The notes beneath the pieces were generated by a model. That model did not search any database. It had not been told where the DNA came from and was given only the letters and a program-made list of their open reading frames with translations. From contig JAGMAD010000001.1 in assembly GCA_023130975.1 (NCBI GenBank), positions 17,238-81,237 of the forward strand: DNA of 64,000 nucleotides, in the 5' to 3' direction. Numbering within the stretch: the first letter of the stretch is position 1; each line of letters begins with the position of its first letter. The DNA is from Candidatus Parcubacteria bacterium. Its GTDB lineage: Bacteria > Patescibacteriota > Minisyncoccia > Minisyncoccales > JAGMDC01. Both the position numbers and the translations under genes were made by a program. Below, one piece after another: positions 1 to 64,000 of the stretch.

Positions 1-1
1 T

Positions 2-1537
2 TTAGACCACTTAGAAAGCGGTTTTTCCCAGTTTTACAATAATTTCAATGAATTTAAGGCAATAAAAACAAAAGCGAACAAACTCAAGCAATTTATTTAT
101 AATTTCAGCTTTCGTGTTTTTAATAAAAATCAGAGAAGTATTTTAAATTTAGAAGAACTTACCAGTATTTATCACTTTCCTTTATCTCATATTGAAAGCC
201 CTCAGATTAAATGGGTTAAAACAAAAGAAGTGGCTCCACCTACTGAATTACCTTCTACGGGCCTTAATTTAATAGGCAAGGCAGTATTTCGCAGTGAAGA
301 GAAAGAGGTTTATTTTGCAACAGAAAACGACAGACGCCGCCATTGTTATATCATTGGTCAAACCGGAACTGGTAAGTCATCCTTGTTAAGAGAAATGATC
401 CGTCAGGATATAGAACAAGGCAAAGGGGTAGCTGTAATTGACCCTCACGGTGATTTAATTGAAGATACTTTAGCCAATATTCCAAAAGAAAGAGCTGAAG
501 ATGTGATTTTATTTGAGCCGTTTGATTTAGAGAGGCCTTGTGGATTAAATATGCTGGAATGGGATACGCCTGAACAAAAGGACTTTGCTGTTTCTGAAAT
601 GATTGCTATTTTTTCTAAGCTTTTTCCTCCAGAAATCATTGGTCCTATGTTTGAGCATTATATGAGGAATGCTATGTTGGCTTTAATGGCAGACAAGGAT
701 AATCCTGGCACTTTGGTGGAAATTCCCAGAATTTTCACTGATGATGATTTTATGAAGGAGCGGTTAGAAAAAGTTAAAGACCCCTTAGTCAAGCAATTCT
801 GGTTAAAAGAATGGGCTCAAACAACCGGCGAGACAAGGTCAGATATGCTTGGCTATGTTGTTTCCAAGGTTGGCAGGTTTGTTGAAAATGAAATGATGAG
901 GAATATTATCGGCCAGTCCTTTTCTGGGTTTGATTTAGCAAAGATTATGGATGAAGGAAAAATATTCTTAGCCAATTTATCAAAAGGACAAACAGGTGAA
1001 ATGAATAGTTCTTTATTGGGTTTGATTTTGGTCTCAAAAATGCAGCTTGCAGCAATGAAAAGAGGAAAAATGTCAGAAGAGCAGAGAAAAGATTTTTATT
1101 TGTATATTGATGAGTTTCAGAATTTTACTACTGACACTATTGCTACTATTTTGTCAGAGGCAAGAAAATACCGCTTGGATTTAATTTTAGCTCACCAGTT
1201 TATTCCTCAATTAACTGAGGAAATTAGAAATGCCGTAATCGGAAATGTGGGCACTATTGCTGCTTTCAGAATCGGAGCCACTGACGCTGAATTTTTGGAA
1301 AAGCAGTTTGAACCAGAATTTTCTCGCTATGATTTAGTCAACCTTGATAATTTCCAGTTTATTGTTAAGATGATGATAGAAAACAAGGTTTCTAGTCCGT
1401 TTAAGGTAAAAACCATTAAACCAATCAGTGGCAATCCAAAAATTGTAGAACCAGTTAAAAAAATCTCCAAACTAAAATACGGCAGACCGCGAGCCCTGGT
1501 GGAGAGAGAAATTATGGAAAGGTCGAAACTTTATTAA
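2..1537 (+). CDS. VirD4/TraD-like type IV secretion coupling-protein family ATPase (5' end outside window)
   Basis: Frame is open from nt 2, with no stop upstream of the tracked GTG at 230. Walker A GQTGTGKSS, Walker B LYIDEFQNF, ILAHQ motif. FtsK/HerA-superfamily T4CP-like. Confidence 0.6.
   Translation, partial: LDHLESGFSQFYNNFNEFKAIKTKANKLKQFIYNFSFRVFNKNQRSILNLEELTSIYHFPLSHIESPQIKWVKTKEVAPPTELPSTGLNLIGKAVFRSEEKEVYFATENDRRRHCYIIGQTGTGKSSLLREMIRQDIEQGKGVAVIDPHGDLIEDTLANIPKERAEDVILFEPFDLERPCGLNMLEWDTPEQKDFAVSEMIAIFSKLFPPEIIGPMFEHYMRNAMLALMADKDNPGTLVEIPRIFTDDDFMKERLEKVKDPLVKQFWLKEWAQTTGETRSDMLGYVVSKVGRFVENEMMRNIIGQSFSGFDLAKIMDEGKIFLANLSKGQTGEMNSSLLGLILVSKMQLAAMKRGKMSEEQRKDFYLYIDEFQNFTTDTIATILSEARKYRLDLILAHQFIPQLTEEIRNAVIGNVGTIAAFRIGATDAEFLEKQFEPEFSRYDLVNLDNFQFIVKMMIENKVSSPFKVKTIKPISGNPKIVEPVKKISKLKYGRPRALVEREIMERSKLY
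1465..1537 (+). repeat. Copy 1 of a 73-nt duplicated gene tail (present 3' end of the ATPase gene)
   Basis: ctccaaactaaaatacggcagacc ... gagagagaaattatggaaaggtc recurs at 2470-2542. Differences within the shared codons are synonymous (ccg cga gcc ctg gtg vs cca aga gcg tta gtg). Confidence 0.85.
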
Positions 1538-1652
1538 AGTTTAATTGTAAGATTTAGCAGTGTTGTTTGCACTTTTCTTATAAAATAAATTCAAAAATGC
1601 TTAGGAAGTATGAACAGCACTAAGATTTCTTACAGTTTAATTTACAAAAATT

Positions 1653-2396
1653 ATGAAAAGCAAAAAAGAGAAAATAAAAATAGGACATGAAGGACTTGAA
1701 CAGGAGATTTCGGAAATCAAAGAAGGCGCAATAGAAAGAGAAGAATACGCAATTGATACTGTGGAATATCTTCCAAGAAAAGAAAGGAAACAAGCAAAAG
1801 AGAGAATAGAAGTTGCAGTAAAAAAAGGTGCGTACAATGAATACAATAAATGTATTGAGAGATTAAAAAAGGGCGAGATATTTACTGAAACTTCTTTAGA
1901 CATAGGTTCGGTAGTAGAAGATAATAGAGAAAGGGCAGGAAAGATAGCAGAGATGTTTAATTTTGATCGTAGTAAAGTTCGAGAAACAGCAAAGTTAAAT
2001 CCTGATATACAATACAAACACGATATCGAAATAATTAGAAAGGGCGCAGGAGATAAAATATTCGAGACGATAATTGAAAGAACAAAATTATTGGCAAAGG
2101 ATTTTGGTTTGCCGATAGGTGAATTAGAAGCGGCGATAAAAGAAGGTGCTCCTATCAAATATAGAAAACTTTTAGAATCCATAATAGAAGATCCATTTGG
2201 AATAACAGAAGAAGGGATGGAAAACTGTAAAGAATTTGCAAGAAAATATGGTCTTGACGAAAATGAAGTTGGAAATGCATATGAAAGAGGCATTATAAGA
2301 AAAGCATCACATTCATCAGAAAAAACGAATAGCACCCTCAAAGAAGATAAAAAGGAATTAAAAAAGGTCAGAGAACAATTAAAAGGAGAACATTGA
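1653..2396 (+). CDS. Hypothetical Lys/Glu-rich repeat protein (cargo of the segment between the duplicated gene tails)
   Basis: 247-aa ORF with internal ~35-aa repeats ending in K/E-K-G-A (VAVKKGAYNEY, IIRKGAGDKIF, AAIKEGAPIKY, YERGIIRKA). No recognisable family. Confidence 0.5.
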   Translation: MKSKKEKIKIGHEGLEQEISEIKEGAIEREEYAIDTVEYLPRKERKQAKERIEVAVKKGAYNEYNKCIERLKKGEIFTETSLDIGSVVEDNRERAGKIAEMFNFDRSKVRETAKLNPDIQYKHDIEIIRKGAGDKIFETIIERTKLLAKDFGLPIGELEAAIKEGAPIKYRKLLESIIEDPFGITEEGMENCKEFARKYGLDENEVGNAYERGIIRKASHSSEKTNSTLKEDKKELKKVREQLKGEH

Positions 2397-2469
2397 TCCT
2401 AAGTTTTCTGAATTTGAATTTTTTCTAGGGGAATTTAGTTCTCACGCATTATGTGTTGGTAGAATATCA

Positions 2470-2542
2470 CTCCAAACTAAAATACGGCAGACCAAGAGCG
2501 TTAGTGGAGAGAGAAATTATGGAAAGGTCAAAATTAGGATAA
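2470..2542 (+). repeat. Copy 2 of the duplicated gene tail (orphan 3' end, encodes SKLKYGRPRALVEREIMERSKLG*)
   Basis: In-frame homologue of the ATPase C-terminus with its own stop, 25 nt upstream of the next gene (2567). Confidence 0.85.
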
Positions 2543-2566
2543 GATAAATTTTGGATTCATATTAAG

Positions 2567-3361
2567 ATGAAAAATTCATTTGAAAGACCGAAAATTGAGT
2601 ATCCTGAGAAAGGAAAAGAGGACCAAGGATATATAGAAAAATTAAGCAATTTTTTAAAAGAAATAGCTGAAAGTTTAAGAACAGAAAAAGTACCGGTGGA
2701 TGACGATTGTCGCATTGATATGGATGTTTTTAAAGATATTTATAATGTAGAGAAAGATAAGAAATCAATTCAGAGAGCTGAATCTAAATGGTTAGGGTAT
2801 GAAGATCTAAACGAAGAAGAAAAAAGAGCAGAAAAATTAAAACATACAGGAGAACAATTAGAAATGCTCGTTACAGCTATTCTTGGTAAGTTCTTAGGAA
2901 AAGATTTTATTGTTGTGCGTTCTTCTCGCTATGATGATATAAAGAATCAAATTGATAATTTAATATTAGAAAAAGAAACTGGAAACGTAATTTGCGCTTT
3001 TGATGAAGTAGGAGAGAGCAGAGGACCAAGGTTTGAAGAAAAGAAAGAAGCAATTTTAGATAAAGATAGGGAACAAGGAGGAGTTTTAAAATATGGTTTA
3101 AAAATTGAAAAAGGGGAATTAAAATTAGACCCACAAAAAAATATCCCGGTTTTCTACTTAGCTTTAAAAGAAGGGTTGATCAAAAAAGGAGTCAAAGAAT
3201 TTATTCCTTCTTCTGAAGACAAAAGTGATTTTGAAGATAAACTATTTGAGCATTTTAAGACCTCTATTTTATCTCAAATTTCTGCTTTGCTATTAGAGCT
3301 AAAATTAAATCCAGAGATAGAAAAACGTATTTCTTACTTTGAAGAAGTTTTAAAAAAATAG
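2567..3361 (+). CDS. Hypothetical protein
   Basis: 264-aa ORF in tight spacing with its neighbours. No motif I recognise. Confidence 0.5.
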   Translation: MKNSFERPKIEYPEKGKEDQGYIEKLSNFLKEIAESLRTEKVPVDDDCRIDMDVFKDIYNVEKDKKSIQRAESKWLGYEDLNEEEKRAEKLKHTGEQLEMLVTAILGKFLGKDFIVVRSSRYDDIKNQIDNLILEKETGNVICAFDEVGESRGPRFEEKKEAILDKDREQGGVLKYGLKIEKGELKLDPQKNIPVFYLALKEGLIKKGVKEFIPSSEDKSDFEDKLFEHFKTSILSQISALLLELKLNPEIEKRISYFEEVLKK

Positions 3362-3367
3362 AAAAAT

Positions 3368-5251
3368 ATGAGTAAAGGAGAAAGAAGATTAGAAAAAAAA
3401 ATTCTTAAAGAGATGCAAGAAGTGGGCAAAAAAACGGGCTGGGATGTTTCGGTTGAAAAAGTTGAAGAGGATAATGTTACAAATAAAACAAAAGAAGAAC
3501 TAAAAAGGTCGGAAAAAAAAGATGAAAATAATAATAACAAAAATATGGGAAAACAAGAAAAAGGAGAAAAAATAGCGGATAAAGAAATAAATAAAGATAG
3601 TATGTCAAAGGAAGAACAAGATGAAATACTGGAAGCGAGAAAAAAAGAAGCGGAGAAAGGAGAAGTAAAAGGAAAGAAAGAAAAAAGAGAAGTAGAAGAA
3701 GTAAAACCTGAAAAAATTACTCGTCCCTGGGAAGAAACAGCAGAAAGGGAAGAGGTTCGATTGTATGAAGAATTTACTAAAAAATTTGAATTAGAAAAGG
3801 AGAAGAAAGATCATATTGAAAAGGTACTTCAAACAGAGACAGATGAGAGAAGAATTGAATTTGCTGTAAAATGGTTTGAAGAGCATAGAGAAGAACTCGA
3901 AAAGAAAGGCATATCTTCAGAAGTCGAACTTTCAAAAGATAGAATGGCAGAGATAGCCATTGAAAAAGGTGCATTTAAGGATTTGGAAACAAATAAAAAA
4001 TATAAGAGGGATTTGGAAAATATAGAAAATATGTATGCCATGAGGAAAGATTTTGAAAAGGGAGTAGAGTGCCCGATTGAAAGCCAGTTTGCAATTTTAC
4101 ATACCTTAGACAAAAGAGCAAAGAGTATTAGAGATGAAATACAAGAAATGGAAAAAGCAGGAAAATCAGATATAGAAAAAGATGAAAAGAAAAATGAATT
4201 AGATGATTTATTAGAAGATAGAAAAGAATTGGCTGGAAAAATTAAGGGTTTAGATTTAGATAAGATAGCTGAAGAAAGAGTGGGACCCTTAGAAGGACAA
4301 GATTCTTATATTGAAAGATTAACAGATGAAAGAAAGCAAGGAGAAGAATTTTGTAAAAAGTGTAATTTAGTATTGGGCAAGGAAATGACTTTTGGAAAAT
4401 GGAAAGATATGGGTAAATTTGACAGAGACAGAATAAAAAAAGAATTTGAGGACAGTCTCGCGAAGATTAAAAAAAGATTAGAAGAAGCATATCCAAAGAA
4501 AATGATGACCGTGGACGATGAAAAGATATTGGCTTTAATGAATGCAGGATATAATGTGGAAGAAGTTAGATTAAAAGGACTTTCATTGGAAGGATTATTC
4601 GGTAGAGTTGAACTTAAAAAAACTGATGGAACAATAGAGAAAGTAAAATATAAAGAATTTTCAAAATTCGTTGAAGAAAAAGTAAGAAATTACGACCAAG
4701 CAATTGAAGACAAAGCAAAAGAAGAATTAGGAAGTGAATGGAAAGAAATGAAACGAAAGCGTGAAGAGAAAATAAAAGATGAGATAGAAAAAGAAATAAG
4801 CACTATGGTAGAATCTCCAGAAAAAGCAGCTGGAGGAATAGAGGCTTTATTTGATAGTATTAAGGGAAGGTTAATTAATGAATATTTAGAAAAAGGAACC
4901 AAAAAAGAAAGAAAAACTGCTGAGGAAATAGAAGAATTAAAAGAATATGAAAAAAAAGGAAAGATAAAAGATCCTTATAGGTTTATGTCCGAGGTTATTG
5001 AAAGAAAAAAAGGCCTTGATAAAATAAGCGGTGATATGGAAGAGGACCCTGGTTTTATTGAAGAATATCTTAAAAATAGCCAAAACATAGAAACATCTGA
5101 AGATGACATTATACGTTTTATTGAAAGTCAAGAAAAGCAGGGGATAAATTTAGGAGAAATAGTAAAATCAGAAAAGGGACTTTGGGATTATTTTGAAGAA
5201 TTAGTAGCATATGTTTTAGGGCTTGAAAAAAAAGAAGAAAATAAAGAATAA
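3368..5251 (+). CDS. Hypothetical large Lys/Glu-rich coiled-coil-like protein
   Basis: 627-aa ORF with extreme K/E content. Contains AEIAIEKGAFKD, resembling the KGA repeats of ORF 1653-2396. Antisense ORFs here are low-complexity mirrors. Confidence 0.55.
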   Translation: MSKGERRLEKKILKEMQEVGKKTGWDVSVEKVEEDNVTNKTKEELKRSEKKDENNNNKNMGKQEKGEKIADKEINKDSMSKEEQDEILEARKKEAEKGEVKGKKEKREVEEVKPEKITRPWEETAEREEVRLYEEFTKKFELEKEKKDHIEKVLQTETDERRIEFAVKWFEEHREELEKKGISSEVELSKDRMAEIAIEKGAFKDLETNKKYKRDLENIENMYAMRKDFEKGVECPIESQFAILHTLDKRAKSIRDEIQEMEKAGKSDIEKDEKKNELDDLLEDRKELAGKIKGLDLDKIAEERVGPLEGQDSYIERLTDERKQGEEFCKKCNLVLGKEMTFGKWKDMGKFDRDRIKKEFEDSLAKIKKRLEEAYPKKMMTVDDEKILALMNAGYNVEEVRLKGLSLEGLFGRVELKKTDGTIEKVKYKEFSKFVEEKVRNYDQAIEDKAKEELGSEWKEMKRKREEKIKDEIEKEISTMVESPEKAAGGIEALFDSIKGRLINEYLEKGTKKERKTAEEIEELKEYEKKGKIKDPYRFMSEVIERKKGLDKISGDMEEDPGFIEEYLKNSQNIETSEDDIIRFIESQEKQGINLGEIVKSEKGLWDYFEELVAYVLGLEKKEENKE

Positions 5252-5253
5252 AT

Positions 5254-5466
5254 ATGATTAATCCATTTATTACTAATCCAGCATTAAGAGGCCTTATTAA
5301 GAAACTCAAGATTGATTCAGAAAGAAAGACCGCTTTACTTGAAAAGCTTCCCCGATTGGATGAAGAAGAAAGATTAAAACTATTTGAGACCTTAAAAAAG
5401 ATATTTCTTTTAGATTTAGAGGAAAAACGCGCGATAGAAAGAATCAAAAAATACTGGAAAAAATAA
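5254..5466 (+). CDS. Hypothetical small protein
   Basis: 70-aa ORF starting 2 nt after the previous stop. Confidence 0.4.
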   Translation: MINPFITNPALRGLIKKLKIDSERKTALLEKLPRLDEEERLKLFETLKKIFLLDLEEKRAIERIKKYWKK

Positions 5467-5502
5467 GTTTTTTATTAAATTACTATTAAGATTGTTTTCA
5501 TA

Positions 5503-6549
5503 ATGGCTGATTTGTTTTTTGTTTTAATAATAGTTTTAGTTGTAAGTGGGGGAGTGATACTCTCGGTTTTTTTGATTAGAAAAGAACTAAGGTTATTAAA
5601 AGAAAGAAAAGAAGATGAGCCGGTTTTAACTTTGTTTCAGCAGGAATTAAAAGAAATTCGTGACGAAATAAGAAAATCTGGGGATAAAAGCATGGAATCT
5701 CTTCAAAGCCAATTAAAAGAAAGCAGCAAAATTGTTAAAGATGTTACGAGTCAGTTGGAAAAAATCCACAGCGACCACAAGCATGTTTTGGATGTAAAAT
5801 CCCAATTAGGGAAACTAACAGATGTATTGGCTAATCCAAAGCAAAGGGGAATTCTAGGCGAGTATTTTTTAGAAACCCTATTAAAAAATGTTTTTCAGCC
5901 AAATCAATACAAGCTCCAGTATCAATTTAAAGATGGTGAAATTGTTGACGCAGTAATTTTTATAAAAGACAAAATTGTTCCAATTGATTCCAAATTTTCT
6001 TTGGAAAATTATAATAAAATTTTAGAAGAGAAAGAACCGGCCCAAAGAGAAAAATTGGAAAAAGTATTTAAGCAGGATTTAAAAACCAGAATTGAAGAAA
6101 CAGCTAAATATATTAGGCAAGACGAAGGAACAATGGATTTCGCTTTTATGTTTATACCGTCGGAGGGCATCTATTACGACTTGCTCATTAATCAAATTGG
6201 TGCTATAAAGATAACTACCTATGATTTAATTGAATACGCCTTTAAAGAAAAGCATGTAATTATTGTTTCTCCAACTTCTTTTTACGCTTATTTACAAACC
6301 GTGCTTCAGGGTTTGCGCGCCTTACAGATAGAAGAATCAGCCAAGCAAATTAGAAAGCAAGTAGAAAAACTTCAAAAACATTTATTAAATTATGACAGTT
6401 TTTTACAAAAACTGGGAAACAATCTTAATACCACAGTCAATACTTATAATCAGGCCTACAAAGAATTTGCTAAAATAGATAAAGATGTGGCTCAATTAAC
6501 AGAAGGAGAAAAAACCATTAAACCATTAGAAATAGAGAAAACAGAGTAA
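5503..6549 (+). CDS. rmuC: DNA recombination protein RmuC
   Basis: N-terminal TM helix, long coiled coil, then a RmuC nuclease-like core (RGILGEYFLETLL, DAVIFIKDKIVPIDSKFSLENY, FMFIPSEGIY). Confidence 0.85.
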   Translation: MADLFFVLIIVLVVSGGVILSVFLIRKELRLLKERKEDEPVLTLFQQELKEIRDEIRKSGDKSMESLQSQLKESSKIVKDVTSQLEKIHSDHKHVLDVKSQLGKLTDVLANPKQRGILGEYFLETLLKNVFQPNQYKLQYQFKDGEIVDAVIFIKDKIVPIDSKFSLENYNKILEEKEPAQREKLEKVFKQDLKTRIEETAKYIRQDEGTMDFAFMFIPSEGIYYDLLINQIGAIKITTYDLIEYAFKEKHVIIVSPTSFYAYLQTVLQGLRALQIEESAKQIRKQVEKLQKHLLNYDSFLQKLGNNLNTTVNTYNQAYKEFAKIDKDVAQLTEGEKTIKPLEIEKTE

Positions 6550-6551
6550 TT

Positions 6552-6863
6552 ATGTTTGCAGTAATTAAAACTGGTGGAAAACAGTATATTGTTGAGCCAG
6601 GAACTAAACTAAAAATAGAGAAACTTGATACAAAAGAGGAAAAAGAGATAAAATTTTCCGAAGTTTTACTTTTAGAGAAGAATAAAAAGTTGGAAATTGG
6701 AACACCTTTTATTAAAGGAGCTAAAGTTATTGGAAAGGTTTTAAAACAGGACAAAGCAAAAAAAGTAATTATTTTTAAATACAAGGCAAAAAAAAGATAT
6801 AGAAAAAAAACCGGCCATCGCCAGCCATTCACTGAAATAGAGATAACAAAAATTGAGGCATAA
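6552..6863 (+). CDS. rplU: 50S ribosomal protein L21
   Basis: MFAVIKTGGKQYIVEPG ... HRQPFTEIEI, the canonical L21 signature. Confidence 0.95.
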   Translation: MFAVIKTGGKQYIVEPGTKLKIEKLDTKEEKEIKFSEVLLLEKNKKLEIGTPFIKGAKVIGKVLKQDKAKKVIIFKYKAKKRYRKKTGHRQPFTEIEITKIEA

Positions 6864-6884
6864 ACAAAAAATAGTAATAACAAA

Positions 6885-6914
6885 AACAGCGGAGATTGTA
6901 TTTCCGCTGTTTTG
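6885..6914 (+). terminator. Intrinsic terminator after rplU
   Basis: aacagcgga-gattgtatt-tccgctgtt hairpin followed by a T run. Confidence 0.7.
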
Positions 6915-7064
6915 CTATTGACAAATAGTTCCATATATGTTATGTTTTAAGTATAAAATAGTTCTTTGAAATAAATATATAAAAGGAAGGGAAAAGAAAT
7001 TCACCTCCTCTTTAGCTAATTAAAAATTACAATAAGTTGGTTAAAGAGGGGGTGATGAAAAAAG

Positions 7065-7340
7065 ATGGTTGTTAAAAAAACAAAACTCTTGAGAAGAGAT
7101 CGATGGGAAGGTGACGAGAGAAGTACTAATGGTACAGTGTACGTAGATTTTGGAAACGGACAATATATTGAACTCATTCAAGGGAAAATGGCAAAAAGAT
7201 TTGATCATTTTTCCAGAGACGAAAGAAATAAAGTAATAGCTGACGTAGAAAAACAGATAGATGATCTTGGGCCGGGTAATTGTCCACCTGTGTATAGACA
7301 TCTGTTGTACGAGTTGAAACATGGAAAACCACCAAAATAG
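7065..7340 (+). CDS. Hypothetical small protein (purine-rich accessory mini-gene)
   Basis: 91-aa ORF with SD agagggggtg 10 nt upstream. Own promoter TTGACA-17-TATGTT at about 6919-6947. Composition differs from the neighbours. Confidence 0.5.
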   Translation: MVVKKTKLLRRDRWEGDERSTNGTVYVDFGNGQYIELIQGKMAKRFDHFSRDERNKVIADVEKQIDDLGPGNCPPVYRHLLYELKHGKPPK

Positions 7341-7444
7341 GTGATTTGCTATATCTGCAATAATAGACAAAAAATTTCCCTTCCTTTTTTTCTTTTTTCT
7401 AATTCATAAAAGTTTGTGGGTTAGAAAAAGGAAGAATTAATTTG

Positions 7445-7476
7445 TCACAAAATCCAGCGATTGCTGGATTTTGTGA
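7445..7476. terminator. Perfect 14-bp hairpin between the mini-gene and recR (possible bidirectional terminator)
   Basis: tcacaaaatccagc-gatt-gctggattttgtga. Flanking U runs are weak. Confidence 0.5.
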
Positions 7477-7477
7477 T

Positions 7478-8125
7478 TTATCTCCGGGTTTCTAAGGCAG
7501 AAGATAGAGTTTCCTCGTCAGCGTATTCCAATTCACCACCTACGGGCAATCCACGACCCAGCCGCGTCATCTCCTTGCCAAGCGGCTTTAATAACCTTTC
7601 TAAATATAAAGCAGTGGCTTCGCCTTCAGTCGTAGGATTAAAAGCAATAATGATTTCTTGAAAATCAGCTCCAGAAAGACCAAATTTTTCTGGATTTTTT
7701 ATTCTTTCAACAAGTTCTTCAGCTCTTAATTTTTTGAGAGCGTCTCTTTTGAGTTTAGAAACAGTTCCGCCTAAGATAAAGTAAAGACCCTGATATTTTT
7801 TAGTTTTTTCAAGAGTAATTAAATCAGTTTCTTTTTCAACAATACAAAGCAGGTTTCTATTCCTGGTCTTGTTTTGGCAAATCGGGCAAAGAGTTCCTTC
7901 AGTATTTGTTGCTTCAAAAGGATTAAAGCAAAAAGAGCAAATTTTTATGCTCTTTTTCAGATTGGAAATAGAATCTAAGATTTTTTTTATTTCTTCTTCC
8001 GGCAGCCGCATTAAATAAAAAACAAAACGAGCCGCGGTTCTGGGACCCACAGTCGGAAAACGGGAAAATATATCAATAAGTTTTTGGATGGATGGAGGAT
8101 AATTATTCATACTCGGATTCGCCAA
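7478..8125 (-). CDS. recR: Recombination protein RecR
   Basis: FPTVGPRTAARFVFYL HhH motif, C4 zinc finger (CSFCFN...CPICQN), Toprim region. Confidence 0.95.
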   Translation of the reverse strand: MANPSMNNYPPSIQKLIDIFSRFPTVGPRTAARFVFYLMRLPEEEIKKILDSISNLKKSIKICSFCFNPFEATNTEGTLCPICQNKTRNRNLLCIVEKETDLITLEKTKKYQGLYFILGGTVSKLKRDALKKLRAEELVERIKNPEKFGLSGADFQEIIIAFNPTTEGEATALYLERLLKPLGKEMTRLGRGLPVGGELEYADEETLSSALETRR

Positions 8126-9494
8126 GTTCTTCTTTTTCTGATTTTTCTAAGTTTCTAAAACTGACCCTTTGCTCGTCAAAATAAAGCTCAACCTTACCTG
8201 GCGGACCATTACGATGCTTGGCAATAATAATATCAGCAATGTTTTTTCGCGCAGTATCAGGCCTGTATTTATCTTCCCGATGGATAAACAATACTACATC
8301 CGCATCCTGCTCGATGGCTCCGGTTTCGCGAAGGTCTGATAAACGAGGAATTTGAGGAGAACGTTGCTCAACTGCTCTGGATAACTGGGATAGAGCCAAA
8401 ACTGGAATTTCTAATTCTCGAGCTAATCCTTTTAAAGAACGGGAGATTTCAGTCATTTGTTGAACCATAGTCACATTTATATTTCTTGGCTCCATAAGCT
8501 GGAGGTAATCAACAATAATCAAGCCCAGCCCTTTGTCTGCCTGTAAACGTCTGGCCATGGCTCTCATTTGAAGAATATTAGAAGTGGCAGCGTCATCAAT
8601 AAAAATAGGTGCTTCAGATAGAACTCCTAATGATTGCTGGATTCTGGAAAAGTCATTATCTTCCCCCTGACTGGAGAGACGGCCGGTTCTAAAACGCCAT
8701 AAATCAACATTGGCTGTGCTGGCGATTATTCTGTCTACCACCTGGTCTTTGGACATTTCTAAACTGAATATTCCTACTGGAATTTTATGGTGAAGAGCAG
8801 CATAGCGGGCAATATCCAAAGCCAAGCTTGATTTTCCTAAAGATGGCCTGGAAGCCAAAATAATCAGGTCAGATTTTTGAAGCCCAGCCAATTTGTTGTC
8901 TAAATCAATAAAGCCGGTAGGCACCCCTCTAATTCCGCTTTTTTGTTTTGAAAGAGCATCTATTCTTTCAAATGCTTCTTCTAAAGTATCTTTTACTTGC
9001 ACAAAGTTTTGAGAAAGTGATTTTTGGGCAATGCTAAAAATTCTTTTTTCGGCATTATCCAGCAAGACATCAACATCATCTGTTTCGTTATAGCCCATTA
9101 AGCCGATTTCATAAGAAGCGCTTATCAAATCTCTTAAAATTCTTTTTCTCTGGACGATACTGGCGTAATTAAAAACATGAAGGGCATTGGGAACAGAGTT
9201 TATTAATTCAGTCAAATAGCTGTTTCCTCCAATATTTTCTAATTGCTCTTTTTCCTTAAGACGGCTGGAAACAGATAGCAAATCAACCGGCTCTCTTCTT
9301 TCAAAAAGCTCTGCCATTACTTGATAAATCTGCTGATGGGTTCCTTGGTAAAAATCTTTTGACTGAATAAAATCTACCACCTTAACAATAGCGTTTTTAT
9401 CAATCATTAAAGAACCGAGCAGGGACTTTTCTGCTTCTATGTTTTGAGGCGGAAGTTTGTCCGGTAATTCATTTTTAGAAATATCTCCGTTCAT
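8103..9494 (-). CDS. dnaB: Replicative DNA helicase DnaB
   Basis: PQNIEAEKSLLGSLM N-terminal domain, Walker A SRPSLGKSS, IIVDYLQLM, RecA-like C-terminal domain. Overlaps recR by 23 nt. Confidence 0.95.
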   Translation of the reverse strand: MNGDISKNELPDKLPPQNIEAEKSLLGSLMIDKNAIVKVVDFIQSKDFYQGTHQQIYQVMAELFERREPVDLLSVSSRLKEKEQLENIGGNSYLTELINSVPNALHVFNYASIVQRKRILRDLISASYEIGLMGYNETDDVDVLLDNAEKRIFSIAQKSLSQNFVQVKDTLEEAFERIDALSKQKSGIRGVPTGFIDLDNKLAGLQKSDLIILASRPSLGKSSLALDIARYAALHHKIPVGIFSLEMSKDQVVDRIIASTANVDLWRFRTGRLSSQGEDNDFSRIQQSLGVLSEAPIFIDDAATSNILQMRAMARRLQADKGLGLIIVDYLQLMEPRNINVTMVQQMTEISRSLKGLARELEIPVLALSQLSRAVEQRSPQIPRLSDLRETGAIEQDADVVLFIHREDKYRPDTARKNIADIIIAKHRNGPPGKVELYFDEQRVSFRNLEKSEKEELGESEYE

Positions 9495-9686
9495 GTTTTC
9501 AATATAACTTATCTAAAAATTTTGTAAATCTTGACAGAATTTTATTAGTGTGCTACTATTTTAAATAGTTCTTAAAAACCAAAAAGGAGAATTTTCAGAG
9601 GCAGGAATTTGGTTGAAATAAGTTTTTTACCAGATTCCTGTTTCTGAGAAAAATTGGAGCAGAAACAGGTAAAAAGGAGATGAAAA

Positions 9687-9851
9687 ATGGTAAAAAAAGG
9701 AAAATTGGTAAGGATATCTGAGGAGATGGCCTTAATCAAAGCAAGAGAGCTTATCTCTGGAATATATCGCGGAGATAAAAGAGTGTATTCTGATACAGAA
9801 GAAACAGAAGCGGAAGAAATTTCAGGAATAGCAGGTATAAAGAAAGTATAG
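9687..9851 (+). CDS. Hypothetical small protein (54 aa, below ORF-track cutoff)
   Basis: ATG preceded by aaaaaggaga. Downstream of promoter TTGACA-17-TACTAT (9531-9559) and a structured leader. Confidence 0.3.
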   Translation: MVKKGKLVRISEEMALIKARELISGIYRGDKRVYSDTEETEAEEISGIAGIKKV

Positions 9852-9870
9852 GAAAATCAGGAAAAGAAAA

Positions 9871-10191
9871 ATGAGACGAGGAGAGAAAAGAAGAGAAAGA
9901 GAAATTTTGAAAACTCGGAGGAACATAAGGAGTTTTCTGAGAAAAATAGAGAGAAACCTTCAAAATGTCTCTTTGGTAGATGAAAAAAAAGGGTTAAAAA
10001 TCTCCAAAGAGGGAAATGGTTGGGCAGTCAAAAAAGCAGATATCGTTGATATCGAAATTGCTCCCCTAAAAAAAATAGGAAAAAGCTCTTTCCCTGTAAA
10101 GTTCACTTCGTTAGTAGACCTCGAAAAAGAGGTCAAAAGCGAAGAAGTAATAAATTTTGGAAAGTTCTTAGAAAAAGCAAAGATAATATAA
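9871..10191 (+). CDS. Hypothetical protein
   Basis: 106-aa ORF, purine-rich, with a basic N-terminus. No recognisable family. Confidence 0.4.
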   Translation: MRRGEKRREREILKTRRNIRSFLRKIERNLQNVSLVDEKKGLKISKEGNGWAVKKADIVDIEIAPLKKIGKSSFPVKFTSLVDLEKEVKSEEVINFGKFLEKAKII

Positions 10192-10210
10192 GGGATACAC
10201 TATGGTCCCT

Positions 10211-11332
10211 TTATTTTTTTAATATTTCTCTAAATGCCTTAATTACTTTTTCTAAATCTTCTTTATCAATAGAAAAAGTAGAAAGTTTGAAATGCTTGGT
10301 AAGGCCTGGTTTTATTCCTGTTATTCCTCGTTTCTTGAGTTCGTAATGCAAGAAAAATCTCCCTTTTGGATGTTTTAATGAAATTTTATAAAATGGCTCT
10401 GCTTTAAAAAATATTAAATCGTGTTTATGGGGTTTATCGCCTATTTGTTTCAGGCCTAATTTCTCCATTTCTTTTGAAAACCATTGGGCTTTTTTCTTTT
10501 CTTTTTCCCAATTTTTGACTCTTTCTAAAACAGCAGGGAATGAAGCCATTAAAGTAGCCATAGCTGTTCCTCTTAATTCAGAACCTAAAAATTCTATTTC
10601 TTGTTGAGGATAGATTTTTGATTTTCTCAAGATGATTTTTTCCCATTTTTTATCCATACCCAAGACGCCAATAGGTCCGGAGGAAGCCATTGATTTTTGG
10701 CCTGAACCAATTATGAAGTCAGCTCCAAGCTCCTTCATAGAAATTGGCATTCTTCCCACTGCATAAGCCCCATTGATTAAATACGGAACCTGGTATCTTT
10801 TGACAATCTCTCCCAATCTTTTGGCATCCGGTAAATTCCCATAATTTCCATCAGGATAAGTTAAAAGAACCAGGGCTGGTTTATGTTTTTTGATTAAGTC
10901 CTCATAATCCTCTACATTTATTTTATATTCCGGCTCTCCAGAATTTGGAACTTCAACAACTTTTAAGCCAGTCCTTTCAGCTGCTATAATGGTGGTATAA
11001 TGTCTGTTTCCATCAACAAGTATTGTCTTGCCTGGTTTTGCAATGGAATGTATTACATTAAATATGCCTTCCCTTACTCCAAGAGTAATTCTAACAATAT
11101 CTGCCCCCAAAAATTTTGGCATGGTTTCCTGAATAAATTCTTTAATTAAAGGCATTTCCATCAGTTCTAACCCAGGACTAAGATCATAGATAGAATATCC
11201 ATCACCAAACTCAACCAAGGCCTTTTCTGCCACCTTAGTTAATTCTCCTCCTTTCTGGATGGGATTTAAGTTAATCAATCCCTTATTCTTTCTTTCTAAT
11301 TTCTCAAATTTTTTGAGATTTTCATTAGTCAT
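10211..11332 (-). CDS. pscS: O-phospho-L-seryl-tRNA:Cys-tRNA synthase (SepCysS) homologue, cysteine-free
   Basis: Full-length similarity to archaeal SepCysS as recalled (INLNPIQKGG, GDGYS, VRITLGVREG, LLTYPDGNYGNLPDAK, NGAYAVGRMP, PLP-Lys motif GSGQKSMASSGP, TLMASFPAVLERVKNW, YELKKRGITGIKPGLTK). Overlaps sepS by 8 nt. Confidence 0.85.
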   Translation of the reverse strand: MTNENLKKFEKLERKNKGLINLNPIQKGGELTKVAEKALVEFGDGYSIYDLSPGLELMEMPLIKEFIQETMPKFLGADIVRITLGVREGIFNVIHSIAKPGKTILVDGNRHYTTIIAAERTGLKVVEVPNSGEPEYKINVEDYEDLIKKHKPALVLLTYPDGNYGNLPDAKRLGEIVKRYQVPYLINGAYAVGRMPISMKELGADFIIGSGQKSMASSGPIGVLGMDKKWEKIILRKSKIYPQQEIEFLGSELRGTAMATLMASFPAVLERVKNWEKEKKKAQWFSKEMEKLGLKQIGDKPHKHDLIFFKAEPFYKISLKHPKGRFFLHYELKKRGITGIKPGLTKHFKLSTFSIDKEDLEKVIKAFREILKK

Positions 11333-12752
11333 TTTTCTCTATTTCCATATCCACAAAAATAGGACCCCTAACATCAATCTTTTTGTTTTTTGAGGTGATA
11401 AATTTTTCCATTACTTTTTCTAATTCCAAATTAATTGACGGCAAAGTATCAGCTATTTTTATGGTATGCCTGCCAAAAGATTTCTTTTCAGCCAGCCAAG
11501 CGAACAAATTGGAAATCGCTTCTATGTAACTGTAGACCTTAATTCCTTTTTGAACCTCTTTTTGAAACTTTTTATCATTTTTATTTATTCCTAAAATATT
11601 TCCTTGATAAACATAGACAGTATTTAATCCGGCCGGTCCCAACAGTTTTTTATTGGTCTCGGGTTCGCTGATAAAAATTTTAACATCCTGATCCTTATAA
11701 ATTAGAAATTTTTGGGGACCAATTTCATCTTTGTATTTCAAAATGGCTTTTTCAATTTTTTTCTTTAATACTTTGCCTATTTTTGTCTTTGGCTGTTTTT
11801 TTAATTTAATATGAGAAGCAATTTCCTTATCATTAAAGACAGAAGAGGCATAAAATTGGGGATAAACCAATTTCCGAATATCAGTTATATTTTTTTTAAG
11901 CATGGCGAGCCGTTCCACCCCAAAGCCAACATTGAAAACCGGGTAGGGGATATTGTAATTAGACAAACTTATCGGAGAGTATAGCCCGCCATCTCCAACC
12001 TCTATGTTTTTATCTTTCTGTTTCACAAAAACTTCAAATTCTGTTTCCGGGGCGTAATAATTTGATGTCGCTGTTTTGGTTTCAAAGATAACTTTTGGAA
12101 AACCCATTTTTGAGAGGATTTTTTTTGTTAGGATTTTGCCTTCATTTAAATCAAGCTTTTTATCAACAACCACCAAAGAAGCGCTTAGGGACTCGTAAAG
12201 ATGCAAAGAATCTTGCTGCTGTTCTCTTCTAAATTTACTTCCGATAGAGAAAAGCTTTAAGGGAAGAATGTTTTTCTTGATGAGAGAGTTAATGGTCAGA
12301 AACCAAGCAGCAGTCATATGGGAACGGAGAACAGATTTTGTTGGTATTGGCTTTAATTTTTTGAGTTTTGGGAATAAAGTTAAAATCTCTGTTGCTTTTT
12401 CTGCTTTTATTTTTAACTTTTTGACCATTTCTTCAATCAAGTTATCAGCCTCTATCGTCCCTTTTTTAAATTCACGGAAGATTTTTTGAAGCTCTTTAAC
12501 ATCAATATCGGCAATTTTTTTTATCTCTCCAATGGTTTTTTTGGATATCCCAAGTTCGGGGATAGGAAGACCAGCTAAATAAAAACTCCTATTTAAAATA
12601 AGAGGAGCTTCGGCTCCATATTGCCTGTAAACATCTTTTTCCTGAATAATTGAAGGGTTTATTATTTCTTCAAACCCATAATCAAGAAAAACTTTTCTAA
12701 ATTTTTCAGTTAGCTCAATAACAGAATGTGGCTTACCTTTTTTTCTTTTCAT
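11325..12752 (-). CDS. sepS: O-phosphoserine--tRNA ligase (SepRS)
   Basis: Near-collinear with M. jannaschii SepRS as recalled (FYLAGLP, FKKGTIEADNLIEEM, LRSHMTAAWFLT, LPLKLFSIGSKFRREQ, YYAPETEFEV, GLYSPISL, NVGFGVERLAM, VYPQFY, KKLLGPAGLN..VYVY.GNI, IDVRGPIF). Start moved to the ATG at 12752 because the tracked extension runs through the tRNA-Cys gene. Confidence 0.9.
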   Translation of the reverse strand: MKRKKGKPHSVIELTEKFRKVFLDYGFEEIINPSIIQEKDVYRQYGAEAPLILNRSFYLAGLPIPELGISKKTIGEIKKIADIDVKELQKIFREFKKGTIEADNLIEEMVKKLKIKAEKATEILTLFPKLKKLKPIPTKSVLRSHMTAAWFLTINSLIKKNILPLKLFSIGSKFRREQQQDSLHLYESLSASLVVVDKKLDLNEGKILTKKILSKMGFPKVIFETKTATSNYYAPETEFEVFVKQKDKNIEVGDGGLYSPISLSNYNIPYPVFNVGFGVERLAMLKKNITDIRKLVYPQFYASSVFNDKEIASHIKLKKQPKTKIGKVLKKKIEKAILKYKDEIGPQKFLIYKDQDVKIFISEPETNKKLLGPAGLNTVYVYQGNILGINKNDKKFQKEVQKGIKVYSYIEAISNLFAWLAEKKSFGRHTIKIADTLPSINLELEKVMEKFITSKNKKIDVRGPIFVDMEIEKND

Positions 12753-12753
12753 A

Positions 12754-12824
12754 AGCCGGGAGGGAGAGTCGAACTCCCTTGAACCGGTCTGCAGCCGGCC
12801 GCATATCCGTTCTGCCATCCCGAC
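12754..12824 (-). tRNA. tRNA-Cys (anticodon GCA)
   Basis: Hand-folded cloverleaf. Acceptor GUCGGGA/UCCCGGC, U8, D stem GCA(G)/(A)UGC, anticodon arm GCCGG-CUGCAGA-CCGGU, 4-nt variable loop, T arm GGGAG-UUCGACU-CUCCC, discriminator U73. CCA is not encoded. Confidence 0.85.
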
Positions 12825-12864
12825 CTGTTTTTTTTATTATATCTAATATAAGCAATTCTTTCAA

Positions 12865-12961
12865 CCCCCATACCATAACAAGGATAGGCGAATTCGCAAA
12901 GCGAATTCGCTAACCCGCCAAACCCTTTGGGTTTGGCGGAAATCCTTGTTTGGTGTGGGGG
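12865..12961. mobile_element. GC-rich palindromic MITE-like element, family 1, intergenic copy (97 nt)
   Basis: Termini CCCCCATACCATAA / TTTGGTGTGGGGG. Extended stem ACAAGGA/TCCTTGT. Two inner hairpins (gcgaattcgc x2; ccgccaaaccc-ttt-gggtttggcgg). Flanked by direct tcaa/tcaa. Confidence 0.6.
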
Positions 12962-13010
12962 TCAACCCCGAAACCTTGTCAAGACAGGACAATTTTGATA
13001 ATATGAACTA

Positions 13011-13607
13011 ATGAAAAAGACAGATATTATTGTAGCTCTTGTTATTGGAGAGCTAATTGCTTTATTAAGTTTCGGCATTTTAAAAAATCTTGGCTTGGAA
13101 GCAAAACTGTTATATTGGATTTGGCCTGTTTTCCTGCCTGTTTTTTGTTTGACCTGTCTTTATATAGCTCATATCTTAAGCCAGAAAATAAAAGTATTCT
13201 GGCAATTGGCTAAATTTGTCTTAGTAGGAGTATTAAATACAGTTATTGATTTAGGGATTTTAAATTTTTTAATGTTATTTTCAGGAGTTGTTTTGGGCCC
13301 ATATTATTCTTTATTTAAAGGAATTTCCTTTATTGCGGCAACAATAAACAGTTATTTTTGGAATAAATTCTGGACATTTGGAAAGAAAAAAACTGTTAAA
13401 CCCAAAAAAGAATTTTTACAATTCTTTATTATTAGTGCTATTGGTTTTGCAATAAATGTTGGTACTGCTTCTATAATAGTAAATTTAGTCGGCCCTCAAT
13501 TCAATTTGAATTTGGCTCAATGGGCGAACATAGGAGCAATTAGTGCTTCTTTTGCCGGATTAACCTGGAATTTCCTCGGCTACAAATTCATCGTCTTCAA
13601 GAAGTAA
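13011..13607 (+). CDS. GtrA family membrane protein
   Basis: Four TM helices. FVLVGVLNTVIDLGILNFL and C-terminal WNFLGYKFIVFKK are typical of GtrA-like proteins. Confidence 0.8.
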   Translation: MKKTDIIVALVIGELIALLSFGILKNLGLEAKLLYWIWPVFLPVFCLTCLYIAHILSQKIKVFWQLAKFVLVGVLNTVIDLGILNFLMLFSGVVLGPYYSLFKGISFIAATINSYFWNKFWTFGKKKTVKPKKEFLQFFIISAIGFAINVGTASIIVNLVGPQFNLNLAQWANIGAISASFAGLTWNFLGYKFIVFKK

Positions 13608-13647
13608 TTTAAAAATTTAAAATTATAAAATTAAAAATTCTTATTAT

Positions 13648-14784
13648 ATGTCCTTAGCTCTATATCGAAAATACAGGCCCCAGACCTTTAAAGAAATCGT
13701 TGGTCAGGAACATATTGTGAAAACCCTGACCAATGCCATTGCTTCAGGAATGATTTCCCATGCTTATTTGTTTTCCGGTCCTCGTGGCTCTGGAAAAACT
13801 TCAGTTGCTCGGCTTTTGGCAAAAGCAGTGAATTGTGAAAATCTAACATCTAATATCCAAAATCAAAAATCCAATTTCGAGCCCTGCAACCAATGTTCCT
13901 CCTGCTTGGAAATCAAACAAGGTAAAGCCATAGACCTTATTGAGATTGATGCCGCTTCCCATCGGGGAATTGATGAAATAAGAGAATTGAGAGAGGGCAT
14001 CAGGTTTGGACCGACAAAATCAAAATACAAAGTATTTATCATTGATGAAGCGCACCAATTAACACGAGAGGCAGCCAATGCCTTATTAAAAACCTTGGAA
14101 GAGCCGCCATCCTATGCTATTTTTATTTTAGCTACTACAGAAATCCATAAAATGATTCCTACGATTATTTCCCGCTGCCAAAGATTTGATTTTCGCAAGT
14201 TAACATTGGAAGAGATTATCAAAAGATTAGAACTCATCTCTAAAAAAGAAAATGCCAGGATTGAAAGACCTGCCCTAGAGCTAATTGCCTTAAATTCTGA
14301 AGGAGCAATCAGGGACGCTGAGAGTTTGTTAGACAGGGTTTTGACTTTTAAATTAGAAACAAAAGAAGAAATAAAAGCAGAAGAGATTAAAGACCTCTTG
14401 GGATTGGTAGAAATAAATCAAGTTAGTAAATTTGTTGAACTGATTTCCCAGAAAAAAGCAGCTGAAGCAGTGGATTTTTTAAACAACCTCATTAACAGAG
14501 GACAGGATATCCAGGAATTCAGCCGGGCATTAGTAAATTATTTAAGACAGGCATTGATTTTAAAAATAAGCGGAGGAAGAGGAGAGAATAATCCGCTCAT
14601 CACTGGCTTGACTAAAGAAGAAATCCAGAACCTTGAAAAGCAAGTAGAGAAATTTACAGAACAGGAGCTTCAAAAAATCATCAACCTTTTTTTACAGGCC
14701 GAAAACAGAATTAAATACTCATCTATACCTCAATTACCTCTGGAATTAGCAATCGTAGAAATAGTTGGAGAAGAACAAAAATAA
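13648..14784 (+). CDS. dnaX: DNA polymerase III subunit gamma/tau (short form)
   Basis: LYRKYRPQTF..VGQEH, Walker A GPRGSGKTS, zinc module CNQCSSC, DEAHQLT, SRCQRFDF. Confidence 0.95.
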   Translation: MSLALYRKYRPQTFKEIVGQEHIVKTLTNAIASGMISHAYLFSGPRGSGKTSVARLLAKAVNCENLTSNIQNQKSNFEPCNQCSSCLEIKQGKAIDLIEIDAASHRGIDEIRELREGIRFGPTKSKYKVFIIDEAHQLTREAANALLKTLEEPPSYAIFILATTEIHKMIPTIISRCQRFDFRKLTLEEIIKRLELISKKENARIERPALELIALNSEGAIRDAESLLDRVLTFKLETKEEIKAEEIKDLLGLVEINQVSKFVELISQKKAAEAVDFLNNLINRGQDIQEFSRALVNYLRQALILKISGGRGENNPLITGLTKEEIQNLEKQVEKFTEQELQKIINLFLQAENRIKYSSIPQLPLELAIVEIVGEEQK

Positions 14785-14789
14785 AAGAT

Positions 14790-14860
14790 TGCCGGGTCGT
14801 CTAATGGTAGGACAACAGCCCTTGGAGCTGTCTATTTAGGTCCGAATCCTAACCCGGCAG
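14790..14860 (+). tRNA. tRNA-Gln (anticodon UUG)
   Basis: Hand-folded. Acceptor UGCCGGG/CCCGGCA (U1:A72), discriminator G73, D arm GUCU-AAUGGUA-GGAC, anticodon arm ACAGC-CCUUGGA-GCUGU, T arm UUAGG-UCCGAAU-CCUAA. CCA is not encoded. Confidence 0.8.
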
Positions 14861-14873
14861 CAAACTTCAAGCC

Positions 14874-14899
14874 GCCTCGCCAAGAAGGCGATTTTTTTT
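14874..14899 (+). terminator. Intrinsic terminator after dnaX / tRNA-Gln
   Basis: GC hairpin (tcgcc-aagaa-ggcga) followed by T8. Confidence 0.75.
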
Positions 14900-14976
14900 G
14901 TTTGGTCTTGACTTTTGTTGTTTTTAAAATTAGTATTGAAAATACAGCACATAATATATAAAAAAGAGGTGAGAAG

Positions 14977-15516
14977 ATGAGAAAAGAAATAAGAAAATTT
15001 GTTTTTGGGGCTTTAAGAACAGGTATTCTACTATTCATTGGGATAGGAATATTTGGTTGGGCGATAGATTTAATATTAAAGGGAAACAGTCTTTTTTTAG
15101 GATTAATTCCTGGCTGGCAGAGTCAACAAATATTTGTCAAAGCAGGTCTTGGGCTTCTGCTCTTAATAGTCATGGGAGCAGTCATAAACTCCTTGATGAG
15201 CAAGGGGAAGCAACACTGGATTTTGGGAAGATTGACTTCAATAGGACATCTTTCAGAAAACCTATTGAACGCTCAGGTAGTAGGGATTGAGGTATTTCCC
15301 GGAAAGTATCTTTTGGGCTTTACCAATAAAGAAGTGATTTCCAACCCTAAAGTCAATCTTGTTCCAGTAATGGTCCCGAACACGCCTGTTCCCCTTACCG
15401 GATTTACCTTTTTGGTAGAGAAGGAGTCCTTGAAAGAAATTGAAATGAAGCCCCGTGAAGCATTTGCTGTATTGGCAAGCGGAGGATTTTTAAGAGAATA
15501 TTTGAGAAAAGCTTAG
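14977..15516 (+). CDS. DUF502 family membrane protein
   Basis: Two N-terminal TM helices plus the conserved PNTPVPLTGFTFLV..EIEM..EAFAVLASGG block of DUF502/COG2928. Confidence 0.75.
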   Translation: MRKEIRKFVFGALRTGILLFIGIGIFGWAIDLILKGNSLFLGLIPGWQSQQIFVKAGLGLLLLIVMGAVINSLMSKGKQHWILGRLTSIGHLSENLLNAQVVGIEVFPGKYLLGFTNKEVISNPKVNLVPVMVPNTPVPLTGFTFLVEKESLKEIEMKPREAFAVLASGGFLREYLRKA

Positions 15517-15753
15517 AATTTTTTATTCTAAGCTTATTTTTTTTAATTCAAGTTATCCCTAATTGGGTCTTGACACGATTTTTGAAACCTATAAAAAGAG
15601 CATAGACAAAATCTAACTATGCTCTATTTTTTTGTCAAGGGGCTTGAATTTTATTTCCTTCAAGTTTATACTATAATAAAAGATAAGTCCTATCTTTAAA
15701 AAGGTCGAATTAAGAGAAAAAATACGTTTTATAAAATTAAAACAAAATATAAA

Positions 15754-16665
15754 ATGAAAAAAATTATTGCTATTCTTTTAAGCACAGGTATTTTATTCAC
15801 TGTTTTATGTGCGCCTGTTTTTGTTTCAGCCACAACATCAAATAATTCTTCTGCGCAGGAACTTATCCAGACATTACAACAGCAGATTGAAAAGTTAAAA
15901 GCCCAGATAGAAGCATTAATTACACAGATAGAATCATTAAGACAAGCAAAGTTAGAAGCAAGGGAGACGACCAAAGAGATTAAAGGAACCTTAAAACTAA
16001 TCAGACATTTACGTCAGGGCATGAGTGGTGAAGATGTTAAGCTGTTGCAGGAAGTATTGGCAACAGACACAGATGTTTATCCTGAAGGACTGGTTACAGG
16101 ATATTTTGGCCCATTGACAAAAAATGCAGTAAAAAGATTTCAAAAAATAGCAGGCATTGAACAAGTTGGACTAGTCGGACCAAAAACATCAGCCAGGATT
16201 AATGAATTGCTTCTTGTGGGTGCAGGTAAATCCGGTAAAGTGCCGCCCGGTCTTTTAATTGCTCCAGGAATTAGGAAAAAAGTTGACCTTGAACTTCTTA
16301 AGCCATTACCTGGACAGAAACTTCCTCCTGGTATTGCTAAAAAATTGGGTGTAATTGGAGAAGACATTACACCGCCTGTTATTTCAAATGTTACAGCAAG
16401 TAACATTACCGGTATTTCAGCCGAAATTACTTGGACCACTGATGAGGAAGCAGACAGCAGGATCTGGTATAGCACGATATCTCCGCTTGTCACTACAACT
16501 GATTCAACCCTGGATGCAATCTCTACTGATCTTGTGTTAGATCACGAAATCACATTATCTGATCTTTTCCTGGATACTATCTACTACTTTATAGTAAATT
16601 CTACTGATGAAGCGGATAATAATGAAATCAGCGAGGAAGAAACATTTACTACACTTGCAGAGTAA
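15754..16665 (+). CDS. Secreted protein with peptidoglycan-binding domain and Fn3-like C-terminal domain
   Basis: Signal peptide, coiled coil, PG_binding_1-like block (GEDVKLLQEVL..GYFGPLTKNAVKRFQ), then ISNVTASNITGISAEITWTTDEEADSRIWY. Confidence 0.75.
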   Translation: MKKIIAILLSTGILFTVLCAPVFVSATTSNNSSAQELIQTLQQQIEKLKAQIEALITQIESLRQAKLEARETTKEIKGTLKLIRHLRQGMSGEDVKLLQEVLATDTDVYPEGLVTGYFGPLTKNAVKRFQKIAGIEQVGLVGPKTSARINELLLVGAGKSGKVPPGLLIAPGIRKKVDLELLKPLPGQKLPPGIAKKLGVIGEDITPPVISNVTASNITGISAEITWTTDEEADSRIWYSTISPLVTTTDSTLDAISTDLVLDHEITLSDLFLDTIYYFIVNSTDEADNNEISEEETFTTLAE

Positions 16666-16698
16666 AAAGAATACCTGACTCCGCAGTTATGACTTCTA

Positions 16699-16836
16699 GC
16701 CCGAGGCAACCTTGTTCTGAGCTCGTCCTGAGCTCGTCGAAGGACTGCCTCGGGCTTTTGTTTTTCATTGATAAAAACCCAAAAATGAGTTAAATTAAAA
16801 GAATGGAGGAAAATAAAAACAGAATAAAAGATTTAG
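16699..16836 (+). repeat. Duplication copy A: GC terminator hairpin, radC promoter and first 11 radC codons
   Basis: gcccgaggc...gcctcgggcttttgttttt, then attgataaaaacccaaaaatgagttaaattaaaagaATGgaggaaaataaaaacagaataaaagattta. Matches 17523-17671. Confidence 0.85.
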
Positions 16837-16861
16837 CGAAAGTTAAAAAATATTTAAAAAT

Positions 16862-17386
16862 ATGGCGACACAAGATTTAGCTAAAAAACCTAAAGACCAA
16901 ATTTATTACGCTTTTATTGATAGCCAGAATCTAAATTTAGGCATCCAAAGTTGTGGCTGGAAATTAGATTTTGCCAGATTTTATATTTATCTTAAGGATA
17001 AGTATAAAGCGGAAAAAGCGTTTTTGTTTATTGGTTATGTTGCCGGCAATGAGGCACTATACACCTTTCTACAAAAAACAGGATATATTGTTATATTTAA
17101 GCCAACATTAGAATACAAAAAGGACGATGTAGTGCATACCAAAGGCAATGTTGACGCTGAATTAGTTTTACACACAATGATAGAATACCCAAATTATGAT
17201 AAAGCGGTTATCGTTTCTGGCGATGGTGATTTTCACTGCTTAATTGAATATTTAGAACAAAAAAGAAAATTGGGACGAGTTATTATTCCGAACAGAAAGA
17301 GTTATTCTCAGCTTCTCTGGAAATTCAAAAAATATATGGATTTTATGAATAATTTAAGAAATAAACTTGAAAGACACAACAAATAA
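16862..17386 (+). CDS. NYN (LabA-like, PIN-superfamily) domain protein, copy 1
   Basis: YAFIDSQNLNLG, FLFIGY, GNVDAELVLHTM, VIVSGDGDFHCLIEYL. Paralogue of 21828-22346. Confidence 0.8.
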   Translation: MATQDLAKKPKDQIYYAFIDSQNLNLGIQSCGWKLDFARFYIYLKDKYKAEKAFLFIGYVAGNEALYTFLQKTGYIVIFKPTLEYKKDDVVHTKGNVDAELVLHTMIEYPNYDKAVIVSGDGDFHCLIEYLEQKRKLGRVIIPNRKSYSQLLWKFKKYMDFMNNLRNKLERHNK

Positions 17387-17440
17387 AAAAAGGGGTGTCG
17401 CTTTAAGGACGAAACCTTAAAGACTTTTCCCCTTCGTGAT
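17385..17440 (-). ncRNA. Candidate ~55-nt hairpin RNA convergent on NYN copy 1
   Basis: Bounded by the promoter at 17447-17474 and a hairpin plus U run (GAAGGGG..CUUUAAGG-UUUCGU-CCUUAAAG..CCCCUUUUUUU). Start is approximate. Confidence 0.4.
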
Positions 17441-17446
17441 ATATTA

Positions 17447-17474
17447 AGTATAGCAAACTGACACCCCTTGTCAA
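17447..17474 (-). promoter_or_regulatory. Sigma70-like promoter TTGACA-16-TATACT on the minus strand
   Basis: -35 at 17469-17474 and -10 at 17447-17452, read on the minus strand. Confidence 0.5.
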
Positions 17475-17522
17475 GTGGAAAATTACACTTAACCAAAAAA
17501 GAAAATAAAACTTGAATTAGTT

Positions 17523-17671
17523 TGCCCGAGGCGATTGCCTCGGGCTTTTGTTTTTGATTGCTATTGAGTACCAAAAAAACCTGTCCTGAGCCTGTCGAAG
17601 GAATTGATAAAAACCCAAAAATGAGTTAAATTAAAGTAATGGAGGAAAATAAAAACAGAATAAAGGACTTA
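17523..17671 (+). repeat. Duplication copy B: terminator hairpin plus the functional radC promoter and 5' end
   Basis: TTGATA (17604-17609), 17 nt, TAAATT (17627-17632), 6 nt, ATG 17639. Differs from copy A by two synonymous changes in the 11 shared codons. Confidence 0.85.
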
Positions 17672-18325
17672 CCCAAAGTAGAACGGCCGAGAGAGAAATT
17701 AATTTTGAAAGGGCCCGAAAATTTAAAAGATGAAGAACTTCTGGCAATTTTGCTTCGGACTGGCAGGGAAGGCAAAAATGTTTTAGATTTAGCCAAGCAG
17801 ATTTTGAATAAACATTCAAAAAAGCGTTTTTTGAAGATGAGATACGAGGATTTAATAAAAGTGAAAGGAATAAACGAAGCCAAGGCCTGCACAATTCTCG
17901 CCAGTATGGAATTAGTCAAAAGAGCCTTAAAAATCCAGGATGAAACCTTACCAATTATTAATTCTTCTAAAGATGTAATAGCTCAAGCCGTTTATTTGAG
18001 AGATAGAACTCGCGAACACCTAATGACTATTTATCTCAACGCTAGAAATGAGATGGTTTGGAAAAAACAATCGACATTTATTGGCACTTTAAATACCAAT
18101 TTAGTTCATCCCAGAGAAATTTTTCAAGAAGCTTTAAAACACAATGCCGCCTCAGTAATTTTAGTCCACAATCATCCTTCAGGAGATAGCGAGCCATCCC
18201 AAGATGACTTAGAAATAACAAAGAGAATTATTGAAGCCGGCAAAATAATGGGCATAGATGTTTTAGACCACATAATCATCACCAAAACCAAAGCATTCAG
18301 CTTCAAAGAAAAAAAGTTGATATAA
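17639..18325 (+). CDS. radC: RadC-like JAB/MPN domain protein
   Basis: IKDLPKVERPREKL N-terminus, HhH region, JAMM motif HNHPSGDSEPSQDD. Confidence 0.9.
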   Translation: MEENKNRIKDLPKVERPREKLILKGPENLKDEELLAILLRTGREGKNVLDLAKQILNKHSKKRFLKMRYEDLIKVKGINEAKACTILASMELVKRALKIQDETLPIINSSKDVIAQAVYLRDRTREHLMTIYLNARNEMVWKKQSTFIGTLNTNLVHPREIFQEALKHNAASVILVHNHPSGDSEPSQDDLEITKRIIEAGKIMGIDVLDHIIITKTKAFSFKEKKLI

Positions 18326-18360
18326 TAAACAAAATCCAAAACTAGAAATATATTAAAACT

Positions 18361-18717
18361 ATGTCAGATATAAAAAACCTAACAGAAAAAATCATAAAAT
18401 TCAGGGATGAACGCGATTGGAAACAATTCAATAATCCTAAAGATGTGGCTTTATCTTTACTTTTAGAAGCAACGGAAGTTTTGGAACATTTTCAGTGGAA
18501 GAATCCAGAAGAAATTGCAGAATATATAAAAACCAACCAAAATGAAATTGGGGAAGAATTGGCTGATGTTCTGTATTGGATTTTATTGATGAGTCATGAT
18601 CTCGAGTTGGATATCTTAGATGTGCTTGAGAAGAAAATTCAAAAAAATCAAAAAAATATCCCATTAAGAAAGCCAAAGGTAATCACACTAAATATAATAA
18701 ATTGTAACTATGCGTAA
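18361..18717 (+). CDS. MazG-like all-alpha nucleotide pyrophosphohydrolase
   Basis: FRDERDWKQFNNPKDVALSLLLEATEVLEHFQW ... GEELADVLYWILLMS (EExxE...D metal-binding helices). Confidence 0.8.
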   Translation: MSDIKNLTEKIIKFRDERDWKQFNNPKDVALSLLLEATEVLEHFQWKNPEEIAEYIKTNQNEIGEELADVLYWILLMSHDLELDILDVLEKKIQKNQKNIPLRKPKVITLNIINCNYA

Positions 18718-19855
18718 TATATTTATACTTTATATGCCGCCGGGTAACAGTGAAGTAATGGTACACTATGAAGATACTATTAAGAATAAAGTTCCGCAGG
18801 AACGGATCTTTAAGTATTTGGATTTTAATTTACAAAATAGGTTAAAAAATGTTTTTAGTAACAGATCTATTGCTGTGTGGGGATCTAGAGATTCTAGTGC
18901 TAATCGTTCGCGTTTCGAAAAAATGCAAATAGGGGACGATATATTAATCGTAGAGGGCGAAATAATCAAACTGATGGGAAAAGTGGCAGCCAAAGTAATT
19001 AGCCCTAATTTGTCGTGCGAGCTTTGGAAAAATTTAAGAGGGGAATCAACAGAGGGATGGAACCTTATTTATTTTATCGCTAACCCACTTGAGATTAATC
19101 TACCATTCAATGAATTTAAGAAGATATTTGGTTACAAACCAAGTTGGAACTTGCGTGGTTTTACGAATATTTCTGATGATAGGCTTGAGGAATTTTATGA
19201 TAAATATGATGACCTTTATTCAATTTTGCAAAAGATAAAAGGCGGAGAAAAAATTGAACAAAAACTTGAGCCAGAGTTTATCAGGGAAAAAGAAATAGAG
19301 AAAACCAGATTAGAGACGGAAGATATAGATGACATTCTGAATAATAAGGAACTCTCCGAACATATAAAAATGCAATGGAAGCTTATCCGACTTGGGTTGA
19401 AAGCTGACTCCAAGGTTTGGATTCCACGAAATGATCAGTCAAGAATAGAAAAGCAATTTGGCTTTAGGGATTTTGAGAAACAATTTGCATCTGGTATAGA
19501 TGTACCTGTGCAATATGTTGAGAATATTGATGTGGTGTGGAAGGAGGAATTTCGTATCCATGCAGCCTTCGAAATAGAGAATACAACTGCAATATATTCT
19601 GGCTTACTTCGTTTTTCTGATTTAAAAATTATAGCCCCTAACAGCCCGTATCCATTGTTTATAGTGGCTCCATTATCAAAGAAGAACCGTGTTTTTCAAC
19701 AAGTGAAGAGGCCGACATTCCGAGAACTTGGCTTTGACAAGGAAGTGCGTTACCTTGCTTATGAAGTAGTTAATGAAATTGACAAGTTTTTTGATAAATC
19801 AAAGAAGGGACTAAATGTTGAATTATTAGTAGGCAAGTCGGAAAAGGCAAGCTAG
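18710..19855 (+). CDS. Hypothetical protein, possible modification-sensing nuclease (weak call)
   Basis: Overlaps mazG-like by 8 nt. The N-terminal half looks like a small beta-barrel (AVWGSR...GDDILIVEGEIIKLMGKV). The C-terminal half has IDVVW...AAFEIENTTAIYSGLLRFSDL, reminiscent of a restriction-endonuclease-like core. No firm family. Confidence 0.3.
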   Translation: MRNIFILYMPPGNSEVMVHYEDTIKNKVPQERIFKYLDFNLQNRLKNVFSNRSIAVWGSRDSSANRSRFEKMQIGDDILIVEGEIIKLMGKVAAKVISPNLSCELWKNLRGESTEGWNLIYFIANPLEINLPFNEFKKIFGYKPSWNLRGFTNISDDRLEEFYDKYDDLYSILQKIKGGEKIEQKLEPEFIREKEIEKTRLETEDIDDILNNKELSEHIKMQWKLIRLGLKADSKVWIPRNDQSRIEKQFGFRDFEKQFASGIDVPVQYVENIDVVWKEEFRIHAAFEIENTTAIYSGLLRFSDLKIIAPNSPYPLFIVAPLSKKNRVFQQVKRPTFRELGFDKEVRYLAYEVVNEIDKFFDKSKKGLNVELLVGKSEKAS

Positions 19856-19937
19856 CTAATTAGCTAGCTGTTTTAATTTGTAGTTTTCACTAAGCGTCTG
19901 CAAAAAGGTCAAAGAATACTAAAACCAGATTGATAAA

Positions 19938-19997
19938 ATGGTATATAAACTTTACGGCTTAACAAAGGAGAAAATTAAAATTGTTGAGCAAAAATAA
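19938..19997 (+). pseudogene. Orphan C-terminal tail of a type IIG/RM-type DNA methyltransferase-like gene
   Basis: Encodes (QIDK)MVYKLYGLTKEKIKIVEQK*. This is the stereotyped ..lVYeLYGLTeeEIkiVE end of such enzymes, preceded by in-frame stops. Confidence 0.5.
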
Positions 19998-20046
19998 AAA
20001 GATGAATAAGGAGTTTTATAATTTTTAAATAATTAAAATAAAATTT

Positions 20047-21726
20047 ATGGCTACTTATCAAGATTTTTCTTTAATTAAAAAAGAGGTTGAGTTTGTTAAA
20101 AAAAGAAATGATATAGATAAATTATCTATGGCTTTTATTTTTATGGTCCTAGAGAAATTATATCCAGATATAGAACCTTTTGAGAATATTACTGATGACA
20201 CAAGAGATTTAAGTGTAGATGCTTATTATATTGATAAAAATACGAAAACAATAAATATTTTTCAATTCAAATATACTGAAAATTTTAATACAGCAAGAAA
20301 TAAAAACGCTTTAAAAGAAAAAGAAATAAACGATTTTATTATAAAATTAAAGTATATTTGGGATAGGGACGAGGAATTTATTAAAAAAGCAAATCATAAA
20401 TTAAAAGACGCAATTAAGGAAATTTGGTCAGCATTTGAAGATGGATATACTAAAACAAATATTTACTTTGTTTCTAATTATAAAGATACAATTAATGGAG
20501 GAAATATTAAGGAAATTCAAAAAAAACTTAAAAATGAATTTAGAGGAAAATTAAAAATATTATCTTTAAATGATTTAATAAAGGTTTTTATAAAAGAAGA
20601 GTTTTCTCCAGTAGATATTAAATTACAGTTAAAGGGTAAAAATTACTTTGAAGAATCAACCGGTGATGTCAGAGCGTTGATTTCAGAAGTAAATGCGTTA
20701 AATTTTTTAAAATCAATTTTAGATGAAAATGATAATTTAATTGAAGATGTGTTTAATGAAAATATTAGGGTTTATTTGCGTTCCAATACAAAAATAAATA
20801 AACAGATATATAATTCTATTGAAAGCAAAAGTAATTATAAATTTTTTTATTACAACAATGGCATTACTGCTATTTGTGATAATTTTGAACACAATTTTTC
20901 TGATAGTCCAATTGTTAATATGGATAATTTTCAAATTGTTAATGGTGGCCAAACAATGCATGCTATTTACGAAGCCTATAAAAATGGATTACAGGATAAT
21001 GTAGGAAATATTTATTTACTTTTAAGAGTTTATGAGGTTAAAAAAAATAGGGAAATTGGTCAAGATATAGCAAGATTTACAAACACTCAAAATCCTGTAA
21101 AAAATAGAGATATAATGTCAAATGATATGATTCAGGTTAAATTACAAAAAGAATTAAGAAAAGAAGGATTTTTTTATGAAAGGAAGAAATACGAATTCAG
21201 AGATCAAAAAATTGGTAATGATAAAAAAGTAGATGCAGAAAAATTAGGACAATCAATCCTTGCTTTTTATATTGACAAACCGGGTTCTGCCAAAAATAAG
21301 AAGCAAGAAATTTTTGGAAATTTTTATAATAGTATTTTTGATGAAAGCAGAATAAATAGCGATTTTGTTCTATTACCCTATCTTTTATATAAAAAGATAG
21401 ATAACGATGTTAGAGAATTTAAAGTAGAACTAAAAAGATTAGAAAAGGCGGGAAAAACGGAAAAAATGAAAACAAAAATAGAAAGAAATGGATTTTTAAA
21501 TTATGCACATTATTATTTATTATTTACATTAAAAGTATTAGCTGATAAGAACAACATTTTGTTTGAAAAGGCAAATATTACAAAAATATTTGAGAATTAC
21601 AATAAGGCAAAAGATATATTACGTAAGATAGTTGATAAGGAAAAAAAGAATCCAAAATTTTCCATGCCCTATCTTTTTAAAACAGACGATCTTGTAAAAA
21701 AGATAAAAGACAAAATTGATAAATAG
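20047..21726 (+). CDS. AIPR (abortive-infection phage resistance) family protein
   Basis: YYNNGITAICD and FQIVNGGQTMHAIY blocks as I recall for the AIPR family. 559 aa, very AT-rich. Confidence 0.55.
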   Translation: MATYQDFSLIKKEVEFVKKRNDIDKLSMAFIFMVLEKLYPDIEPFENITDDTRDLSVDAYYIDKNTKTINIFQFKYTENFNTARNKNALKEKEINDFIIKLKYIWDRDEEFIKKANHKLKDAIKEIWSAFEDGYTKTNIYFVSNYKDTINGGNIKEIQKKLKNEFRGKLKILSLNDLIKVFIKEEFSPVDIKLQLKGKNYFEESTGDVRALISEVNALNFLKSILDENDNLIEDVFNENIRVYLRSNTKINKQIYNSIESKSNYKFFYYNNGITAICDNFEHNFSDSPIVNMDNFQIVNGGQTMHAIYEAYKNGLQDNVGNIYLLLRVYEVKKNREIGQDIARFTNTQNPVKNRDIMSNDMIQVKLQKELRKEGFFYERKKYEFRDQKIGNDKKVDAEKLGQSILAFYIDKPGSAKNKKQEIFGNFYNSIFDESRINSDFVLLPYLLYKKIDNDVREFKVELKRLEKAGKTEKMKTKIERNGFLNYAHYYLLFTLKVLADKNNILFEKANITKIFENYNKAKDILRKIVDKEKKNPKFSMPYLFKTDDLVKKIKDKIDK

Positions 21727-21827
21727 GAGGTGAAAAAGGGATCAGGAACCTTTTTATAAATTAATGAATGCTGAAGAGTTAAAAGCAAAACAAAAGATTA
21801 AAGAATTAATTAAATTTAAATAAAATT

Positions 21828-22346
21828 ATGGAAAAACAAGAAAGCAATTTTGCGTTTATTGACAGTCAAAACCTTAATTTAGGAATTCAAAACTTGGGCT
21901 GGAAATTGAATTACAGAAGATTTAGAGTTTATTTAAAAGAGAAATATAAAGTATCTATAGCTTATTTGTTTATCGGCTATATTCCAGCTAATCAAGACTT
22001 ATATTCTTCATTGCAAGAAGCCGGGTATGTTTTGGTTTTCAAGCCGACGTTGCCTGATAAGAATGGAGAGGTAAAGGGTAACGTGGACGCAGATTTGGTT
22101 TTACAGGTAATGATTGATTATAAGAAATATAACAAAGCTATAATTGTTACAAGCGACGGAGATTTTTATTCTTTAGTTAAATATTTATACAAAAATGATA
22201 AACTTAGATGCGTGATAAGTCCATATATTAAAACTTGTTCGGTTTTGTTAAAAAAAACAGCTAAAGAAAAAATTGTTTTTATAGAAAATTTGCGTAAAAA
22301 ACTTGAATATAAAATGAAAAAGCACCGCGTAAGGACAAAACCTTAA
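21828..22346 (+). CDS. NYN (LabA-like) domain protein, copy 2
   Basis: FAFIDSQNLNLG, YLFIGY, GNVDADLVLQVM, IIVTSDGDFYSLVKYL. Collinear with copy 1. Confidence 0.8.
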   Translation: MEKQESNFAFIDSQNLNLGIQNLGWKLNYRRFRVYLKEKYKVSIAYLFIGYIPANQDLYSSLQEAGYVLVFKPTLPDKNGEVKGNVDADLVLQVMIDYKKYNKAIIVTSDGDFYSLVKYLYKNDKLRCVISPYIKTCSVLLKKTAKEKIVFIENLRKKLEYKMKKHRVRTKP

Positions 22347-22370
22347 AAGGTGCTTTTTCGTATGTATTCT
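22316..22370 (-). ncRNA. Candidate ~55-nt hairpin RNA convergent on NYN copy 2
   Basis: Promoter at 22377-22404, then GAAAAAGCACC-UUUUAAGG-UUUUGU-CCUUACGC-GGUGCUUUUU. Overlaps the last ~10 codons of the NYN gene antisense. Confidence 0.4.
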
Positions 22371-22376
22371 ATTATC

Positions 22377-22404
22377 AATATAGCAAACCACAGACCTTTG
22401 TCAA
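22377..22404 (-). promoter_or_regulatory. Sigma70-like promoter TTGACA-16-TATATT on the minus strand
   Basis: -35 at 22399-22404, -10 at 22377-22382. Same layout and same flanking gtttgctata as at 17447-17474. Confidence 0.5.
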
Positions 22405-22454
22405 GAGGTGAAATAAATAACCAAAATTTAGGCTGAAGTTGAGGGAAATTTAAA

Positions 22455-22709
22455 ATGTTTATGGTAAAGAAAAATTCTCAAGCTTATACAATAAAGATTT
22501 ATTGTATGAAATGCAAAACTCTTCTTTATAGATACAAAAAGGAAGGACAGGGACATTTAGTAAAATGCTATAAAGATGGAATTATTGAAGATAATACAAA
22601 AGGGGATTTGAAATGTCCTAAATGTAAACAGTTATTTGCAAGAGAAGCTATGTACCATAATCGGCTGGCTAACAAAATAATTCAAGGAAAAGTTTATGTA
22701 AGAAGATAA
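22455..22709 (+). CDS. Hypothetical zinc-ribbon protein
   Basis: CMKC...20 aa...CPKC four-Cys ribbon in an 84-aa basic protein. Confidence 0.45.
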   Translation: MFMVKKNSQAYTIKIYCMKCKTLLYRYKKEGQGHLVKCYKDGIIEDNTKGDLKCPKCKQLFAREAMYHNRLANKIIQGKVYVRR

Positions 22710-22758
22710 AAAAATTTAAAAACAAGGTTGAAGAATTATTATTTGAGGAATTAAATTT

Positions 22759-23304
22759 ATGGAAAATCAAGAAAAAAGAATTTTTCTAATCGGGATTTTT
22801 GGGGGAATAATAGGGGTATTTTTGGTTTTTGCAGGAATTATTTGCTTTTTCGTTTCAATGGAAAAGCTGCACACTATTCAAGTTAATTGTCTGCCTGAAA
22901 AATCAGTTGAAACAAGAAACATTAGCTGCGAGATTTTAGAAGTTAAGGAAATGGGAGACATCCTAAAAGCAGCAGAGATAGTGTCTCCACCTATTAATGA
23001 AGAGGAACTAAAAAGAATAAAAGATTTGAAAACAGAAGGAAAGTTTGTAAAAGTAAAAGTGAAAGTTCTGAATAAAAGAAAGGATTCAATTAATCTTTCA
23101 GCCACTTATTTTATTGACGGAGAAGGAAGAAGATTTACTGCTTCCTATCAAGCCAATTATTGGCTGTCGGAAGAGGAGAAGTTTAGTGGAAGCATTCTCC
23201 CAGATACGGAAAAAGAGTTCGCCAAAATTTTTGAAATTTCAGAAAATTCTGCTCTGGCTAAGTTGAAAATAAAGTTTTATCGCCAAACAAGAATATTTGA
23301 TTAA
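22759..23304 (+). CDS. Membrane-anchored DUF4352-like protein
   Basis: N-terminal TM helix. Ig-like domain pattern FVKVKVKVLNKRKDSINLSATYFIDGEGRRF. Confidence 0.45.
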   Translation: MENQEKRIFLIGIFGGIIGVFLVFAGIICFFVSMEKLHTIQVNCLPEKSVETRNISCEILEVKEMGDILKAAEIVSPPINEEELKRIKDLKTEGKFVKVKVKVLNKRKDSINLSATYFIDGEGRRFTASYQANYWLSEEEKFSGSILPDTEKEFAKIFEISENSALAKLKIKFYRQTRIFD

Positions 23305-23772
23305 TCAAGAAATAAGGTTGTCTGTATTTTTTGATAAAAAAAAGAAAGGATGCTAGAGAAGGCATCCTTATAATAATAACGATATAATATCATTCATTCG
23401 GTGAAAACCTCTGGCTGGTTCCCAATTCTCCCTCCGCAACATTCGGAGGAAAGGCCAAAGACAAACTTCTTAATAATAAATGTGAGTACAATATATAAGG
23501 AAATGAGTGAAATAGATGAAAAAGATAAAAAGAAAATTAAGAAGTTTTTTAGTGAGCCCGCAGTTAAAAATTGTAATGAACTATGTAATGAACTATCCTC
23601 TATCAATTAGATGGTGTCTAACTGATAGAGGTTGAGAAAAAGATTTCTTTTTCCTTTTCTCTCCATTTCCATAATAGCACAATAGATTTTCTTGTCAAGG
23701 GCTTTTTGTGAAAATTCAAAAATCGCGAGCCACTCTTTTGCCCACGACGATTTTTTGGTAGAATAGGATAAT

Positions 23773-25017
23773 ATGTCATTTGAACAAAAACTTAAAAAGT
23801 ATGCCGAAGTTATTGTAAAGATTGGACTCAATCTTCAACTAAACCAGCGGCTTTTTATAAAGGCAGATATTGAGGCAATACCACTTGTCCGTCTTGTCAC
23901 TGAATATGCCTACAAACAAAAATCTAAATTGGTTAGTGTTATTTTTGAAGATAAAAGTTTAGATTTAATTAGACTCCGAAATAGCAAATATAATTTTTTA
24001 AGAGAATATGAAAAATGGAAAGTGGAACTATTAATAAAAGCAATTAAACGCGGCGATTCGATTTTAAACATCATTTCACCTAATCCCGAGCTATTTAAAA
24101 ATATTAATCCTAAATTAATCACTACTCTTAGAGAATTAGTATATAAAGATACTTCTGAATATCAAAAATATTTAATAAAAAATGAAATAAATTGGTGTAA
24201 AGTAGCGGTTCCAAATTCTTCCTGGGCAGAAAAAGTATTTCCTAATCTCTCGCAAAAAAACCAGTTGTCTGCTCTATGGGATGAGCTTTTCGAAGTATCT
24301 CGCATCAACAATCCTAATCCTGTCTTAGCTTGGAAAAGACATATTTCTGAATTATCTATAATAACTGATTATTTAAACAGAAAACAGTATACCTCTCTGG
24401 AATTTATTTCGCCAAGCACTAATTTAGTTATTGGTTTGTCTAAAAATCATGTCTGGGCTGGTGGAGCAGTTGAGACAGAAAAAAATCGAAAGATAAGATT
24501 TAGCCCAAATATACCAACAGAAGAAATTTTTACTTTACCTCATAGAGAAAAAGTCAATGGCGTAGTTACTTCTTCAAAACCATTAAATTATGGAGGGGTT
24601 TTTATTGAGCATTTTTCTCTTACCTTTAAAAATGGAAAAATAATAAAAGTAAAAGCTAAGAAAAATGAAAAAATATTAAAAAGAATTATAAAAACTGACG
24701 AGGGCTCCTGCAGATTAGGCGAAGTAGCCTTTGTGTCAAACAGTTCACCGGTTTCCAAATCTGGATTAATTTTCTACAGCGATCTTTTTGATGAAAATGC
24801 AGCTACCCACCTTGCGTTAGGCAAGGCCTTGAGAATTAATATTAAAAACGGCGTTAAGATGTCGGAAAAATCATTTTTAAAGGCCGGAGGCAATATCAGC
24901 CTAATTCATGTTGATTTTATGATTGGCTCAAATAAAATGGATGTCTTTGGTGTTAAAAAAGATAAAAAGATAGAGCCAATTATGAAAAAAGGTGAATGGG
25001 TTTTAGATATAAAATGA
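23773..25017 (+). CDS. Aminopeptidase, M29 (AmpS/PepS) family
   Basis: KYAEVIVKIGLNLQ N-terminus, EEIFTLPH, GEVAFV, AATHLALG, IHVDFMIG metal-site blocks. Confidence 0.85.
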   Translation: MSFEQKLKKYAEVIVKIGLNLQLNQRLFIKADIEAIPLVRLVTEYAYKQKSKLVSVIFEDKSLDLIRLRNSKYNFLREYEKWKVELLIKAIKRGDSILNIISPNPELFKNINPKLITTLRELVYKDTSEYQKYLIKNEINWCKVAVPNSSWAEKVFPNLSQKNQLSALWDELFEVSRINNPNPVLAWKRHISELSIITDYLNRKQYTSLEFISPSTNLVIGLSKNHVWAGGAVETEKNRKIRFSPNIPTEEIFTLPHREKVNGVVTSSKPLNYGGVFIEHFSLTFKNGKIIKVKAKKNEKILKRIIKTDEGSCRLGEVAFVSNSSPVSKSGLIFYSDLFDENAATHLALGKALRINIKNGVKMSEKSFLKAGGNISLIHVDFMIGSNKMDVFGVKKDKKIEPIMKKGEWVLDIK

Positions 25018-25559
25018 ATAACAAAGAAGAAAAAATTTTAAATACTATCAAAGAGTTTTATAAAAAATTGCCAAAATTTCCAGATGGTAGAATTGATTAT
25101 TCAAATGCTGATATTGCTCCAGTGATAACTGTTTTTGTAAAATACAAAGACAAGATTCTTTTATTAAAACGAAGCGATAAAGTGCGTACATACCAAGGAA
25201 AATGGAACACTGTTGCTGGTTATTTAGACGAATTAAAACCAATGCGCGAAAAAGCATTAGAAGAAATTCAAGAAGAGTTGAAAATTAATAAAAACAACAT
25301 TTTATCGTTTCATATCGGAGAAACTTATAGATTTAAAGATAACAAAGTGAATAAAAACCTTGCCTTTGGCAAGAACTTTGTTTCTCGCTTCGCTCGAAAT
25401 AAGACCTGGATTGTCCATCCTGTTTTAGTTGAACTAAAAAAGTTGCCAAGGATAAAATTAGATTGGGAGCATACAGAATATAAATGGATTAAGCCGAAAG
25501 AGCTGAAGAAATTTGATATAGTTACTAATCTTGAAAAAAGTTTCAAAAAAGTAGCATAA
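25014..25559 (+). CDS. NUDIX hydrolase
   Basis: Nudix box [26 protein letters not shown]. Start set at the ATG overlapping the upstream TGA (ATGA). Confidence 0.8.
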
Positions 25560-26026
25560 TGGATACAATGAACAAAAGTATTATAATAATTATAGTAATC
25601 ATTACTGTTGCAGGCGCTGGTTTTTGGTTTTATAACTGGCAGAGCCAAAGCCAGAATCAGGGCCAAGAGACAGAAGAGAAGGAACAGGACGAAATAAAAG
25701 AGGAACAGATTAAAATAGAGATTTTAAAACCAGGAACTGGCAAATTAGCTGATGTTGGCAATACAGTGGTTGTTCATTATACAGGCACATTTGAGGACGG
25801 AACAAAGTTTGATTCAAGTTTGGACAGAGAACAGCCGTTTATTTTTAAATTAGGAGAAGGACAGGTGATAAAAGGCTGGGAACAGGGGATTTTAGGAATG
25901 AAAATTGGCGAAAAGAGGAAATTAACAATTGGTCCGGATTTAGCTTATGGGAAAATGGGCATACCCGGAGCCATACCGCCAAATGCAGTTTTAATCTTTG
26001 AAGTCGAGCTTTTAGAAATTCAATAA
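25559..26026 (+). CDS. FKBP-type peptidyl-prolyl cis-trans isomerase, membrane anchored
   Basis: [18 protein letters not shown]...[29 protein letters not shown]...[10 protein letters not shown]. Confidence 0.9.
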
Positions 26027-26031
26027 TTAAA

Positions 26032-26727
26032 TTGATGATTTTAGAAAAAATGAACTACCTTGCCCCAAGGCGCAAGGTATCTCTTCGGGCAAGTTCTTTC
26101 GGCGGCTTTCATTCCCGCCGCTTGCGACGGGATATTTTCGCCACCGAAATAAAAAATAATTTATTCTTTTGTTCAGTTATAATAATATTTGTTATTTTCT
26201 TTTTAATTGACCTAATAATAGGAGATTCTCAATTATTTTTAATAATAAATAAAAAAATTGCCAATCCTTATTTGGATTGGATAGTTATTTCTATATTTTA
26301 CCCTTTATTTTCTCTTTTATTTATTGTTCCTTTAATTTGTCTTTTTAAAAAAGAATGGAGAAGAGCAAGTTTGATTGCTTTAATCTCTGGGCCGCTGAGT
26401 TATATTATAGGTGATTTTCTTAAAATTTTAATTGCCAGACCTCGACCATTTGAAGTTCTTTCTGTCAATTTATTAGGTCCTTGGCATACCACTAGTTTTT
26501 CCTTTCCTTCTACTACTACTGCCTTAGTTTTTGGCTTAGCTCTTCCATTTTTGATTTATAAAAATAAGTTTGCAGGTTTGCTTATCCCTATTTCTTTTTT
26601 AGTTGGATTTTCTGTAATTTATACAGGGTTTCACTTTCCCTTAGATGTAATGGCTGGCGCAATTCTTTCCTTAGTGCTTGTACTTTCTCTATCTATTTTT
26701 CTGACGAAGTTTAACATCAAAAAATAA
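26032..26727 (+). CDS. PAP2-family phosphatase (start uncertain)
   Basis: KILIARPRPF, SFPSTTTA, GFHFPLDVMAG PAP2 motifs. The first ~40 codons are the translated family-2 repeat element. Confidence 0.75.
   Translation: MMILEKMNYLAPRRKVSLRASSFGGFHSRRLRRDIFATEIKNNLFFCSVIIIFVIFFLIDLIIGDSQLFLIINKKIANPYLDWIVISIFYPLFSLLFIVPLICLFKKEWRRASLIALISGPLSYIIGDFLKILIARPRPFEVLSVNLLGPWHTTSFSFPSTTTALVFGLALPFLIYKNKFAGLLIPISFLVGFSVIYTGFHFPLDVMAGAILSLVLVLSLSIFLTKFNIKK
26050..26154 (+). repeat. GC-rich hairpin repeat, family 2, copy a (~105 nt)
   Basis: atgaactaccttgcc..cgggcaagttctttcggcggctttcattcccgcc..ccgaaataaaa. Aligns with 31512-31592 on the same strand. Confidence 0.7.
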
Positions 26728-26875
26728 TTAGTTAGGAATCATCTCTATTTTTTAATATGTCTTTGCTTACTAAAAAAATAAAAATTAAGTGGTGGCTGGC
26801 AATTTTGATTTACCTTCTTTTTGTTAGTTTGATTATGTTATTAGAAATTTTAATAATAAAATAGAAGAAAAATCT

Positions 26876-27727
26876 ATGAAAAAATCTCTCTACGTAATCA
26901 ATTACAGAGGAGAAAGAAAGCCGTTTTCTTTAATGAAGGTCTATCGGGGCGCCAGGAAAGTGGGCGCCTCAAGAGAATTGGCTCAAGAAATTAGTCGAAT
27001 TATTCAAAGGGAAGCCTATCCTGGCATTAAAACCTTAGAGATTTTTGAAAGGATAAAAGAACTTTTAAATCGCCAGTCCCTTAAATTGGGAATAAAATTT
27101 TCTCTAAAAGAAGGAATGAAAAAATTGGGGCCCAGCGGTTTTCCCTTTGAGAAATTTATTGGAGAAATTTTCTTCAGACAAGGATATAAAGTTAAATTAA
27201 ATCAATATCTTCAGGGTCATTGTTTGAAATATGAAATCGATTTTTTAGCCAAAAAAGGAAATCTGGTTTATGTTGGCGAGTGTAAATTTAGATCTTTATT
27301 GGAAGAAGGAAGAGTCCACTCAGAAACCGCTTTGGCTTATTGGGCTAAAACTTTAGACCTAAGAAAAGGAAACATATTTGAGAAAAAAGAGTTTAATGGT
27401 TTTAATGTAAGGCCTATTTTGGTTACTAACGCTAAATTTTCCAAGGCAGCGGCTGAATATTCAAGATGCGCAGGGATTGAGCTTTTGGGCTGGAAATGCC
27501 CTAAATCAGGAGGTCTGGAATATATAATTGATAAAAACGGTTTTTATCCTGTAACTATTTTGCCTTCTTTAAAGGAAGGTTTGGTTGACGTTTTTATTAA
27601 AAGAAAAATGATTTTAGCAAAAGATGTTTTAAAAATTAATCCTCAGAAATTTTCAAAGCAAACAGGAATTTCTGAAAAAAACTTAAATTCTTTAATAAAA
27701 GAAGCTAAAATTTTATTTGAAACATAA
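26876..27727 (+). CDS. ATP-cone domain / Mrr-like restriction endonuclease domain protein
   Basis: N-terminal ATP-cone (VINYRGERKPFSLMKV...), then a PD-(D/E)xK core (FEKFIGEIFFRQGY...EIDFLAKKGNLVYVGECKFR). Confidence 0.65.
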   Translation: MKKSLYVINYRGERKPFSLMKVYRGARKVGASRELAQEISRIIQREAYPGIKTLEIFERIKELLNRQSLKLGIKFSLKEGMKKLGPSGFPFEKFIGEIFFRQGYKVKLNQYLQGHCLKYEIDFLAKKGNLVYVGECKFRSLLEEGRVHSETALAYWAKTLDLRKGNIFEKKEFNGFNVRPILVTNAKFSKAAAEYSRCAGIELLGWKCPKSGGLEYIIDKNGFYPVTILPSLKEGLVDVFIKRKMILAKDVLKINPQKFSKQTGISEKNLNSLIKEAKILFET

Positions 27728-27728
27728 T

Positions 27729-28748
27729 ATGGAAGAGCAACAAAGAATTCAAAAGTTTTTACAAGAATTTTCTAAAAAATTAGCGGAAAAATTTAATAAA
27801 GATTTGGATTTTATTTTGCTGTTTGGTAGTGCGGCAAGAGGGGAATGGAAAAGAGGAATAAGTGATGTAGATTTAATAATTCAGGTTAAAAAACCAGAAT
27901 TAGTGAAAGAGGTAAAAGAATATATAGACAACATATTTTGGAAATTAGATGAGAAATATGATACAAAACTCAAAGAATCCTGCTCTGTTGGTGATAAAAA
28001 AGATGAGGTTAAAAAGGCCTTAGCCAAGACCAAACTTTATGTACCCTATGAAGTTTTCGGGCCAACAGATATAGATTGGGTAAACGGCAAAATAAAGAGG
28101 AAGGACTTATTATTGGGAGCAAAGTTAGTGGCTTCCCAATCTATGCTCTTTAAGAAAATGAAATACGAAGGCAAGATTTTATGGGGAAGGGATATAAGAA
28201 AAACAATTCAGGCTAAAGCAAACTGGTGGGAGAAATTCAAAGCCATTTTAATACCATATCATATTGCCCTTTCTTCTGTTTTAGGAGCTTTATTCGTTCC
28301 AAAAATTTGCTTAAAAATGGCTGATAAAGCAGCTATTTATTCTATAGAATCTGTCTTGTTCTTTTTAGATAAACCAATCAGCAGGGGTATAAAAAAAGCT
28401 GTAGAAAAAATAGAAAAAGAAATAAAAGGAAAAGTTAGATATAAACATAGTTTCTTAGGAACTATGGAAATTGACTTAGTATTAAATTTTGATTATCAAA
28501 AATTATTGAATTTTAATTTTGCAAAAGAAGCTATAGAACTTAAATACAACTGGATAGAGCAATCCGAAAAATTTAGCAGATGGAAAACCTTGAAATTTTG
28601 TTGCCGGTCTTTGCTTTTTGTAAATGCTATGAACTGGTATGCTATATTCAAAGCAGATAGACACCGTATAATCTTAAAGCTGTTATTTGTCTTTAGGACA
28701 ATCCTATTGTTCTTAATAATCTGGTTGTATTTTCGTTATTTTAGATAA
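27729..28748 (+). CDS. Nucleotidyltransferase (Pol-beta superfamily, MNT-like) domain protein with C-terminal TM helix
   Basis: LFGSAARGEW..SDVDLII NTase motif. ATG lies 1 nt after the upstream stop. Helical C-terminal half ends in a hydrophobic helix. Confidence 0.6.
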   Translation: MEEQQRIQKFLQEFSKKLAEKFNKDLDFILLFGSAARGEWKRGISDVDLIIQVKKPELVKEVKEYIDNIFWKLDEKYDTKLKESCSVGDKKDEVKKALAKTKLYVPYEVFGPTDIDWVNGKIKRKDLLLGAKLVASQSMLFKKMKYEGKILWGRDIRKTIQAKANWWEKFKAILIPYHIALSSVLGALFVPKICLKMADKAAIYSIESVLFFLDKPISRGIKKAVEKIEKEIKGKVRYKHSFLGTMEIDLVLNFDYQKLLNFNFAKEAIELKYNWIEQSEKFSRWKTLKFCCRSLLFVNAMNWYAIFKADRHRIILKLLFVFRTILLFLIIWLYFRYFR

Positions 28749-28763
28749 TCTTGTATCAAAATT

Positions 28764-29351
28764 TTACTCGGAATTATTTTTTTGTTCCTTTTCCTTTCTT
28801 TGGACATATTGGCCTGTTTTAGTATTTATCACAATTACATCTCCTTCTTTAATAAATAGGGGAGTGTTAACTTTTGCTTTTGTTTCTAAGGTGACTGTTT
28901 TTGTGCCTGGTTGGGAGCGGCTACCTTGAACCCCGGGTGGTGCCTCAATTACTTTCAAATTCAGTTTTATTGGTAAAGAAATATTGATAACTTTGCCTTG
29001 AAACAATAAGGCCTCAATGGTTGTTTGGTGTGTCAAAAATTTAATGCTTTCTCCGATATTTTTTTCCATCAGAGAGAACCTAAAAGAAGGGTCGTTTTCC
29101 TTGGTAAAATAAAATTGGTCGCGGTGAGAAAACAAAAATTTTGCTTTAAATATTTTAATTTCAGCTTCTTCAAAGGTATCTGAAGGATGAAATGTTTTTG
29201 AAACAACGGTTCCAGTAATTAGGTTTTTTGTTTTAACTTGCAAAACGGACTGACCTCTTCCCTTGAAAAGACGAAAGGCCTCTAAAATTTCATGCGGCTG
29301 ATTATCTATAATAATATTTACTCCTTTTTCTAATTCATTAAAATTAAGCAT
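28764..29351 (-). CDS. efp: Elongation factor P
   Basis: MLNFNELEKGVNIIIDNQPHEILEAFRLFKGRGQSVLQVKTKNLITG... Three-domain EF-P. The loop tip is Arg (KGRGQS), not Lys. Start set at the internal ATG 29351, just after the upstream stop. Confidence 0.9.
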   Translation of the reverse strand: MLNFNELEKGVNIIIDNQPHEILEAFRLFKGRGQSVLQVKTKNLITGTVVSKTFHPSDTFEEAEIKIFKAKFLFSHRDQFYFTKENDPSFRFSLMEKNIGESIKFLTHQTTIEALLFQGKVINISLPIKLNLKVIEAPPGVQGSRSQPGTKTVTLETKAKVNTPLFIKEGDVIVINTKTGQYVQRKEKEQKNNSE

Positions 29352-29352
29352 A

Positions 29353-30039
29353 TTATTTGACAATTTTCCACTCAATTTTTGATTCTTTATCCGCAAACTC
29401 CAACCATTGGCCATTTTTGTCAATGACATACCACTTTCTTTTTGTGTCTGACCAAACCATTGGGTCGCCTCTATAAAATGGCTTTTTAACAACCTCTTTT
29501 GGCTTTAATCGGTCTAATTCCAACCATTTTTTAAATACTGTTTCAATGGCATAATCCAGATTTCTAGATTTCGCCCATTCAGCGACCGTAGAAATGGCTT
29601 TTTTTGCTTTTTCCATTGAACCAGCAAGTTCTAAAAGCTGCTTTGCCGGCTTGGTAAACCGGGAATAAATAATCTTTCTTTTCTTAGCATTTTGTTTGAG
29701 CTCGCCCAAACTAAGCCCTTTGGTTTGAAAATAATGAGTAACAATCTGACGGATAGCAGTTTCTTGTTTTAATTTCTCATAATATTTAATCTTGCCTTTT
29801 TTCAGATATTCTTCAATTTTATCAGCGATACTTTTCCCCACGCCTTGGATTTCTTTCAAGCCCTTAACATCTCTTTTCTTGTAAATATCAACGATATCCT
29901 CTTTTAAATTTTCCAGAGCCAAAGCGGCTTTATGATAGGCCTGCGGTTTAAAAGACACTCCTTTTATTTTCAACAGTTCTTCTATTTCGTATAATATTTT
30001 AGCGATTTTTTGATTGGTCACTTTATTGATATTTTTCAA
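29353..30039 (-). CDS. Helix-hairpin-helix protein resembling the N-terminal part of family X polymerases
   Basis: NQKIAKILYEIEELLKIKG..FKPQAYHKAALALE...LKEIQGVGKSIADKIEEYL. No palm/NTase domain. Confidence 0.6.
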   Translation of the reverse strand: MKNINKVTNQKIAKILYEIEELLKIKGVSFKPQAYHKAALALENLKEDIVDIYKKRDVKGLKEIQGVGKSIADKIEEYLKKGKIKYYEKLKQETAIRQIVTHYFQTKGLSLGELKQNAKKRKIIYSRFTKPAKQLLELAGSMEKAKKAISTVAEWAKSRNLDYAIETVFKKWLELDRLKPKEVVKKPFYRGDPMVWSDTKRKWYVIDKNGQWLEFADKESKIEWKIVK

Positions 30040-30622
30040 CTTTGAATTTGTAAATTATTATTTTTTCTGTTTGAGGGTTGATATTGGCTTTTTGACAGGC
30101 AATAGAGATTTGTTTTTCTGAAGTATCCACTCCGTCTAAGTCAGGCAAAAGCAGTCCTGATTTAAAATGAGTCCTTGGCGCAGGTTCAAAAATAACATCA
30201 GAACCAGAAGAAAAGGACTGGGATTTTACAAGGATGCCGTATTTTTTCGGATCTAATTCATTTATGCTCTTTATTAATTCTGGTTTATTCAAAATATACA
30301 CAGTATAAGATAGTTCGGGCAACTCCTGTTTCTGAATAGGGGAGAAGCGATAATCTTCAGTGGCCGCAACAATAGCATTATGAATAATTTCCTGGGCAAT
30401 ATTTTCTTTTGTCGGCAAATAAGTGCCAATACATCCACGTAAAACTCGCTTTCGCTCGTCACGTGGCGCGCCCCGCAAATTCTCATCTTTTTCAATAGTC
30501 ACAAATGTGCCAGCTTTTCGGGTCAGAAACTCTTCTGGCAAATTTTTAGACGGAGAAATCGTCTTTCTTTCTTTTATGTAATTTTCCACCGCCTTTTTGG
30601 CAAGTGAGATATATTGATTCAT
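30023..30622 (-). CDS. AMMECR1 domain protein (AmmeMemoRadiSam system protein A)
   Basis: GTFVTI...LRGCIGTY core. Adjacent to the Memo-like and radical SAM partners. Confidence 0.8.
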   Translation of the reverse strand: MNQYISLAKKAVENYIKERKTISPSKNLPEEFLTRKAGTFVTIEKDENLRGAPRDERKRVLRGCIGTYLPTKENIAQEIIHNAIVAATEDYRFSPIQKQELPELSYTVYILNKPELIKSINELDPKKYGILVKSQSFSSGSDVIFEPAPRTHFKSGLLLPDLDGVDTSEKQISIACQKANINPQTEKIIIYKFKVEKYQ

Positions 30623-30731
30623 AAAAAGTGTATTAAATGCCTGTAAATTCTTGCCTCTGGTTTTATTCTACAATGATTTTAGCAATAAAAAAAGAGGAGA
30701 ATTGTCTCCCCATATGTCTTCTATGTGTCTT

Positions 30732-31025
30732 CTATATGTCTTCTAAAGAATATAATCTATAGTTCCTGGAAAGATACCAACGATCTAGCAAAAAGAGAGT
30801 GGTGCCTAAGTAAACGAAAATCGATCCTGTCACATATAAACAAATTGTCAATCCTCTTGTCAATCCTCCAAAATCCAAAGTCCATGCTACAGCTATGAAT
30901 ATCAATCCAGTTACCATGTTAGTTACATGGTATTTTACTCTCTCTCCAATACTCATTTCCATCTTTTTTCCAGTTATCATGCTGGTTACATAATGTTTTA
31001 CTTTCTTTCCAATACTTATTTCCAT
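30732..31025 (-). CDS. Small membrane protein with internal tandem repeat
   Basis: ATG 31025 with SD aggagg. MEISIGKKVKHYVTSMITGKK / MEMSIGERVKYHVTNMVTGLIF duplicated ~21-aa unit, then two TM helices. Tracked N-terminal extension rejected. Confidence 0.5.
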   Translation of the reverse strand: MEISIGKKVKHYVTSMITGKKMEMSIGERVKYHVTNMVTGLIFIAVAWTLDFGGLTRGLTICLYVTGSIFVYLGTTLFLLDRWYLSRNYRLYSLEDI

Positions 31026-31187
31026 CTTTTTATCACCTCCTATTCTGTTTAAAACAATGCTACACGTTACGTTCCGGATAGGATTTGAATCTGCGTCTTC
31101 GGCTCGAGAAGCTAAAATACTAAACTGAACTATCACCACCGGAGCATTATTAAAGATAGCATTTTTTACGATTTGTGTCAAGCGAAA

Positions 31188-31874
31188 TTATCGTAATTTG
31201 AAATTTACGACGAGATAACCGACGCCGAAAGGGTATTCGTATGATAAAATTTCCGGCTGCCAATTTAAACCCGAGGCCTGTAAAATTCCTAAAAGAAAAG
31301 AAAAAGAGCGCAGGCCGCATTCGCCGGCCTCTGGAAAATATTCATCTAACTTCAAAAAATTTTTAATATCTTTTTTCTTTAGATATTCAATCAATGCCTT
31401 GTCAAATTTTGGACCATCAGGATGAAGACCATAAGGACCATCTTCTTTTAAGCAGTGAGACATATCACCAGAAGCGATCAGGGCATATCTCTTTTCTTTT
31501 TCCAATTTATTATGAACTACCCTGCCCTTCAGGGCAGGGTATCCCTCCGGGCAAGTTCTTTCGACGGCTTTCATCCCGCCGCCGAAATAAAACTTTTTTC
31601 CTCGTTGATAATAAAAATCAGGAGTTTTATCAGGAATAAATAATTGCCGGCTTGGAATACGTTGCTTAGGATTTAAGAAATAAAGCGGAACGTTAAAACC
31701 CCAATCAGGATGAGGAGAGGAAATAATAATATTGTTAGGATTAGATTCCTTTAATTTTTTTCCTAAAAACTCCAAATTTTCAATTGTTTTTTTAACTTTC
31801 TCTCTATCCTCTAGCGAGCCAACTTCAGGCAAAAGCAGGGGAGGATGAGGAGAAAAGCAAGCAAAAGAAATCAT
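31188..31874 (-). CDS. Memo/LigB-superfamily protein (AmmeMemoRadiSam system protein B-like)
   Basis: FSPHPPLLLPE, IASGDMSHCL, AGECGLRSF. Located between the AMMECR1 and radical SAM partners. Confidence 0.65.
   Translation of the reverse strand: MISFACFSPHPPLLLPEVGSLEDREKVKKTIENLEFLGKKLKESNPNNIIISSPHPDWGFNVPLYFLNPKQRIPSRQLFIPDKTPDFYYQRGKKFYFGGGMKAVERTCPEGYPALKGRVVHNKLEKEKRYALIASGDMSHCLKEDGPYGLHPDGPKFDKALIEYLKKKDIKNFLKLDEYFPEAGECGLRSFSFLLGILQASGLNWQPEILSYEYPFGVGYLVVNFKLR
31512..31592 (+). repeat. GC-rich hairpin repeat, family 2, copy b (~81 nt) inside the Memo-like gene
   Basis: atgaactaccctgcccttcagggcagggtatccctccgggcaagttctttcgacggctttcatcccgccgccgaaataaaa. Translated antisense as FGGGMKAVERTCPEGYPALKGRVVH. 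Confidence 0.7.
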
Positions 31875-31889
31875 AAAAATCTCTAATTT

Positions 31890-32981
31890 TTAATTTAAAA
31901 TTAAATTTAAATCTTCTTCGCATTTAGCGCATTTGCCGTTTTTGTCAAAACGTTTGATGGTATAGCCGAGCCGCTCAATTGCCAAAGTCCCGCATTTTGG
32001 ACAATAAGTGTTTTCGCTTTCTAAACCCGGCACATTACCAGTATAAACATATTTTAAGCCAGCTTTTTTACCAATTTCAAAAGCCATTTTTAATGTCTCA
32101 ACCGAAGTATCAGGTAAGTGCTGTAATTTCCAAGAAATTGTACCAGAAAATTGAGAAATATGCCAGGGCGTTTCAATACCTAACTCGTTTTTAATAAAAT
32201 TAGCGATATTTTCAAACATTTCTTTAGAATCAGTTAAGGTAGGAATGACTAAAGTTGTTACTTCTAGCCAAATGTTTTTTCCTTTCAAACGCTTTAGAGT
32301 ATCTAAAACTGGCTGTAATAGTCCGCCGCAGTATTTTATGTAAAACTCATCAGAAAAACCTTTTAGGTCAATATTCGCGGCGTCAAGATAAGGAGAAATT
32401 AAATCAAAAAGTTCTTTTGACCAAAATCCATTGCTAACCCAGACATTTTTTATTCCTTGCTTTTTAGCTAATTTCATTGTATCTAAAGCATATTCAGAAA
32501 AAATGGTAGGTGAAGTATAGGTATAAGCAATAGAAGGTAAATTATTCTCTTTGGCAATTTTAACAATTTCTTCTGGCGATAAATCTTCTCCTTCAATCTT
32601 TCCAGTCAATTGAGGCATTTGAGATATATCATAATTTTGGCAATTTGCACATCTAAAATTACATCCTACAGTGGCGATAGATAATGACTGAGTACCGGGT
32701 AAAAAGTGAAATAAAGGTTTTTTTTCAATAGGATCAATATTACAGGCAATAGCTTTGCCATAATTCAGGGCATAAAGTTTTCCATCAATATTTTCTCTCA
32801 CACCGCAAATCCCTCTCTTTCCTTGTTCAATAACACAATAATGAGCGCAATTTCGGCACTGAACAATTTTGTTCTTTAGTTTTTTGTAAAGATATGCTTC
32901 TTTCACCCCCACACCATAATAAGCACCGGCACCTTTGGTGCCAAAAGACGAAGTATGTGTTTGTTTGGTGTGGGGGTTCAT
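31890..32981 (-). CDS. AmmeMemoRadiSam system radical SAM enzyme
   Basis: N-terminal Cys cluster (CRNCAHYC..GICGVR), radical SAM CNFRCANCQN, C-terminal CPKC..CAKC ribbon. Confidence 0.85.
   Translation of the reverse strand: MNPHTKQTHTSSFGTKGAGAYYGVGVKEAYLYKKLKNKIVQCRNCAHYCVIEQGKRGICGVRENIDGKLYALNYGKAIACNIDPIEKKPLFHFLPGTQSLSIATVGCNFRCANCQNYDISQMPQLTGKIEGEDLSPEEIVKIAKENNLPSIAYTYTSPTIFSEYALDTMKLAKKQGIKNVWVSNGFWSKELFDLISPYLDAANIDLKGFSDEFYIKYCGGLLQPVLDTLKRLKGKNIWLEVTTLVIPTLTDSKEMFENIANFIKNELGIETPWHISQFSGTISWKLQHLPDTSVETLKMAFEIGKKAGLKYVYTGNVPGLESENTYCPKCGTLAIERLGYTIKRFDKNGKCAKCEEDLNLILN
32906..32976. mobile_element. Family-1 MITE-like element (71 nt) inserted just after the radical SAM start codon
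   Basis: CCCCCACACCATAA...TTTGGTGTGGGGG, flanked by direct ttca/ttca (32902-32905, 32977-32980). Confidence 0.65.
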
Positions 32982-33082
32982 TATCTTAATTATACCTTAA
33001 TTTTGAACCAATACATAATCTTGACAAAGAAAGGTTATTATGTTAATTTGTTAATAACAGTTCCTAAAATAGGAGGTTGAAT

Positions 33083-33469
33083 ATGGCAGAAAAAACAATC
33101 CAAAGCAGATTAGATGGATCTTTGAAAAAAGAAGAAGTAAACTTTCGGCAAGACGAGGTTTTTATTGCCTATACGATAATACTTTATGCAGAAGTTGGGG
33201 ATACTTGGAGAAACATTCTCAAGAGAATTTCTGAATATTTTCCATTAATAAGATACAAAAACGAGAATGGAATAAAAAATGTTCTGCGAAAAATAGAGCG
33301 GATAGGAGCAATAGAGATGAAAGAGACCTGCAATGGAAGTAAAATAACAAAAATCTCTGATGAATGCATAGAAGAATTTATAAAATTCCACAGAAATATC
33401 CTAGAGGCCCAAAGTTTTCTTGAAGAGTATTCCCTAATTATAGATAAAAAAGTGGTTTGCTTAGCTTAG
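33083..33469 (+). CDS. Hypothetical winged-helix-like protein
   Basis: ATG 6 nt after aggagg. Promoter TTGACA-17-TAATTT (33021-33049) overlaps the inverted repeat GTTATTA/TAATAAC. GIKNVLRKIERIGAIEMKE suggests a wHTH. Confidence 0.4.
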   Translation: MAEKTIQSRLDGSLKKEEVNFRQDEVFIAYTIILYAEVGDTWRNILKRISEYFPLIRYKNENGIKNVLRKIERIGAIEMKETCNGSKITKISDECIEEFIKFHRNILEAQSFLEEYSLIIDKKVVCLA

Positions 33470-33503
33470 CAAACCCTATTTTTTTTTGTTTTTTGTCCAG
33501 AAT

Positions 33504-34092
33504 TTATAATAAAACGTCTATCACCACCTTCTCTGACATCTCTTTATACCTATTTCGTATGGTAACTTCGGCCACGAATCAAACGTTTTTTCATTGCTTT
33601 CCGGTACAATACTGATGCCGCTTCTCTGATGTCTCTTGAGAGTCCAAGCGCACAAGCCATTCGGTCTATCTCAGAAAGAGCGAAAATAAGACTCCTTTCA
33701 CTAGTCATAAGTCCACTATCTCTAACTCTACGTCGCATTCTTCGAAAATCATCTCGTCCTTGAAAATCTTTAGGAAGAAGATTACTTAGTCCTTTATCAT
33801 GTATTCTATTAGTCATTGGTGCTCCGACCCTCACTCTCTTTGAGAATTGCTCAGAGTCAAAAGCCCGCCATTCCGGGCCAAGGTCTATGATATTTTCTGC
33901 TATTACCATACCACACTCAGCACAATAAAGTTCGGCGCGTTTGCGATCCAGTATTAAATCTTTAGAGCCGCATTCAGGACACTTTCTTATTCTATTTGGA
34001 CCTTCTATATTTAAGTTTTCATCATTATTATCATTATTCTGGACAAAATTACGTTTCAATCTTTCTTTAGCTTCTACACTCACTTTTATCAT
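33504..34092 (-). pseudogene. Archaeal-type transcription initiation factor B (TFB/TFIIB), internally deleted remnant
   Basis: ORF 33550-34092 encodes the Zn ribbon, B-reader and B-linker up to ..LIRGRS, then a stop. An overlapping shifted frame across that stop reads [23 protein letters not shown], the conserved TFB C-terminus. Confidence 0.7.
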
Positions 34093-34225
34093 CTCCAGTT
34101 GTTAAACAACTATTTTTCAACCATAACAATTTCTTGAAACTAAGTCAATATTTTGCTATAATTAAACCACAGTTTAATTTCAAGGTTCTGCCGAGCAAAG
34201 CAAGGCAGGTTCTTATTGTTAAGTA

Positions 34226-34783
34226 ATGAAAAGAATTTTTATTGCTATAAATCTGCCTGAAAAGATAAAAAAAGAACTTTTATCCGAGCAGGAAAAATGG
34301 CCCGAACTGCCAATTAAATGGGTAAAACCGGACAATCTTCATATTACTCTGATTTTTCTTGGTAATATTAATGACCAAGAGATTTTAGAAATTGATAAAA
34401 CTGTTAAAGGAATTACTGCACGACATCAGCCCTTTTCAATAAACTTGAATAGAATTTGCTACGCCCCTCCTAAAAAAATACCACCACGGATGGTTTGGGC
34501 AGAAGGAGAAAAAGTAAAGGAATTAGCTGATCTAAAACAGGACTTAGAAAAATCTTTAATTGATTCTGGAATTAACTTTACTCCGGAAAACAGAGATTTT
34601 AGGCCCCATATTACTTTAGGAAGAATAAAGACCTGGGAATGGAGTAGAATAGAACCAGAGGAAAGACCAGAAATAGACGAAGAAATCTCTTTAAACTTTC
34701 CAGTAAATTCTATTGAGATGATGGAAAGCCAGTTGAAACGTGGGGGAGCGGAGTATGCGATTTTAGAAAGCGTAAAATTATGA
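34226..34783 (+). CDS. thpR: RNA 2',3'-cyclic phosphodiesterase (2H phosphoesterase, ThpR/LigT)
   Basis: Two H-x-T-x motifs (LHITLIFLG, PHITLGR). Confidence 0.85.
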   Translation: MKRIFIAINLPEKIKKELLSEQEKWPELPIKWVKPDNLHITLIFLGNINDQEILEIDKTVKGITARHQPFSINLNRICYAPPKKIPPRMVWAEGEKVKELADLKQDLEKSLIDSGINFTPENRDFRPHITLGRIKTWEWSRIEPEERPEIDEEISLNFPVNSIEMMESQLKRGGAEYAILESVKL

Positions 34784-36192
34784 AAATTCACTTTATCGGT
34801 ATTGGCGGAATAGGCGTTTCAGCTTTAGTCCAGTATTATTTAGCAACAGGCGAGCAAGTTTCTGGTTCTGATTTGGTCTCTTCAGAAATCACTGAAAAAT
34901 TAAAAAAGCAAGGAGCAAAAATTTTCATTGGAGAACAAAAAGCAAAAAATTTGAATAAATATCTAGGTAGAGAAAGATTCGAATCTTTAAAAGTGATTTA
35001 TAGTCCGGCAGTCAAAGAAGATAACCCGGAATTAAAAGAGGTAAGAAAACTTGGTATTAAATCTTTGTCTTATCCAGAGGCATTAGGAGAATTAACAAAA
35101 AAATACTTTACCATTGCCATAACTGGCACTCATGGCAAAAGTACAACCACAGCAATGGCTGCTTTGGTTTTAATTAAAGCCGGATTTGACCCGATGGTGA
35201 TTGTGGGTACAAAATTAAAAGAATTTGGGAATTCAAATTTCCGAATGGGCAAAAGCAAATACTTAATAATTGAGGCCTGCGAACATGAAGAATCATTTTT
35301 AAATTATTGGCCTAAAATTGTTGTTATTACCAACATTGAAAGAGAACACCTTGATTATTATAAAAACTTAAAGAATATCTTAAAAGCTTTTGGTGAGTTT
35401 TTCTTGCATTTACCAAAAAATGGAGTGTTGGTAGTAAACAAAGATGACAAAAATATAAAAAATTTAATTTCCAATTTCCAATTTCCAATTTCCAATAAAT
35501 TTTCAATTATCAATTTTCAATTATCAAAAATATCAAAAGATGTTAAAAAATTAAAGAAAATATTAAAGGTACCTGGTGAACACAATATTTATAATGCTTT
35601 AGCTGCTTTGAATATAGCCAGAGCTTTAAAAATTCCAGATAAGGTTAGTTATCAAGCATTATCAGAATATAAAGGAACTTGGCGCCGTTTTGAGCTTACG
35701 CACGCAAAACTAAGCGAAACTAAACGCAAAACTACGCGAAAAATAATAATTGTTTCTGATTATGCTCATCATCCAACCGAAGTAAAGGCAACTTTAAAAG
35801 CTTGTAGAGAAAAGTTTGTCAAGCAGAAAATTTGGTGTGTTTTTCAGCCGCATCAATATCAGCGAACTTATTATTTATTTAATGATTTTGTTAAGGTCTT
35901 TAAAGAGGCATTAGACGAGAACTGGATTGATAAGTTAATTATTACAGATATTTATGATGTGGCTGGTAGAGAGGATAAAGAAATTAAAAAGAAGGTAAGT
36001 TCTAAAGGACTGGTTAAAAAAATAAAAGAGGGCTTGAAAAATTCTGCTGTAGCAAGAAATGTTAAACATATTTCATCCATTAACCAAACAGCGGTCTATC
36101 TAAGGAAGAATTTAGAAAGCAGAGAAATCCTAATTATAATGGGAGCAGGGGACATTTATCAATTAAGTGAAAAAATAGTTTTCCACAGGTAG
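34780..36192 (+). CDS. murC: UDP-N-acetylmuramate--L-alanine ligase
   Basis: IHFIGIGGIGVSAL, GTHGKSTTTAM, PGEHNIYNALAA, DYAHHPTE. Confidence 0.95.
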   Translation: MKIHFIGIGGIGVSALVQYYLATGEQVSGSDLVSSEITEKLKKQGAKIFIGEQKAKNLNKYLGRERFESLKVIYSPAVKEDNPELKEVRKLGIKSLSYPEALGELTKKYFTIAITGTHGKSTTTAMAALVLIKAGFDPMVIVGTKLKEFGNSNFRMGKSKYLIIEACEHEESFLNYWPKIVVITNIEREHLDYYKNLKNILKAFGEFFLHLPKNGVLVVNKDDKNIKNLISNFQFPISNKFSIINFQLSKISKDVKKLKKILKVPGEHNIYNALAALNIARALKIPDKVSYQALSEYKGTWRRFELTHAKLSETKRKTTRKIIIVSDYAHHPTEVKATLKACREKFVKQKIWCVFQPHQYQRTYYLFNDFVKVFKEALDENWIDKLIITDIYDVAGREDKEIKKKVSSKGLVKKIKEGLKNSAVARNVKHISSINQTAVYLRKNLESREILIIMGAGDIYQLSEKIVFHR

Positions 36193-36381
36193 CTATTGTT
36201 TGACAAGTTAATATGGTGTTATAATGGGATAATAAAATAATCGATTTGGGCAGATAAGGAAGCCCTTAAAAAGGTCGTAGAGTTTATCCAGCACCTTTTT
36301 AGAGTACAAGTACAATCGATGTAGAATTTAATGTTTCACCGAAAAGGTGCTTGGATTTATTAAATAATTATCTTAATTAAT

Positions 36382-36516
36382 ATGGAAACTCTTACTTGGA
36401 TAATTTTAATTCTTGTGGTAGCAGCAGTTGCCGGAGTTGTTTTGATGAAAAAAAAGAAGGGCGGAGGTTTACCTCAGGGGCCAACAAGCCAAACACCTCC
36501 GACTCCTGGAGTTTAA
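36382..36516 (+). CDS. Small membrane protein (44 aa, below ORF-track cutoff)
   Basis: METLTWIILILVVAAVAGVVLMKKKKGGG..., one TM helix, followed by the terminator at 36538-36566. Confidence 0.4.
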   Translation: METLTWIILILVVAAVAGVVLMKKKKGGGLPQGPTSQTPPTPGV

Positions 36517-36537
36517 GATATTTTCGAGATTTTTTTA

Positions 36538-36566
36538 AAGCCCTGCCTTTCAGGCAGGGCTTTAAT
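36538..36566 (+). terminator. Intrinsic terminator
   Basis: gccctgcc-tttca-ggcagggc hairpin followed by tttaatttt. Confidence 0.7.
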
Positions 36567-36625
36567 TTTAATAAAAACTTTATTTTTAATAGTAAATCTG
36601 ATATAGTAAGAAAATAGTAAAAAAT

Positions 36626-38359
36626 ATGGAAATTATTCAAGAATTCAAAATTATTTGGGAATATTTAAGAAAATATAAAAAAGCAGTTAAAAAAACTGCT
36701 ATTTTAGCTATGGTCGGAGCAACTATTACTGCTATTATTCCCTATATTTATGGTAGATTAGTAGATGCGGTTTCTATTGAAGTATTTAGCTTGGATTTTG
36801 TTTTAGCTCTTTTGGGAATTTGGGTGCTGATGAGTTTATGCTCTGCTATCTTAAAAAGAATAGTTTCTGTAAGTGCGAGTTTTACCTCTATTAATATTTC
36901 CAATGATTTAATCTGTGAAAGTTCTGAACATATTATAAATTTACCATTAAGTTTTCATAAAGAGAAAAAGGTCGGTGAAATTTTATCCAGAATTACCCGT
37001 GCTTGCGAGCGTTTACGAGAAATCATTGGATATATGACTTTTTGGATACTTCCTCAATTTTTTACCGTTCTTGTGGGAGTGACTATTTTATTTTTTGTGG
37101 ATTGGCGGTTGTCTCTCGGAGCTTTAACAATCTTTCTTCCATCTATAATAATTACTATTTACAGAACTCCTTCAATTTTAGAAGCATCAAAAAAATTAAA
37201 TGAGAAGTTTGATCAAGGCTTAGGCATTATAAACGACTCTTTTTTGAATGTTCAATCTATTAAATCTTGTGCAGCAGAATGGTTTCAAAAAGAGAAAATT
37301 GATTCCTCGTATAAGAAAGAAGTCGCTTCTGCTTTTAAAAAACTTATTATTCTTTGGCATAATACTACTTTATGCCAACAAATTATTCTCTCTTTGGGCT
37401 TTCTAATAATTTTTGGCTATGCAATTTTTCTCTTAAAAATAAATCAGATTACGAGCGGTGAGTTAATAATGTTTTTAGGATACTTAAACCTTGTCCAAGC
37501 ACCTTTATCTGATCTTCTTTATCAATGGATATCTTTCCAGCAAGGCATGACTGTTATTAAAAGAGCGAGAAAATTATTATTTATAAAACCAGAACATTAC
37601 AATTTAGAAGGTAAAATCTTAAAAGAAGTCCAAGGAAAAGTAGAATTTAAAAATGTTAGTTTTGGCTATAAAGAGAAAAATTTGATTTTGACAGATATTA
37701 ATCTTACTGCGCCAGCCGGTAAAAAAATCGCTATTGTTGGCGGCAGCGGCGAAGGAAAAACTACTTTAGTAGATTTAATTTCTCTTTATTTTATTCCAAC
37801 ACGAGGCAAAATCTTAATTGATAGTATAGACATTAAAAAATTAAATCTTTCATTTTTAAGAAAAACTATCGCTTATGTGCCTCAAGAAATAATTTTGTTT
37901 AATGATACAATTAAAAGCAATATTCAATATGGAAAACCCAATGCTTCTGAGCAGGAAATTATAGAGGCGGCAAAAGCTGCTAATGCTCATAATTTTATTG
38001 AAGCATTTCCCAAAAAATATGAGCAATTAGTAGGGGAACGGGGAATTAAGCTTTCTACTGGTCAAAAACAGCGACTGGCTATTGCTCGGGCTTTAATTCG
38101 TAACCCAAAGATTTTGATTTTAGACGAAGCCACCTCTTCATTAGATATGGAATCAGAAAGATTGGTCCAGGGGGCATTGGAAAAGTTGATAAAAAATCGA
38201 ACGACTTTTATTATCGCCCATCGCTTAAGCACTGTCCGAAACGCTGACAAAATCTTGGTCTTGGAAAAAGGAAAAATAGTAGAGCAGGGAACCCATAAAG
38301 AACTTATTAAGAAGAAAGGCAGATACTTTAAATTTTACTCGCTACAATTTAAAATTTAA
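36626..38359 (+). CDS. ABC exporter, fused permease/ATPase (MsbA-like)
   Basis: Six-TM domain. Walker A GGSGEGKTT, signature LSTGQKQRLAIARA, Walker B ILILDEATS. Confidence 0.9.
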   Translation: MEIIQEFKIIWEYLRKYKKAVKKTAILAMVGATITAIIPYIYGRLVDAVSIEVFSLDFVLALLGIWVLMSLCSAILKRIVSVSASFTSINISNDLICESSEHIINLPLSFHKEKKVGEILSRITRACERLREIIGYMTFWILPQFFTVLVGVTILFFVDWRLSLGALTIFLPSIIITIYRTPSILEASKKLNEKFDQGLGIINDSFLNVQSIKSCAAEWFQKEKIDSSYKKEVASAFKKLIILWHNTTLCQQIILSLGFLIIFGYAIFLLKINQITSGELIMFLGYLNLVQAPLSDLLYQWISFQQGMTVIKRARKLLFIKPEHYNLEGKILKEVQGKVEFKNVSFGYKEKNLILTDINLTAPAGKKIAIVGGSGEGKTTLVDLISLYFIPTRGKILIDSIDIKKLNLSFLRKTIAYVPQEIILFNDTIKSNIQYGKPNASEQEIIEAAKAANAHNFIEAFPKKYEQLVGERGIKLSTGQKQRLAIARALIRNPKILILDEATSSLDMESERLVQGALEKLIKNRTTFIIAHRLSTVRNADKILVLEKGKIVEQGTHKELIKKKGRYFKFYSLQFKI

Positions 38360-38414
38360 TGTATAGCAAATCAAAGATTTGATATATCAGACTAAAGTTT
38401 GCTATAATGAGAGA

Positions 38415-39803
38415 ATGGAACGGATATTATCTATTGAAACAACTAAATACATTGGAAAAGAGGTTAAAATAGCTGGGTGGGTGAATTCGCGAAGAGACCA
38501 CGGCAAGATTATTTTTATTGACCTTCGGGATAGTTCAGGATTGGTGCAAATGATATTTGGACAGGAATTTGAAAAAGACAAAACAGCTCAAGAAATGAGG
38601 CCTGAATGGATAATTGAAGTAGAGGGTCTCGTAAATAAAAGACCAAAAGGGATGGTCAATCCTAAACTGACTACTGGAAATATAGAAATAAAAGTAAAAA
38701 AATTAAAAGTTTTGTCTAAGGCAAAAACCCTGCCTTTTTCTATTGAAAATGATGGTTATGAGATAAATGAAGAAAAACGGTTAAAATATCGTTATTTGGA
38801 TTTAAGAAGAAATCGATTGAGAAAAAATTTGAAAACTCGCCAAAAGGTTATTCAGTTTATGCGAGATGCATTGGAAAAACAGGGATTTATAGAAATTGAA
38901 ACACCGCTTTTAACAAAATCAACACCAGAGGGAGCCAGGGATTTTCTGGTGCCAGCTCGCTTACAGCCCGGAAAATTTTATGCTTTGCCTCAAAGTCCAC
39001 AGCAGTATAAGCAGCTTTTAATGGTAGCCGGAATTGAAAAATATTTTCAAATCGCCAGATGTTTAAGAGACGAAGACCCAAGAGCAGACAGGCAGGCAGA
39101 ACATACTCAATTGGATATTGAAATGGCATTTATTAATCAGGAAGAAATTTTGGATTTGATAGAAAAACTATATATATCCATAATAAAAAAAATATTTCCG
39201 GAAAAAAGAATTACCAAAATTCCTTTTTTTCGACTCACTTATAAAAAAGCAATGGAAAAATACAAAACTGACAGACCAGACCTTCGGAGGAATAAAAAAA
39301 ACCCGGATGAATTAGCTTTTGCTTTTGTCACTGACTTTCCAATGTTTGAATGGCACCCAGAGGATAAAACCTGGGGAGCTGAACATCATCCTTTTACCAA
39401 ACCCCAAACAGAAGATATCAAAAAAATAAAAAAGAATCCAGAGAAAATTTTAGCTTTTCAATATGATTTTGTTCTAAATGGACAGGAGATTGGCGGAGGA
39501 AGTATTAGAACAACAAATTTAGATGTTTTAACTGCTGTTTTTGAGGTTTTAGGCCATAAAAAATCAGAAATTAAAAAGAAGTTCAAAAACTATTTTGAAG
39601 CGTTTAGCTATGGTGTGCCGCCTCATGGAGGGATTGCTCCAGGGATTGATAGATTTTTAGCCGTGGTCTTAAACGAACCGAATATTCGGGAAGTCATTGC
39701 TTTCCCTAAAACAGGTGACAACCGCGATTTAATGATGGATATCCCATCGGATGTAAGCGAAGAACAATTAAAAGAATTACATATTAAAACAAAAAAAAAG
39801 TAA
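38415..39803 (+). CDS. aspS: Aspartate--tRNA ligase, bacterial type but lacking the GAD insertion domain
   Basis: OB fold (GWVNSRRDHGKIIFIDLRD), motif 2 FYALPQSPQQYKQLL, CLRDEDPRADRQ, HHPFT, motif 3 GGIAPGIDR. Start set at ATG 38415, 6 nt after TATAAT. Confidence 0.9.
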   Translation: MERILSIETTKYIGKEVKIAGWVNSRRDHGKIIFIDLRDSSGLVQMIFGQEFEKDKTAQEMRPEWIIEVEGLVNKRPKGMVNPKLTTGNIEIKVKKLKVLSKAKTLPFSIENDGYEINEEKRLKYRYLDLRRNRLRKNLKTRQKVIQFMRDALEKQGFIEIETPLLTKSTPEGARDFLVPARLQPGKFYALPQSPQQYKQLLMVAGIEKYFQIARCLRDEDPRADRQAEHTQLDIEMAFINQEEILDLIEKLYISIIKKIFPEKRITKIPFFRLTYKKAMEKYKTDRPDLRRNKKNPDELAFAFVTDFPMFEWHPEDKTWGAEHHPFTKPQTEDIKKIKKNPEKILAFQYDFVLNGQEIGGGSIRTTNLDVLTAVFEVLGHKKSEIKKKFKNYFEAFSYGVPPHGGIAPGIDRFLAVVLNEPNIREVIAFPKTGDNRDLMMDIPSDVSEEQLKELHIKTKKK

Positions 39804-39813
39804 ATACATTGAG

Positions 39814-40854
39814 ATGAAAATAAAAATCTTCTTCATAGTTTTTTTAATCAGTCTGCCTTTTTGGTGGGGGATAAATGTTTTAGAGCAAAATTTAGAGAAT
39901 TTTTTCTTTTTGGAGATTGCCAAAAATAATCCTGAATTTTTTATTGCCCAGGTATCTCAATATCCTCATCAAAACATAGAAAAGGAAGGCAAGGAATTAT
40001 CAGAACAAGAATTAGAAGAAGAATTATCGGAAAACGAAAAATTATTGGAACAAGAATCAGAAAATTCAGAGATTAGCGCCCAATCAATTATCTCTGTTCT
40101 AGTTGATTCTCAAGACAAGGAAGAAATCATTTTTGAAAAAGATATTTCTAAAAAACTACCTATTGCCAGTTTAACTAAATTGATGACTGCTTTAATAGCT
40201 TTGGAAACCTATGATATGGACCAGAAAGTAATAATAAGCAAGGAAGCAATGGAACAGCCGGAAGAAAAAGGGAAATTAAGCCCAGGAGAAAATCTCTCAG
40301 TAGAAAACCTTTTACATATTATGCTTATTGAATCAAGCAATGATGCTGCCTATGCTTTGTCTGAAGGAAAAATTGTGGGACAAGAAGAATATATAGGAGA
40401 AGAGTCCTTTGTGGCAATGATGAATTTTAAAGCAAAAGAGTTAGGGCTTGAAAATACTCATTTTGTTAATTCTGTTGGCATAGGCGAAACAGAAGAGCCA
40501 AAACATTACTCAACAAGTAAAGATTTAGTAAAACTTTCTCAATATATAATGAAAGAACATCCTCAAATTTTTGAAATAAGCAGAAAAAAATCTTATGAAG
40601 TTTTAAATTCCGATGGTTCTGTCCATCATTTTATAGCATCTAATACTAATAAACTTTTAGACCTCCCTATTAAAACATGGTGGGGGATAGAGATAATTGG
40701 CTGCAAAACCGGCTGGACCCCAGAAGCCCAGGGCTGCCTTCTTTTAGTAATGAAAAAAGAAAACCAAGATGGTTATTTAATTAATGTAATCCTGGGTTCA
40801 GAAGACAGGTTTGAAGAAATGAAGAAATTAATATATCAAACAATTTCTCTATGA
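39814..40854 (+). CDS. D-alanyl-D-alanine carboxypeptidase (S11, PBP5-like)
   Basis: SxxK (ASLTKLMT), SxN (ESSNDAA), KTG (CKTGWT). Confidence 0.8.
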   Translation: MKIKIFFIVFLISLPFWWGINVLEQNLENFFFLEIAKNNPEFFIAQVSQYPHQNIEKEGKELSEQELEEELSENEKLLEQESENSEISAQSIISVLVDSQDKEEIIFEKDISKKLPIASLTKLMTALIALETYDMDQKVIISKEAMEQPEEKGKLSPGENLSVENLLHIMLIESSNDAAYALSEGKIVGQEEYIGEESFVAMMNFKAKELGLENTHFVNSVGIGETEEPKHYSTSKDLVKLSQYIMKEHPQIFEISRKKSYEVLNSDGSVHHFIASNTNKLLDLPIKTWWGIEIIGCKTGWTPEAQGCLLLVMKKENQDGYLINVILGSEDRFEEMKKLIYQTISL

Positions 40855-41912
40855 CTCTCTTTACTTTCAGTGTAGTTAAAATTTTTCTTATCTCCTCGTT
40901 CACGGCAATTATTGCCATTTTTCTGGCTCCTTTTTTAATTAAATTTTTATACAAAATCAAATTTTGGAAAAAAGAAGCCAGAACTAAAACTATTACTGGA
41001 GAGGAAGCAGAAGTTTTTTATTCTCTACATAAGGATAGGGAAGTGAGCGTGCCCAGAGGCGGCGGTTTAATAATTTGGTGCTCTGTTCTTATAGTTATTT
41101 TTCTATTTTATTTAATAAGTAAATTCTCTGACATCTGGTGGCTGAAATCCCTCAATTTTTTATCACGAGGAGAAACCTGGCTGCCTCTGTTTACTTTAAT
41201 AACTGCTTCTTTGGTTGGTTTAACAGATGACATTTTACAGGTCTTTGGAAAAGGAAAATATATTGCTGGCGGCATGGCTTTTAAAAGACGAATGCTGATG
41301 GTGATTTTAATTGGAGCAATCGGTGCTTGGTGGTTCTATAGTAAGCTGGGCTGGGATTCTATGCATATTCCTTTAGTAGGTGATTTTTCTTTAGGAATTT
41401 GGTATGTTCTTTTATTTATTATTACTATGTTGGCTTGCTGGAGCAGCGGAGTAGTTGATGGAATAGACGGTTTAGCCGGCGGGGTTTTTGCTTCCATTTT
41501 TGGCGCTTTTGCTGTTATTGCTTTTTCCCAGGGAAAAGTAGATTTAGCTGCTTTTTGTATTGCTATTACCGGAACATTGTTTGCTTTTTTATGGTTTAAT
41601 ATCCCTCCGGCTAAATTTTATATGGGAGAAACAGGTATATTGGGACTAACTACTACTTTAGCTGTTGTTGCTTTTCTAACTAATTCTTTAATCGTCTTGC
41701 CGATAATCGGCGGTCTTTTGGTAATTGAATCCGGCTCTGTTATTTTACAGCTTTTATCCAAAAAATTCCGAAAAAAGAAAATCTGGTTATGCACGCCAAT
41801 TCATCACCACTTTGAAGCCAAAGGATGGCTTCCCTATAAAGTAACAATGAGATTTTGGATTATCGGAATTGTCTTAGCCATCATCGGCACCGCCATCCGT
41901 TTATTAGGTTGA
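40851..41912 (+). CDS. mraY: Phospho-N-acetylmuramoyl-pentapeptide transferase
   Basis: GLTDDILQ, VDGIDGLAGG, PAKFYMGETG, HHHFE motifs. Ten TM segments. Confidence 0.95.
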   Translation: MTLFTFSVVKIFLISSFTAIIAIFLAPFLIKFLYKIKFWKKEARTKTITGEEAEVFYSLHKDREVSVPRGGGLIIWCSVLIVIFLFYLISKFSDIWWLKSLNFLSRGETWLPLFTLITASLVGLTDDILQVFGKGKYIAGGMAFKRRMLMVILIGAIGAWWFYSKLGWDSMHIPLVGDFSLGIWYVLLFIITMLACWSSGVVDGIDGLAGGVFASIFGAFAVIAFSQGKVDLAAFCIAITGTLFAFLWFNIPPAKFYMGETGILGLTTTLAVVAFLTNSLIVLPIIGGLLVIESGSVILQLLSKKFRKKKIWLCTPIHHHFEAKGWLPYKVTMRFWIIGIVLAIIGTAIRLLG

Positions 41913-41949
41913 CTTATTTTATTTTTTGGGTTAAAATAAAAAAGAGGTA

Positions 41950-42090
41950 ATGGACATGAACATAGAAAAGACAATAGGAACAATAATGGATTGCCTGGGA
42001 ATTGATGAAAGTTTTGAGGGCATCCAACAATGGAAACAAGTAATGCAAGAAGGACTTGAGAAACTAGAAAATGGTGAATACCGAAATTAG
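41950..42090 (+). CDS. Hypothetical small protein (46 aa, below ORF-track cutoff)
   Basis: ATG after agagg. Sits in a 356-nt gap between mraY and the MurL-like gene. Confidence 0.25.
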   Translation: MDMNIEKTIGTIMDCLGIDESFEGIQQWKQVMQEGLEKLENGEYRN

Positions 42091-42268
42091 TTTCAGAACC
42101 AGAATATAAAGAGGGTATTCTTTATCCTCTTCCTTTTTATTCAAAAAGTTGTTGACTGTTCTTCCAATTATTTTTTTGAGCAAATCAAAAAAACAAGGTT
42201 CTTAAGTGAAGCGAAAGGTTCTTATTTTTTTTGATTTCAGCTAAATTTTAGAATATAATGAAGTTATT

Positions 42269-43816
42269 ATGGAAAAAGTTGATAGATTAAGAAAAAAATA
42301 TCCGAGATTTGTTTATGAAAAATATTTTTATCAAATCTTTAAAAATGATTTAAAGATTTTTTTTGATTTTAGGATAGCTCCTGACATTAGATTTAGACCA
42401 ACAATAATTGTAAAAAATATTGACAAACAAAATTTATCAATGATCAGTGATAAATTATTAGATAATCTTGTTTTTCATTTGGGTTTAATGGAAATTCCCA
42501 GTTATTGGAAAACTACTTGCTCGCCAGAAATTGAAATTAGAGCCGGCTATTTAAATAAAGAACAAATTAAATGGTGGAAAGATTTAATTATCAATGGAAT
42601 GGGCCAATTCTTTTATGAAAATAGGATTGATTTCAGAGAGTCAAGTTTTCTAAAAATTATTTCAAATGAGCAAAAAAGCGGGCGAAGACGGACTTCGCCT
42701 GCTTCGTTCAATTTGGGCGAAGTCCGTCCTCGCTTTGTCTCGCAAAAAAATAGATTTTTAATCCCAATGGGAGATGGCAAGGATTCAATTGTTACTTTAG
42801 AGCTGCTAAAAAGAAAAAAGTTAGAGGTTAATTGTTTTATTGTTAATCCTTTTAAAGAGCATTTTAAGATTTTGAAAATCGCAGGAATTAAAAACCCCGT
42901 AATTGTAGAACGGAAAGTTGATCCAACTTTATTAGCATTGAATCGAAAAGGATTTTTAAACGGACATACGCCGATAACTGCTTTAATTTCCAACTTAGCA
43001 GTTTTTTGCGGAGTTTTATTTGGTTATGGAAACGTAGTAATGTCCTGCGAGAAAAGCGCTAATGAAGGTAATATAAAATACTTGCCCCCACACCATAATG
43101 GAGACATGCCGCTTTCAGCGGCGAAATTAGCAAGGCCAGCCCCCATTTGGTGTGGGAGTAAAGGAAAAATCATTAATCATCAATGGTCAAAAAGTTTTGA
43201 ATTTGAGGAAAAATTCCGATATTATTCTAAGAAATATTTAACAAAAGAAGTAGAATATTTTAGTTTTTTGCGTCCTTTATATGAAATTCAAATAGCAAGA
43301 TTATTCTCTAAGCTTACAAAATATTTTTCGGTTTTCCTTAGTTGTAATGAGGCATATAAAACTGCTTCTGGAACCAAAAAACCAACTGGCAAATGGTGCG
43401 GGAAATGCTCAAAATGCTTGTTTATTTGGACAATTTTATATCCTTTTGTAAAAGAAAAAGAGCTGATTAAAATTTTCAAAAAAAATCTTTTTAAAGATAA
43501 GAATCTAATTCCAATAATGAAAGAACTAATAGGGGATAGTAAATGCAAGCCACTTGAATGTGTGGGCACAAAAAAAGAAAGCTTAATTGCTTTTTACCTA
43601 TCATACAAAAAATCCATAGGTGACACCTATGGCAATTTCTATGGCAATAGTGATAATTTATCGGCTTTGTTGAAATACTTTCAAAATAAAGTTTTACCGA
43701 ATTACTCAAAATTAAAATTAGAAAATGATTCAAAAAGGATATTAAATTCATGGAATAAGCAAAATAATCTTCCTAAAAAATTTGACAAAATTTTACGAAA
43801 AGCATATTATAAATGA
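42269..43816 (+). CDS. PP-loop-like / Cys-cluster protein in the dcw cluster; candidate UDP-MurNAc-L-Ala-L-Glu epimerase (MurL-like)
   Basis: FLIPMGDGKDSIVTLELL resembles an SGGxDS-type ATP pyrophosphatase loop. GKWCGKCSKCLF is a QueC-like Cys cluster. Sits between mraY and murD. The family assignment is an inference. Confidence 0.4.
   Translation: MEKVDRLRKKYPRFVYEKYFYQIFKNDLKIFFDFRIAPDIRFRPTIIVKNIDKQNLSMISDKLLDNLVFHLGLMEIPSYWKTTCSPEIEIRAGYLNKEQIKWWKDLIINGMGQFFYENRIDFRESSFLKIISNEQKSGRRRTSPASFNLGEVRPRFVSQKNRFLIPMGDGKDSIVTLELLKRKKLEVNCFIVNPFKEHFKILKIAGIKNPVIVERKVDPTLLALNRKGFLNGHTPITALISNLAVFCGVLFGYGNVVMSCEKSANEGNIKYLPPHHNGDMPLSAAKLARPAPIWCGSKGKIINHQWSKSFEFEEKFRYYSKKYLTKEVEYFSFLRPLYEIQIARLFSKLTKYFSVFLSCNEAYKTASGTKKPTGKWCGKCSKCLFIWTILYPFVKEKELIKIFKKNLFKDKNLIPIMKELIGDSKCKPLECVGTKKESLIAFYLSYKKSIGDTYGNFYGNSDNLSALLKYFQNKVLPNYSKLKLENDSKRILNSWNKQNNLPKKFDKILRKAYYK
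42678..42743. repeat. GC-rich 66-nt hairpin insert (family 3) inside the MurL-like ORF
   Basis: Arms gcgaagacggacttcgcc (42682-42699) and ggcgaagtccgtcctcgc (42716-42733), 17/18 complementary. Flanked by A runs. Translated as GRRRTSPASFNLGEVRPRFVSQ. Confidence 0.65.
43085..43158. mobile_element. Family-1 MITE-like element (74 nt, degenerate right end) inside the MurL-like ORF
   Basis: CCCCCACACCATAA...ATTTGGTGTGGGAG. Inner hairpin gccgc-tttca-gcggc. Translated as PPHHNGDMPLSAAKLARPAPIWCGS. Confidence 0.55.
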
Positions 43817-43868
43817 AAAGAAATTGGCTATTTAGCATAAGAATATAGAGAGAAAACAGGAGAAAAAA

Positions 43869-44066
43869 ATGAATCTTGTAGAAATATTACAGGAGTTTGA
43901 GAAAGAGAGTAAGATAGAAAGAAAGCATAAAGGAAATTTGCTTCCGAGATGTGTAGATAAAGGATGGATTCGGCTGAACACAGAAAAGAATACTGCCGAA
44001 CTTACATCTAGAGGGAAGAATAGATTAGCGAAGTATAAGAGACAAAAGAATAATAGAAGGGGATGA
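43869..44066 (+). CDS. Hypothetical small basic protein (possible wHTH)
   Basis: 65-aa ORF, SD acaggag, purine-rich. GWIRLNTEKNTAELTSRGKNRL. 4-nt overlap with the next ORF. Confidence 0.4.
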   Translation: MNLVEILQEFEKESKIERKHKGNLLPRCVDKGWIRLNTEKNTAELTSRGKNRLAKYKRQKNNRRG

Positions 44067-44449
44067 TAAAAATGGCGAAAGAAATCATAGCAGATGATAG
44101 CTGGAAAAAAAATGCTGGGAAAACAATACTAGTATTGAACGGAAGAGTAATATTCGCCGATGAAGACATTAAGAAAGTAGAGAAAAGAAGGCTTTCCTAT
44201 TTTGAACCATCCCTACGATCTCAGATAGATATAGTCCGTATACCAACAGCAGAAGAGGAAGAGGAAGAGATGCTAAAAGACATCGATATGTTGTCAAAAA
44301 AATATGGGGGAATTCGTGAGGTTATCGAGATTTTCTCTAGCTTGTATGCAAAAGGAAAAATAGCACCTGAAACGAGAGTAGGTTTAGGATTTTGCAGTTG
44401 GTGGAAAAAAAAAGACAAAATAAACAAAAAAGTAAAAGATAGGGACTAA
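44063..44449 (+). CDS. Hypothetical protein
   Basis: 128-aa ORF translationally coupled (ATGA) to 43869-44066. Has an acidic E6 run. No family recognised. Confidence 0.4.
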   Translation: MIKMAKEIIADDSWKKNAGKTILVLNGRVIFADEDIKKVEKRRLSYFEPSLRSQIDIVRIPTAEEEEEEMLKDIDMLSKKYGGIREVIEIFSSLYAKGKIAPETRVGLGFCSWWKKKDKINKKVKDRD

Positions 44450-44527
44450 ATAGTTCCTCTTTTTTTTGACGATTTGAGGATTTTAAGTTATGATAAAAAA
44501 ATAAACCCTGTTAGAAATTCGTTTATC

Positions 44528-45775
44528 ATGATGAAATTAGAGGAATTAAAAAATAAGAGAATCTTGATTTTAGGTTTAGGAAAAGAAGGAATAGATAATT
44601 TCAAATTCTTGAGAAGGCTATTTCCGAATAAAGTTTTGGGATTGGCTGACAAGCAACAAGTTAAAAGTAAAAAGTTAAAAGTTAAAAGTGCAAGATTTCA
44701 TTTGGGAAAAAATTATCTTAAAGCACTGAAAAATTATGATGTGATAATTAAATCACCTGGAATACCAATTCATCTGCCAGAGGTTGAAAATGCCCTAAAA
44801 CAAGGAAAGATAATTTCCCAGACAGAAATTTTTTTTGAGAATTGCCCTGGAACAATTATTGGCATCACTGGCACCAAAGGAAAAAGCACTACTACTTCTT
44901 TAATTTACAAAATTCTAAAGGATGCTAAGTTAAAAGTTCATTTAATCGGGAATATTGGAAAACCAGTTTTATCTTATTTAGAAAAAGCAAAAGCAAACGA
45001 TATTTTTGTTTATGAATTATCTTGCCATCAATTATATAATCTCAAAAAAAGCCCTCACATCGCGGTTCTTTTAAACATTTACCCGGAGCACCTTGATTAT
45101 TACAAAAATTTTAAAGAATATATAAAAGCAAAAGCAAATATTACTCGCTGGCAGGCAAAAAACGATTATTTAATTTTTAATTCCCAAGACAAGATTGTGA
45201 GAAAAATTGCCAAAAAATCAAAGGCAAAAAAAATTCCGATTAAAGGAAAATTTAATCTCTTAAATGTATCTGCAGCCAAAGAGGTAGGAAAAATATTTAA
45301 GCTTTCTTCTAAAGAAATCGTCAAAGCGGTTAAAAACTTTAAACCTTTGCCGCATCGATTAGAGTTCGTGGGTATCTATAAAGGAATTAAATTTTACAAT
45401 GATTCTTTGTCTACTATCCCAGAAACCACTATTGCTGCTTTAGAGACATTAGGAAAAGATGTTCAGACATTAATTTTGGGCGGCTATGATAGGGGATTGG
45501 ATTTTAAAAAACTGGGCCAAAGAATAGTGAGAAGTAAAGTAAAAACATTGATTTTATTTCCAGCTACTGGTAAAAAAATTTGGACTTCTATTGTTTCTAA
45601 AAAACGGTTTAAAGCTTTCTTTGTTGATAATATGAAGGAGGCAGTAAAATTAGCTTATAAACACACCAAAAAAGGAAAAATCTGTTTATTATCGCCAGCT
45701 TCACCAAGTTTTGGTGTTTTTAAAGATTACAAAGAAAGAGGAAATTCATTTAAAAAGCACATTTCAAAAATTTGA
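44528..45775 (+). CDS. murD: UDP-N-acetylmuramoylalanine--glutamate ligase (MurD family)
   Basis: [38 protein letters not shown]. Start set at ATG 44528; the tracked TTG extension is unsupported. Confidence 0.9.
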
Positions 45776-45821
45776 TATATCAAGCTAAAGCCTGCTATAG
45801 CAAATCAGAGATTTGATATAT

Positions 45822-45849
45822 CAGAATTTTTGATATATCAAAAATTCTG
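45822..45849. promoter_or_regulatory. Perfect 28-bp palindrome abutting the ftsW -10 box
   Basis: CAGAATTTTTGATATATCAAAAATTCTG equals its own reverse complement. Followed by gt-TATAAT (45851-45856), 6 nt, ATG 45863. Confidence 0.6.
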
Positions 45850-45862
45850 TTATAATAAAACA

Positions 45863-47002
45863 ATGAAAGAGGGCTATATTCAACATCCTGATTATATTCT
45901 CTTGGGAATAACAACTACTTTAATAAGCTTGGGAATTTTAATTCTGGCTGACATTTCTGCTCCTCTTTCTCAAGAAAGATTTGGCAATAGCAGTTATTTT
46001 TTAATTCATCAAATCAAATATGGATTAATACCTGGAATTATATTGGGTTTCTTGGCTTATAAAATTTCTTTATCTTTTTTAAAAAAATGGTCCTTGGCTC
46101 TGCTTTTGCTAAATTTAATCTTTTTAGGATTAGTTTTTCTACCCGGAATTGGCGCTAATGTATGGGGAGCCTCTCGCTGGATAAATTTAGGATTTATTTC
46201 CTTCCAGCCATCAGAATTCTTAAAAGTTAGTTTTATCATCTACTTAGCTGCTTGGTTAAGCCATTCTGGTATTAAAATAGAACATCCAAAAAAGAAAATA
46301 AAGAAAGTAGTTACTGAGAAAATATCCAAAAGATTGGCTCCTTTTTTAATAATTATTGGTCTGATAAGTTTATTCTTGATTCTTCAGCCAGATATAAGCA
46401 CCTTGGGTATTATTGTTTTAGTGGCTGTTCTAATGTATTTCTCTGTAGGGACCCCTTTTTGGCACAGTGTTTTTATGGTTGTAGCTGGTTTATCCGCTTT
46501 GGTGTTTTTAGTAAAAACAGCTCCTTATAGGTTTAATCGAATTTTAGCTTTTTTCAAACCAGAGATAGATCCTATGGGAATAAGCTATCAAATAAAACAG
46601 TCGTTAATAGCTATTGGCTCTGGAGGAATATTTGGATTAGGTCTGGCAATGTCTTATCAAAAGTTCGGATTTCTGCCTCAATCAATGTCAGATTCAATCT
46701 TTTCTATATATGCTGAAGAAACCGGCTTTATTGGAAGTTTATTTTTAATTCTTCTTTTCTTATTTTTCTTTTGGCAAGGATGCAGGCTTTTCAAAAAAAA
46801 GTCAGATGAATTTTCCCGGCTTTTAACTCTAGGAATTTGCTCTTGGATTAGCATCCAAGCATTAGTTCATATTGGTTCAATGATTGCTGTTTTCCCCTTA
46901 ACTGGTATTCCTTTGCCTTTTATAAGTTATGGCGGCTCACATCTTCTGGCTGAAATGATTGGAGTAGGGATACTTTTAAATATTTCTAAAAATACATTAT
47001 GA
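45863..47002 (+). CDS. ftsW: SEDS-family peptidoglycan glycosyltransferase FtsW/RodA
   Basis: Ten TM segments. RWINLGFISFQPSEFLK, PDISTL, GLGLAMSYQKFGFLPQSMSDSIFS, LPFISYGGS. Confidence 0.9.
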   Translation: MKEGYIQHPDYILLGITTTLISLGILILADISAPLSQERFGNSSYFLIHQIKYGLIPGIILGFLAYKISLSFLKKWSLALLLLNLIFLGLVFLPGIGANVWGASRWINLGFISFQPSEFLKVSFIIYLAAWLSHSGIKIEHPKKKIKKVVTEKISKRLAPFLIIIGLISLFLILQPDISTLGIIVLVAVLMYFSVGTPFWHSVFMVVAGLSALVFLVKTAPYRFNRILAFFKPEIDPMGISYQIKQSLIAIGSGGIFGLGLAMSYQKFGFLPQSMSDSIFSIYAEETGFIGSLFLILLFLFFFWQGCRLFKKKSDEFSRLLTLGICSWISIQALVHIGSMIAVFPLTGIPLPFISYGGSHLLAEMIGVGILLNISKNTL

Positions 47003-48129
47003 AAATCTTATTCACAGGTGGTGGCACTGGAGGTCATATTTTTCCAGTAATTGCCATTACCAGAGAAATTAAAAAAATCTACAGAAATCAAAACTTAACT
47101 TTTCATTATATTGGTCCAAAAGATGATTTTGGTTCTTCTTTGCTTTCTAAAGAAGGAATTCAAGTCAAGGCCATTTTGGCTGGTAAGGTTAGAAGATACA
47201 TAGGAATAAAAAGTTTTTTTCAGAATATAATAGATATCTTATTTAAGACACCTATTGGAATTTGCCAGTCGTTTTGGTATGTTTTTGTTCTTGCTCCTGA
47301 TGTTATTTTTAGTAAGGGCGGCTATGGTTCAATCCCAGGAACGTTTTCTGGCTGGCTTCTGCGAGTGCCAATTTTTCTGCACGAATCTGATATAACAGCC
47401 GGGTTAGCTAACCAAATTTTGAGTAAATTTTCTTTGGAAATTTTTGTTTCTTTTCCAGTTGAAAAGACCAAACCATTTCCTAAAGAAAAAATGATTTCAG
47501 TCGGAAATCCTATTAGGGCTGAAATTTTAGAAGGAAAAAAGGAAGAAGCAAAAAAATCATTAAAATTAAGCGGGATAAAACCAGTAATTCTAATTATGGG
47601 CGGTTCCCAGGGAGCTCAAAGAATTAATGATAAAATTTTACAAATTTTAGCTGACCTTTTGAGGAATTTTGAAATTATTCATCAGACCGGTTCTAAAAAC
47701 TTCAAAACCGTTCAATCTGAATCTAAGGTAGTAATTCCTAAAGAATTAGAGAATTATTATCATCCCTTTGCTATTTTAGACGAAAAAACCCTGAAAAGTG
47801 CTTATGCTGCTTCAGATTTTATTGTTTCCAGGGCTGGTTCTGGTTCTATTTTTGAAATTGCTGCTTTAGGCAAACCTTCTATTCTAATCCCTTTGCAAGA
47901 GGCAGCCCAAGATCATCAATTAAAAAATGCTTATTGTTTTGCTGAAACAGGCGCTTCTATCGTTATAGAAGAATCAAATTTCACTCCCCACTTCTTTTTG
48001 GAAAAATTAAAATATTTATTTTTTCAAAGACAGAATATAAAAGATATGGCTGAGAAAGCAAAAAGATTCTCTAAACCAAAAGCAGCCAGAATCATTGCCG
48101 GATATCTTGTAGAATACCTAAAACAATAA
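46999..48129 (+). CDS. murG: Undecaprenyldiphospho-muramoylpentapeptide beta-N-acetylglucosaminyltransferase
   Basis: ILFTGGGTGGHIFP, GGSQGA, SRAGSGSIFEIAALGKPSILIP, Q..NA. Confidence 0.95.
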   Translation: MKILFTGGGTGGHIFPVIAITREIKKIYRNQNLTFHYIGPKDDFGSSLLSKEGIQVKAILAGKVRRYIGIKSFFQNIIDILFKTPIGICQSFWYVFVLAPDVIFSKGGYGSIPGTFSGWLLRVPIFLHESDITAGLANQILSKFSLEIFVSFPVEKTKPFPKEKMISVGNPIRAEILEGKKEEAKKSLKLSGIKPVILIMGGSQGAQRINDKILQILADLLRNFEIIHQTGSKNFKTVQSESKVVIPKELENYYHPFAILDEKTLKSAYAASDFIVSRAGSGSIFEIAALGKPSILIPLQEAAQDHQLKNAYCFAETGASIVIEESNFTPHFFLEKLKYLFFQRQNIKDMAEKAKRFSKPKAARIIAGYLVEYLKQ

Positions 48130-48167
48130 TCAATAATCAATGATCAATAGTCAATAATCAATAGTCA

Positions 48168-49712
48168 ATGGTTAATAACCAATCAAATAAAATTAGAACA
48201 AGAATTGCTCCTTCGCCCACAGGCCTTTTACATATTGGCACTGCCAGAACTGCTCTTTTTAACTATATCTTTGCTAAGAAGTTTCAGGGAAACTTCATTT
48301 TAAGGATTGAAGATACTGATTCGGAAAGGTCAAAAAAAGAATATGAAAAAGATATTGTAGAAAGCCTGGACTGGTTAGGAATAAAATGGGATGAATGCTA
48401 TAGACAGAGCGAGCGAATGGATATTTATGAGAAATATATTAAAAAACTATTAAAGGAAGATAAGGCATATTACTGTTTTTGCACAGAAGAAGAATTAGAA
48501 GCCCAGAAACAATACCAAATTTCCATTGGTCAAGCAGCTTGTTATTCAGGAAAATGCAGAGGTTTGCCTAAAGAGGAAATAAACAAAAACTTAAAAGAAA
48601 AAAAACCTTTTGTTGTCAGGTTTAAAATTTCTGATTCCTCTAAAAAAATAGCTTTTGATGACTTAATCAGGGGAAAAATTGAATTTGATTCCGAGTTAAT
48701 TGGGGATTTCATTATTAGTAAAGGACTAAAAAAACCTTTTTATAATTTTGCTGCTGCTGTAGATGATTTTGAAATGAAAATTTCCCATATCATAAGAGGA
48801 GAAGACCATATTTCTAATACCCCAAAACAAATTCTCATTCAACAGACCTTAGGTTTTTCCCAACCAAAATATGCTCATTTGCCTTTAATTTTAGGTCCTG
48901 ATAGGAGTAAACTAAGCAAAAGGCATGGGGCAACCGCAATTTCCGAGTACAGAGAAAAAGGCATTTTACCAGAAACCTTAATTAATTTTATGGCTTTTTT
49001 AGGTTGGAATCCAGGCACAGAAAGAGAAATATATAATATTGTCTCTTTAATCAAAGAATTTTCTTTAGAAAATGTCCAAAAAGGAGGAGCTGTTTTTAAT
49101 ATCAAACGATTAGATTATCTAAACGGCTTTTACATCCGGCAGAAATCAGATAAAAAAATAACAGAATTGTGTATTCCATATTTAATAAAAGCTGATTTTA
49201 TAGAGCCGATAGATATTGATTGTCCTGATGGAGTTAATTGCCCTGAGACCGTTTCTTTATTTGAAGAAGAAAAGCCTGAATTTAAAATAAAGGAGGGCGA
49301 CGAAATCATTGATTTTGATTATTTAAAAAAAATTGTAAAAATATATCAGGAGCGATTAAGATATTTATCAGAAATTGCTGAATTAACAGATTTCTTTTTT
49401 AAAGACAAATTAGAGTATGATAAGGATTTGTTACAATGGAAAGATATGACTGACAAAGAAGTTTTTAATACTCTTGACAAATTAGAGAAAATATTGTCTA
49501 AAATAGAAGTCAAAGATTTTAATAAAGAGAACTTAGAAAAGATTTTAATGCTTGAAGCTGAAAAAATAGGGGATAGAGGAAAACTTTTATGGCCATTGAG
49601 AGTGGCCCTGACAGGAAAAAAGGCCTCTGCGCCACCTTTTGAAATAGCGGAAATTTTAGGGAAGGAGAAAACGCTAAAGAGGATAGGGGAAGCAAAAAAA
49701 TTGATAAAATAA
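48168..49712 (+). CDS. gltX: Glutamate--tRNA ligase
   Basis: RIAPSPTGLLHIGTAR (HIGH), LRIEDTD, KLSKRHG (KMSKS). Confidence 0.95.
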   Translation: MVNNQSNKIRTRIAPSPTGLLHIGTARTALFNYIFAKKFQGNFILRIEDTDSERSKKEYEKDIVESLDWLGIKWDECYRQSERMDIYEKYIKKLLKEDKAYYCFCTEEELEAQKQYQISIGQAACYSGKCRGLPKEEINKNLKEKKPFVVRFKISDSSKKIAFDDLIRGKIEFDSELIGDFIISKGLKKPFYNFAAAVDDFEMKISHIIRGEDHISNTPKQILIQQTLGFSQPKYAHLPLILGPDRSKLSKRHGATAISEYREKGILPETLINFMAFLGWNPGTEREIYNIVSLIKEFSLENVQKGGAVFNIKRLDYLNGFYIRQKSDKKITELCIPYLIKADFIEPIDIDCPDGVNCPETVSLFEEEKPEFKIKEGDEIIDFDYLKKIVKIYQERLRYLSEIAELTDFFFKDKLEYDKDLLQWKDMTDKEVFNTLDKLEKILSKIEVKDFNKENLEKILMLEAEKIGDRGKLLWPLRVALTGKKASAPPFEIAEILGKEKTLKRIGEAKKLIK

Positions 49713-49760
49713 AAAAGAGAGGGCTTAAAAAGTGTCCTCAAATTATATTTTATATTTATC

Positions 49761-49901
49761 TCACTTAACAACAAACCATTCATAGTAGGATATTGTTAAT
49801 CCCACTGGTGCTCCGATATAACATGGTAGTCCAAAATAATCCATATTTGCACCTACTACGACACATATGACTCCTACAATTATAATCCTCAACAATCTCA
49901 T
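49761..49901 (-). CDS. Small membrane protein (46 aa)
   Basis: Promoter TTGACA-16-TATAAT (49988-50015, minus strand), SD aggagg, hydrophobic product MRLLRIIIVGVICVVVGAN... Confidence 0.45.
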   Translation of the reverse strand: MRLLRIIIVGVICVVVGANMDYFGLPCYIGAPVGLTISYYEWFVVK

Positions 49902-50086
49902 TCTTCCATACTCACCTCCTATTTCTTTTTCTTTTTCAGTTTTCTCTTAGTTTATTTTTTTTTATTACCTTCTATGAACTACTTAAGATTATACAAAATA
50001 CACTTAAAATGTCAAGCTTTTAAAGATATATATAATATAAAACAGGGCAGAATAAAAAAAAGAGGAATCACGATTTAATTCCTCTA

Positions 50087-50191
50087 TCATAGAACAATAA
50101 TTCCTATATAGGCCAGCAATAAAATAAGGAGTATTCCTCCTATGTCTATCGCAATATTTGCAATATTTTTCACAAATCCTTTTTCTATCAT
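50087..50191 (-). CDS. Small membrane protein (34 aa)
   Basis: Promoter TTGACA-17-TATAAT (50219-50247, minus strand), SD ggagg 5 nt before the ATG, one TM helix. Terminator agaggaat-taaatcgtg-attcctct plus T8. Confidence 0.5.
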   Translation of the reverse strand: MIEKGFVKNIANIAIDIGGILLILLLAYIGIIVL

Positions 50192-50204
50192 CTTAACCTC
50201 CTAA

Positions 50205-50723
50205 ATGAACTACTTAAAATTATACAAAACTATAATAATATTGTCAACCCCTGTGATAATTTGCGGCTTGATTTTGCCTCAAGTTGTTTTTGCCCAGACA
50301 ACAGTTGAAACACCGAGTACTTTTACAGAAGCCAAGGACTTTATAATAAGATTAGTTAAGCCCTTGCCCAATACTATGAAAGATATCTGGCAAAACCAAG
50401 TTCTGCCTGTATGGCGCAATATGGCAGAAAAGTTTTCTAATTGGTGGAAAACATCGGTTTTGCCCTGGCTAAAAAGTATCATGCCAACCCTTAAATCCTG
50501 GTTTAACGAGACAGCAGAATGGTTTTCAGGAATTTGGTATGAAACCATTAAACCCTGGATTAGTAATTTGTTGAATAAAATAAAAAGTTTCATTAATGAA
50601 AAAATTATTGAAAGAAAACCAGTTATTAAACAAGAATTTGAAAAAGAAAAACAAGAGATAAAACAAGAAATTCCTGAAGTCAGCAAAGGATTATGGCAGA
50701 GATTTAAAGAGCTTATAAAATAG
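50205..50723 (+). CDS. Secreted hypothetical Trp-rich protein
   Basis: Signal peptide ending VVFAQT. Repeated W-x-x-x motifs (NWWKTSVLPWLKSIMPTLKSWFNETAEWFSGIWYETIKPWI). Confidence 0.55.
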   Translation: MNYLKLYKTIIILSTPVIICGLILPQVVFAQTTVETPSTFTEAKDFIIRLVKPLPNTMKDIWQNQVLPVWRNMAEKFSNWWKTSVLPWLKSIMPTLKSWFNETAEWFSGIWYETIKPWISNLLNKIKSFINEKIIERKPVIKQEFEKEKQEIKQEIPEVSKGLWQRFKELIK

Positions 50724-50869
50724 TTATAAAATAGTGATAGATATGGCAGGGAAGAGCTTGACACAGCTATTTGGCTGTTATACTATTAATATAGATATAG
50801 TCGGACAATATAGGTAAACCGCTTATTCTTATATTCAATTTTAACGCTCTCTATATATGCCCTACAAAT

Positions 50870-51826
50870 ATGAAAAAAATAGACATTCCAATAATTAAAA
50901 CTATTTCTGATTTTTTAGATTATTGTGAAATAGAAAAAGGATTATCAAATAATACTCAAAGAAATTATAAGAGATATCTTAATAAATTTGTTTTGTGGTT
51001 GAAAATAACAAAAAAAGAAAATCTTAAACCGTACGAATTTACTGCTGATGATATTTGGAACTACCGACTTTATTTATCACGATTCCAAGATGAAAAAGGT
51101 AAATCTTTAAAGAAAGTAACCCAAAATTACTATTTAATCGCCCTAAGAGCCCTTTTAAGCTACTATACAGACAAAGATATAGTTTCCATACCAGCAGACA
51201 AAGTAAAACTGCCTAAAGACGCTAAAAAAGAAAAAACTATAAAATTTCTTAACTTAGAACAAATTGAAAAGCTTTTATTAGCACCTAATACAAAAACAAA
51301 AGTTGGTTTAAGGGATAGAACTATTTTAGAAAGCTTTTTTTCAACAGGTCTAAGAATAGCTGAATTAGTAGCTCTTAATAGAGAACAATTTAGTAATATA
51401 AAAAATAAAAAGGATTTAGAACTTTCAATTATCGGCAAAGGAGATAGTCCCAGAACAGTATATTTTTCTGAAAGAGCATTAAGTTGGATCAAAAAATATT
51501 TAGAAACAAATAAAGATGAAGAAAAAGCTTTATTCGTACATTATAGGTCACGAAAAGACGTAGATAACCGGCTTACAGCACGTTCTATAGAAAGAATGAT
51601 AAAAAAATATGCCGTATTAGCTGGTGTTCCTGTTTTTACTACCCCTCATACTATCCGTCATTCTTATGCTACTGATTTATTAAATCAAGGTGTTGACTTA
51701 AGAACAATCCAAGAATTTTTGGGACATAAAAGTATTCTTACAACCCAAATATATACCCATGTAACGAATAAACGCCTCCGGGACATTCATCGTCAATTTC
51801 ACAGCGGTAAAAAACTCAAAGAATAA
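50870..51826 (+). CDS. Tyrosine recombinase, XerC/XerD-like
   Basis: SAM-like N-terminal domain. Catalytic R...HTIRHSYAT...LGHKSILTTQIYTHV. Confidence 0.85.
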   Translation: MKKIDIPIIKTISDFLDYCEIEKGLSNNTQRNYKRYLNKFVLWLKITKKENLKPYEFTADDIWNYRLYLSRFQDEKGKSLKKVTQNYYLIALRALLSYYTDKDIVSIPADKVKLPKDAKKEKTIKFLNLEQIEKLLLAPNTKTKVGLRDRTILESFFSTGLRIAELVALNREQFSNIKNKKDLELSIIGKGDSPRTVYFSERALSWIKKYLETNKDEEKALFVHYRSRKDVDNRLTARSIERMIKKYAVLAGVPVFTTPHTIRHSYATDLLNQGVDLRTIQEFLGHKSILTTQIYTHVTNKRLRDIHRQFHSGKKLKE

Positions 51827-51854
51827 AAAACAGGGGTTAAATCCCCTGTTTTTT
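51825..51854. terminator. Bidirectional intrinsic terminator
   Basis: aaaaaacagggg-ttaaat-cccctgtttttt between convergent genes. Confidence 0.8.
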
Positions 51855-51880
51855 GGTTTTTCTTTAAATGTCGGATAATA

Positions 51881-52555
51881 TCACTTTCCGAAGCGGCGGT
51901 GGTGAAGAAAGTATTCATAAAGGGCTGTATCTAAGTCCTTTTCAGTAAAATCAGGCCAATATTTATCAAAAAAGAAAATTTCAGAATAGGCGGCCTGCCA
52001 GATTAAAAAATTAGAAATCCGTTTTTCCTTGCCAGTTCTGATAATTAAGTCAAGGTCAGCCGTCCAAAGATTTTTGGAAATTACATCTTCATTAATTTTT
52101 TCTAAAGAAATTTTCTTTTTAATTATATTTTTTATTGCCTCAACAATTTCAGCTCTGCCGCCATAACTTAAAGCAATATTCAAAATCATATTTTTGTTAT
52201 TTTTAGTAATTTTTTCAATCCTTCTTATTGCCTTTTGAAGGTCTTTAGATAATCTTTGCTTCTGACCAATAACCACAACCTTAATTCCTTGTTTGTCAAG
52301 GTCTTTAACATCTAAAATGCTCTTAATCAAATACATTAAATAATTTATTTCTTTTTTGGGCCTTTTCCAGTTCTCAGTGGAAAAAACAAATAATGTTAGA
52401 ATTTTTATTCCTTTGTTTTTAGAGGCCTTAATAATATTCTTTACCACTTCTCTGCCCTTTTTATGGCCATCAAAAACAGGCAAATTCTTCTCTTTCGCCC
52501 ATCTTCTATTTCCATCTAAAATAATGCCTAAATGATAAGGTATTTTCTTTTTCAT
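51881..52555 (-). CDS. uppS: Isoprenyl transferase (cis-prenyltransferase, UppS family), paralogue 1
   Basis: HLGIILDGNRRWA, FVFSTENWKRP, IRTGKEKRISNFLIWQAAYSE, RRFG. Confidence 0.9.
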   Translation of the reverse strand: MKKKIPYHLGIILDGNRRWAKEKNLPVFDGHKKGREVVKNIIKASKNKGIKILTLFVFSTENWKRPKKEINYLMYLIKSILDVKDLDKQGIKVVVIGQKQRLSKDLQKAIRRIEKITKNNKNMILNIALSYGGRAEIVEAIKNIIKKKISLEKINEDVISKNLWTADLDLIIRTGKEKRISNFLIWQAAYSEIFFFDKYWPDFTEKDLDTALYEYFLHHRRFGK

Positions 52556-52567
52556 TTAATTAAATAA

Positions 52568-53578
52568 TCAGAATAAAAAATCTCCTTCTATGTTAATTTC
52601 TTTTGGCAGAAGCCAGGGAAAATTGCTTCTAGAGAAATAAACTGTTTTTTTAATTATTTTTGAAAAAATAATTTTTGGCAAGAAAAATTTATTAACTTCC
52701 TTCTTATATTTTATAAAATCTGGAAAATTCTTCAAGAGAATATCAGCTGATATTAAAGACCATACCACTCCCCCGCCGGACCAGGGTTTGGTAAGACCAG
52801 TAGCATCGCCACAAAGAGTGATTTTAGAATTTTTAGGAATTATCGGCACTAATGTTTGGGGAATTATGGCTGCTTTTCTTTTCAGAAGATAAATTTTCTT
52901 TTCTTTTAAAAATCTATCGAAATAATTCTTTGCTTTCTTAAAGTCCTCCATTATCCCATATTCTATATTTTCTCCTCGAGGGATTCTCCAAATAAAACCA
53001 GAATTAGTTGCCCAGGTTTCTAGATAGTTAGAATTATCTTTTTTTTCTAAAAATCCTTGAATAGCCAAGAAAAATCGCGGTTCTGAAAGGTTTAATTCTC
53101 TTCTAATAACAGAATTTGCTCCATCGCAGCCAATAGTTCTATCAACCCCCACACCATAACGAGGACTAACTTCGTTAATTTTGGTGCCTTCAGCACCTTG
53201 TCCTCGTTTGGTGTGGGGGTCAAATTCCTTTGGAAAATCATCTATTTTATTGTTTAAAATAATTTTCGCTCCTGAATTTTGAGCTAGATGGGCCACTAAA
53301 TTATCTAATTTATAATGGCTCATTACGAAAAAACTTTTTTTAAAAATAATCTTTGAAGTTTTTCTTGGAAAGTGAATTAATACTTCTTTGATTTCATTTT
53401 GAATTAATTTCTTGCTTTCTGGAATAAAGTCAAAGATTCTTTCGCTAAAAAGGCCTGAGCAGACTTCTTTGCCTATTTTTCCTTTTTTTTCAAAGACAAT
53501 TACCTCCTCGCCTTTTTGGGAAAGTTTCCAGGCAAGATATAATCCTGTAATACCTGCTCCGACAATAACAATCTTCAT
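52568..53578 (-). CDS. FAD-dependent oxidoreductase, geranylgeranyl reductase family, carrying an in-frame repeat insert
   Basis: KIVIVGAGITGLYLA..EVIVFEKK dinucleotide fold. IGCDGANSVIRR. C-terminal CGDATGLTKPWSGGG. Confidence 0.75.
   Translation of the reverse strand: MKIVIVGAGITGLYLAWKLSQKGEEVIVFEKKGKIGKEVCSGLFSERIFDFIPESKKLIQNEIKEVLIHFPRKTSKIIFKKSFFVMSHYKLDNLVAHLAQNSGAKIILNNKIDDFPKEFDPHTKRGQGAEGTKINEVSPRYGVGVDRTIGCDGANSVIRRELNLSEPRFFLAIQGFLEKKDNSNYLETWATNSGFIWRIPRGENIEYGIMEDFKKAKNYFDRFLKEKKIYLLKRKAAIIPQTLVPIIPKNSKITLCGDATGLTKPWSGGGVVWSLISADILLKNFPDFIKYKKEVNKFFLPKIIFSKIIKKTVYFSRSNFPWLLPKEINIEGDFLF
53146..53219. mobile_element. Family-1 MITE-like element (74 nt) in frame inside the flavoprotein gene
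   Basis: CCCCCACACCATAA...TTTGGTGTGGGGG with inner stem ACGAGGAC/GTCCTCGT. Direct tcaa/tcaa flanks (53142-53145, 53220-53223). Confidence 0.7.
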
Positions 53579-53640
53579 AAAAATTAAATTAATACTAAAT
53601 TGCCTGATTTTAAAGCAAAAATAATACTTAGAGACGGTTT

Positions 53641-54336
53641 TTAAGTACCAAACCTTCTCCAGCGATTACTATATTCTTTAAGAGCTTTATCTAAATCTTT
53701 TTCTGTAAAATCAGGCCATAGTTTTTTTAAAAAAACAAATTCAGAATAAGCAATATGCCAAAGTAGAAAATTAGAAAGCCTTTGTTCTCCACCGGTTCTT
53801 ATAACTAAATCGGGGAAATGATATGTACCGGCACAAAGATGTTCTGTTAGTACATCCTCTGTAACTTTTTCAGCTGGAATTCTTTTCTCAATTATTTTTT
53901 TAACCGATTCTACAATATCCCATTTTCCACTGTAGCTTACTGCCAAATTAATAAAAAAATTTTTGTTATTCATTGTTTTCTCTTCGGCCTCTTCTATAAC
54001 ATTTATTAGAGATTTGGGTAATTTTTCTACACAACCTATAACTTTAATTTTGGTTCCTTCTGCAATAGAGTCTTTCAAAATCTCTTTAATTTTCTCTTCA
54101 AAAAAAGACATTAAGAAATCAACTTCTTCTTTGGGTCGTTTCCAGTTTTCCATTGAAAAACCCCATAGAGTTACCATTTTTACTCCTCTATTTTTGCACC
54201 AATAAGTGAATTTCTTTAGATTATTGTAAGCGGCAGAATATCCTTCGGCTAAAGAAAGATTATTTTTTCTCGCCCATCTTCTATTGCCGTCAGCAATTAT
54301 TGCAATATGGTACGGAATTTTACTGATGTTTTTCAT
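53641..54336 (-). CDS. uppS: Isoprenyl transferase (UppS family), paralogue 2
   Basis: HIAIIADGNRRWA, WGFSMENWKRP, IRTGGEQRLSNFLLWHIAYSE, RRFG. Confidence 0.9.
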   Translation of the reverse strand: MKNISKIPYHIAIIADGNRRWARKNNLSLAEGYSAAYNNLKKFTYWCKNRGVKMVTLWGFSMENWKRPKEEVDFLMSFFEEKIKEILKDSIAEGTKIKVIGCVEKLPKSLINVIEEAEEKTMNNKNFFINLAVSYSGKWDIVESVKKIIEKRIPAEKVTEDVLTEHLCAGTYHFPDLVIRTGGEQRLSNFLLWHIAYSEFVFLKKLWPDFTEKDLDKALKEYSNRWRRFGT

Positions 54337-54574
54337 ATTCTATTCTAATTGGCTCTTTTTCCTGCTGTTGAGCTACTATATATCCCATAGCAAAAGAAAG
54401 CAAAGAAATTAAGATAACACCAATTAGGAGTATTATATCTTCTTTATTCTGCTTGACAAACTGTGATAATTTTGATAACATAAAATCACGAAGCGTTAGC
54501 GAAGGGATTTTACCCCCTCCTTTTCGCGCTTGCGCAAGAGGAGGGGGTTCTCGCTCGCTATCGCTCGCTCGAAC

Positions 54575-54847
54575 ATGGCAAAGACAAAAGCTACTGGAGC
54601 AACAAAATTAGGAAGGGACTCCCAACCAAAATATTTAGGAGTTAAACTAACAGATGGCCAAAAAGCAAAAGTAGGAAATGTGATTATTCGTCAACGCGGA
54701 ACAAAGTTTCTTCCTGGAAAAAATGTCAAAAAAGGTAAAGATGATACCCTCTATGCTTTAAAAGAAGGGGAAATTAAGTTTGCCACTAAACGGAAAAAGA
54801 AATTTGACAAATCACAGAGAATTGTTAAACTTGTTAATGTATTATAG
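54575..54847 (+). CDS. rpmA: 50S ribosomal protein L27
   Basis: [40 protein letters not shown]. Start set at ATG 54575; the tracked extension runs through a GC-rich palindrome. Confidence 0.95.
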
Positions 54848-54891
54848 AAATTTGAAAATTTAATTGAAAATTTAAGGGGTGAAACAAAAAA

Positions 54892-55068
54892 ATGATAGGA
54901 AAGCAGTTATTCCAGTTGTTCTGGACCACTACTGGGTTATTGCTATCATTAGCAGCAATGATAGCAATATCTGAGTTTTGCATTCTAGTGCCAATCGTCC
55001 TCGTCGGTATATTTTATATAGTTGTGGCACTAGGTTGTGAAAGATTCAGGATAATAACAGAAATATAA
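54892..55068 (+). CDS. Small membrane protein (58 aa)
   Basis: SD aagggg, two hydrophobic helices. Terminator aggagaata-tgc-tattctcct plus T8 at 55068-55098. Confidence 0.45.
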   Translation: MIGKQLFQLFWTTTGLLLSLAAMIAISEFCILVPIVLVGIFYIVVALGCERFRIITEI

Positions 55069-55145
55069 GGAGAATATGCTATTCTCCTATTTTTTTTATA
55101 GGGCGGATTTAATTTTGAATTTTGATTTTTGACATTTGGTTTTTT

Positions 55146-56783
55146 CTAATATTTAATTTTTGAATTTTTTACGCATGCTTTCACGAATTCCCTAAACAAG
55201 GAATGTGGCTTCGAGGGCCTCGACTTAAATTCCGGATGAAACTGCACCCCAATAAAGAAAGGGTGTTTTTTTAATTCTATAATTTCTACCAAGTCCTTTT
55301 CTGGGTTCACACCAGCCATTATCATACCTTTATCTTCTAAAACGCTCTTAAACTCATTATTTAGCTCATAGCGGTGCCTATGGCGCTCAGAGGCATATTT
55401 ACACTTTCCGTATATTCTCCAGCTCTTAGTGCCTGTTTTCAGCTCACATTTATAAGCACCCAACCGCATTGTTCCGCCATATCTTTTCTCTTTTAAAAGA
55501 GCTTTTTGTTCCGGCATTACATCAATTACTGGCATTCGGCAATTAGAAGAAAATTCAGTGGAATTAGCTTTCTTTAAACCGCAGACATTTCTGGCAAATT
55601 CAATTACGGCCAACTGCATACCCAAACAAAGTCCTAAAAAAGGAATTTTTTCTTCTCGACAAAATTGGATAGCTTTTATTTTTCCTTCCACTCCCCTGTT
55701 CCCGAAACCACCAGGAACAATAATACCATCATAATCTTTCAACTCTTTTAGAGATTGAGAATCCTTCTCAAATTTTCCTGCTGATAACCAATAAATCTCT
55801 GGCTTCTTTTTATAAAACCAAGCAGCATGCTTAACTGCTTCAATTACTGAAATGTATGAATCCATTAAAGTAAATTTTCCTGTTTCAAAGTATTTTCCTA
55901 CGATACCAATCCTAACCGGCTTTTTTTTCTTTTTTATTACCTTCACTAATTTCTCCCATTTTTCTAAATTACTTTTTCTTGGATTCAAGTCAAATTTCTT
56001 TAAAATTCGGTTGCCTAAATTTTCTTTTTCAAAATTAATTGGAACTTCATAAATGGATTTAATATCAGGAGCAGAAATAATATCTTTAATATCTACATTA
56101 CAGAAAATAGAAATTTTCTTTTTTCTTGGTCTGTCTAAGGAAAAGGAAGAACGACCTAAAATAATATCTGGCTGAATCCCTGCTTCGTTTAACAATCTTA
56201 CTGCGTTCTGGGTCGGCTTTGTTTTCATTTCACCAATCATTTTAGGAACTGGTAAATAACTCACCAAAACAAAAAGAACATCTCCTGGATATTTAAGCTT
56301 CATCATTCTGGCTGCTTCCAAAAACAACATATTCTGATATTCACCTACTGTTCCACCTACTTCAATTAAAACAAAATCAGCTCTATTTTTTTTAGCTGAT
56401 TTTAATATCCTTGAAATCGCTTCATTGGGAATATCTGGCACAACCTCAACGCATCTTCCTCCATACTCTAAATTTCTTTCTCGGTTTATTACTGCCTGAT
56501 ATACCTTGCCAGTAGTAATGTAATTAATACTTGATAAGCTTTCATCTAAAAATCTTTCATAGTTTCCAAGATCTTGGTCACACTCTACTCCGTCATCAGT
56601 AACAAAAACCTCTCCATGCTCAATAGGATTCATGGTCCCGGCATCAACATTAATGTAAGGATCAATTTTGACTGCTGTTATTTTAAATCCTTTGCTCTGT
56701 AATATTTTTCCTATTGAGGCGGTAGCTATTCCTTTACCAATACCAGACATTACGCCACCAGCAACAAATATAAATTTTGGCAT
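55146..56783 (-). CDS. pyrG: CTP synthase
   Basis: KFIFVAGGVMSGIGKG, synthetase domain, GATase domain (GLCLGMQ, HRHRYE). Confidence 0.95.
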   Translation of the reverse strand: MPKFIFVAGGVMSGIGKGIATASIGKILQSKGFKITAVKIDPYINVDAGTMNPIEHGEVFVTDDGVECDQDLGNYERFLDESLSSINYITTGKVYQAVINRERNLEYGGRCVEVVPDIPNEAISRILKSAKKNRADFVLIEVGGTVGEYQNMLFLEAARMMKLKYPGDVLFVLVSYLPVPKMIGEMKTKPTQNAVRLLNEAGIQPDIILGRSSFSLDRPRKKKISIFCNVDIKDIISAPDIKSIYEVPINFEKENLGNRILKKFDLNPRKSNLEKWEKLVKVIKKKKKPVRIGIVGKYFETGKFTLMDSYISVIEAVKHAAWFYKKKPEIYWLSAGKFEKDSQSLKELKDYDGIIVPGGFGNRGVEGKIKAIQFCREEKIPFLGLCLGMQLAVIEFARNVCGLKKANSTEFSSNCRMPVIDVMPEQKALLKEKRYGGTMRLGAYKCELKTGTKSWRIYGKCKYASERHRHRYELNNEFKSVLEDKGMIMAGVNPEKDLVEIIELKKHPFFIGVQFHPEFKSRPSKPHSLFREFVKACVKNSKIKY

Positions 56784-56789
56784 AACCAA

Positions 56790-56895
56790 AATTTAATTTC
56801 TAATTTCTAATTTCTATTAAATTTCTAATTCTTTAATTTTTAATTGAAAATTTTAGAATTGAAAATTGAATGAAAATTGAAAATTGAAAATTTTA
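56790..56895. repeat. AT-rich heptamer-periodic intergenic repeat block
   Basis: (TAATTTC)n on the left, (GAAAATT)n on the right. The arms are near-complementary. Similar blocks at 48130-48185, 63163-63294, 13608-13647. Confidence 0.7.
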
Positions 56896-57345
56896 TTAAG
56901 ATTTCTCTTCAACAACTATTATTCTCACTTCTGCTTCTAAATTATGTTCAAATTTTATTTTTATTGGAAATTCACCAATTTCTTTAATTGGTTCTTCTAA
57001 ATCAATTTGTGTTTTTTTGATTTCAAAACCTAATTCTTTTAATTTTTCAGAAATCTTTTGAGGAGTTATTGATTCAAAAAACTGATTCTCTTTTCCAATT
57101 TTAACTGGAATATTCAATTCTAACCCATCTATTTTTGTGGCTATGTCTTGGAAATTTTTCAATTCTTTCTCTGATTCTTTCTTTATTGTCTCTTTTTGAT
57201 TTTCCAGCCATTTAAGATTTTTTTCTGTTGCCAACTTAACTAAACTTTTAGGAATAAGAAAATTCCTGGCATAGCCATCTGCCACTTCTTTTATTTCATA
57301 TTTCTTTCCTAATTTTTCTACATCTTGAAGAAGAATAACTCTCAT
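56896..57345 (-). CDS. rplI: 50S ribosomal protein L9
   Basis: [33 protein letters not shown]. Confidence 0.95.
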
Positions 57346-57358
57346 ATTGATTATTATA

Positions 57359-58576
57359 CTACATTTCCCTTAAAATTTCAATTGCTTTTTCTAATTGAGG
57401 ATCTTTTTCTTTTTCATAATCTTCCCTGGTCATCTCTATCTTAATATCCGGCTCTAAACCTTCATTGCTTAAAACTTCACCATTAGGAGTCAACCAATTA
57501 GCTATGGTAACTTTTAAGCTTCCTTCCCGTAATTCTTCTAATACTTGAACCGTTCCTTTTCCAAATGACTTCTCACCAACTAGCCTCACTCCCCTATTAT
57601 CTCGCAAAGCACCAGCTAAAATTTCAGAACCAGAAGCTGAACCTTGATTAATCAAAACCACTACTGGATAGGACAAAAATTTCTCCGGACCTTTTGCTTT
57701 ATAAAATTCTTGTTCTTTATCTCCCCCAAAATCCTCAATAGCTACAATTTGTCCTTTTTCCAAAAACCAGCCAGCAATATTCTGAGCCACTCCTAAATAA
57801 CCTCCTGGATTGTTTCTTAAGTCCAGAATTATTTTTTCCGCAGGAGAATTTAAAATATCTTGAGCAGCGCTTTTAAAATCGTAACTTGCTTTTTCAGAAA
57901 ACTGATAAAGTTTGATGTAAGCAATATTATCTTCCAGCCCTCCGGCTTCGCCTGGCGAGACGAGTAATTCCCAATCTAATGAAGGTATTTCTATTACACC
58001 TCTAATAATTTTTATTTCTTTTGTCTCTTCCCAATCTTCTCTATAAATAGTAAGTGAAACCTCTGTTCCTTTGGGACCCCTGATAAGTTTTACTGCTTCA
58101 TCTATGCTTATATCAACAGTTAAGGTCTCATCTATTTTCATAATCTTATCTCCGGCTCTTAATCCTGCTTTTTGGGCCGGAGTTTCTTCTAAAGGCGCAA
58201 TAACAGTTAGCTGTCCGCTTCTTAATCCTATTTCCATGCCCACTCCTTCAAATACTCCCTTGACATCCTCTTCAAATATTTTTGCTTCTTCAGGATCAAA
58301 AAAAACAGTATAAGGATCTCCTAAACTCTCCACCATTCCAGATATAGCTCCGTAAATCATTTTCTGGGAATCAAAATTTTCTGGCTCAACATACTTCTCT
58401 TGGAGAGTATTATAGACCTCCCAAAATAAAGAAAAATCTAATTCATCAGAAGGAGAAACCATTCTCTTTCCTTCAATTTCACCAAAATAATACCCAAACC
58501 CAAAACCAATCAATACAGCAATGATCAACAAAAAAAGAATTATTGATTTTTTAATTCCTGATTTTAAAAAAAGCAT
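57359..58576 (-). CDS. S41 family C-terminal processing peptidase with PDZ domain
   Basis: PDZ ([12 protein letters not shown]), catalytic block [26 protein letters not shown]. Confidence 0.85.
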
Positions 58577-58622
58577 GATTGCAATAATATTGTATCAAAT
58601 TTTTCAAAAAAAATCCACGGTT

Positions 58623-59663
58623 TTACTCAAAACATTTCATGAATTTTTGAACAATCTTTCCTAATCTTTCAGCCAAGGTTTTTACTTCAAAATGGATTAA
58701 TAAAAGAATTCCCAAGCCAGCCATAATTAAACTAAGGCATCTCACTATTAAACTAAAAGCAATTCCTGTATTTAAATTTAAACCAAAAATATCAAAGATT
58801 AAGGCCTGGCTCCATTCAAAACTTCCTAAGGCAGCGGGAATAGGTATAAAATAAACCAAATTTATCAAAGCATTAACAGATATCAACTCTTTAAAATTTA
58901 AAATACTTCCTAAAAATAATATTGTCAGCCAATAAGTTAAAATTAAAAGTAAAATCTCTATCAGAGTTAAAAAAGAAACTATAATTAATTGAATTTTTTG
59001 ATGTTTAAAAAAATAAAAAATTTCTCTCTCAATATCAGCAATCTTTGTTTTCACTCCATTTATCAGGCCCACTCTATCTAAACGAAGAAACTCAATAAAG
59101 AATGTGAAAAATCCTTTTTTATCTGGAGTTCTCTTAATTATTCGGGAATAGAAAAGACAGAAAATAATGAAACAGAAAAATATTATCCCAGAAATTATAA
59201 TTTCAAAAATAAAAGGCAAATCAAAAGAAAGAAACAAAAAGAATACTCCCAAAACAACAAAGAAAAATAATATACTTAAAAAAATGGCTTCACTTATAAT
59301 AATGGAAATGATAATTTTATCTAAAGAGGCTTTTGTTCTTTCTTTAATAATATAGGCCTTAAATGGTTGGCCTCCAGCAAAAATAACTGGAGTTAAATAA
59401 TTAATAGCGAAACCAACAGTCCGAGCTATTAAAACATCTAAAAAGGAAACTGGCGCTGAGGACTGAGTTTTGATTATAATCCTCCAACGTAAAGTTCCGA
59501 TTAAAAAACTCAGAAGCATAATCCCAAAAACAAAAAGAAACTGCCATAAAGAAATTGCTGAAACTGCTGAAATAATATTTTCAGCTCCTATTTTTTTAAA
59601 GGCAATAAAAAAAAGGATTAAACCTATTAATAAAGATAAAGAGAAAAATATAATCTTTCTCAT
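58623..59663 (-). CDS. Flippase-like / lysylphosphatidylglycerol-synthase TM-region family membrane protein
   Basis: About 8 TM helices. LIGTLRWRIII motif typical of UPF0104/TIGR00374 as I recall. Confidence 0.5.
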   Translation of the reverse strand: MRKIIFFSLSLLIGLILFFIAFKKIGAENIISAVSAISLWQFLFVFGIMLLSFLIGTLRWRIIIKTQSSAPVSFLDVLIARTVGFAINYLTPVIFAGGQPFKAYIIKERTKASLDKIIISIIISEAIFLSILFFFVVLGVFFLFLSFDLPFIFEIIISGIIFFCFIIFCLFYSRIIKRTPDKKGFFTFFIEFLRLDRVGLINGVKTKIADIEREIFYFFKHQKIQLIIVSFLTLIEILLLILTYWLTILFLGSILNFKELISVNALINLVYFIPIPAALGSFEWSQALIFDIFGLNLNTGIAFSLIVRCLSLIMAGLGILLLIHFEVKTLAERLGKIVQKFMKCFE

Positions 59664-59674
59664 ATTTATTCAAA

Positions 59675-60562
59675 TTATTCAAAAAATATCTTTTTTATTT
59701 TCTTGTGGTAAACTTTTATTTTATTGTCATAAATCAGATTTGGTAAAAGTAGTCCTTCTATTAGTGCGTCTTTGATTTTCTCTTTTCCAAACTGCCTGAT
59801 TAGTTTAAGCGGAAGCCACCAAAATATTAAAAGTAATAAAGCAGAATAAAAAAACCACCATTGAGCATCTGAATAATATTTCAATATTATTATTTCAAAC
59901 AATAATAAAGCAGCAATTAAAAAAATAAACAGGAATAAATAACTTCTTTCTTTGCCAATTTTAATTGCAGTAGTTTGCGTATTACCTAAGTCCTCTTCGT
60001 AATCCATTATTTGATGAGCTAAAAGAACATTGGCGCTCAATATAGTAAACAGAAATGCAATTGCCAGCAAGGATATATTAATCATTCCTTGAGACAAGAA
60101 TACTCCAGCTAAAAAAAGAAAAAGTCCTAATGCAAAACCATGGCTGATCATATCAATAATATTTCTTTCTTTAAGACGGATATAAGACATTGAATAAAAA
60201 GTAGCCCCAAAAATAGATAACAAAACAAAAATAAATCCAATAAAATTCATAAATAAGGATAAAGAAATAGAGATGAGTAATAATATTCCTGAAAGAGTTA
60301 AAACACCTTTTTTTGTCACAAGTCCTTGCGCTAATGGATTGCTTTTTGACTTGATTTTCTTTGGATTTTTTTTATCTATTTCTACATCAAAATAATTATT
60401 TATTACAAAAGCATAAGAAACAGTGCAGAAAGAAATAATGGCAATGAGAATGAAGTTACTTAAAGAAACATTAGTTAATATCGCTCCAATAAGCGGAATC
60501 CAGAAAAAGAATTTAACCGTATCTTTAATTCTTAACATTTTAAAATAGTTAAGGGTTTTCAT
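59675..60562 (-). CDS. UbiA family prenyltransferase
   Basis: NNYFDVEIDKKN (NxxxDxxxD) and MDYEEDLG second Asp-rich motif. Multi-TM. Confidence 0.8.
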   Translation of the reverse strand: MKTLNYFKMLRIKDTVKFFFWIPLIGAILTNVSLSNFILIAIISFCTVSYAFVINNYFDVEIDKKNPKKIKSKSNPLAQGLVTKKGVLTLSGILLLISISLSLFMNFIGFIFVLLSIFGATFYSMSYIRLKERNIIDMISHGFALGLFLFLAGVFLSQGMINISLLAIAFLFTILSANVLLAHQIMDYEEDLGNTQTTAIKIGKERSYLFLFIFLIAALLLFEIIILKYYSDAQWWFFYSALLLLIFWWLPLKLIRQFGKEKIKDALIEGLLLPNLIYDNKIKVYHKKIKKIFFE

Positions 60563-61791
60563 TTTTGAGTCAGAATCTGATTAAATTTATTTTTTAGAAA
60601 TTTATCTTTAAATAAAGCAAAATTATTTTGTGATTTATAATCTTTTTTCTTTTGAATTATTAATTTTTGGTAAAGATTAAGAAGTTTTTTTGTAGCATTT
60701 TCAACAGAATAATTTTTAGCCATTTTTCTGGCTTTTTCTGAAATGCTTCCTCTTAACTCCTCGTTGTTTATTAATTTTAGAACCTCTTTGCTAAATTCAT
60801 CAATGCCATTAGGAGCCAAAATGCCGTTTTCTCCATCTATAATAGCATTTTTTATTCCCCCAGCTTTTACGGCTACAATAGGAAGACCAGAAGCCATAGC
60901 TTCAGTAATAACAGTTGGTTGAACTTCAGAAAAAGAACTAAATAAAAAAATATCAGCCGCTTTATAAAAAGAAGGAATTTTTTCTTGTTCTATCTCGCCT
61001 GTGAATATAACTCTATTCTTAAGTTCTAATTGATTACTTTGACTTTCTAATGATTTTTTAGAAGGACCATCCCCTACTATTATAAAATAAACATCAGGAT
61101 TCTTTAAGATAGTTTTTTTAAATGACTTCAATAAAAAAGAAATGTTTTTTTCTGGAGCTAATCGAGAAACTGTTAACAGAACAATTTTATCTTCATCTAT
61201 GTTATATTTTTTCTTTATTGTCTCTTTATTTGCCTTAGAAAATCTTTCTAAATCAACTCCGGAAGGAAGAATGGTTATGGGTGTTTTCACTTTATATTTT
61301 AAAAGAGAGTTTTTAATATCTTCAGTAGGAGCAATTACAGCATCACAGGAATTAGCATAAAAAGCACGAAGTGATAGAGCAAGTGGCTTACTTATTTCTT
61401 TAGGTAAATAAGGAATATAGTGAGTGTAATATTCGTAACGGGTATGTTGGGTGAAGACCAAAGGAATATTAAACTTTTTAGCATAATACCAAGCAATCTG
61501 TCCACAAACAAAAAAATGCTGCGTATGAGCAATGTCTAAATTTATTTTCTTTATTGTTCTATTAATGCGAGAAGAAGAAATTATAGGTAAAGGATAAGAA
61601 ATTTTGTAATTAAGGTCTATTGATTTAAAACGAAAAACTCGGGGATTTTCATCTCTATATCCTGGCTGTTTGGCAGCAAAGATATAAACTTTATGGCCTT
61701 GTCTTTCTAATTCCTTTCGATAGTTCTCTATTATAGTAACAACACCACTGATTATGGGAAGATAGATATTGGTAAAAATTCCTATCCGCAT
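60559..61791 (-). CDS. Glycosyltransferase family 4 (GT-B)
   Basis: RIGIFTNIYLPIISGV N-terminus. E-x7-E region FSEVQPTVITEAMASGLPIVA. Confidence 0.85.
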   Translation of the reverse strand: MRIGIFTNIYLPIISGVVTIIENYRKELERQGHKVYIFAAKQPGYRDENPRVFRFKSIDLNYKISYPLPIISSSRINRTIKKINLDIAHTQHFFVCGQIAWYYAKKFNIPLVFTQHTRYEYYTHYIPYLPKEISKPLALSLRAFYANSCDAVIAPTEDIKNSLLKYKVKTPITILPSGVDLERFSKANKETIKKKYNIDEDKIVLLTVSRLAPEKNISFLLKSFKKTILKNPDVYFIIVGDGPSKKSLESQSNQLELKNRVIFTGEIEQEKIPSFYKAADIFLFSSFSEVQPTVITEAMASGLPIVAVKAGGIKNAIIDGENGILAPNGIDEFSKEVLKLINNEELRGSISEKARKMAKNYSVENATKKLLNLYQKLIIQKKKDYKSQNNFALFKDKFLKNKFNQILTQK

Positions 61792-61794
61792 ATA

Positions 61795-61995
61795 TTATTT
61801 TTCTATTATTCTCCAAACTTTTTCTACAAATTTATTTCTTCGAATCTTCCACTCGTATCTCATTATAAGAAGCCAAACACCAAATAAAATCAAAATACAA
61901 GGCCAAGTGATACCCCATGTTTGAGTAGTAATAATTCCCAAGTTTTTTGCCAGAAATATTACTCCTAAAAGTATTATAATTAAAGCAAATAACAT
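61795..61995 (-). CDS. Small two-TM membrane protein
   Basis: 66 aa. LIIILLGVIFLAKNLG..WPCILILFGVWLL. ATG lies 2 nt after the tRNA-Lys 3' end. Confidence 0.55.
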   Translation of the reverse strand: MLFALIIILLGVIFLAKNLGIITTQTWGITWPCILILFGVWLLIMRYEWKIRRNKFVEKVWRIIEK

Positions 61996-61997
61996 AG

Positions 61998-62071
61998 TGC
62001 GCTCAGCAGGAATCGGACCTGCAACCTTATCCTTAAAAGGGATCTGCTCTACCTAGTTGAGCTATGAGCGC
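61998..62071 (-). tRNA. tRNA-Lys (anticodon UUU)
   Basis: Hand-folded. Acceptor GCGCUCA/UGAGCGC, D arm GCUC-AACUAGGUA-GAGC, anticodon loop CUUUUAA, T arm GCAGG-UCCGAUU-CCUGC, discriminator A. CCA is not encoded. Confidence 0.85.
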
Positions 62072-62088
62072 AGCACTTCGTTAAATTA

Positions 62089-63162
62089 TTACATTCCTTC
62101 TTCTTTCAACTTTTCTAACAATTCTTTCTGTTTCCTTGTTAATCGTTTTGGTGTCTTAATTTCTAATTCTACGTACATATTTCCTTTGCCAAAACCAGAA
62201 AAATGAGGAATACCTTTTCCAGAAATCCGTAAGACCTTGCCTGATTCAGCACCAATCGGCACTTTTAATAAAATGTTTTTTCCTTCCAGGGTCGGCACTG
62301 CTACTTCATTTCCTAAAACTGCTTGGGAAAAAGAAATAGGAACTGAAATATATAAATCATCTCCTCTTCTCATAAACAGAGGATGCTTTTTAACGATGAT
62401 TCGCACATATAAATCGCCAGGACCTCCTCCTTTTTTACCGGCATCGCCTTTACCTTCAATCTTTATCACTTGATTAGTGTCTACTCCCGCCGGGATATAA
62501 ACAGTAATTTCTTCTTCTTTTTTAATTCTCCCTTCACTCTTGCAAACATTACAGGGTTTCTCCGGTTTTGTTCCTTCACCGTTGCATTCAGGACAAATAA
62601 CATAATGGGTAATTGAACCAAAAATGGTTCTTTTTATCTGCTGAACCTGGCCCGTACCCCGGCAAGTAAAACACTCTTTTACAGAAGTTCCTGGTTCAGC
62701 ACCGGTTCCCTGACAGCGAGAACAACTTACCATCTTGTAAAGTACGATTTTCTCTTTCTGGCTCTTTAAGGTTGCCTCTAATGGAATTTCAATGTCAATT
62801 TCAATGTCTCTTCCTCTTTTTAAATCTCTTTTTCTTCGGCTGTCAAATCCAGCACCAAAAAACTCTTCAAACATCTCTCCTATGTCGCCAAAACCAAAAT
62901 CTGCGCCTGGACCAAATCCAGCGCCAAAATCAAATCCCGGCTCAAAACCAGCTCCGGTTTCAAAAGTTCTGCCAAAACGATCATACTGAGCCCTTTTTTC
63001 TTTATTAGAAAGAATCTGGTAGGCCTCGTTTATCTCTTTAAATTTCTTTTCATCGCCTCCTTTGTCCGGATGGTGTTGATGAGCCAGCTTTCTATACGCT
63101 TTTTTAATTTCTTCTTGATTAGCGTCTCTCGAAACGCCAAGAATTTGGTAGTAATCAGTCAT
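62089..63162 (-). CDS. dnaJ: Molecular chaperone DnaJ
   Basis: J domain DYYQILGV...HPD, G/F region, four CxxCxG zinc motifs. Confidence 0.95.
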
Positions 63163-63294
63163 AAAAGAAAATTTTTAATTTTATAATTTTTAAATAATGT
63201 TTTAATGTTCTAATTTTTAAACAAGAATAGAAAAAACAAAAAAGTTTAAAAATTAAAAATTAGGATTTATTTATAAAATTAAAAATTAAAAATT

Positions 63295-63999
63295 TTATTT
63301 TTCCTTATATTCTCCTTCTTCTGTCCCCTTTTTCTCATCGCCTTCCTCTTTCGGCTTTTCCTGCCCGGGTTGCTGTCCCTGCCCTGACTGGGATTGACCA
63401 TACATCTGGGCGCCGATTTTCTGAATCACCTGCGATAATTCTAATGTTTTGCTTTTTATTTCATCTATATTATCACTATCTTTAAGTTTTTTCAATTCAT
63501 TAACTTTCTCCTCAATTTCTTTTTTTATATCTGCTGAAATCTTGTCGCCGGCCTCTCTCAGGGTCTTTTCAGTAGTATAGACCAAATTATCAGCAATATT
63601 GCGGGCTTCAATTATTTCTTTTTTCTTTATATCTTCTTGAGCATGCGCTTCTGCTTCTTTTTTCATTTTCTCCACTTCCTCTTTGGAAACACCGCAAGAA
63701 CCTTCAATCCTAATTGACTGTTCTTTCCCAGTGGCTTTATCCTTTGCTGAAACACTTAAAATACCATTGGCGTCAATGTCAAAGCTCACCTCAATCTGGG
63801 GAAGTCCTCTTGGTGCCGGCGGAATTCCGTCTAAAATAAATCTGCCTAAGCTTTTATTATCAGCTGCCATCGGTCTTTCTCCCTGCAAAATATGAATTTC
63901 CACTGAGGGCTGATTCTCGGCAGCCGTAGAGAAAATCTGGGTTTTAGAAGTAGGAATAGTGGTATTTTTGGAAATCAGGATAGTGTTAACATTACCCAG
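63295..63999 (-). CDS. dnaK: Molecular chaperone DnaK (C-terminal part; 5' end outside window)
   Basis: The frame stays open to the window edge (..[53 protein letters not shown]). Confidence 0.95.
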
Positions 64000-64000
64000 G

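Follow-up and report, generated by a model that had tools for sequence, protein, structure and literature searches.

Two copies of the radC 5' end enclose a predicted NYN nuclease gene and a predicted convergent small RNA gene in an uncultured Candidatus Parcubacteria genome

Genes and features of the locus

We analyzed a window of 64,000 nt from Candidatus Parcubacteria (GenBank assembly GCA_023130975.1, contig JAGMAD010000001.1, positions 17,238 to 81,237 of the forward strand); all coordinates are those of the window, and features lie on the plus strand unless stated otherwise. A resident gene for a 303-aa PG_binding_1 protein (15754..16665; Pfam PF01471) is followed by the copy A terminator, an extended hairpin with the arms gcccgaggc and gcctcgggc and then a T-run (16699..16766), which was delimited by repeat and fold analysis. 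Copy A of the radC 5' unit (16767..16843) is 92% identical to positions 17603-17679 and contains a -35 element TTGATA (16768-16773), a -10 element TAAATT (16791-16796), an ATG at 16803, and then radC codons 1 to 14. These codons open a stub ORF of 25 codons (16803..16880), a radC remnant that reads MEENKNRIKDLAKV and continues into unrelated sequence. The only genes in the interval 16844-17602 are NYN1, a predicted LabA-like NYN nuclease gene of 174 aa (16862..17386; PF01936), and a convergent small RNA (sRNA) gene on the minus strand (17385..17474), recognized by its promoter, its match to our model R1, its fold, and its conservation. A spacer assigned to no strand (17475..17523) separates the two from copy B, and a search of all fetched loci detected no homology to it.

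Copy B (17524..17602) comprises a terminator hairpin (17524-17545) with a T-run, a PG-binding 3' flank (ATTGCTATTGAGTACC...), and a 20-nt motif. It adjoins the intact radC unit (17603..18325), in which the -35 element (17604-17609) and the -10 element (17627-17632) precede a coding sequence of 228 aa (17639-18325). The radC product scored 238.4 bits against the NCBIfam equivalog NF000642 / TIGR00608 (cut-off 180) and matched both PF20582 (UPF0758_N) and PF04002 (RadC JAB). Defence-type genes lie 3' of radC (18361..21726; MazG-like, type II restriction endonuclease-like [NmeDI_C], and AbiU/AIPR), followed by a mini-ORF, MNAEELKAKQKIKELIKFK with its stop codon (21764..21823), and by a second NYN-sRNA unit on both strands (21828..22404). 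In the latter, NYN2 (21828-22346, plus strand) is 55% identical to NYN1, and its convergent sRNA gene (22311-22363, minus strand) has a -10 element at 22377-22382 and a -35 element at 22399-22404.

Judging from sequence comparison, the predicted NYN nuclease gene and the convergent sRNA gene form a small, horizontally spread unit just 5' of radC, flanked by a second copy, about 145 bases long, of the terminator upstream, the promoter of radC, and radC codons 1 to 14.

The duplicated segment

The direct repeat 16767-16843 / 17603-17679 is 77 nt long with 92% identity, a spacing of 836, and an exact core of 33 nt. Its 29-nt promoter string, TTGATAAAAACCCAAAAATGAGTTAAATT, is present exactly in copies A and B and absent from the rest of the window, with 0 occurrences expected by chance. 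A second repeat of 31 nt (16743-16773 / 17533-17563; 90% identity, spacing 790) covers the hairpin and T-run. The copy B hairpin together with TTTTGTTTTT was predicted to be an intrinsic terminator in our scan, and in copy A the arms at 16698-16708 and 16746-16756 enclose a 37-nt loop and pair with 100% complementarity, the region folding as an extended hairpin with -37.6 kcal/mol (z -6.1). Both copies carry the promoter-like arrangement TTGATA-17-TAAATT, which agrees with the consensus at 9/12 positions and is predicted to be of the sigma-70 type. Besides, the 20-nt motif CTGAGCNNGTCGAAGG was found exactly twice (0.06 expected), inside the hairpin loop of copy A (16725-16744), where an 11-nt tandem copy accompanies it, and 3' of the hairpin in copy B (17583-17602). 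As a candidate dispersed repeat family, it was represented among 153 loci only by these two copies and one in L016.

With a 77-nt repeat at 92% identity, a shared hairpin, and a displaced 20-nt motif, the duplication of terminator, promoter, and radC start reported in the initial annotation is real, and the motif does occupy different positions in the two copies. The ORF list also confirmed the 25-codon stub, which overlaps the NYN1 start at 16862 by 19 nt in a different frame. That annotation had further counted 11 shared radC codons with synonymous differences only; the differences are indeed mostly synonymous, but homology reaches codon 14 and includes one replacement. Within codons 9 to 14, where the copy A allele reads AAA GAT TTA GCG AAA GTT, the A/B pairs AAA/AAG, GAT/GAC, and GTT/GTA are synonymous, and GCG/CCC exchanges Ala for Pro. 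The stub scored 67 against RadC N-termini (none of 500 shuffles as high), with the match confined to residues 1 to 14, and its N-terminus MEENKNRIKDL is specific to the radC lineage of this genome. Copies A and B are not simple duplicates: they are distinguished by two indels, of 46 nt and about 35 nt, both involving the 20-nt motif.

The convergent sRNA

Among 80 homologous loci from several phyla, 71 carry a predicted sRNA gene with a near-consensus promoter, antisense at the 3' side of NYN. The inserted cassette had therefore been drawn too small at first, since the convergent sRNA gene also belongs to it. We obtained the RNA structure from a gapless seed alignment and a covariance model; plain MAFFT alignment with RNAalifold gave none because the sRNA subtypes are out of register. 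The sRNA is predicted to be a covarying hairpin of about 58 nt that starts with AUCACGAU and ends in a U-run, and its layout is AUCACGAA, helix P1, helix P2, the hexaloop UUUCGU, and the U-run abutting the NYN1 stop codon. Paired cells amounted to 85.5%, compared with 70.8% after shuffling (0/500 shuffles as high), and compensatory changes were seen in 10 of the 11 pairs.

At NYN1, the minus-strand promoter (-35 TTGACA, 17474-17469; -10 TATACT, 17452-17447) is the best match between 16.5 and 18.5 kb, at 11/12 with TG, and the predicted transcript runs from about 17440 to 17388. This sRNA scored 54 bits with model R1 and folds with -20.3 kcal/mol (z -4.0); that of NYN2 is the second-best R1 hit of the window (15.8 bits, E 0.13; fold z -6.2). 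R1 hits were always antisense at the NYN 3' end, and 274 kb of NYN-free loci gave no hit at E<0.1. Furthermore, a sigma-70 type promoter (9-12/12) stands 5-10 nt before ATCACGAT in all 64 parsed loci, and a U-run follows helix P1 in 56 of them. We assigned the RNA to the minus strand on the basis of the promoter and the U-run; the G-U versus A-C pair counts (39 vs 18 in P1, 12 vs 37 in P2) point opposite ways on the RNA strand. Rfam holds no family for the sRNA, returning nothing relevant for 16600-17700 at E up to 10 and only three tRNAs for the window, and our literature search found no description of an NYN-associated small RNA. The single-stranded parts show strong primary-sequence conservation across phyla, more than a purely cis-antisense mechanism would require.

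The NYN gene and its family

NYN1 and NYN2 scored 47.9 and 45.7 bits against PF01936 (cut-off 24.2), and the PADLOC NYN model was matched with E 2e-9. Four conserved acidic residues predicted to bind a metal ion are a criterion for NYN proteins (PMC5499597); D20, D98, D121, and D123 are invariant among 20 aligned NYN sequences. This accords with a LabA-like assignment, as do the Pfam NYN domain and the nearest solved structure, 2qip. The NYN proteins of these loci have 160-182 aa and a predicted nuclease fold, and the subfamily keeps 60-85% identity across CPR bacteria, Omnitrophota, Chloroflexota, and others. The LabA-like cluster NYN.COG1432 of the PIN-like superfamily was listed as "function unknown" in a survey that makes no mention of a convergent sRNA tied to the subfamily found here (PMC5499597).

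By blastn, nucleotide homology of the NYN unit to L010 and L011 spans only 16884-17477, and its right end coincides with the minus-strand -35 element. In 26 of 72 loci, an upstream ORF on the same strand ends no more than 30 nt from the NYN start, and one unit (L085) sits between an xseA-like gene and xseB. In our locus, the N-terminus MATQDLAK of NYN1 is not native, AAA standing in place of the canonical ATG of the family.

Insertion into a variable slot and its origin

The left edge of a variable slot is marked by orthologues of the PG_binding_1 gene, which has 84-86% nucleotide identity to L094 and L097, extending to window positions 16655-16708; the left flank and arms of the copy A hairpin are homologous to the PG-binding gene terminators of both loci. 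In the sibling L097, the slot contains the PG-binding gene, its terminator, an unrelated 137-aa ORF, and then the same radC promoter edge (100% identity to 17603-17650), without the duplication. The unrelated gene and the lack of duplication there indicate that the slot is variable and that the NYN segment was inserted into it, and the comparison with siblings thus bears out its description as an insert. In L090, homology is limited to 17603-18325 (95% identity), and from these comparisons the radC unit behaves as a discrete 723-bp module.

An earlier suggestion that a diverged radC locus was involved gains support from the alleles. Copy A represents a distinct radC allele whose differences are mostly synonymous; hairpin A is of the L094 type (GGACTGCCTCGGGC), and hairpin B has a short loop like that of L097. 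The native sequence 3' of the PG-binding gene is retained in copy B alone (65 nt, 78% identity to L094 positions 2910-2974). The mainly synonymous differences and the different hairpin alleles favor recombination with another strain over duplication in place.

We lean toward the reading that the NYN-sRNA unit (16844-17523) recombined into the radC 5' end by way of DNA from a related strain. The unit would comprise a LabA-like NYN gene without a promoter and a convergent sRNA gene, about 58 nt long, that has a strong promoter and a terminator of its own, and it would have entered at the radC 5' end, in the variable slot 3' of the PG-binding gene. The most likely route would be recombination with related-strain DNA in which homology within radC, a highly conserved gene, held one end and the other was joined illegitimately at radC codon 14; the event would be either one-sided (homology-facilitated illegitimate) or Campbell-like. 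If the incoming DNA supplied its own terminator, radC promoter, and radC start, radC would have remained whole as copy B, with the resident terminator, promoter, and 14 codons left upstream as the stub (copy A). Against a simple form of this route, the two indels move the same 20-nt motif, so that more than one event is needed. The leaderless-type promoter of copy A may now transcribe NYN1; such a capture is plausible because no promoter-like site other than that of copy A was seen on the plus strand from the terminator to NYN1, and because NYN1 lacks the canonical start. The predicted sRNA, which would be complementary to the NYN mRNA at its 3' end, may restrain NYN expression or activity, and the pair may be a TA-like addiction or defence module, a role that would account for the wide spread of the unit.

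Searches found neither an empty site with the identical PG-binding allele nor a donor arrangement with NYN directly 5' of hairpin B and without copy A. The junction 16836-16886 was compared with the stop-codon region of the PG-binding gene as a possible donor trace, and the match was not significant (55-527 of 1000 shuffles as high). A 44-nt match between 22410-22453 and L094 was considered as the right border of a shared island and dropped; the genes after it are unrelated, so we claim no shared right border. Plasmid matches had at most 27% identity, and the search for phage carriers gave no phage matches and only 2 hits in a viral-contig collection.

Recurrent radC junctions and alternative origins

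The initial annotation had also proposed a mechanism by which NYN genes target radC 5' ends. This does not hold in general, as radC lies within 4 kb in only 2 of 80 NYN loci and an upstream radC stub in none. Rather, sequence comparison of related loci indicates that radC is the recurrent junction and that its cargo is diverse: of 56 related radC loci, about a dozen have TA and defence-type genes bracketed by 5' and 3' radC fragments, the cargo including AbiEii, nucleotidyltransferase, Fic, DUF3800, metallo-beta-lactamase, and NYN genes.

Integrative elements integrate at tRNA or gene ends and bring replacement sequence. Site-specific integration, with an att site in the radC 5' end, a dedicated recombinase, and a replacement promoter and radC start carried by the element, would explain why radC-end fragments recur in relatives and why they stand in series in L101 (stub, cargo, stub, cargo, radC, hence two 5' stubs). 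All three radC-like stubs of our window break off no more than a few codons from the K of IKDLPK, and radC has been described elsewhere as a hotspot of insertion (bioRxiv 10.1101/2020.09.30.320143). However, we found no recombinase or transposase in the 836-bp interval or among the genes with Pfam annotation in the roughly 10 kb on each side. The end points also vary between loci: stubs end at residue 14 here and at about residues 22-44 in L101, L107, L118, and L153, and the 3' fragments start at residues 194 to 211. Besides, the duplicated segment contains the terminator and native flank of another gene, for which an att site has no need. We regard site-specific integration as unlikely.

Tandem duplication in place, with NYN inserted in the upstream copy and decay thereafter, is the simplest way to a direct repeat. 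The first 60 nt, from the -35 element to codon 8, differ at only 2 positions, and a recent duplication or gene conversion could leave such a pattern. On the other hand, the coding differences are mostly third-position and synonymous, which fits two functional alleles and not a decaying copy, and both the pairing of an L094-type hairpin A with an L097-like hairpin B and the native PG-binding flank in copy B alone speak against an origin in place. This course of events seems improbable to us, and we retain recombination with related-strain DNA as the working interpretation.

Short upstream ORFs and the assembly

The mini-ORF before NYN2, which had been noted to resemble radC, is probably a second remnant of a radC 5' end, one from a different radC lineage. 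It scored 44 against RadC N-termini, with EIKAKRRIKDLPEFE as the best match (0/500 shuffles as high), and this score is an outlier among 289 control windows (95th percentile 32.6). Alternatively, the stub and the mini-ORF might be functional leader peptides of the NYN genes and not radC remnants, considering that a short Lys-rich ORF precedes both NYN genes of the window and that the two are somewhat similar (score 30, reached by 30 of 1000 shuffles). This is very improbable, since such an upstream ORF was present in 0 of 80 other NYN loci (mean score 26.0, compared with a control mean of 25.5), and the first stub is identical to lineage RadC over 11 residues and occurs together with the radC promoter.

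The sequence of 16400-18400 was recovered with 100% identity in contigs from four samples, and a fifth sample (L155) has the same gene order, the PG-binding gene and then NYN1. In Logan, a separate assembly of public read runs, one contig stops at about 16796 (L156) and two begin at 17606 (L004 and L006); both points fall within the exact 33-mers, as expected for a true repeat. The arrangement is thus not an assembly artefact, a concern raised at the outset: five separately assembled samples agree, and the exact repeat is only 33 nt. A chimera of two co-existing strains joined at that repeat is hardly credible, even though one project and one assembler stand behind all contigs and the strain variants L090 and L097 co-occur in the same project, because the sequence is identical across five samples, the repeat is shorter than a read, each copy has unique diagnostic bases and flanks, and the independent Logan assemblies break at both copies.

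Comparison with known systems

Tn554-family elements insert at att554 inside staphylococcal radC, which is an integration hotspot (bioRxiv 10.1101/2020.09.30.320143). As there, radC is a recurrent target, and imported cargo has interrupted radC copies or remnants of the gene at its sides. Tn554, however, has its own transposition genes, one fixed site, and a 6-bp junction near the radC 3' end, whereas here an 836-bp insert without a recombinase joins at codon 14, radC is intact, and 145 nt are duplicated, including the promoter and a foreign terminator. Lacking transposition genes, and with junction positions that vary between loci, the insert does not belong to the Tn554 family. In homology-facilitated illegitimate recombination during DNA uptake, one end is anchored by homology, the other is joined illegitimately, and foreign DNA is inserted beside the anchor (PMC3240628). 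The likeness lies in the anchor, here the conserved radC; experimental demonstrations of the process are limited to E. coli conjugation and a few competent species, whereas at our locus it is deduced from the product alone, and no significant microhomology was found at the codon 14 joint.

In tandem genomic-island arrays, the end of the target gene (tRNA 3' ends, rlmH/SCC) is present as partial duplicates; integron cassettes likewise form arrays. The serial cargo units of L101, in which a repeat of one and the same gene end delimits every unit, resemble such arrays, but no integrase, attC-like sites, or fixed repeat boundaries were seen here. An integron gene cassette can be set aside, as there is no integrase in the annotated neighbors and the repeats are radC ends of variable length.

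The type I TA loci txpA/RatA and bsrG/SR4 of B. subtilis have convergent antisense RNAs that overlap at the 3' end. In type I systems generally, the sRNA transcript is complementary to the toxin mRNA and neutralizes a toxic protein. Our unit is similarly a compact, widely spread module in which a protein gene has, at its 3' end and on the other strand, a predicted sRNA with a strong promoter. In 71/80 loci, a promoter and a terminator on the minus strand delimit a predicted RNA that abuts or overlaps the NYN 3' end, and the sRNA loop has a YUNR-like sequence (UUCG). The protein, however, is a predicted NYN nuclease of 160-182 aa and not a small hydrophobic peptide (under about 60 aa), and the single-stranded sRNA sequence is conserved across phyla, for which cis-antisense pairing has no need. 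RalR/RalA, a type I TA system with an enzyme toxin, is an exception to the small-peptide rule (PMC4041452). The unit is not of the ToxIN-like type III, having a single non-repeated RNA on the opposite strand, 3' of NYN. Type III antitoxins are tandem-repeat RNAs 5' of the toxin gene on the same strand.

It is possible, though we hold this only tentatively, that two things are true together: that NYN and the AUCACGAU-hairpin RNA are an undescribed, widely transferred addiction or defence module whose RNA is recognized by the nuclease beyond antisense pairing, and that radC is an integrase-free capture site of CPR bacteria for small TA and defence cassettes, each recombination leaving a promoter-donating stub. 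The locus offers a concrete case, open to checking, of how accessory genes may enter very small genomes that lack obvious mobile-element machinery: a conserved gene would serve as anchor, the duplicated start would keep that gene intact, and the leftover promoter could drive the newcomer. In relatives among the Parcubacteria, radC ends appear as recurrent junctions for TA and defence cargo, like the staphylococcal hotspot but without a transposase. Furthermore, a conserved structured sRNA is tied here to one of the largest nuclease families listed as "function unknown", and it thus provides a direct experimental handle on LabA-like NYN function.

A further observation concerns the NYN1 start, where a 14-nt repeat (16828 / 16872) and the radC-like MATQDLAK give a hint of an older in-frame radC::NYN fusion, which would lie outside a simple insertion model.

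A small RNA gene convergent with NYN

The two NYN genes of the window, NYN1 (16862-17386) and NYN2 (21828-22346), encode PF01936 proteins (Pfam) that are 55% identical, and each is followed by a conserved element. We compared them with 80 homologous NYN loci from candidate phyla radiation (CPR) bacteria, Omnitrophota, Chloroflexota, Nitrospirota, and others. In this set, the element lies 3' of, or overlaps, the NYN stop; on the NYN strand, an A-run is followed by a covarying hairpin, then by ATCGTGAT, and finally by a -10 and a -35 box in reverse complement. On the opposite strand, a promoter scoring 9 to 12 of 12, in most cases with a perfect TTGACA, is present in every one of the 64 parsed loci and ends 5 to 10 nt before AUCACGAU; helix P1 (39 sequence types), helix P2, and a UUUCGU-type loop follow, and a U-run closes the RNA element in 56 of the 64. 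The convergent small RNA (sRNA) genes of the window (17385-17474 and 22311-22404, both on the minus strand) combine a near-consensus promoter, the AUCACGAU leader, a two-helix covarying hairpin, the UUUCGU loop, and the U-run. Several NYN open reading frames (ORFs) run through the element, ending ...RGSNLRTKP.

A covariance model built from 33 sequences gave one match each in 71 of the 80 NYN loci, in every case antisense to the 3' end of NYN, and its top two matches over the window were the two NYN-adjacent sites; nothing was found at E<0.1 in 274 kb of loci without this NYN family. Pairing in the model-based alignment reached 85.5% of cells versus 70.8% in shuffles, with compensatory changes at 10 of 11 pairs, although both counts lean towards structure because the alignment was fitted to the model. 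Rfam gave no match to the element (window scan; 16600-17700 at E up to 10), and the literature searched contains no mention of such an RNA with LabA-like NYN proteins, which are described as being of unknown function (PMC5499597).

Nucleotide homology (blastn) between the window and its closest units, L010 and L011, is confined to 16884-17477, with one limit shortly after the NYN start and the other at the -35 box of the sRNA promoter, which argues that NYN plus sRNA is the transferable unit. The initial annotation, which saw an NYN cassette inserted upstream of radC, stands as to a cassette but should be changed twice: the cassette is an NYN-sRNA pair, not NYN alone, and radC, not NYN, sets the recurrent junction. 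The unit is rare in viral contigs and was not found at useful identity in known phages and plasmids. In 26 of 72 loci, an upstream ORF on the same strand ends no more than 30 nt from the NYN start, and in L085 (3700-5175) the unit lies between the end of an xseA-like gene and xseB, genes that normally form a two-gene operon. These placements suggest that the unit often relies on host transcription, which makes it plausible, with moderate confidence, that NYN1 is expressed from the radC promoter duplicated upstream of it. With similarly moderate confidence, the pair may have a toxin-antitoxin-like function.

Structure and origin of the duplication

The duplication itself is real and not an assembly artifact. 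Positions 16400-18400 are 100% identical in contigs of four samples, a fifth (L155) has the same order from the PG-binding gene to NYN1, and Logan contigs, assembled separately from public read runs, terminate at ~16796 or begin at 17606, two positions within the exact 33-nt cores, which is what a true repeat would produce.

The features initially described were all recovered. A repeat search found a 77-nt direct repeat (16767-16843/17603-17679; 92% identity, spacing 836) and a second block comprising the right hairpin arm and T-run (16743-16773/17533-17563; 90%, spacing 790), which belong to upstream copy A and downstream copy B of a terminator, radC promoter, and radC start. A promoter string of 29 nt is shared without mismatch by the two copies and is found at no other place in the window (0 expected by chance), and a TTGATA-17-TAAATT promoter-like site was scored at each. 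Hairpin B scores as an intrinsic terminator in a terminator scan, and the 37-nt loop of hairpin A folds within itself into an extended hairpin (-37.6 kcal/mol). The motif GTCCTGAGCyyGTCGAAGGA (20 nt; 16725-16744 and 17583-17602), whose core occurs twice in the window versus 0.06 expected, indeed differs in relative position: in copy A it lies inside the terminator loop, where an 11-nt tandem copy (also 16714-16733) forms an extra stem, whereas in copy B it lies 3' of the terminator. Its last 7 nt match the native hairpin loop of the related genome L094, and one more copy of the motif occurs among the other fetched loci, in L016. The radC-derived stub ORF (16803-16880) overlaps the NYN1 start in the ORF map. 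The shared radC codons number 14 rather than 11; codons 1 to 8 are identical, followed by three synonymous differences and one Ala/Pro change. The radC gene itself (17639-18325) encodes a full RadC family member by family profile match.

The resident PG_binding_1 gene (15754-16665, plus strand) forms the left edge of a variable slot. In L097, a sibling from the same project in which this gene is 86% identical at the nucleotide level, the slot holds the native terminator hairpin and then an unrelated 137-amino-acid ORF with its own promoter and ribosome-binding site, followed by ATTGATAAAAACCC..., which is the promoter and start of radC and agrees with copy B at 100% identity; the locus has no second radC start. 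The hairpin is also retained in L094 and L095, together with the flank ATTGCTATTAAGCATC..., which matches the right flank of hairpin B, and L090 shares with the window only 17603-18325 (-35 box to radC stop; 95%), with unrelated genes on both sides. From these comparisons, the sequence to the left of copy A and that to the right of copy B are both native to the 3' region of the PG-binding gene. The hairpin of copy A is similar to the L094 allele, that of copy B to the L097 allele, and most differences between the radC codons of copy A and those of copy B, L090, and L097 fall at third positions. An in-place duplication does not fit this pattern of flanks, hairpin alleles, and third-position differences, which points instead to alleles from two different strains, each having evolved as a working gene, that would later have been united by recombination. 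Recombination with a diverged radC locus, as initially proposed, is favored with moderate confidence, copy A being a distinct radC allele.

Downstream of radC, defense-type genes (18361-21726) encode a MazG-like protein, a 381-amino-acid type II restriction endonuclease-like protein (NmeDI_C/PADLOC REase_II), and AbiU/AIPR; the genes that come after this conserved radC differ markedly in L090, L091, and L093, being of restriction-modification or protease type. A 44-nt segment (window 22410-22453/L094 7140-7183; 95% identity) lies a few kilobases downstream of the orthologous PG-binding gene in both genomes. In the window it directly follows the promoter of the NYN2 sRNA, in L094 an HNH ORF, and the genes beyond it are unrelated; it could mark an edge of the variable region or represent a portable ribosome-binding-site/leader element. 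L094 3339-3466 also matches the window at 26032-26156 (minus strand; 79% over 131 nt) and 31512-31575 (minus strand; 87.5% over 64 nt), which suggests a dispersed short repeat linking the L094 variable region and the window.

radC as a recurrent junction

A mechanism by which NYN targets radC 5' ends, also considered initially, found no general support: radC lies within 4 kb in only 2 of the 80 NYN loci, and none has a radC-like stub upstream of NYN. The mini-ORF before NYN2 (21764-21823) does resemble RadC N termini significantly, so this genome holds three radC-like stubs, all of which stop close to one codon.

Among 56 radC loci surveyed from JGI metagenomes, about a dozen carry extra radC 5' or 3' fragments, a frequency that is not unbiased, since the scan patterns included radC termini. 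There are 5' stubs in L101 (two, in series), L107, L118, and L153, and 3' fragments in L101, L131, L139, L143, and L149-L153. In these related contigs, the fragment-cargo regions lie beside an intact radC (L101 1526-5166; L107 2956-4669; L118 37-877; L131 2274-3745; L139 4001-5796; L143; L149-L153), and the bracketed cargo, small and of toxin-antitoxin or defense type, comprises AbiEi/AbiEii, nucleotidyltransferase, Fic, DUF3800, metallo-beta-lactamase, and a distant NYN gene. These loci indicate that the recurrent junction is defined by radC. The break points vary between loci, and no recombinase is present among the Pfam-annotated genes about 10 kb to either side of the insert; recombination anchored in this very conserved gene would fit this better than a single att site. 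Staphylococcal Tn554/att554 shows radC to be a hotspot elsewhere too, although by a different mechanism (bioRxiv 10.1101/2020.09.30.320143). In L118, a 32-codon stub and a palindromic element (CCCCGTAGTGAACCGAGCTTGCCGAGGTTCTACTACTGGGG; 37-200) precede the intact radC, with the start region repeated exactly over 18 nt and no cargo gene. In L144 (1076-2032), a 282-nt insert interrupts radC near residue 175. It resembles a homing-endonuclease insertion and carries an 84-amino-acid ORF that starts MYCVYLIKSKADNTFYLGSTNNLRKRLKEHN and looks by eye like a GIY-YIG nuclease.

The NYN1 start may preserve a further trace of radC. Members of the family canonically start at an ATG located 27 nt upstream of the FIDSQ motif; NYN1 has AAA at this position and a unique N terminus, MATQDLAK, which looks like a short-type RadC start (cf. 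MKMQDVPK). A 14-nt repeat (16828-16841/16872-16885; AAGATTTAGCGAAA/AAGATTTAGCTAAA) is translated as KDLAK in the stub ORF and as QDLAK at the N terminus of NYN1, and loss of the 44 nt between its copies would join the radC start to NYN in frame. Together, the RadC-like start and the repeat suggest an earlier radC::NYN fusion, or may reflect repeated events at the same point.

What the first reader, a model, noticed from the sequence alone, without database searches (positions are those of the whole stretch)
17385..17474. Conserved convergent small-RNA unit paired with NYN copy 1 (promoter, ~55 nt, terminator)
Seen on the minus strand: TTGACA-16-TATACT, then GAAGGGGAAAAGUCUUUAAGGUUUCGUCCUUAAAGCGACACCCCUUUUUUU. 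This is a hairpin plus U run that ends exactly at the NYN stop codon. On the NYN strand the same hairpin lacks a U run, so the terminator is oriented for the small RNA. The second NYN gene has the same module. There the inner hairpin UAAGG-UUUYGU-CCUUA is conserved and the outer stem covaries (GGGG/CCCC vs GCACC/GGUGC).
Established: NYN domains are PIN-like ribonucleases. RNA antitoxins (type I/III) are known partners of toxic RNases.
Inference: the pair may be a two-component RNase plus cis-encoded RNA module, possibly toxin/antitoxin-like or defence-related. I do not recognise it as described.
Basis: partly seen in the sequence, partly recalled or inferred. Interest (0 to 1): 0.7.

Follow-up and report, generated by a model that had tools for sequence, protein, structure and literature searches.

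The report
Conserved small RNA paired with NYN nuclease
A roughly 55-base small RNA gene, with its own strong promoter and terminator, faces the end of a predicted NYN nuclease gene. The same pair recurs as a compact mobile cassette in many bacterial phyla and the RNA also occurs alone in phages, which suggests an undescribed toxin/RNA-antidote (defence-like) system.

Summary

**What is in the window**
- Window 17386-17474 (minus strand) holds a near-consensus sigma-70 promoter, a ~55-nt structured RNA and an intrinsic terminator that abuts the NYN1 stop codon.
- NYN2 carries a divergent copy.

**How widely it is conserved**
- Of 80 NYN homologues from at least 10 phyla, 79 carry the same convergent unit. 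The 80th is cut off by a contig end.
- All 13 base pairs covary.
- The promoter is conserved in 85% of copies, against 0.3% at random sites.
- The 57-nt RNA is identical in four phyla, although synonymous sites of the NYN gene are nearly saturated.
- No protein partner is conserved.

**Mobility and copies outside the cassette**
- The cassette is often flanked by long direct repeats that duplicate a host promoter and gene start, so it looks mobile.
- The RNA also occurs without NYN in tailed-phage contigs: upstream of terminase genes, and once filling a slot in a tRNA array.

**Interpretation**
- Best reading (inferred): an RNA antidote plus NYN toxin module that mixes type I and type III features, with the phage copies acting as mimics.
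- It is not in Rfam 15 and I found no paper describing it.
- Function is untested.

The parts
16862..17386 (+). NYN1 gene: 174-aa LabA-like NYN (PIN-like) nuclease
   Evidence: ORF. Pfam NYN PF01936 at 47.9 bits against a cut-off of 24.2. 100% identical to an NCBI Ca. Parcubacteria protein. Acidic residues in FIDSQN, GNVDAEL and SGDGDF are at least 95% conserved in 120 homologues.
17469..17474 (-). -35 hexamer TTGACA of the small-RNA promoter
   Evidence: Promoter scan. The same element sits at the same distance in 67 of 79 modules, with at least 10 of 12 consensus matches.
17447..17455 (-). Extended -10 (TGcTATACT) of the small-RNA promoter
   Evidence: The -10 usually ends 6 nt before the A of ATCACGA.
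17386..17440 (-). Predicted ~55-nt small RNA 1. The 5' end is inferred from promoter geometry; the 3' end lies in the U-tract.
   Evidence: Covariance model R1 hit at 17384-17440, 27.2 bits, E = 4.7e-6. Fold z = -4.0. Homologous RNA boundaries are independently delimited by flanking tRNAs in L245.
17434..17440 (-). Conserved single-stranded 5' tail AUCACGA
   Evidence: At least 90% conserved in 77 sequences that were chosen through the protein, not the RNA. Retained in phage copies that lack the promoter.
17429..17435 (-). P1, 5' arm (GAAGGGG)
   Evidence: MFE fold. All P1 pairs covary across the family.
17389..17395 (-). P1, 3' arm (CCCCUUU)
17401..17422 (-). Inner helix CUUUAAGG/CCUUAAAG with apical loop UUUCGU (17409-17414). 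In most relatives this helix is split by an A-rich internal loop into P2 and P3.
17385..17391 (-). U-tract of the intrinsic terminator. It overlaps the last two bases of the NYN1 stop codon.
   Evidence: Read directly from the sequence. A T-run was present in 75 of 78 modules scanned.
21828..22346 (+). NYN2 gene (172 aa, 55% identical to NYN1). Its stop codon lies inside the hairpin.
22311..22404 (-). Small-RNA unit 2: promoter TTGACA-16-TATATT (22404-22377) and a ~60-nt RNA (about 22370 to 22311) with hairpin AAAAAGCACC...GGUGCUUUUU. This is a divergent subtype.
   Evidence: It scores only 11.5 bits with model R1, so membership rests on architecture and on the shared TAAGGNNNNNNCCTTA core.
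16699..16843 (+). Left copy of the direct repeat flanking the NYN1 cassette. It holds the upstream terminator, the radC promoter, the RBS and the first ~10 radC codons.
   Evidence: the repeat finder families D1, D3 and D8; blastn.
17524..17679 (+). Right copy of the direct repeat, at the true radC start (radC ATG at 17639)
   Evidence: Comparable flanking repeats occur in 13 of 74 other loci, against 0 of 68 and 0 of 62 in shifted controls.

Best explanation
**What is shown**
- The element is a genuine, independently transcribed small-RNA gene. A strong sigma-70 promoter starts transcription at about 17440.
- The ~55-nt RNA consists of a conserved single-stranded 5' tail (AUCACGA), a two- or three-part hairpin with conserved unpaired nucleotides, and a U-tract.
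- It runs antisense into the extreme 3' end of the NYN1 mRNA.
- Together with a short (~165 aa) LabA-like NYN nuclease it forms a self-contained cassette of 0.65-1 kb. The cassette is mostly promoterless, is horizontally mobile, and is found across many bacterial phyla.

**What is inferred**
- The pair is a toxin/antidote (addiction or abortive-infection type) module, in which NYN is the harmful RNase and the abundant small RNA keeps it in check.
- The RNA's unpaired nucleotides are conserved more tightly than the protein's codons, and the RNA works as a stand-alone unit in phages. I therefore think the primary mode is direct, sequence-specific binding or occupation of the nuclease by the RNA (type III-like).
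- Antisense pairing with the NYN mRNA 3' end, together with convergent transcription, would be a second, type I-like layer.
- Phage-borne orphan copies would then be antidote mimics that disarm the nuclease.
For: **Conserved pairing**
- 78 of 80 genome loci have a covariance-model hit on the strand opposite NYN, abutting its 3' end, in 520 kb searched.
- There were only four further weak hits (13.7-17.8 bits, E 0.035-0.72), all on that same strand, and no other hits.
- L027 carries the unit by eye. L074 is truncated.

**Structure**
- 92.8% of cells are paired.
- 13 of 13 pairs show double changes.
- There are 192 compensatory cells against 50 ± 5 in shuffles.
- Slid controls give 46-69% paired.

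**Strand and transcription**
- 67 of 79 modules match TTGACA-N16-18-TATAAT at 10 of 12 or better, against 0.3% of random sites.
- In P1, G-U pairs outnumber A-C by 21 to 3.
- Phage copies lie in the sense orientation of their operons and of a tRNA array.

**Sequence constraint beyond antisense**
- The 57-nt RNA is identical in Gottesmanbacteria, Scalindua, Actinomycetes and Deltaproteobacteria MAGs. Their NYN genes are 72-82% identical at the nucleotide level, with third-position identity of 0.48-0.66.
- The 5' tail and loop positions are at least 90% conserved in a set chosen through the protein.

**Antisense geometry**
- The NYN coding sequence overlaps the RNA's 3' end in 71 of 80 loci.
- No plus-strand U-run follows the hairpin.

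**No protein antitoxin**
- The flanking genes are heterogeneous.

**Active nuclease**
- The catalytic acidic residues are conserved.

**Selfish or mobile behaviour**
- Flanking direct repeats occur in 13 of 74 loci against 0 of 130 controls.
- The repeats duplicate host promoters and gene starts.
- Modules occur in tandem.

**Defence context in the window**
- RadC/JAB, MazG-like, REase-like and AbiU genes lie between the two modules.

**Decay pattern typical of toxin-antitoxin loci**
- NYN remnants sit next to an intact RNA in L191, L227 and L265.

**Orphan RNA copies**
- 16 copies lie on viral contigs with no NYN in the fetched DNA.
- The two checked, L145 and L084, carry a large terminase, and L084 also a portal gene.
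- About a quarter of the metagenome copies are orphans.
- They still covary.
- One sits precisely in a tRNA-array slot.
Against: - No toxicity, binding, cleavage or expression data exist.
- The architecture fits neither classical type. Type I toxins are small membrane peptides, and type III antitoxins are tandem repeats upstream of ToxN-fold toxins.
- NYN proteins at 60-85% identity across phyla are unusually conserved for a toxin.
- Neighbouring genes are often housekeeping, and defence genes are only a minority.
- Phage copies just upstream of terminase genes could instead be a phage regulatory element that NYN cassettes borrowed.
- Invariance of ATCACGATG, AAGG and GTCC in the orphan sets is partly by construction of the search pattern.
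- Only part of each viral contig was fetched, so a distant NYN on the same phage cannot be excluded.
Confidence: 0.5

Rival explanations
1. A pure cis-antisense regulator. The small RNA only tunes NYN expression, through pairing with the mRNA 3' end (RNase III cleavage, loss of the stop codon region) and through convergent-promoter interference. NYN would be an ordinary regulated RNase, not a toxin, and there would be no antidote or defence role.
For: - The arrangement is convergent and overlapping in 71 of 80 loci.
- No plus-strand terminator lies before the overlap.
- The promoter is strong.
- Most apical loops fit a YUNR U-turn (UUCG, UUUG, CUCG, UUAG). From my own knowledge, this motif is typical of fast-pairing antisense RNAs.
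Against: - A cis-antisense RNA is complementary to its target whatever its sequence. That does not explain a 57-nt RNA that is 100% identical across four phyla with saturated synonymous sites, nor the conserved unpaired nucleotides.
- Orphan and phage copies lack any NYN gene to act on in cis.
- The mobile, multi-copy, remnant-leaving behaviour looks selfish rather than housekeeping.
Confidence: 0.17
2. A ribonucleoprotein effector. The small RNA is a cofactor, scaffold, guide or processed substrate of NYN, and the complex acts on other RNAs (phage transcripts, tRNA or rRNA). The conserved 5' tail would serve as a seed or recognition handle.
For: - The single-stranded 5' tail is invariant across phyla.
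- RNA subtypes track NYN subfamilies. W1-type, major, CCAAAGGG-type and GACCAAG-type RNAs follow protein similarity.
- More distant paralogues have their own different RNAs.
- The motif is embedded in phage transcripts and in a tRNA array.
Against: - No conserved complementary target was identified.
- Phage RNAs carry the same sense of the motif, not its complement, so they are not targets of a guide.
- NYN remnants with a retained RNA fit an antidote better than a cofactor.
- The 174-aa single-domain protein has no obvious extra RNA-binding domain.
Confidence: 0.15
3. Mobility machinery. The hairpin (as RNA or single-stranded DNA) and the PIN/FEN-like NYN nuclease mediate the cassette's own insertion, which would explain the long, variable target duplications.
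For: - Flanking direct repeats of 23-139 nt occur in 13 of 74 loci against 0 in controls.
- In the loci inspected (window, L007, L017, L021) the left repeat ends within a few bases of the NYN start codon. Conservation on the other side ends at the -35 element, but repeat-flanked cassettes extend a further ~25-190 nt before the right repeat.
- The cassette is spread widely across phyla.
Against: - From my own knowledge, no NYN or PIN protein is known as a transposase.
- The repeats are heterogeneous. Some are tandem module duplications and one is a tRNA/integrase att-like repeat. They can be explained by recombination.
- Phage orphan copies have neither NYN nor repeats.
- The conserved promoter and U-tract point to an RNA product.
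Confidence: 0.06
4. Nothing special. The hairpin is simply a terminator or 3'-UTR stabiliser of the NYN mRNA, and the minus-strand promoter is fortuitous or serves something else.
For: - The hairpin sits at the gene's 3' end.
- In copy 2 it has T-runs on both strands.
Against: - In almost all loci the plus strand lacks a U-run after the hairpin.
- The minus-strand promoter is conserved at fixed distance in 85% of modules, against 0.3% at random sites.
- G-U pairs favour the minus strand.
- Sequence-level conservation far exceeds what a terminator needs.
- Stand-alone sense-strand copies exist in phages.
Confidence: 0.03

Closest known systems
Type III toxin-antitoxin / abortive-infection systems (ToxIN, CptIN, TenpIN)
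   Same: - A protein endoribonuclease is partnered only with a small structured RNA whose sequence, not just its complementarity, is conserved.
- It is a compact two-component module on mobile DNA.
- Phages can carry antitoxin-RNA look-alikes. Phage ΦTE pseudo-ToxI is the precedent (own knowledge).
   Different: - The RNA here is a single unit, not a tandem repeat array.
- It is convergent to and downstream of the toxin gene with its own promoter, rather than upstream in the same operon.
- The protein has an NYN/PIN-like fold, not a ToxN/AbiQ fold.
- Direct RNA-protein binding is not shown.
Type I toxin-antitoxin loci with convergent 3' overlap (par Fst/RNA II of pAD1; B. subtilis TxpA/RatA, BsrG/SR4)
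   Same: - A strongly expressed small RNA is transcribed convergently.
- It overlaps the 3' end of the toxin mRNA.
- It ends at a terminator placed at the gene's 3' end.
- It has a U-turn-like apical loop.
   Different: - The 'toxin' is a 165-175 aa enzyme, not a hydrophobic peptide of under 60 aa.
- The overlap is short (1-63 nt).
- The RNA's unpaired bases are under sequence selection.
- The RNA also occurs without the gene.
SymE/SymR and RalR/RalA (type I systems with nuclease-like toxins)
   Same: A nucleic-acid-cleaving protein is controlled by a cis-encoded small RNA.
   Different: - SymR overlaps the 5' end of symE.
- The protein folds differ and there is no sequence relationship.
- Those systems are confined to narrow lineages, whereas this one spans phyla.
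VapBC and other PIN-domain toxins (type II)
   Same: The toxin has a PIN-like metal-dependent RNase fold, and the modules are compact, mobile and multi-copy.
   Different: VapC is neutralised by a protein antitoxin encoded upstream. Here no conserved neighbouring protein exists.
LabA-like NYN proteins (COG1432; PDB 2qip VPA0982; Synechococcus LabA)
   Same: They share the Pfam domain. The nearest solved structure by sequence is 2qip, E = 1.6e-7.
   Different: The family is listed as 'function unknown' in the 2017 PIN-superfamily survey (PMC5499597), and that survey mentions no RNA partner. This subfamily is short, has a conserved C-terminal tail (iPN..YS.LL.KF...L..KL) and has the RNA.
Phage orphan antitoxins (for example the anti-DarTG1 orphan antitoxin of T4-like phages, PMC11825919)
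   Same: Phages carry a stand-alone copy of a host antidote, without the toxin.
   Different: That example is a protein enzyme. Here the orphan is an RNA, and its anti-defence role is only inferred.

Membership tests
NYN domain (Pfam PF01936, LabA-like / COG1432) | Significant match to the family profile above the curated threshold | tested here: met
   NYN1 scores 47.9 bits and NYN2 45.7 bits against a cut-off of 24.2. 2qip is the only PDB sequence hit.
NYN domain (Pfam PF01936, LabA-like / COG1432) | Conserved acidic metal-binding residues of the PIN-like active site | tested here: met
   The D in FIDSQN, the D in GNVDAEL and the D-G-D in SGDGDF are at least 95% conserved among 120 homologues. 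Catalysis itself was not tested.
Bacterial small RNA gene (independent transcription unit) | Own promoter at a fixed distance upstream of the conserved RNA 5' end | tested here: met
   Window: 11 of 12 matches with TG. Across the family, 67 of 79 modules match at 10 of 12 or better, against 0.3% of random sites.
Bacterial small RNA gene (independent transcription unit) | Intrinsic terminator (G+C-rich stem followed by a U-run) on the RNA strand | tested here: met
   (75 of 78 with a T-run). On the opposite strand the hairpin is followed by AUCGUGAU.
Bacterial small RNA gene (independent transcription unit) | Detected transcript of the predicted size | not testable with these tools
   No transcriptome data are available here.
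Structured RNA family (covariation-supported) | Base pairs maintained by compensatory changes beyond shuffled and slid controls | tested here: met
Any Rfam 15 family | Covariance-model match at gathering score, or a suggestive E-value | tested here: not met
   The window holds only three tRNAs at gathering score. Nothing meaningful appears at E ≤ 10 in 17300-17560. Phage loci give only one tRNA.
Type I toxin-antitoxin | Antisense RNA overlapping or complementary to the toxin mRNA | tested here: met
   The RNA overlaps the NYN coding sequence or stop codon in 71 of 80 loci.
Type I toxin-antitoxin | Toxin is a small (under ~60 aa) hydrophobic membrane peptide | tested here: not met
   The partner is a 160-180 aa soluble NYN enzyme.
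Type I toxin-antitoxin | The RNA represses toxin synthesis and the toxin is harmful when de-repressed | not testable with these tools
   This needs expression and toxicity assays.
Type III toxin-antitoxin (ToxIN-like) | Antitoxin is an array of tandem RNA repeats upstream of, and co-oriented with, the toxin gene | tested here: not met
   There is a single RNA unit, downstream and convergent. The 5' flank of NYN is not conserved.
Type III toxin-antitoxin (ToxIN-like) | Toxin belongs to the ToxN/AbiQ, CptN or TenpN families | tested here: not met
   Pfam gives only NYN. PADLOC gives only a weak 'NYN' model hit.
Type III toxin-antitoxin (ToxIN-like) | The RNA binds and inhibits the toxin protein directly and is processed by it | not testable with these tools
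   This is inferred from sequence-level RNA conservation and from orphan copies only.
Hammerhead or other small self-cleaving ribozyme | Conserved catalytic core (for example CUGAUGA ... GAAA flanking stem II) | tested here: not met
   'CGAUGAG' precedes P1, but U-runs rather than GAAA follow it (direct reading). There are no Rfam ribozyme hits.
Integron attC recombination site | Imperfect hairpin at the cassette's 3' end bounded by RYYYAAC / GTTRRRY core sites | tested here: not met
   No GTTRRRY or RYYYAAC is present in the W1 or consensus hairpin (direct reading; core consensus recalled from my own knowledge).

The most novel reading that the evidence does not exclude
This is a previously unrecognised class of RNA-antidote and nuclease-toxin system, with four features.
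- A single, sequence-conserved ~55-nt RNA neutralises a LabA-like NYN RNase.
- The pair travels as a promoter-capturing mini-cassette that inserts at the 5' ends of expressed genes and creates long target duplications.
- It acts as an abortive-infection or addiction module across many uncultured phyla.
- Tailed phages counter it by expressing the same RNA from their late operons or tRNA arrays.
Probability: 0.35. Interest if true: 0.85.

Novelty: new variant of a known kind. Interest (0 to 1): 0.78.

Why it matters
- LabA-like NYN proteins are among the most abundant bacterial PIN-like nucleases, and the family was still listed as function unknown in the 2017 PIN-superfamily survey. An obligate RNA partner gives one large subfamily a concrete, testable function.
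- If the antidote model holds, it adds a toxin-antitoxin architecture that bridges type I and type III. It would also give a first RNA-based defence or addiction module that is typical of CPR/Patescibacteria and other uncultured lineages.
- It would be a second example, after pseudo-ToxI, of phages using RNA mimics against host nucleases. In one case here the mimic is embedded in a tRNA array.
- The cassette's long, promoter-duplicating target repeats hint at an unusual insertion mechanism.
- The RNA is short, highly conserved and easy to synthesise, so the biochemical tests are simple.

Tried and rejected
- **Rfam 15.** I searched at gathering score and at E ≤ 10 on the window and on the phage loci. 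There was no family.
- **Literature.** Seven full-text searches (NYN, LabA, DUF88, RNA antitoxin, type III, Patescibacteria, structured ncRNA motifs) found no description.
- **Mini-ORF in the RNA.** AUG-AGA-GGG-CAC-ACC-UAA in the major type is rejected. W1 and several subtypes lack the AUG, and the frame is not conserved.
- **Hammerhead-like core.** Rejected, because no GAAA follows stem II.
- **Pseudoknot between the 5' tail ACGA and the loop UCGU.** It is possible as 4-5 bp, but loop variants (UUAGU, UCCCGU, UUUCGA) do not covary with the invariant tail. It is left as an idea only.
- **Conserved element or promoter upstream of NYN.** None exists. Conservation starts about 10 codons before FIDSQN.
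- **Conserved neighbouring protein (a protein antitoxin).** None exists.
- **Empty-site allele for the NYN1 insertion.** All eight contigs carrying this radC come from the same population and either have the insertion or break at the repeat.
- **MAFFT-only alignment.** It mis-registered P1 of the W1 subtype, so I replaced it with an alignment to a covariance model.
- **NYN homologues and the RNA in cultured collections.** There is no match in GenBank phages (RNA and protein) or in PLSDB plasmids (protein). One NYN relative was found in IMG/VR.
- **Copy 2.** The R1 model does not detect it significantly (11.5 bits). I did not build a broader model or fetch NYN2-type relatives.
Full report
**1. 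The observation**

Window 16862-17386 (+) encodes a 174-aa protein with a clear NYN domain (Pfam PF01936, 47.9 bits against a cut-off of 24.2). It is identical to a protein annotated in a Candidatus Parcubacteria genome.

Directly behind its TAA stop codon (17384-17386), the minus strand reads TTGACA (17474-17469), a 16-nt spacer, TGcTATACT (17455-17447) and 6 nt. The transcript then follows: AUCACGAAGGGGAAAAGUCUUUAAGGUUUCGUCCUUAAAGCGACACCCCUUUUUUU.

The promoter is one of the three best sigma-70 matches in 10 kb (11 of 12, with an extended -10). The RNA folds into an outer stem (17429-17435 with 17389-17395) and an inner stem (17415-22 with 17401-08, loop UUUCGU). The fold energy is -20.3 kcal/mol with z = -4.0. 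On the NYN strand the hairpin is followed by UUCGUGAU, not a U-run.

A second NYN gene (21828-22346, 55% identical) has the same layout. It has promoter TTGACA-16-TATATT at 22404-22377, the hairpin AAAAAGCACC...GGUGCUUUUU and the same TAAGG-N6-CCTTA core. That core occurs exactly twice in the window, against 0.18 expected.

**2. Conservation next to NYN genes elsewhere**

The NYN protein belongs to a very large and unusually conserved family. There were 8000 or more hits, and the top 120 are 70-85% identical. A scan of one genome per species returned 80 loci. They come from Patescibacteria lineages and from MAGs labelled Scalindua, Planctomycetia, Omnitrophota, Elusimicrobia, Melainabacteria, Actinomycetes, WOR-3, Deltaproteobacteria and others.

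Printing the 3' flanks showed the same unit almost everywhere:
- on the strand opposite NYN, TTGACA, about 17 nt, TATAAT and about 6 nt;
- then ATCACGA(U)G, a 6-7 bp outer stem and an inner hairpin with core AAGG-(U)UYGU-CC;
- then the outer stem's 3' arm and a U-run.

I built a covariance model from 25 well-aligned copies (R1). It found a hit in 78 of the 80 loci, always on that strand and always abutting the NYN 3' end, in 520 kb searched on both strands. Only four extra weak hits appeared. L027 carries the unit by eye, and L074 ends at the contig edge.

**3. Structure, strand and transcription**

- *Covariation.* On the model-guided alignment, 92.8% of cells pair and all 13 pairs show double (compensatory) changes. 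There are 192 compensatory cells against 50 ± 5 in shuffles, and sliding the 3' partners drops pairing to 46-69%. The alignment was fitted to the structure, so it leans towards it. The outer-stem variation (GAGAGGG/CCCUCUC, GACCAAG/CUUGGUC, GGCGAAG/CUUCGCC, GGGG/CCCC) is nevertheless obvious in the raw sequences.
- *Strand.* In the outer stem, G-U pairs outnumber A-C by 21 to 3, which favours the minus-strand reading.
- *Promoter.* 67 of 79 modules match the -35/-10 consensus at 10 of 12 or better, with the -10 ending about 6 nt before the A of ATCACGA. Only 0.3% of 4000 random positions in the same loci do so.
- *Terminator.* A T-run follows the hairpin in 75 of 78 modules.

This is an independently transcribed ~55-nt RNA. 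It is not a 3'-UTR hairpin of NYN.

**4. The RNA is constrained beyond complementarity**

The NYN reading frame runs into the RNA's 3' part in 71 of 80 loci, by 1-63 nt, and the stop codon is often inside the hairpin. The RNA is therefore antisense to the end of the NYN mRNA, and the mRNA has no U-run terminator before that point.

Antisense function alone would not constrain sequence, yet the sequence is constrained:
- In a set chosen through the protein, the 5' tail A-U-C-A-C-G-A and several loop positions are at least 90% conserved.
- The whole 57-nt RNA is identical in four loci from four phyla. Their NYN genes are only 72-82% identical at the DNA level, with third-codon identity of 0.48-0.66.

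Something reads the RNA's nucleotides. The only conserved candidate inside the cassette is the NYN protein, whose catalytic acidic residues are conserved. The nearest flanking genes are heterogeneous. They include tRNA synthetases, EF-G, Lon, helicases, Cas3/Cas5, methylases and other NYN genes, so there is no protein antitoxin. The 5' flank of NYN is not conserved either.

**5. A mobile, promoter-capturing cassette**

In the window the NYN1 unit sits between two copies of a ~100-150-nt repeat (16699-16843 and 17524-17679). The repeat holds the upstream terminator, the radC promoter and the first ~10 radC codons. NYN1 is thus driven by a duplicated radC promoter, and radC keeps its own.

Comparable flanking repeats occur in 13 of 74 other loci, against 0 of 68 and 0 of 62 in shifted controls. 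They are 23-139 nt long, 88-100% identical and spaced 626-1026 nt apart.

Several of them end just before the NYN start codon and again just before the displaced downstream gene (L007, L021, L017). Some reflect tandem modules (L008, L028, L017), and one looks like a tRNA/integrase att repeat (L064).

More distant NYN paralogues in those tandems have their own, different convergent small RNAs with the same architecture. This argues for cognate RNA-protein pairs.

In the window, the two modules bracket RadC/JAB, MazG-like, restriction-enzyme-like and AbiU/AIPR genes, which is a defence-island setting.

**6. The RNA also lives without NYN, notably in phages**

A pattern scan of viral contigs, checked with the covariance model, gave 16 true copies (32-67 bits). 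None has an NYN gene in the fetched DNA. They lie between genes, in the same orientation as those genes. Most lack the promoter, and many lack the U-run. Six sit just upstream of a small ORF and the terminase genes. The two contigs checked are tailed-phage contigs: L145 and L084 have a large terminase, and L084 also has a portal gene.

- 35 have a convergent NYN gene: 34 directly abutting the RNA and one (L223) about 150 nt away;
- 7 lie at contig ends;
- 23 are 'orphans'.

Among the orphans, a few keep NYN remnants (L191, L227/L265) or a distant 287-aa NYN (L221). The rest are genuine orphans.

In L245 the motif (6134-6189) fills a slot in a tightly packed tRNA array, between tRNA-Thr (ending at 6129) and tRNA-Asn (starting at 6190). 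tRNA processing would therefore release almost exactly the predicted RNA.

The orphan and phage copies still covary: 91.7% of cells pair, with 68 compensatory cells against 17.5 ± 3.8 in shuffles. One caveat applies. The invariance of ATCACGATG, AAGG and GTCC in these sets is imposed by the search pattern.

These copies show two things. The functional strand is the small-RNA sense, and the 5' tail belongs to the functional RNA rather than only to the promoter context.

**7. Mechanism**

*Shown:*
- a conserved small-RNA gene is convergent to a conserved NYN nuclease gene, and the two form a mobile two-part cassette;
- the RNA is structured and sequence-constrained;
- the RNA exists alone in phages.

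*Inferred (about 0.5):*
- The pair is a toxin-antidote or abortive-infection module.
- The RNA probably acts mainly by direct recognition by the nuclease (type III-like).
- The 3' antisense overlap and the convergent promoter act as a second layer (type I-like).
- The phage copies are antidote mimics. The known analogues are pseudo-ToxI (own knowledge) and the protein orphan antitoxins described in PMC11825919.

*Rivals:*
- a pure antisense regulator (0.17);
- an RNP in which the RNA is a cofactor, guide or substrate (0.15);
- a role in the cassette's own mobility (0.06);
- a trivial terminator (0.03).

**8. Comparison and novelty**

The protein is a member of the LabA-like NYN family (COG1432). 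That family was listed as function unknown in the 2017 PIN-superfamily survey, which names no RNA partner. Its nearest solved relative is the uncharacterised 2qip.

The module works like a toxin-antitoxin system with an RNA antitoxin, but it fails defining features of both type I (small hydrophobic toxin) and type III (upstream tandem repeats, ToxN-type toxin).

It matches no Rfam 15 family, and seven literature searches found no paper. It is absent from cultured-phage and plasmid collections, which may explain why it has gone unnoticed.

I rate it a new variant of a known kind, with high interest. The function remains to be tested.

Noticed in passing
window 16699-16843 and 17524-17679: A ~100-150-nt direct repeat brackets the NYN1 cassette. 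It duplicates the upstream terminator, the radC promoter/RBS and the first ~10 radC codons. The left copy starts a short ORF (ATG 16804, MEENKNRIKDL...) that overlaps the NYN1 start at 16862, so NYN1 may be translationally coupled to it.
   Followed up: partly
window 17639-21726: The genes between the two NYN modules look like a defence island: RadC/JAB (17639-18325), MazG-like (18361-18717), a restriction-enzyme-like protein (18710-19855; PADLOC REase_II, Pfam NmeDI_C) and AbiU/AIPR (20047-21726).
   Followed up: partly
window 23346-23698 (minus strand): A third near-consensus promoter (TTGACA-16-TATTAT with TG, 23698-23671) is followed about 300 nt later by a terminator (23369-23346). It has no convincing ORF on that strand and no Rfam hit. 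It runs antisense to a 69-aa plus-strand ORF (23401-23610). It may be another non-coding or antisense RNA.
   Followed up: no
window 16714-16744 and 17583-17602: A ~20-nt element GTCCTGAGC(T/C)(C/T)GTCGAAGGA recurs. It lies inside the loop of the terminator upstream of NYN1 (twice, 11 nt apart) and at a different position in the right-hand repeat copy. It could be a small insertion or a repeat element.
   Followed up: no
L028:495-1100, L008:2394-2920, L017:3614-4290: More distant NYN paralogues lie in tandem with the main family. Each has its own convergent promoter, small RNA and terminator of different sequence (for example 5'-AUCAUCAGGGAG...CUCCCGAUUUUUUUU in L017). The 'NYN plus convergent small RNA' design therefore extends beyond this RNA family.
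   Followed up: partly
L245:5906-6344: A tRNA array holds Thr, Trp, Thr, then the RNA motif (6134-6189), then Asn and Pro. The spacers are 0-5 nt, so the motif occupies a tRNA-sized slot. Neighbouring genes are phage-like (a QueF/GTP-cyclohydrolase-like PHROG).
   Followed up: partly
L145:3424-3691, L084, L112, L114, L137, L088, L207, L243: In a group of related tailed-phage contigs the motif lies just upstream of the packaging genes. In most of them (L145, L084, L112/L207, L114, L137) it is followed within a few bases by a conserved small ORF (68-85 aa, motif ..IKSLVSGDK.G.I.L.F..) and then by the terminase genes. In L088 and L243 a ParB-like gene comes first. It might be a leader or regulatory element there.
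   Followed up: no
L119:400-600 / L144:380-560: In this phage the motif's 5' tail and the preceding CUCCUCCUU can pair with a downstream UCGUGAUAAGGAGGAG that contains the Shine-Dalgarno sequence of the next gene. This suggests a larger regulatory stem around the motif.
   Followed up: no
L185:2984-4220 (oriented as), L216:2250-3082: Orphan copies with a promoter and U-run sit next to other gene types. One is a convergent 389-aa DUF1016/YhcG-like protein (family assigned by eye, not scanned) and another is a divergent DUF3800-like gene (by eye, not scanned).
   Followed up: no
L039:3480-3583, L059:3464-3568, L186: Some NYN genes carry two hairpin units in a row. The first is an NYN2-type hairpin (AAAAAACCCAUUUAAGGACAGAACCUUAAAGGGUUUUUU) right at the stop codon. 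A complete major-type small RNA with its promoter follows.
   Followed up: no
L191:278-500, L227:4358-4600, L265:1627-1870: An intact small RNA with its promoter lies next to a decayed NYN gene, of which only the C-terminal ~40 aa or a scrambled 79-aa ORF ending ...KKEGVTFGRNLRCALSS remains. This is the pattern expected of orphaned antitoxins.
   Followed up: partly

Follow-up and report, generated by a model that had tools for sequence, protein, structure and literature searches.

A predicted small structured RNA gene adjoining LabA-like NYN nuclease genes of Patescibacteria, and its candidate role as partner of the nuclease

Two genes for LabA-like NYN nucleases in a Candidatus Parcubacteria bacterium (GCA_023130975.1, JAGMAD010000001.1:17238-81237) each end against a promoter and a hairpin on the opposite strand, which raises the question of whether these elements form a small RNA gene and, if so, what its RNA would do beside a nuclease. 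Both loci lie in the window, the whole stretch of 64,000 nucleotides analyzed here. The LabA-like NYN group of bacteria is functionally unknown, and no RNA partner is mentioned for it (PMC5499597). Two protein queries matched 7775 and 2585 bacterial LabA-like NYN clusters; the 7775 database relatives of copy 2 are mostly Patescibacteria, and its closest solved structure, 2qip, is a NYN protein without known function. The features around the two genes are as follows:

21828..22346, plus strand: coding sequence of NYN copy 2, a LabA-like NYN/PIN-like nuclease of 172 aa (ORF list, translation, Pfam)
22377..22404, minus strand: promoter of the small RNA (sRNA) of copy 2 (promoter scan, 11/12 plus a TG extended -10)
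22314..22370, minus strand: predicted sRNA of copy 2, ~57 nt (match to covariance model R1, fold, promoter position)
22317..22358, both strands: hairpin with flanking A5 and T5 runs (fold, covariation)
21807..22408, plus strand: conserved cassette of a 21-nt leader, the NYN coding sequence and the sRNA gene with its promoter (second context, L231)
16862..17386, plus strand: coding sequence of NYN copy 1, 174 aa (Pfam PF01936)
17385..17474, minus strand: sRNA of copy 1 with its promoter (promoter scan, R1, fold, alignment A1)

Both proteins belong to PF01936 (E = 1.2e-11 for copy 2) and keep the catalytic aspartates, which in copy 2 are Asp12, Asp87, Asp110 and Asp112 and are invariant in alignment A3. 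Because the proteins are only 55% identical, the copies are not a recent duplication; the original prediction that the module is under selection holds at the level of the family. Comparison of homologous loci revealed no conserved promoter or 5' UTR before the NYN start codons, the upstream sequences being unrelated; NYN transcription would come from whatever lies upstream. A viral origin was rejected after an IMG/VR protein scan and a tblastn search of GenBank phages returned no match. On plasmids, only Sinorhizobium NYN genes at 25% identity were found, and the one inspected has no module downstream.

Behind NYN copy 2, the promoter scan recovered on the minus strand the promoter that had been proposed there, TTGACA-16-TATATT, with its -35 at 22404-22399, a 16-nt spacer ending in TGc (22385-22383) and its -10 at 22382-22377. 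Promoters of this quality (11/12 plus TG) number only three in 12 kb, and one of them occupies the same relative place behind NYN copy 1. The ends of the copy 2 RNA derive from consensus rules, which place the start to within +/-2 nt and the 3' end in the U-run; the start was set 7 nt past the -10, the -10 of type-B relatives ending 6-8 nt before AUCACG. The predicted transcript consists of the 5' leader AGAAUACAUACG, an A-run, the hairpin and a U-run, and its 5' tail reads AAUACAUACG (family consensus, AUCACGAYG). The RNA sequence quoted in the original prediction is the exact minus strand of 22359..22317.

The hairpin arms at 22317-22358 have the form AAAAAGCACC-N22-GGTGCTTTTT (AAAAA-GCACC...GGTGC-TTTTT), and the top of the hairpin is UAAGG-UUUUGU-CCUUA. 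This structure folds at -21.7 kcal/mol on the minus strand (z = -6.2 versus shuffles) and at -24.8 kcal/mol on the plus strand, and the pattern would be expected by chance 0.03 times per window. The NYN stop codon (22344-22346), which follows the C-terminus ...KMKKHRVRTKP*, lies inside the hairpin. The predicted RNA shares 33 nt with the NYN reading frame in antisense, equal to 10 codons plus the stop, in agreement with the earlier claim that the transcript would be antisense to the last ~10 codons. With its stability, an A-run before it and a T-run after it, the copy 2 hairpin is a bidirectional intrinsic terminator common to the NYN mRNA and the sRNA. The terminator role accounts for the hairpin, but not for the promoter, the loop or the tail. 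Judged from the sequence, the element as a whole appears to be a real small structured RNA gene of ~55-60 nt, which we infer to be independently transcribed.

A third near-consensus promoter with a TG (TTGACA-16-TATTAT) is located farther along on the minus strand, 23698->23671, with a good terminator at 23369->23346, ~300 nt past it. The minus strand of 23346-23698 could encode a transcript of ~320 nt or the mRNA of a small protein; searching this segment by E-value gave no Rfam family, the best candidate being the L20 leader at 18 bits.

The element behind NYN copy 1 is built in the same way, with the -35 TTGACA at 17474-17469, the -10 TATACT at 17452-17447, a predicted 5' end AUCACGAAGGGG at ~17440 and a hairpin at 17432-17392 followed by a U7 run (-20.3 kcal/mol, z = -4.6). 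Here the NYN stop codon lies just outside the stem, within the A-run that is the complement of the U7 run. Alignment A1 of the two loci upholds the flank motifs noticed originally: GTTTGCTATA, covering the TG and -10 region, and CTTGACAA, covering the -35, are invariant between the copies. When the 64-kb window was searched with R1, the two significant minus-strand matches were the two NYN-linked copies, copy 2 at 22313-22376 (81.6 bits, E = 6e-16) and copy 1 at 17386-17448 (36.3 bits, E = 1.6e-5); the sole other significant match was the plus-strand reading of the copy 2 hairpin (28.0 bits, E = 0.0013). Both copies fit the family described by R1 and by R2, a model of a diverged variant of the RNA termed type B, whose members combine a sigma-70-type promoter, a conserved tail of ~8-13 nt, a long imperfect hairpin, a U-run and an adjoining small LabA-like NYN gene. 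At gathering thresholds, Rfam 15 detects three tRNAs only in the whole window. Membership of either copy in an Rfam family was rejected at permissive E-values as well, with scores of at most 18 bits (E = 0.5 or worse) that reflect generic terminator similarity (ohsC, Thr_leader). The element is undescribed in the literature searched on NYN proteins, antitoxin and antisense RNAs, and Patescibacteria/Saccharibacteria.

Conservation of the RNA was examined in homologues obtained by scanning one genome per species with the NYN protein, which gave 43 loci, all of them metagenome-assembled. In MAFFT alignment A2 (29 RNAs, an 18-pair helix), 89.2% of cells are paired versus 79.6% in shuffles and 48-62% in slid registers, and 17 of the 18 stem pairs carry compensatory changes, values that none of 500 shuffles matched, in statistics that ignore phylogeny. 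The stem covariation asserted for the two copies therefore holds at the level of the family. For the type-B variant, pairing reaches 90.2% versus 84.5% in shuffles. The stems of both subtypes contain conserved mismatches. Among stem pairs, G-U outnumbers A-C by 34 to 12, and this excess favors the minus-strand RNA as the functional molecule. The overlapping NYN codons and stop may account for some of the conservation seen in the 3' arm.

Unpaired positions are conserved as well. The apical loop U-U-Y-Y-G-U has invariant T37, G41 and T42, the single-stranded 5' tail is conserved, and type-B RNAs conserve two unpaired segments, the internal loop RAAM/UAA and the loop NNNANUR. The RNA subtype follows the NYN clade. 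Promoter columns from 45 homologous sequences of several phyla show T41 T40 G40 A33 C33 for the -35, 38/31 for the TG and T39 A43 ... T40 for the -10, with a spacer of 16-17 nt; unlike the -35, TG and -10, the spacer sequence and the region upstream of the -35 vary. At a Bacteroidota locus the module occupies the same position behind NYN. Two structural ideas were discarded: a pseudoknot between the leader and the apical loop, inspected by eye, is visible in few sequences and not conserved, and the idea that the RNA mimics a tRNA T-arm, an anticodon loop or the sarcin-ricin loop does not fit its loop sizes and sequences.

The association between RNA and NYN was assessed from both sides. Starting from the protein, the module adjoins the NYN 3' end in 43 of 43 loci, convergent in 42 and tandem in one (L035), so that a second copy of a NYN-associated convergent RNA, as originally proposed, proves to be an instance of a general arrangement; R1 and R2 together detect the module in 38 of these loci, and the remaining five were recognized by eye. 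Starting from the RNA, metagenomes were scanned with the type-B pattern without any NYN sequence, which yielded 67 instances at 66 loci, 62 of them evaluable. A convergent NYN gene abuts the RNA at 53 of the 62, NYN is divergent from the RNA at one (L187), and eight have no NYN gene, including one that keeps a remnant of the NYN tail (L169). Every type-B instance with enough upstream sequence has a TTGACx-N17-TAtAaT-type promoter 6-8 nt before AUCACG. Overall, the convergent overlapping layout is found in 31 of 31 type-A loci and in 53 of 54 NYN-linked type-B instances. Loci with two NYN paralogues have a separate RNA for each. Truncated or remnant NYN genes occur beside intact RNA modules (the L027 orphan, L028, L040 and L042). 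In this subfamily every NYN gene found is accompanied by the RNA, whereas the RNA also occurs alone. NYN-RNA pairs are present in thousands of genomes from uncultured organisms, most of them CPR/Patescibacteria.

Several of the solitary or unusual elements deserve description. The orphan module of L027, a Minisyncoccales metagenome-assembled genome (MAG), retains only the last ~12 NYN codons and is nearly identical to 22296-22455 of the window. Some loci have two serial hairpin units behind one NYN gene, and others have an orphan module (L027, 1029-1168 and 1466-1580; L025, 3499-3689). Three metagenome orphans with intact promoters (L184, L203 and L225) lie at the 3' ends of unrelated genes, namely those for a 136-aa membrane protein and for what we take, from sequence patterns, to be a HicB-like antitoxin and a pRiA4b ORF-3-like protein. 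A 16-mer RNA scan of viral contigs returned 80 loci, a number of matches close to the estimated chance level, and only one of them is a true element. This element (L120, 788-850 of IMG/VR contig 3300010400_000033, a predicted viral contig; 55.7 bits) directly follows an endolysin-like gene, with neither NYN nor a clear promoter; it may have arisen by capture of a terminator, or it may serve the phage as a decoy of an antidote RNA.

The orientation of the RNA gene relative to NYN bears on how the RNA could act. P0121 and P0123, two related lineages of Saccharibacteria, are 75% identical and have different gene neighborhoods; in both, the promoter-RNA-terminator unit is tandem with NYN, its -35 overlapping the NYN stop, whereas the RNA gene is convergent in the six other lineages sampled in the same clade. 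The tandem layout probably arose by a single inversion event. It makes antisense pairing to the NYN mRNA impossible there, and because NYN, RNA structure and promoter are all intact in these lineages, antisense overlap is not required. The cis-complementarity of ~33 nt to the end of the coding sequence, present in copy 2 and at most loci, is the usual geometry of the system but not an essential one, given the tandem Saccharibacteria lineages, the divergent locus and the orphans at 8 of 62 loci; the term "antisense RNA" likely suits the layout better than the mode of action. That convergent overlap persists in >90% of linked pairs could nevertheless indicate that the overlap matters and is not mere descent. 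Pairing of the leader with the NYN 5' region, as in par/Fst, was rejected by RNAduplex comparison with shuffles at 35 loci (mean z = +0.24), with positions inconsistent among these loci.

The boundaries of the module are delimited by a second context of the identical 172-aa protein (L231), where SMODS and SLATT_4 genes lie upstream and a transporter gene downstream. Over 603 nt, positions 21807-22408 match L231:3980-4581 at 98.5% identity, and the match stops 4 nt beyond the sRNA -35; outside, similarity is absent or 92%, and the next common block is displaced by ~330 nt. This sharply bounded identity indicates that the unit of inheritance is the NYN coding sequence together with the sRNA gene and its promoter, ~600 bp in all. 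For copy 1, a look-up of the protein returned the window's own context only, which carries no information on cassette boundaries. Conflict genes are often found near the cassette, such as AbiU/AIPR and a restriction-enzyme-like gene in the window and SMODS/SLATT in L231; other conflict neighbors of NYN-RNA loci are RelB/YoeB, AAA_15/21 ATPases and Fic. The two NYN cassettes of the window flank a likely defence island (17639-21726) with the following genes:

17639-18325: RadC
18361-18717: MazG-like pyrophosphatase
18710-19855: restriction-enzyme-like/NmeDI_C
20047-21726: AbiU/AIPR (PADLOC AbiU, E = 2e-52)

Direct repeats surround the copy 1 cassette (16714-16843 and 17520-17679; 77 nt at 92% and shorter blocks at 90%), containing a terminator hairpin (gcccgagg...cctcgggc plus a T-run), the radC promoter and the first ~13 radC codons. 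The left repeat now precedes NYN copy 1 and the right one precedes the intact radC (17639-18325), which suggests that the copy 1 cassette was inserted with a ~145-bp duplication of the 5' region of its host gene. The sequence GTCCTGAGCyyGTCGAAGGA is also repeated (16714-16744 and 17583-17602), within the loop of the terminator hairpin on the left and after the terminator on the right. At copy 2, the motif AAAATTTAGGCYGAAGTTGAGRGAAATTTAA is situated at 22423-22453, immediately beyond the sRNA -35 and shortly before the ATG of the next gene, and it recurs at cassette junctions in L027 (504-520, ~1180 and 1600-1616) and L231 (1264-1301). It could mark a hotspot of recombination, or be a 5' UTR or ribosome-binding region common to these sites.

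What, then, might the RNA do? Orientation independence, conserved unpaired positions and the lack of trans-complementarity together argue that the RNA molecule itself matters, and not only its complementarity to the NYN mRNA; antisense pairing would place no constraint on the unpaired positions. Direct binding of the RNA to the protein would fit, indirectly, the conservation of these positions, the co-variation of RNA subtype with NYN clade and the independence from orientation. A strong RNA promoter beside a promoterless NYN gene predicts a large excess of RNA; this excess, the asymmetry between orphan RNAs and NYN genes, and the defence-island context are in keeping with an RNA antidote that acts on the protein. 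The reading preferred here, to which we give slightly less than an even chance, is that the sRNA is a structured partner or antidote of the NYN RNase, similar in kind to type III toxin-antitoxin systems and carried in defence islands. The sRNA gene and the gene of a small, catalytically intact NYN RNase constitute a two-gene cassette. The near-consensus promoter would keep the RNA in large excess over NYN, and the RNA would bind and neutralize the nuclease; a collapse of host transcription, for example upon phage infection, would lead to loss of the RNA and free the nuclease. In the convergent layout, the RNA hairpin would also terminate both transcripts, and control might gain a second layer if the RNA paired in antisense with the 3' end of the NYN mRNA. 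In this scheme we infer transcription, RNA-protein binding, NYN toxicity and any defence role. Whether the antidote function or another function of the ribonucleoprotein applies, we put at even odds the existence of a widespread, undescribed two-component system of CPR/Patescibacteria, seen also in Bacteroidota and Spirochaetia MAGs, in which a promoterless NYN RNase is coupled to a strongly expressed ~55-nt RNA acting on the protein, either as an RNA antitoxin or within a ribonucleoprotein.

It is unlikely that the RNA is instead a required cofactor or specificity subunit of a NYN ribonucleoprotein nuclease rather than an inhibitor, with its 5' tail or loop recognizing a conserved cellular or phage RNA or keeping the enzyme active. 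Such a cofactor would explain why NYN never occurs without the RNA in this subfamily, and the linkage, subtype-clade co-variation, unpaired conservation and orientation independence fit it equally well. However, the 5' tail is conserved rather than variable and so is not a programmable guide, the predicted large excess of RNA is typical of antidotes and not of 1:1 cofactors, and orphan RNA genes with intact promoters exist. In addition, no NYN or PIN-like enzyme is known to us to depend on an RNA.

A cis-antisense mechanism of type I character, the main rival, is rather improbable. Starting from the complementary loops, the sRNA would pair with the NYN mRNA 3' end across the shared terminator, and cleavage of the duplex over the last codons and the stop, by RNase III for instance, would leave the message destabilized or stopless. 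The near-universal convergent overlap in both subtypes speaks for such a mechanism, as does the NYN stop codon, which lies inside or at the hairpin in both. The size and layout of the RNA gene resemble those of the ~65-nt RNA II of par/Fst, which likewise shares a bidirectional terminator, and the conserved stem mismatches recall known antisense RNAs, whose mismatches help the duplex to propagate. Nevertheless, the overlap extends only over a hairpin that folds on itself with great stability, the RNA is not complementary to the NYN translation start, and the complementarity of the loops follows from the geometry, leaving the invariant loop, tail and internal loop unexplained; two diverged tandem lineages, one divergent locus and eight orphans also speak against such a mechanism. 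Least plausible of all, and very improbable, is a conserved bidirectional terminator with an incidental or insulating promoter-like site and a functionless short transcript: the hairpin with its A-run and T-run does fold on both strands and would end both transcripts, and the viral-contig hairpin behind an endolysin-like gene lacks NYN and a clear promoter, but the promoter hexamers and their distance to the hairpin are kept across phyla, the promoter moves with the hairpin on inversion and is kept in orphans, the loop and 5' tail are conserved although a terminator has no need of them, and G-U pairs are in excess on the promoter's strand.

Comparative support for an undescribed RNA family is strong, and the family could be deposited as new with alignments A2 and A4 and models R1 and R2. 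To our knowledge, very few non-coding RNAs are known from CPR bacteria. If a two-component system with an RNA that acts on NYN does exist, it would represent a new, type III-like class of RNA-antitoxin defence module with a non-repetitive RNA or, alternatively, the first RNA-dependent NYN ribonucleoprotein, and the ~600-bp pair would move between defence islands as a cassette. A dedicated RNA partner would give the numerous LabA-like NYN nucleases a testable function and would extend the repertoire of toxin-antitoxin and phage-defence systems by an RNA-protein pair of new structure; at ~600 bp, the cassette is compact for experiments.

Among known systems, ordinary bidirectional intrinsic terminators, like the element, place a GC-containing hairpin and its flanking A-run and T-run between convergent units, but they have no dedicated promoter at a fixed distance, no conserved loop or tail and no co-inheritance with a protein across phyla. 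SymE/SymR and RalR/RalA of E. coli also place a nuclease toxin under small-RNA control; however, SymR overlaps the 5' end of its target and RalA acts in trans with Hfq, both unlike the NYN-associated RNA, and SymE and RalR have protein folds unrelated to NYN and no shared terminator. Regnase-1 (ZC3H12A), a NYN/PIN-like RNase, recognizes specific stem-loops, one of them in the 3' UTR of the mRNA that encodes it, and so offers an analogy for a hairpin-recognizing NYN enzyme. This eukaryotic multi-domain protein differs in lacking both a separate sRNA gene and homology at the family level. The element recalls Regnase-1 in enzyme class, par/Fst-RNA II and the 3'-overlapping type I loci of Bacillus in layout and ToxIN in logic, and it belongs to none of these families.

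The type I systems (par/Fst-RNA II of pAD1; txpA/RatA and bsrG/SR4 of Bacillus subtilis) are the nearest in layout, being convergent with a shared bidirectional terminator and having a ~60-nt sRNA with a strong promoter that is complementary to the toxin mRNA 3' end. Their toxins, however, are small membrane peptides, whereas NYN is a soluble nuclease of 172 aa and not a small hydrophobic peptide. Moreover, RNA II of par/Fst also pairs with the toxin translation start via direct repeats, whereas the NYN-associated RNA has no such 5' complementarity, and the tandem NYN lineages rule out obligatory pairing. Type III systems (ToxIN, CptIN, TenpIN and AbiF-like) likewise couple an RNase to a small structured RNA made in excess, and they share with the NYN pair an RNA thought to act on the protein, an occurrence in defence islands with abortive-infection logic, and orphan antitoxin RNAs. 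Their antitoxins are tandem repeats located upstream on the same strand, with a terminator in between, and are processed by the toxin, whereas the NYN-associated RNA consists of one hairpin unit, has a promoter of its own and in most cases lies downstream of NYN in convergent orientation. Apart from occasional double hairpins (L025 and L027), a tandem antitoxin array is absent; the NYN-associated RNA shows no evident processing site, and the protein, a PF01936 NYN, does not match the ToxN/AbiQ fold. The pair therefore fails the structural definitions of type III and is type III-like in its logic.
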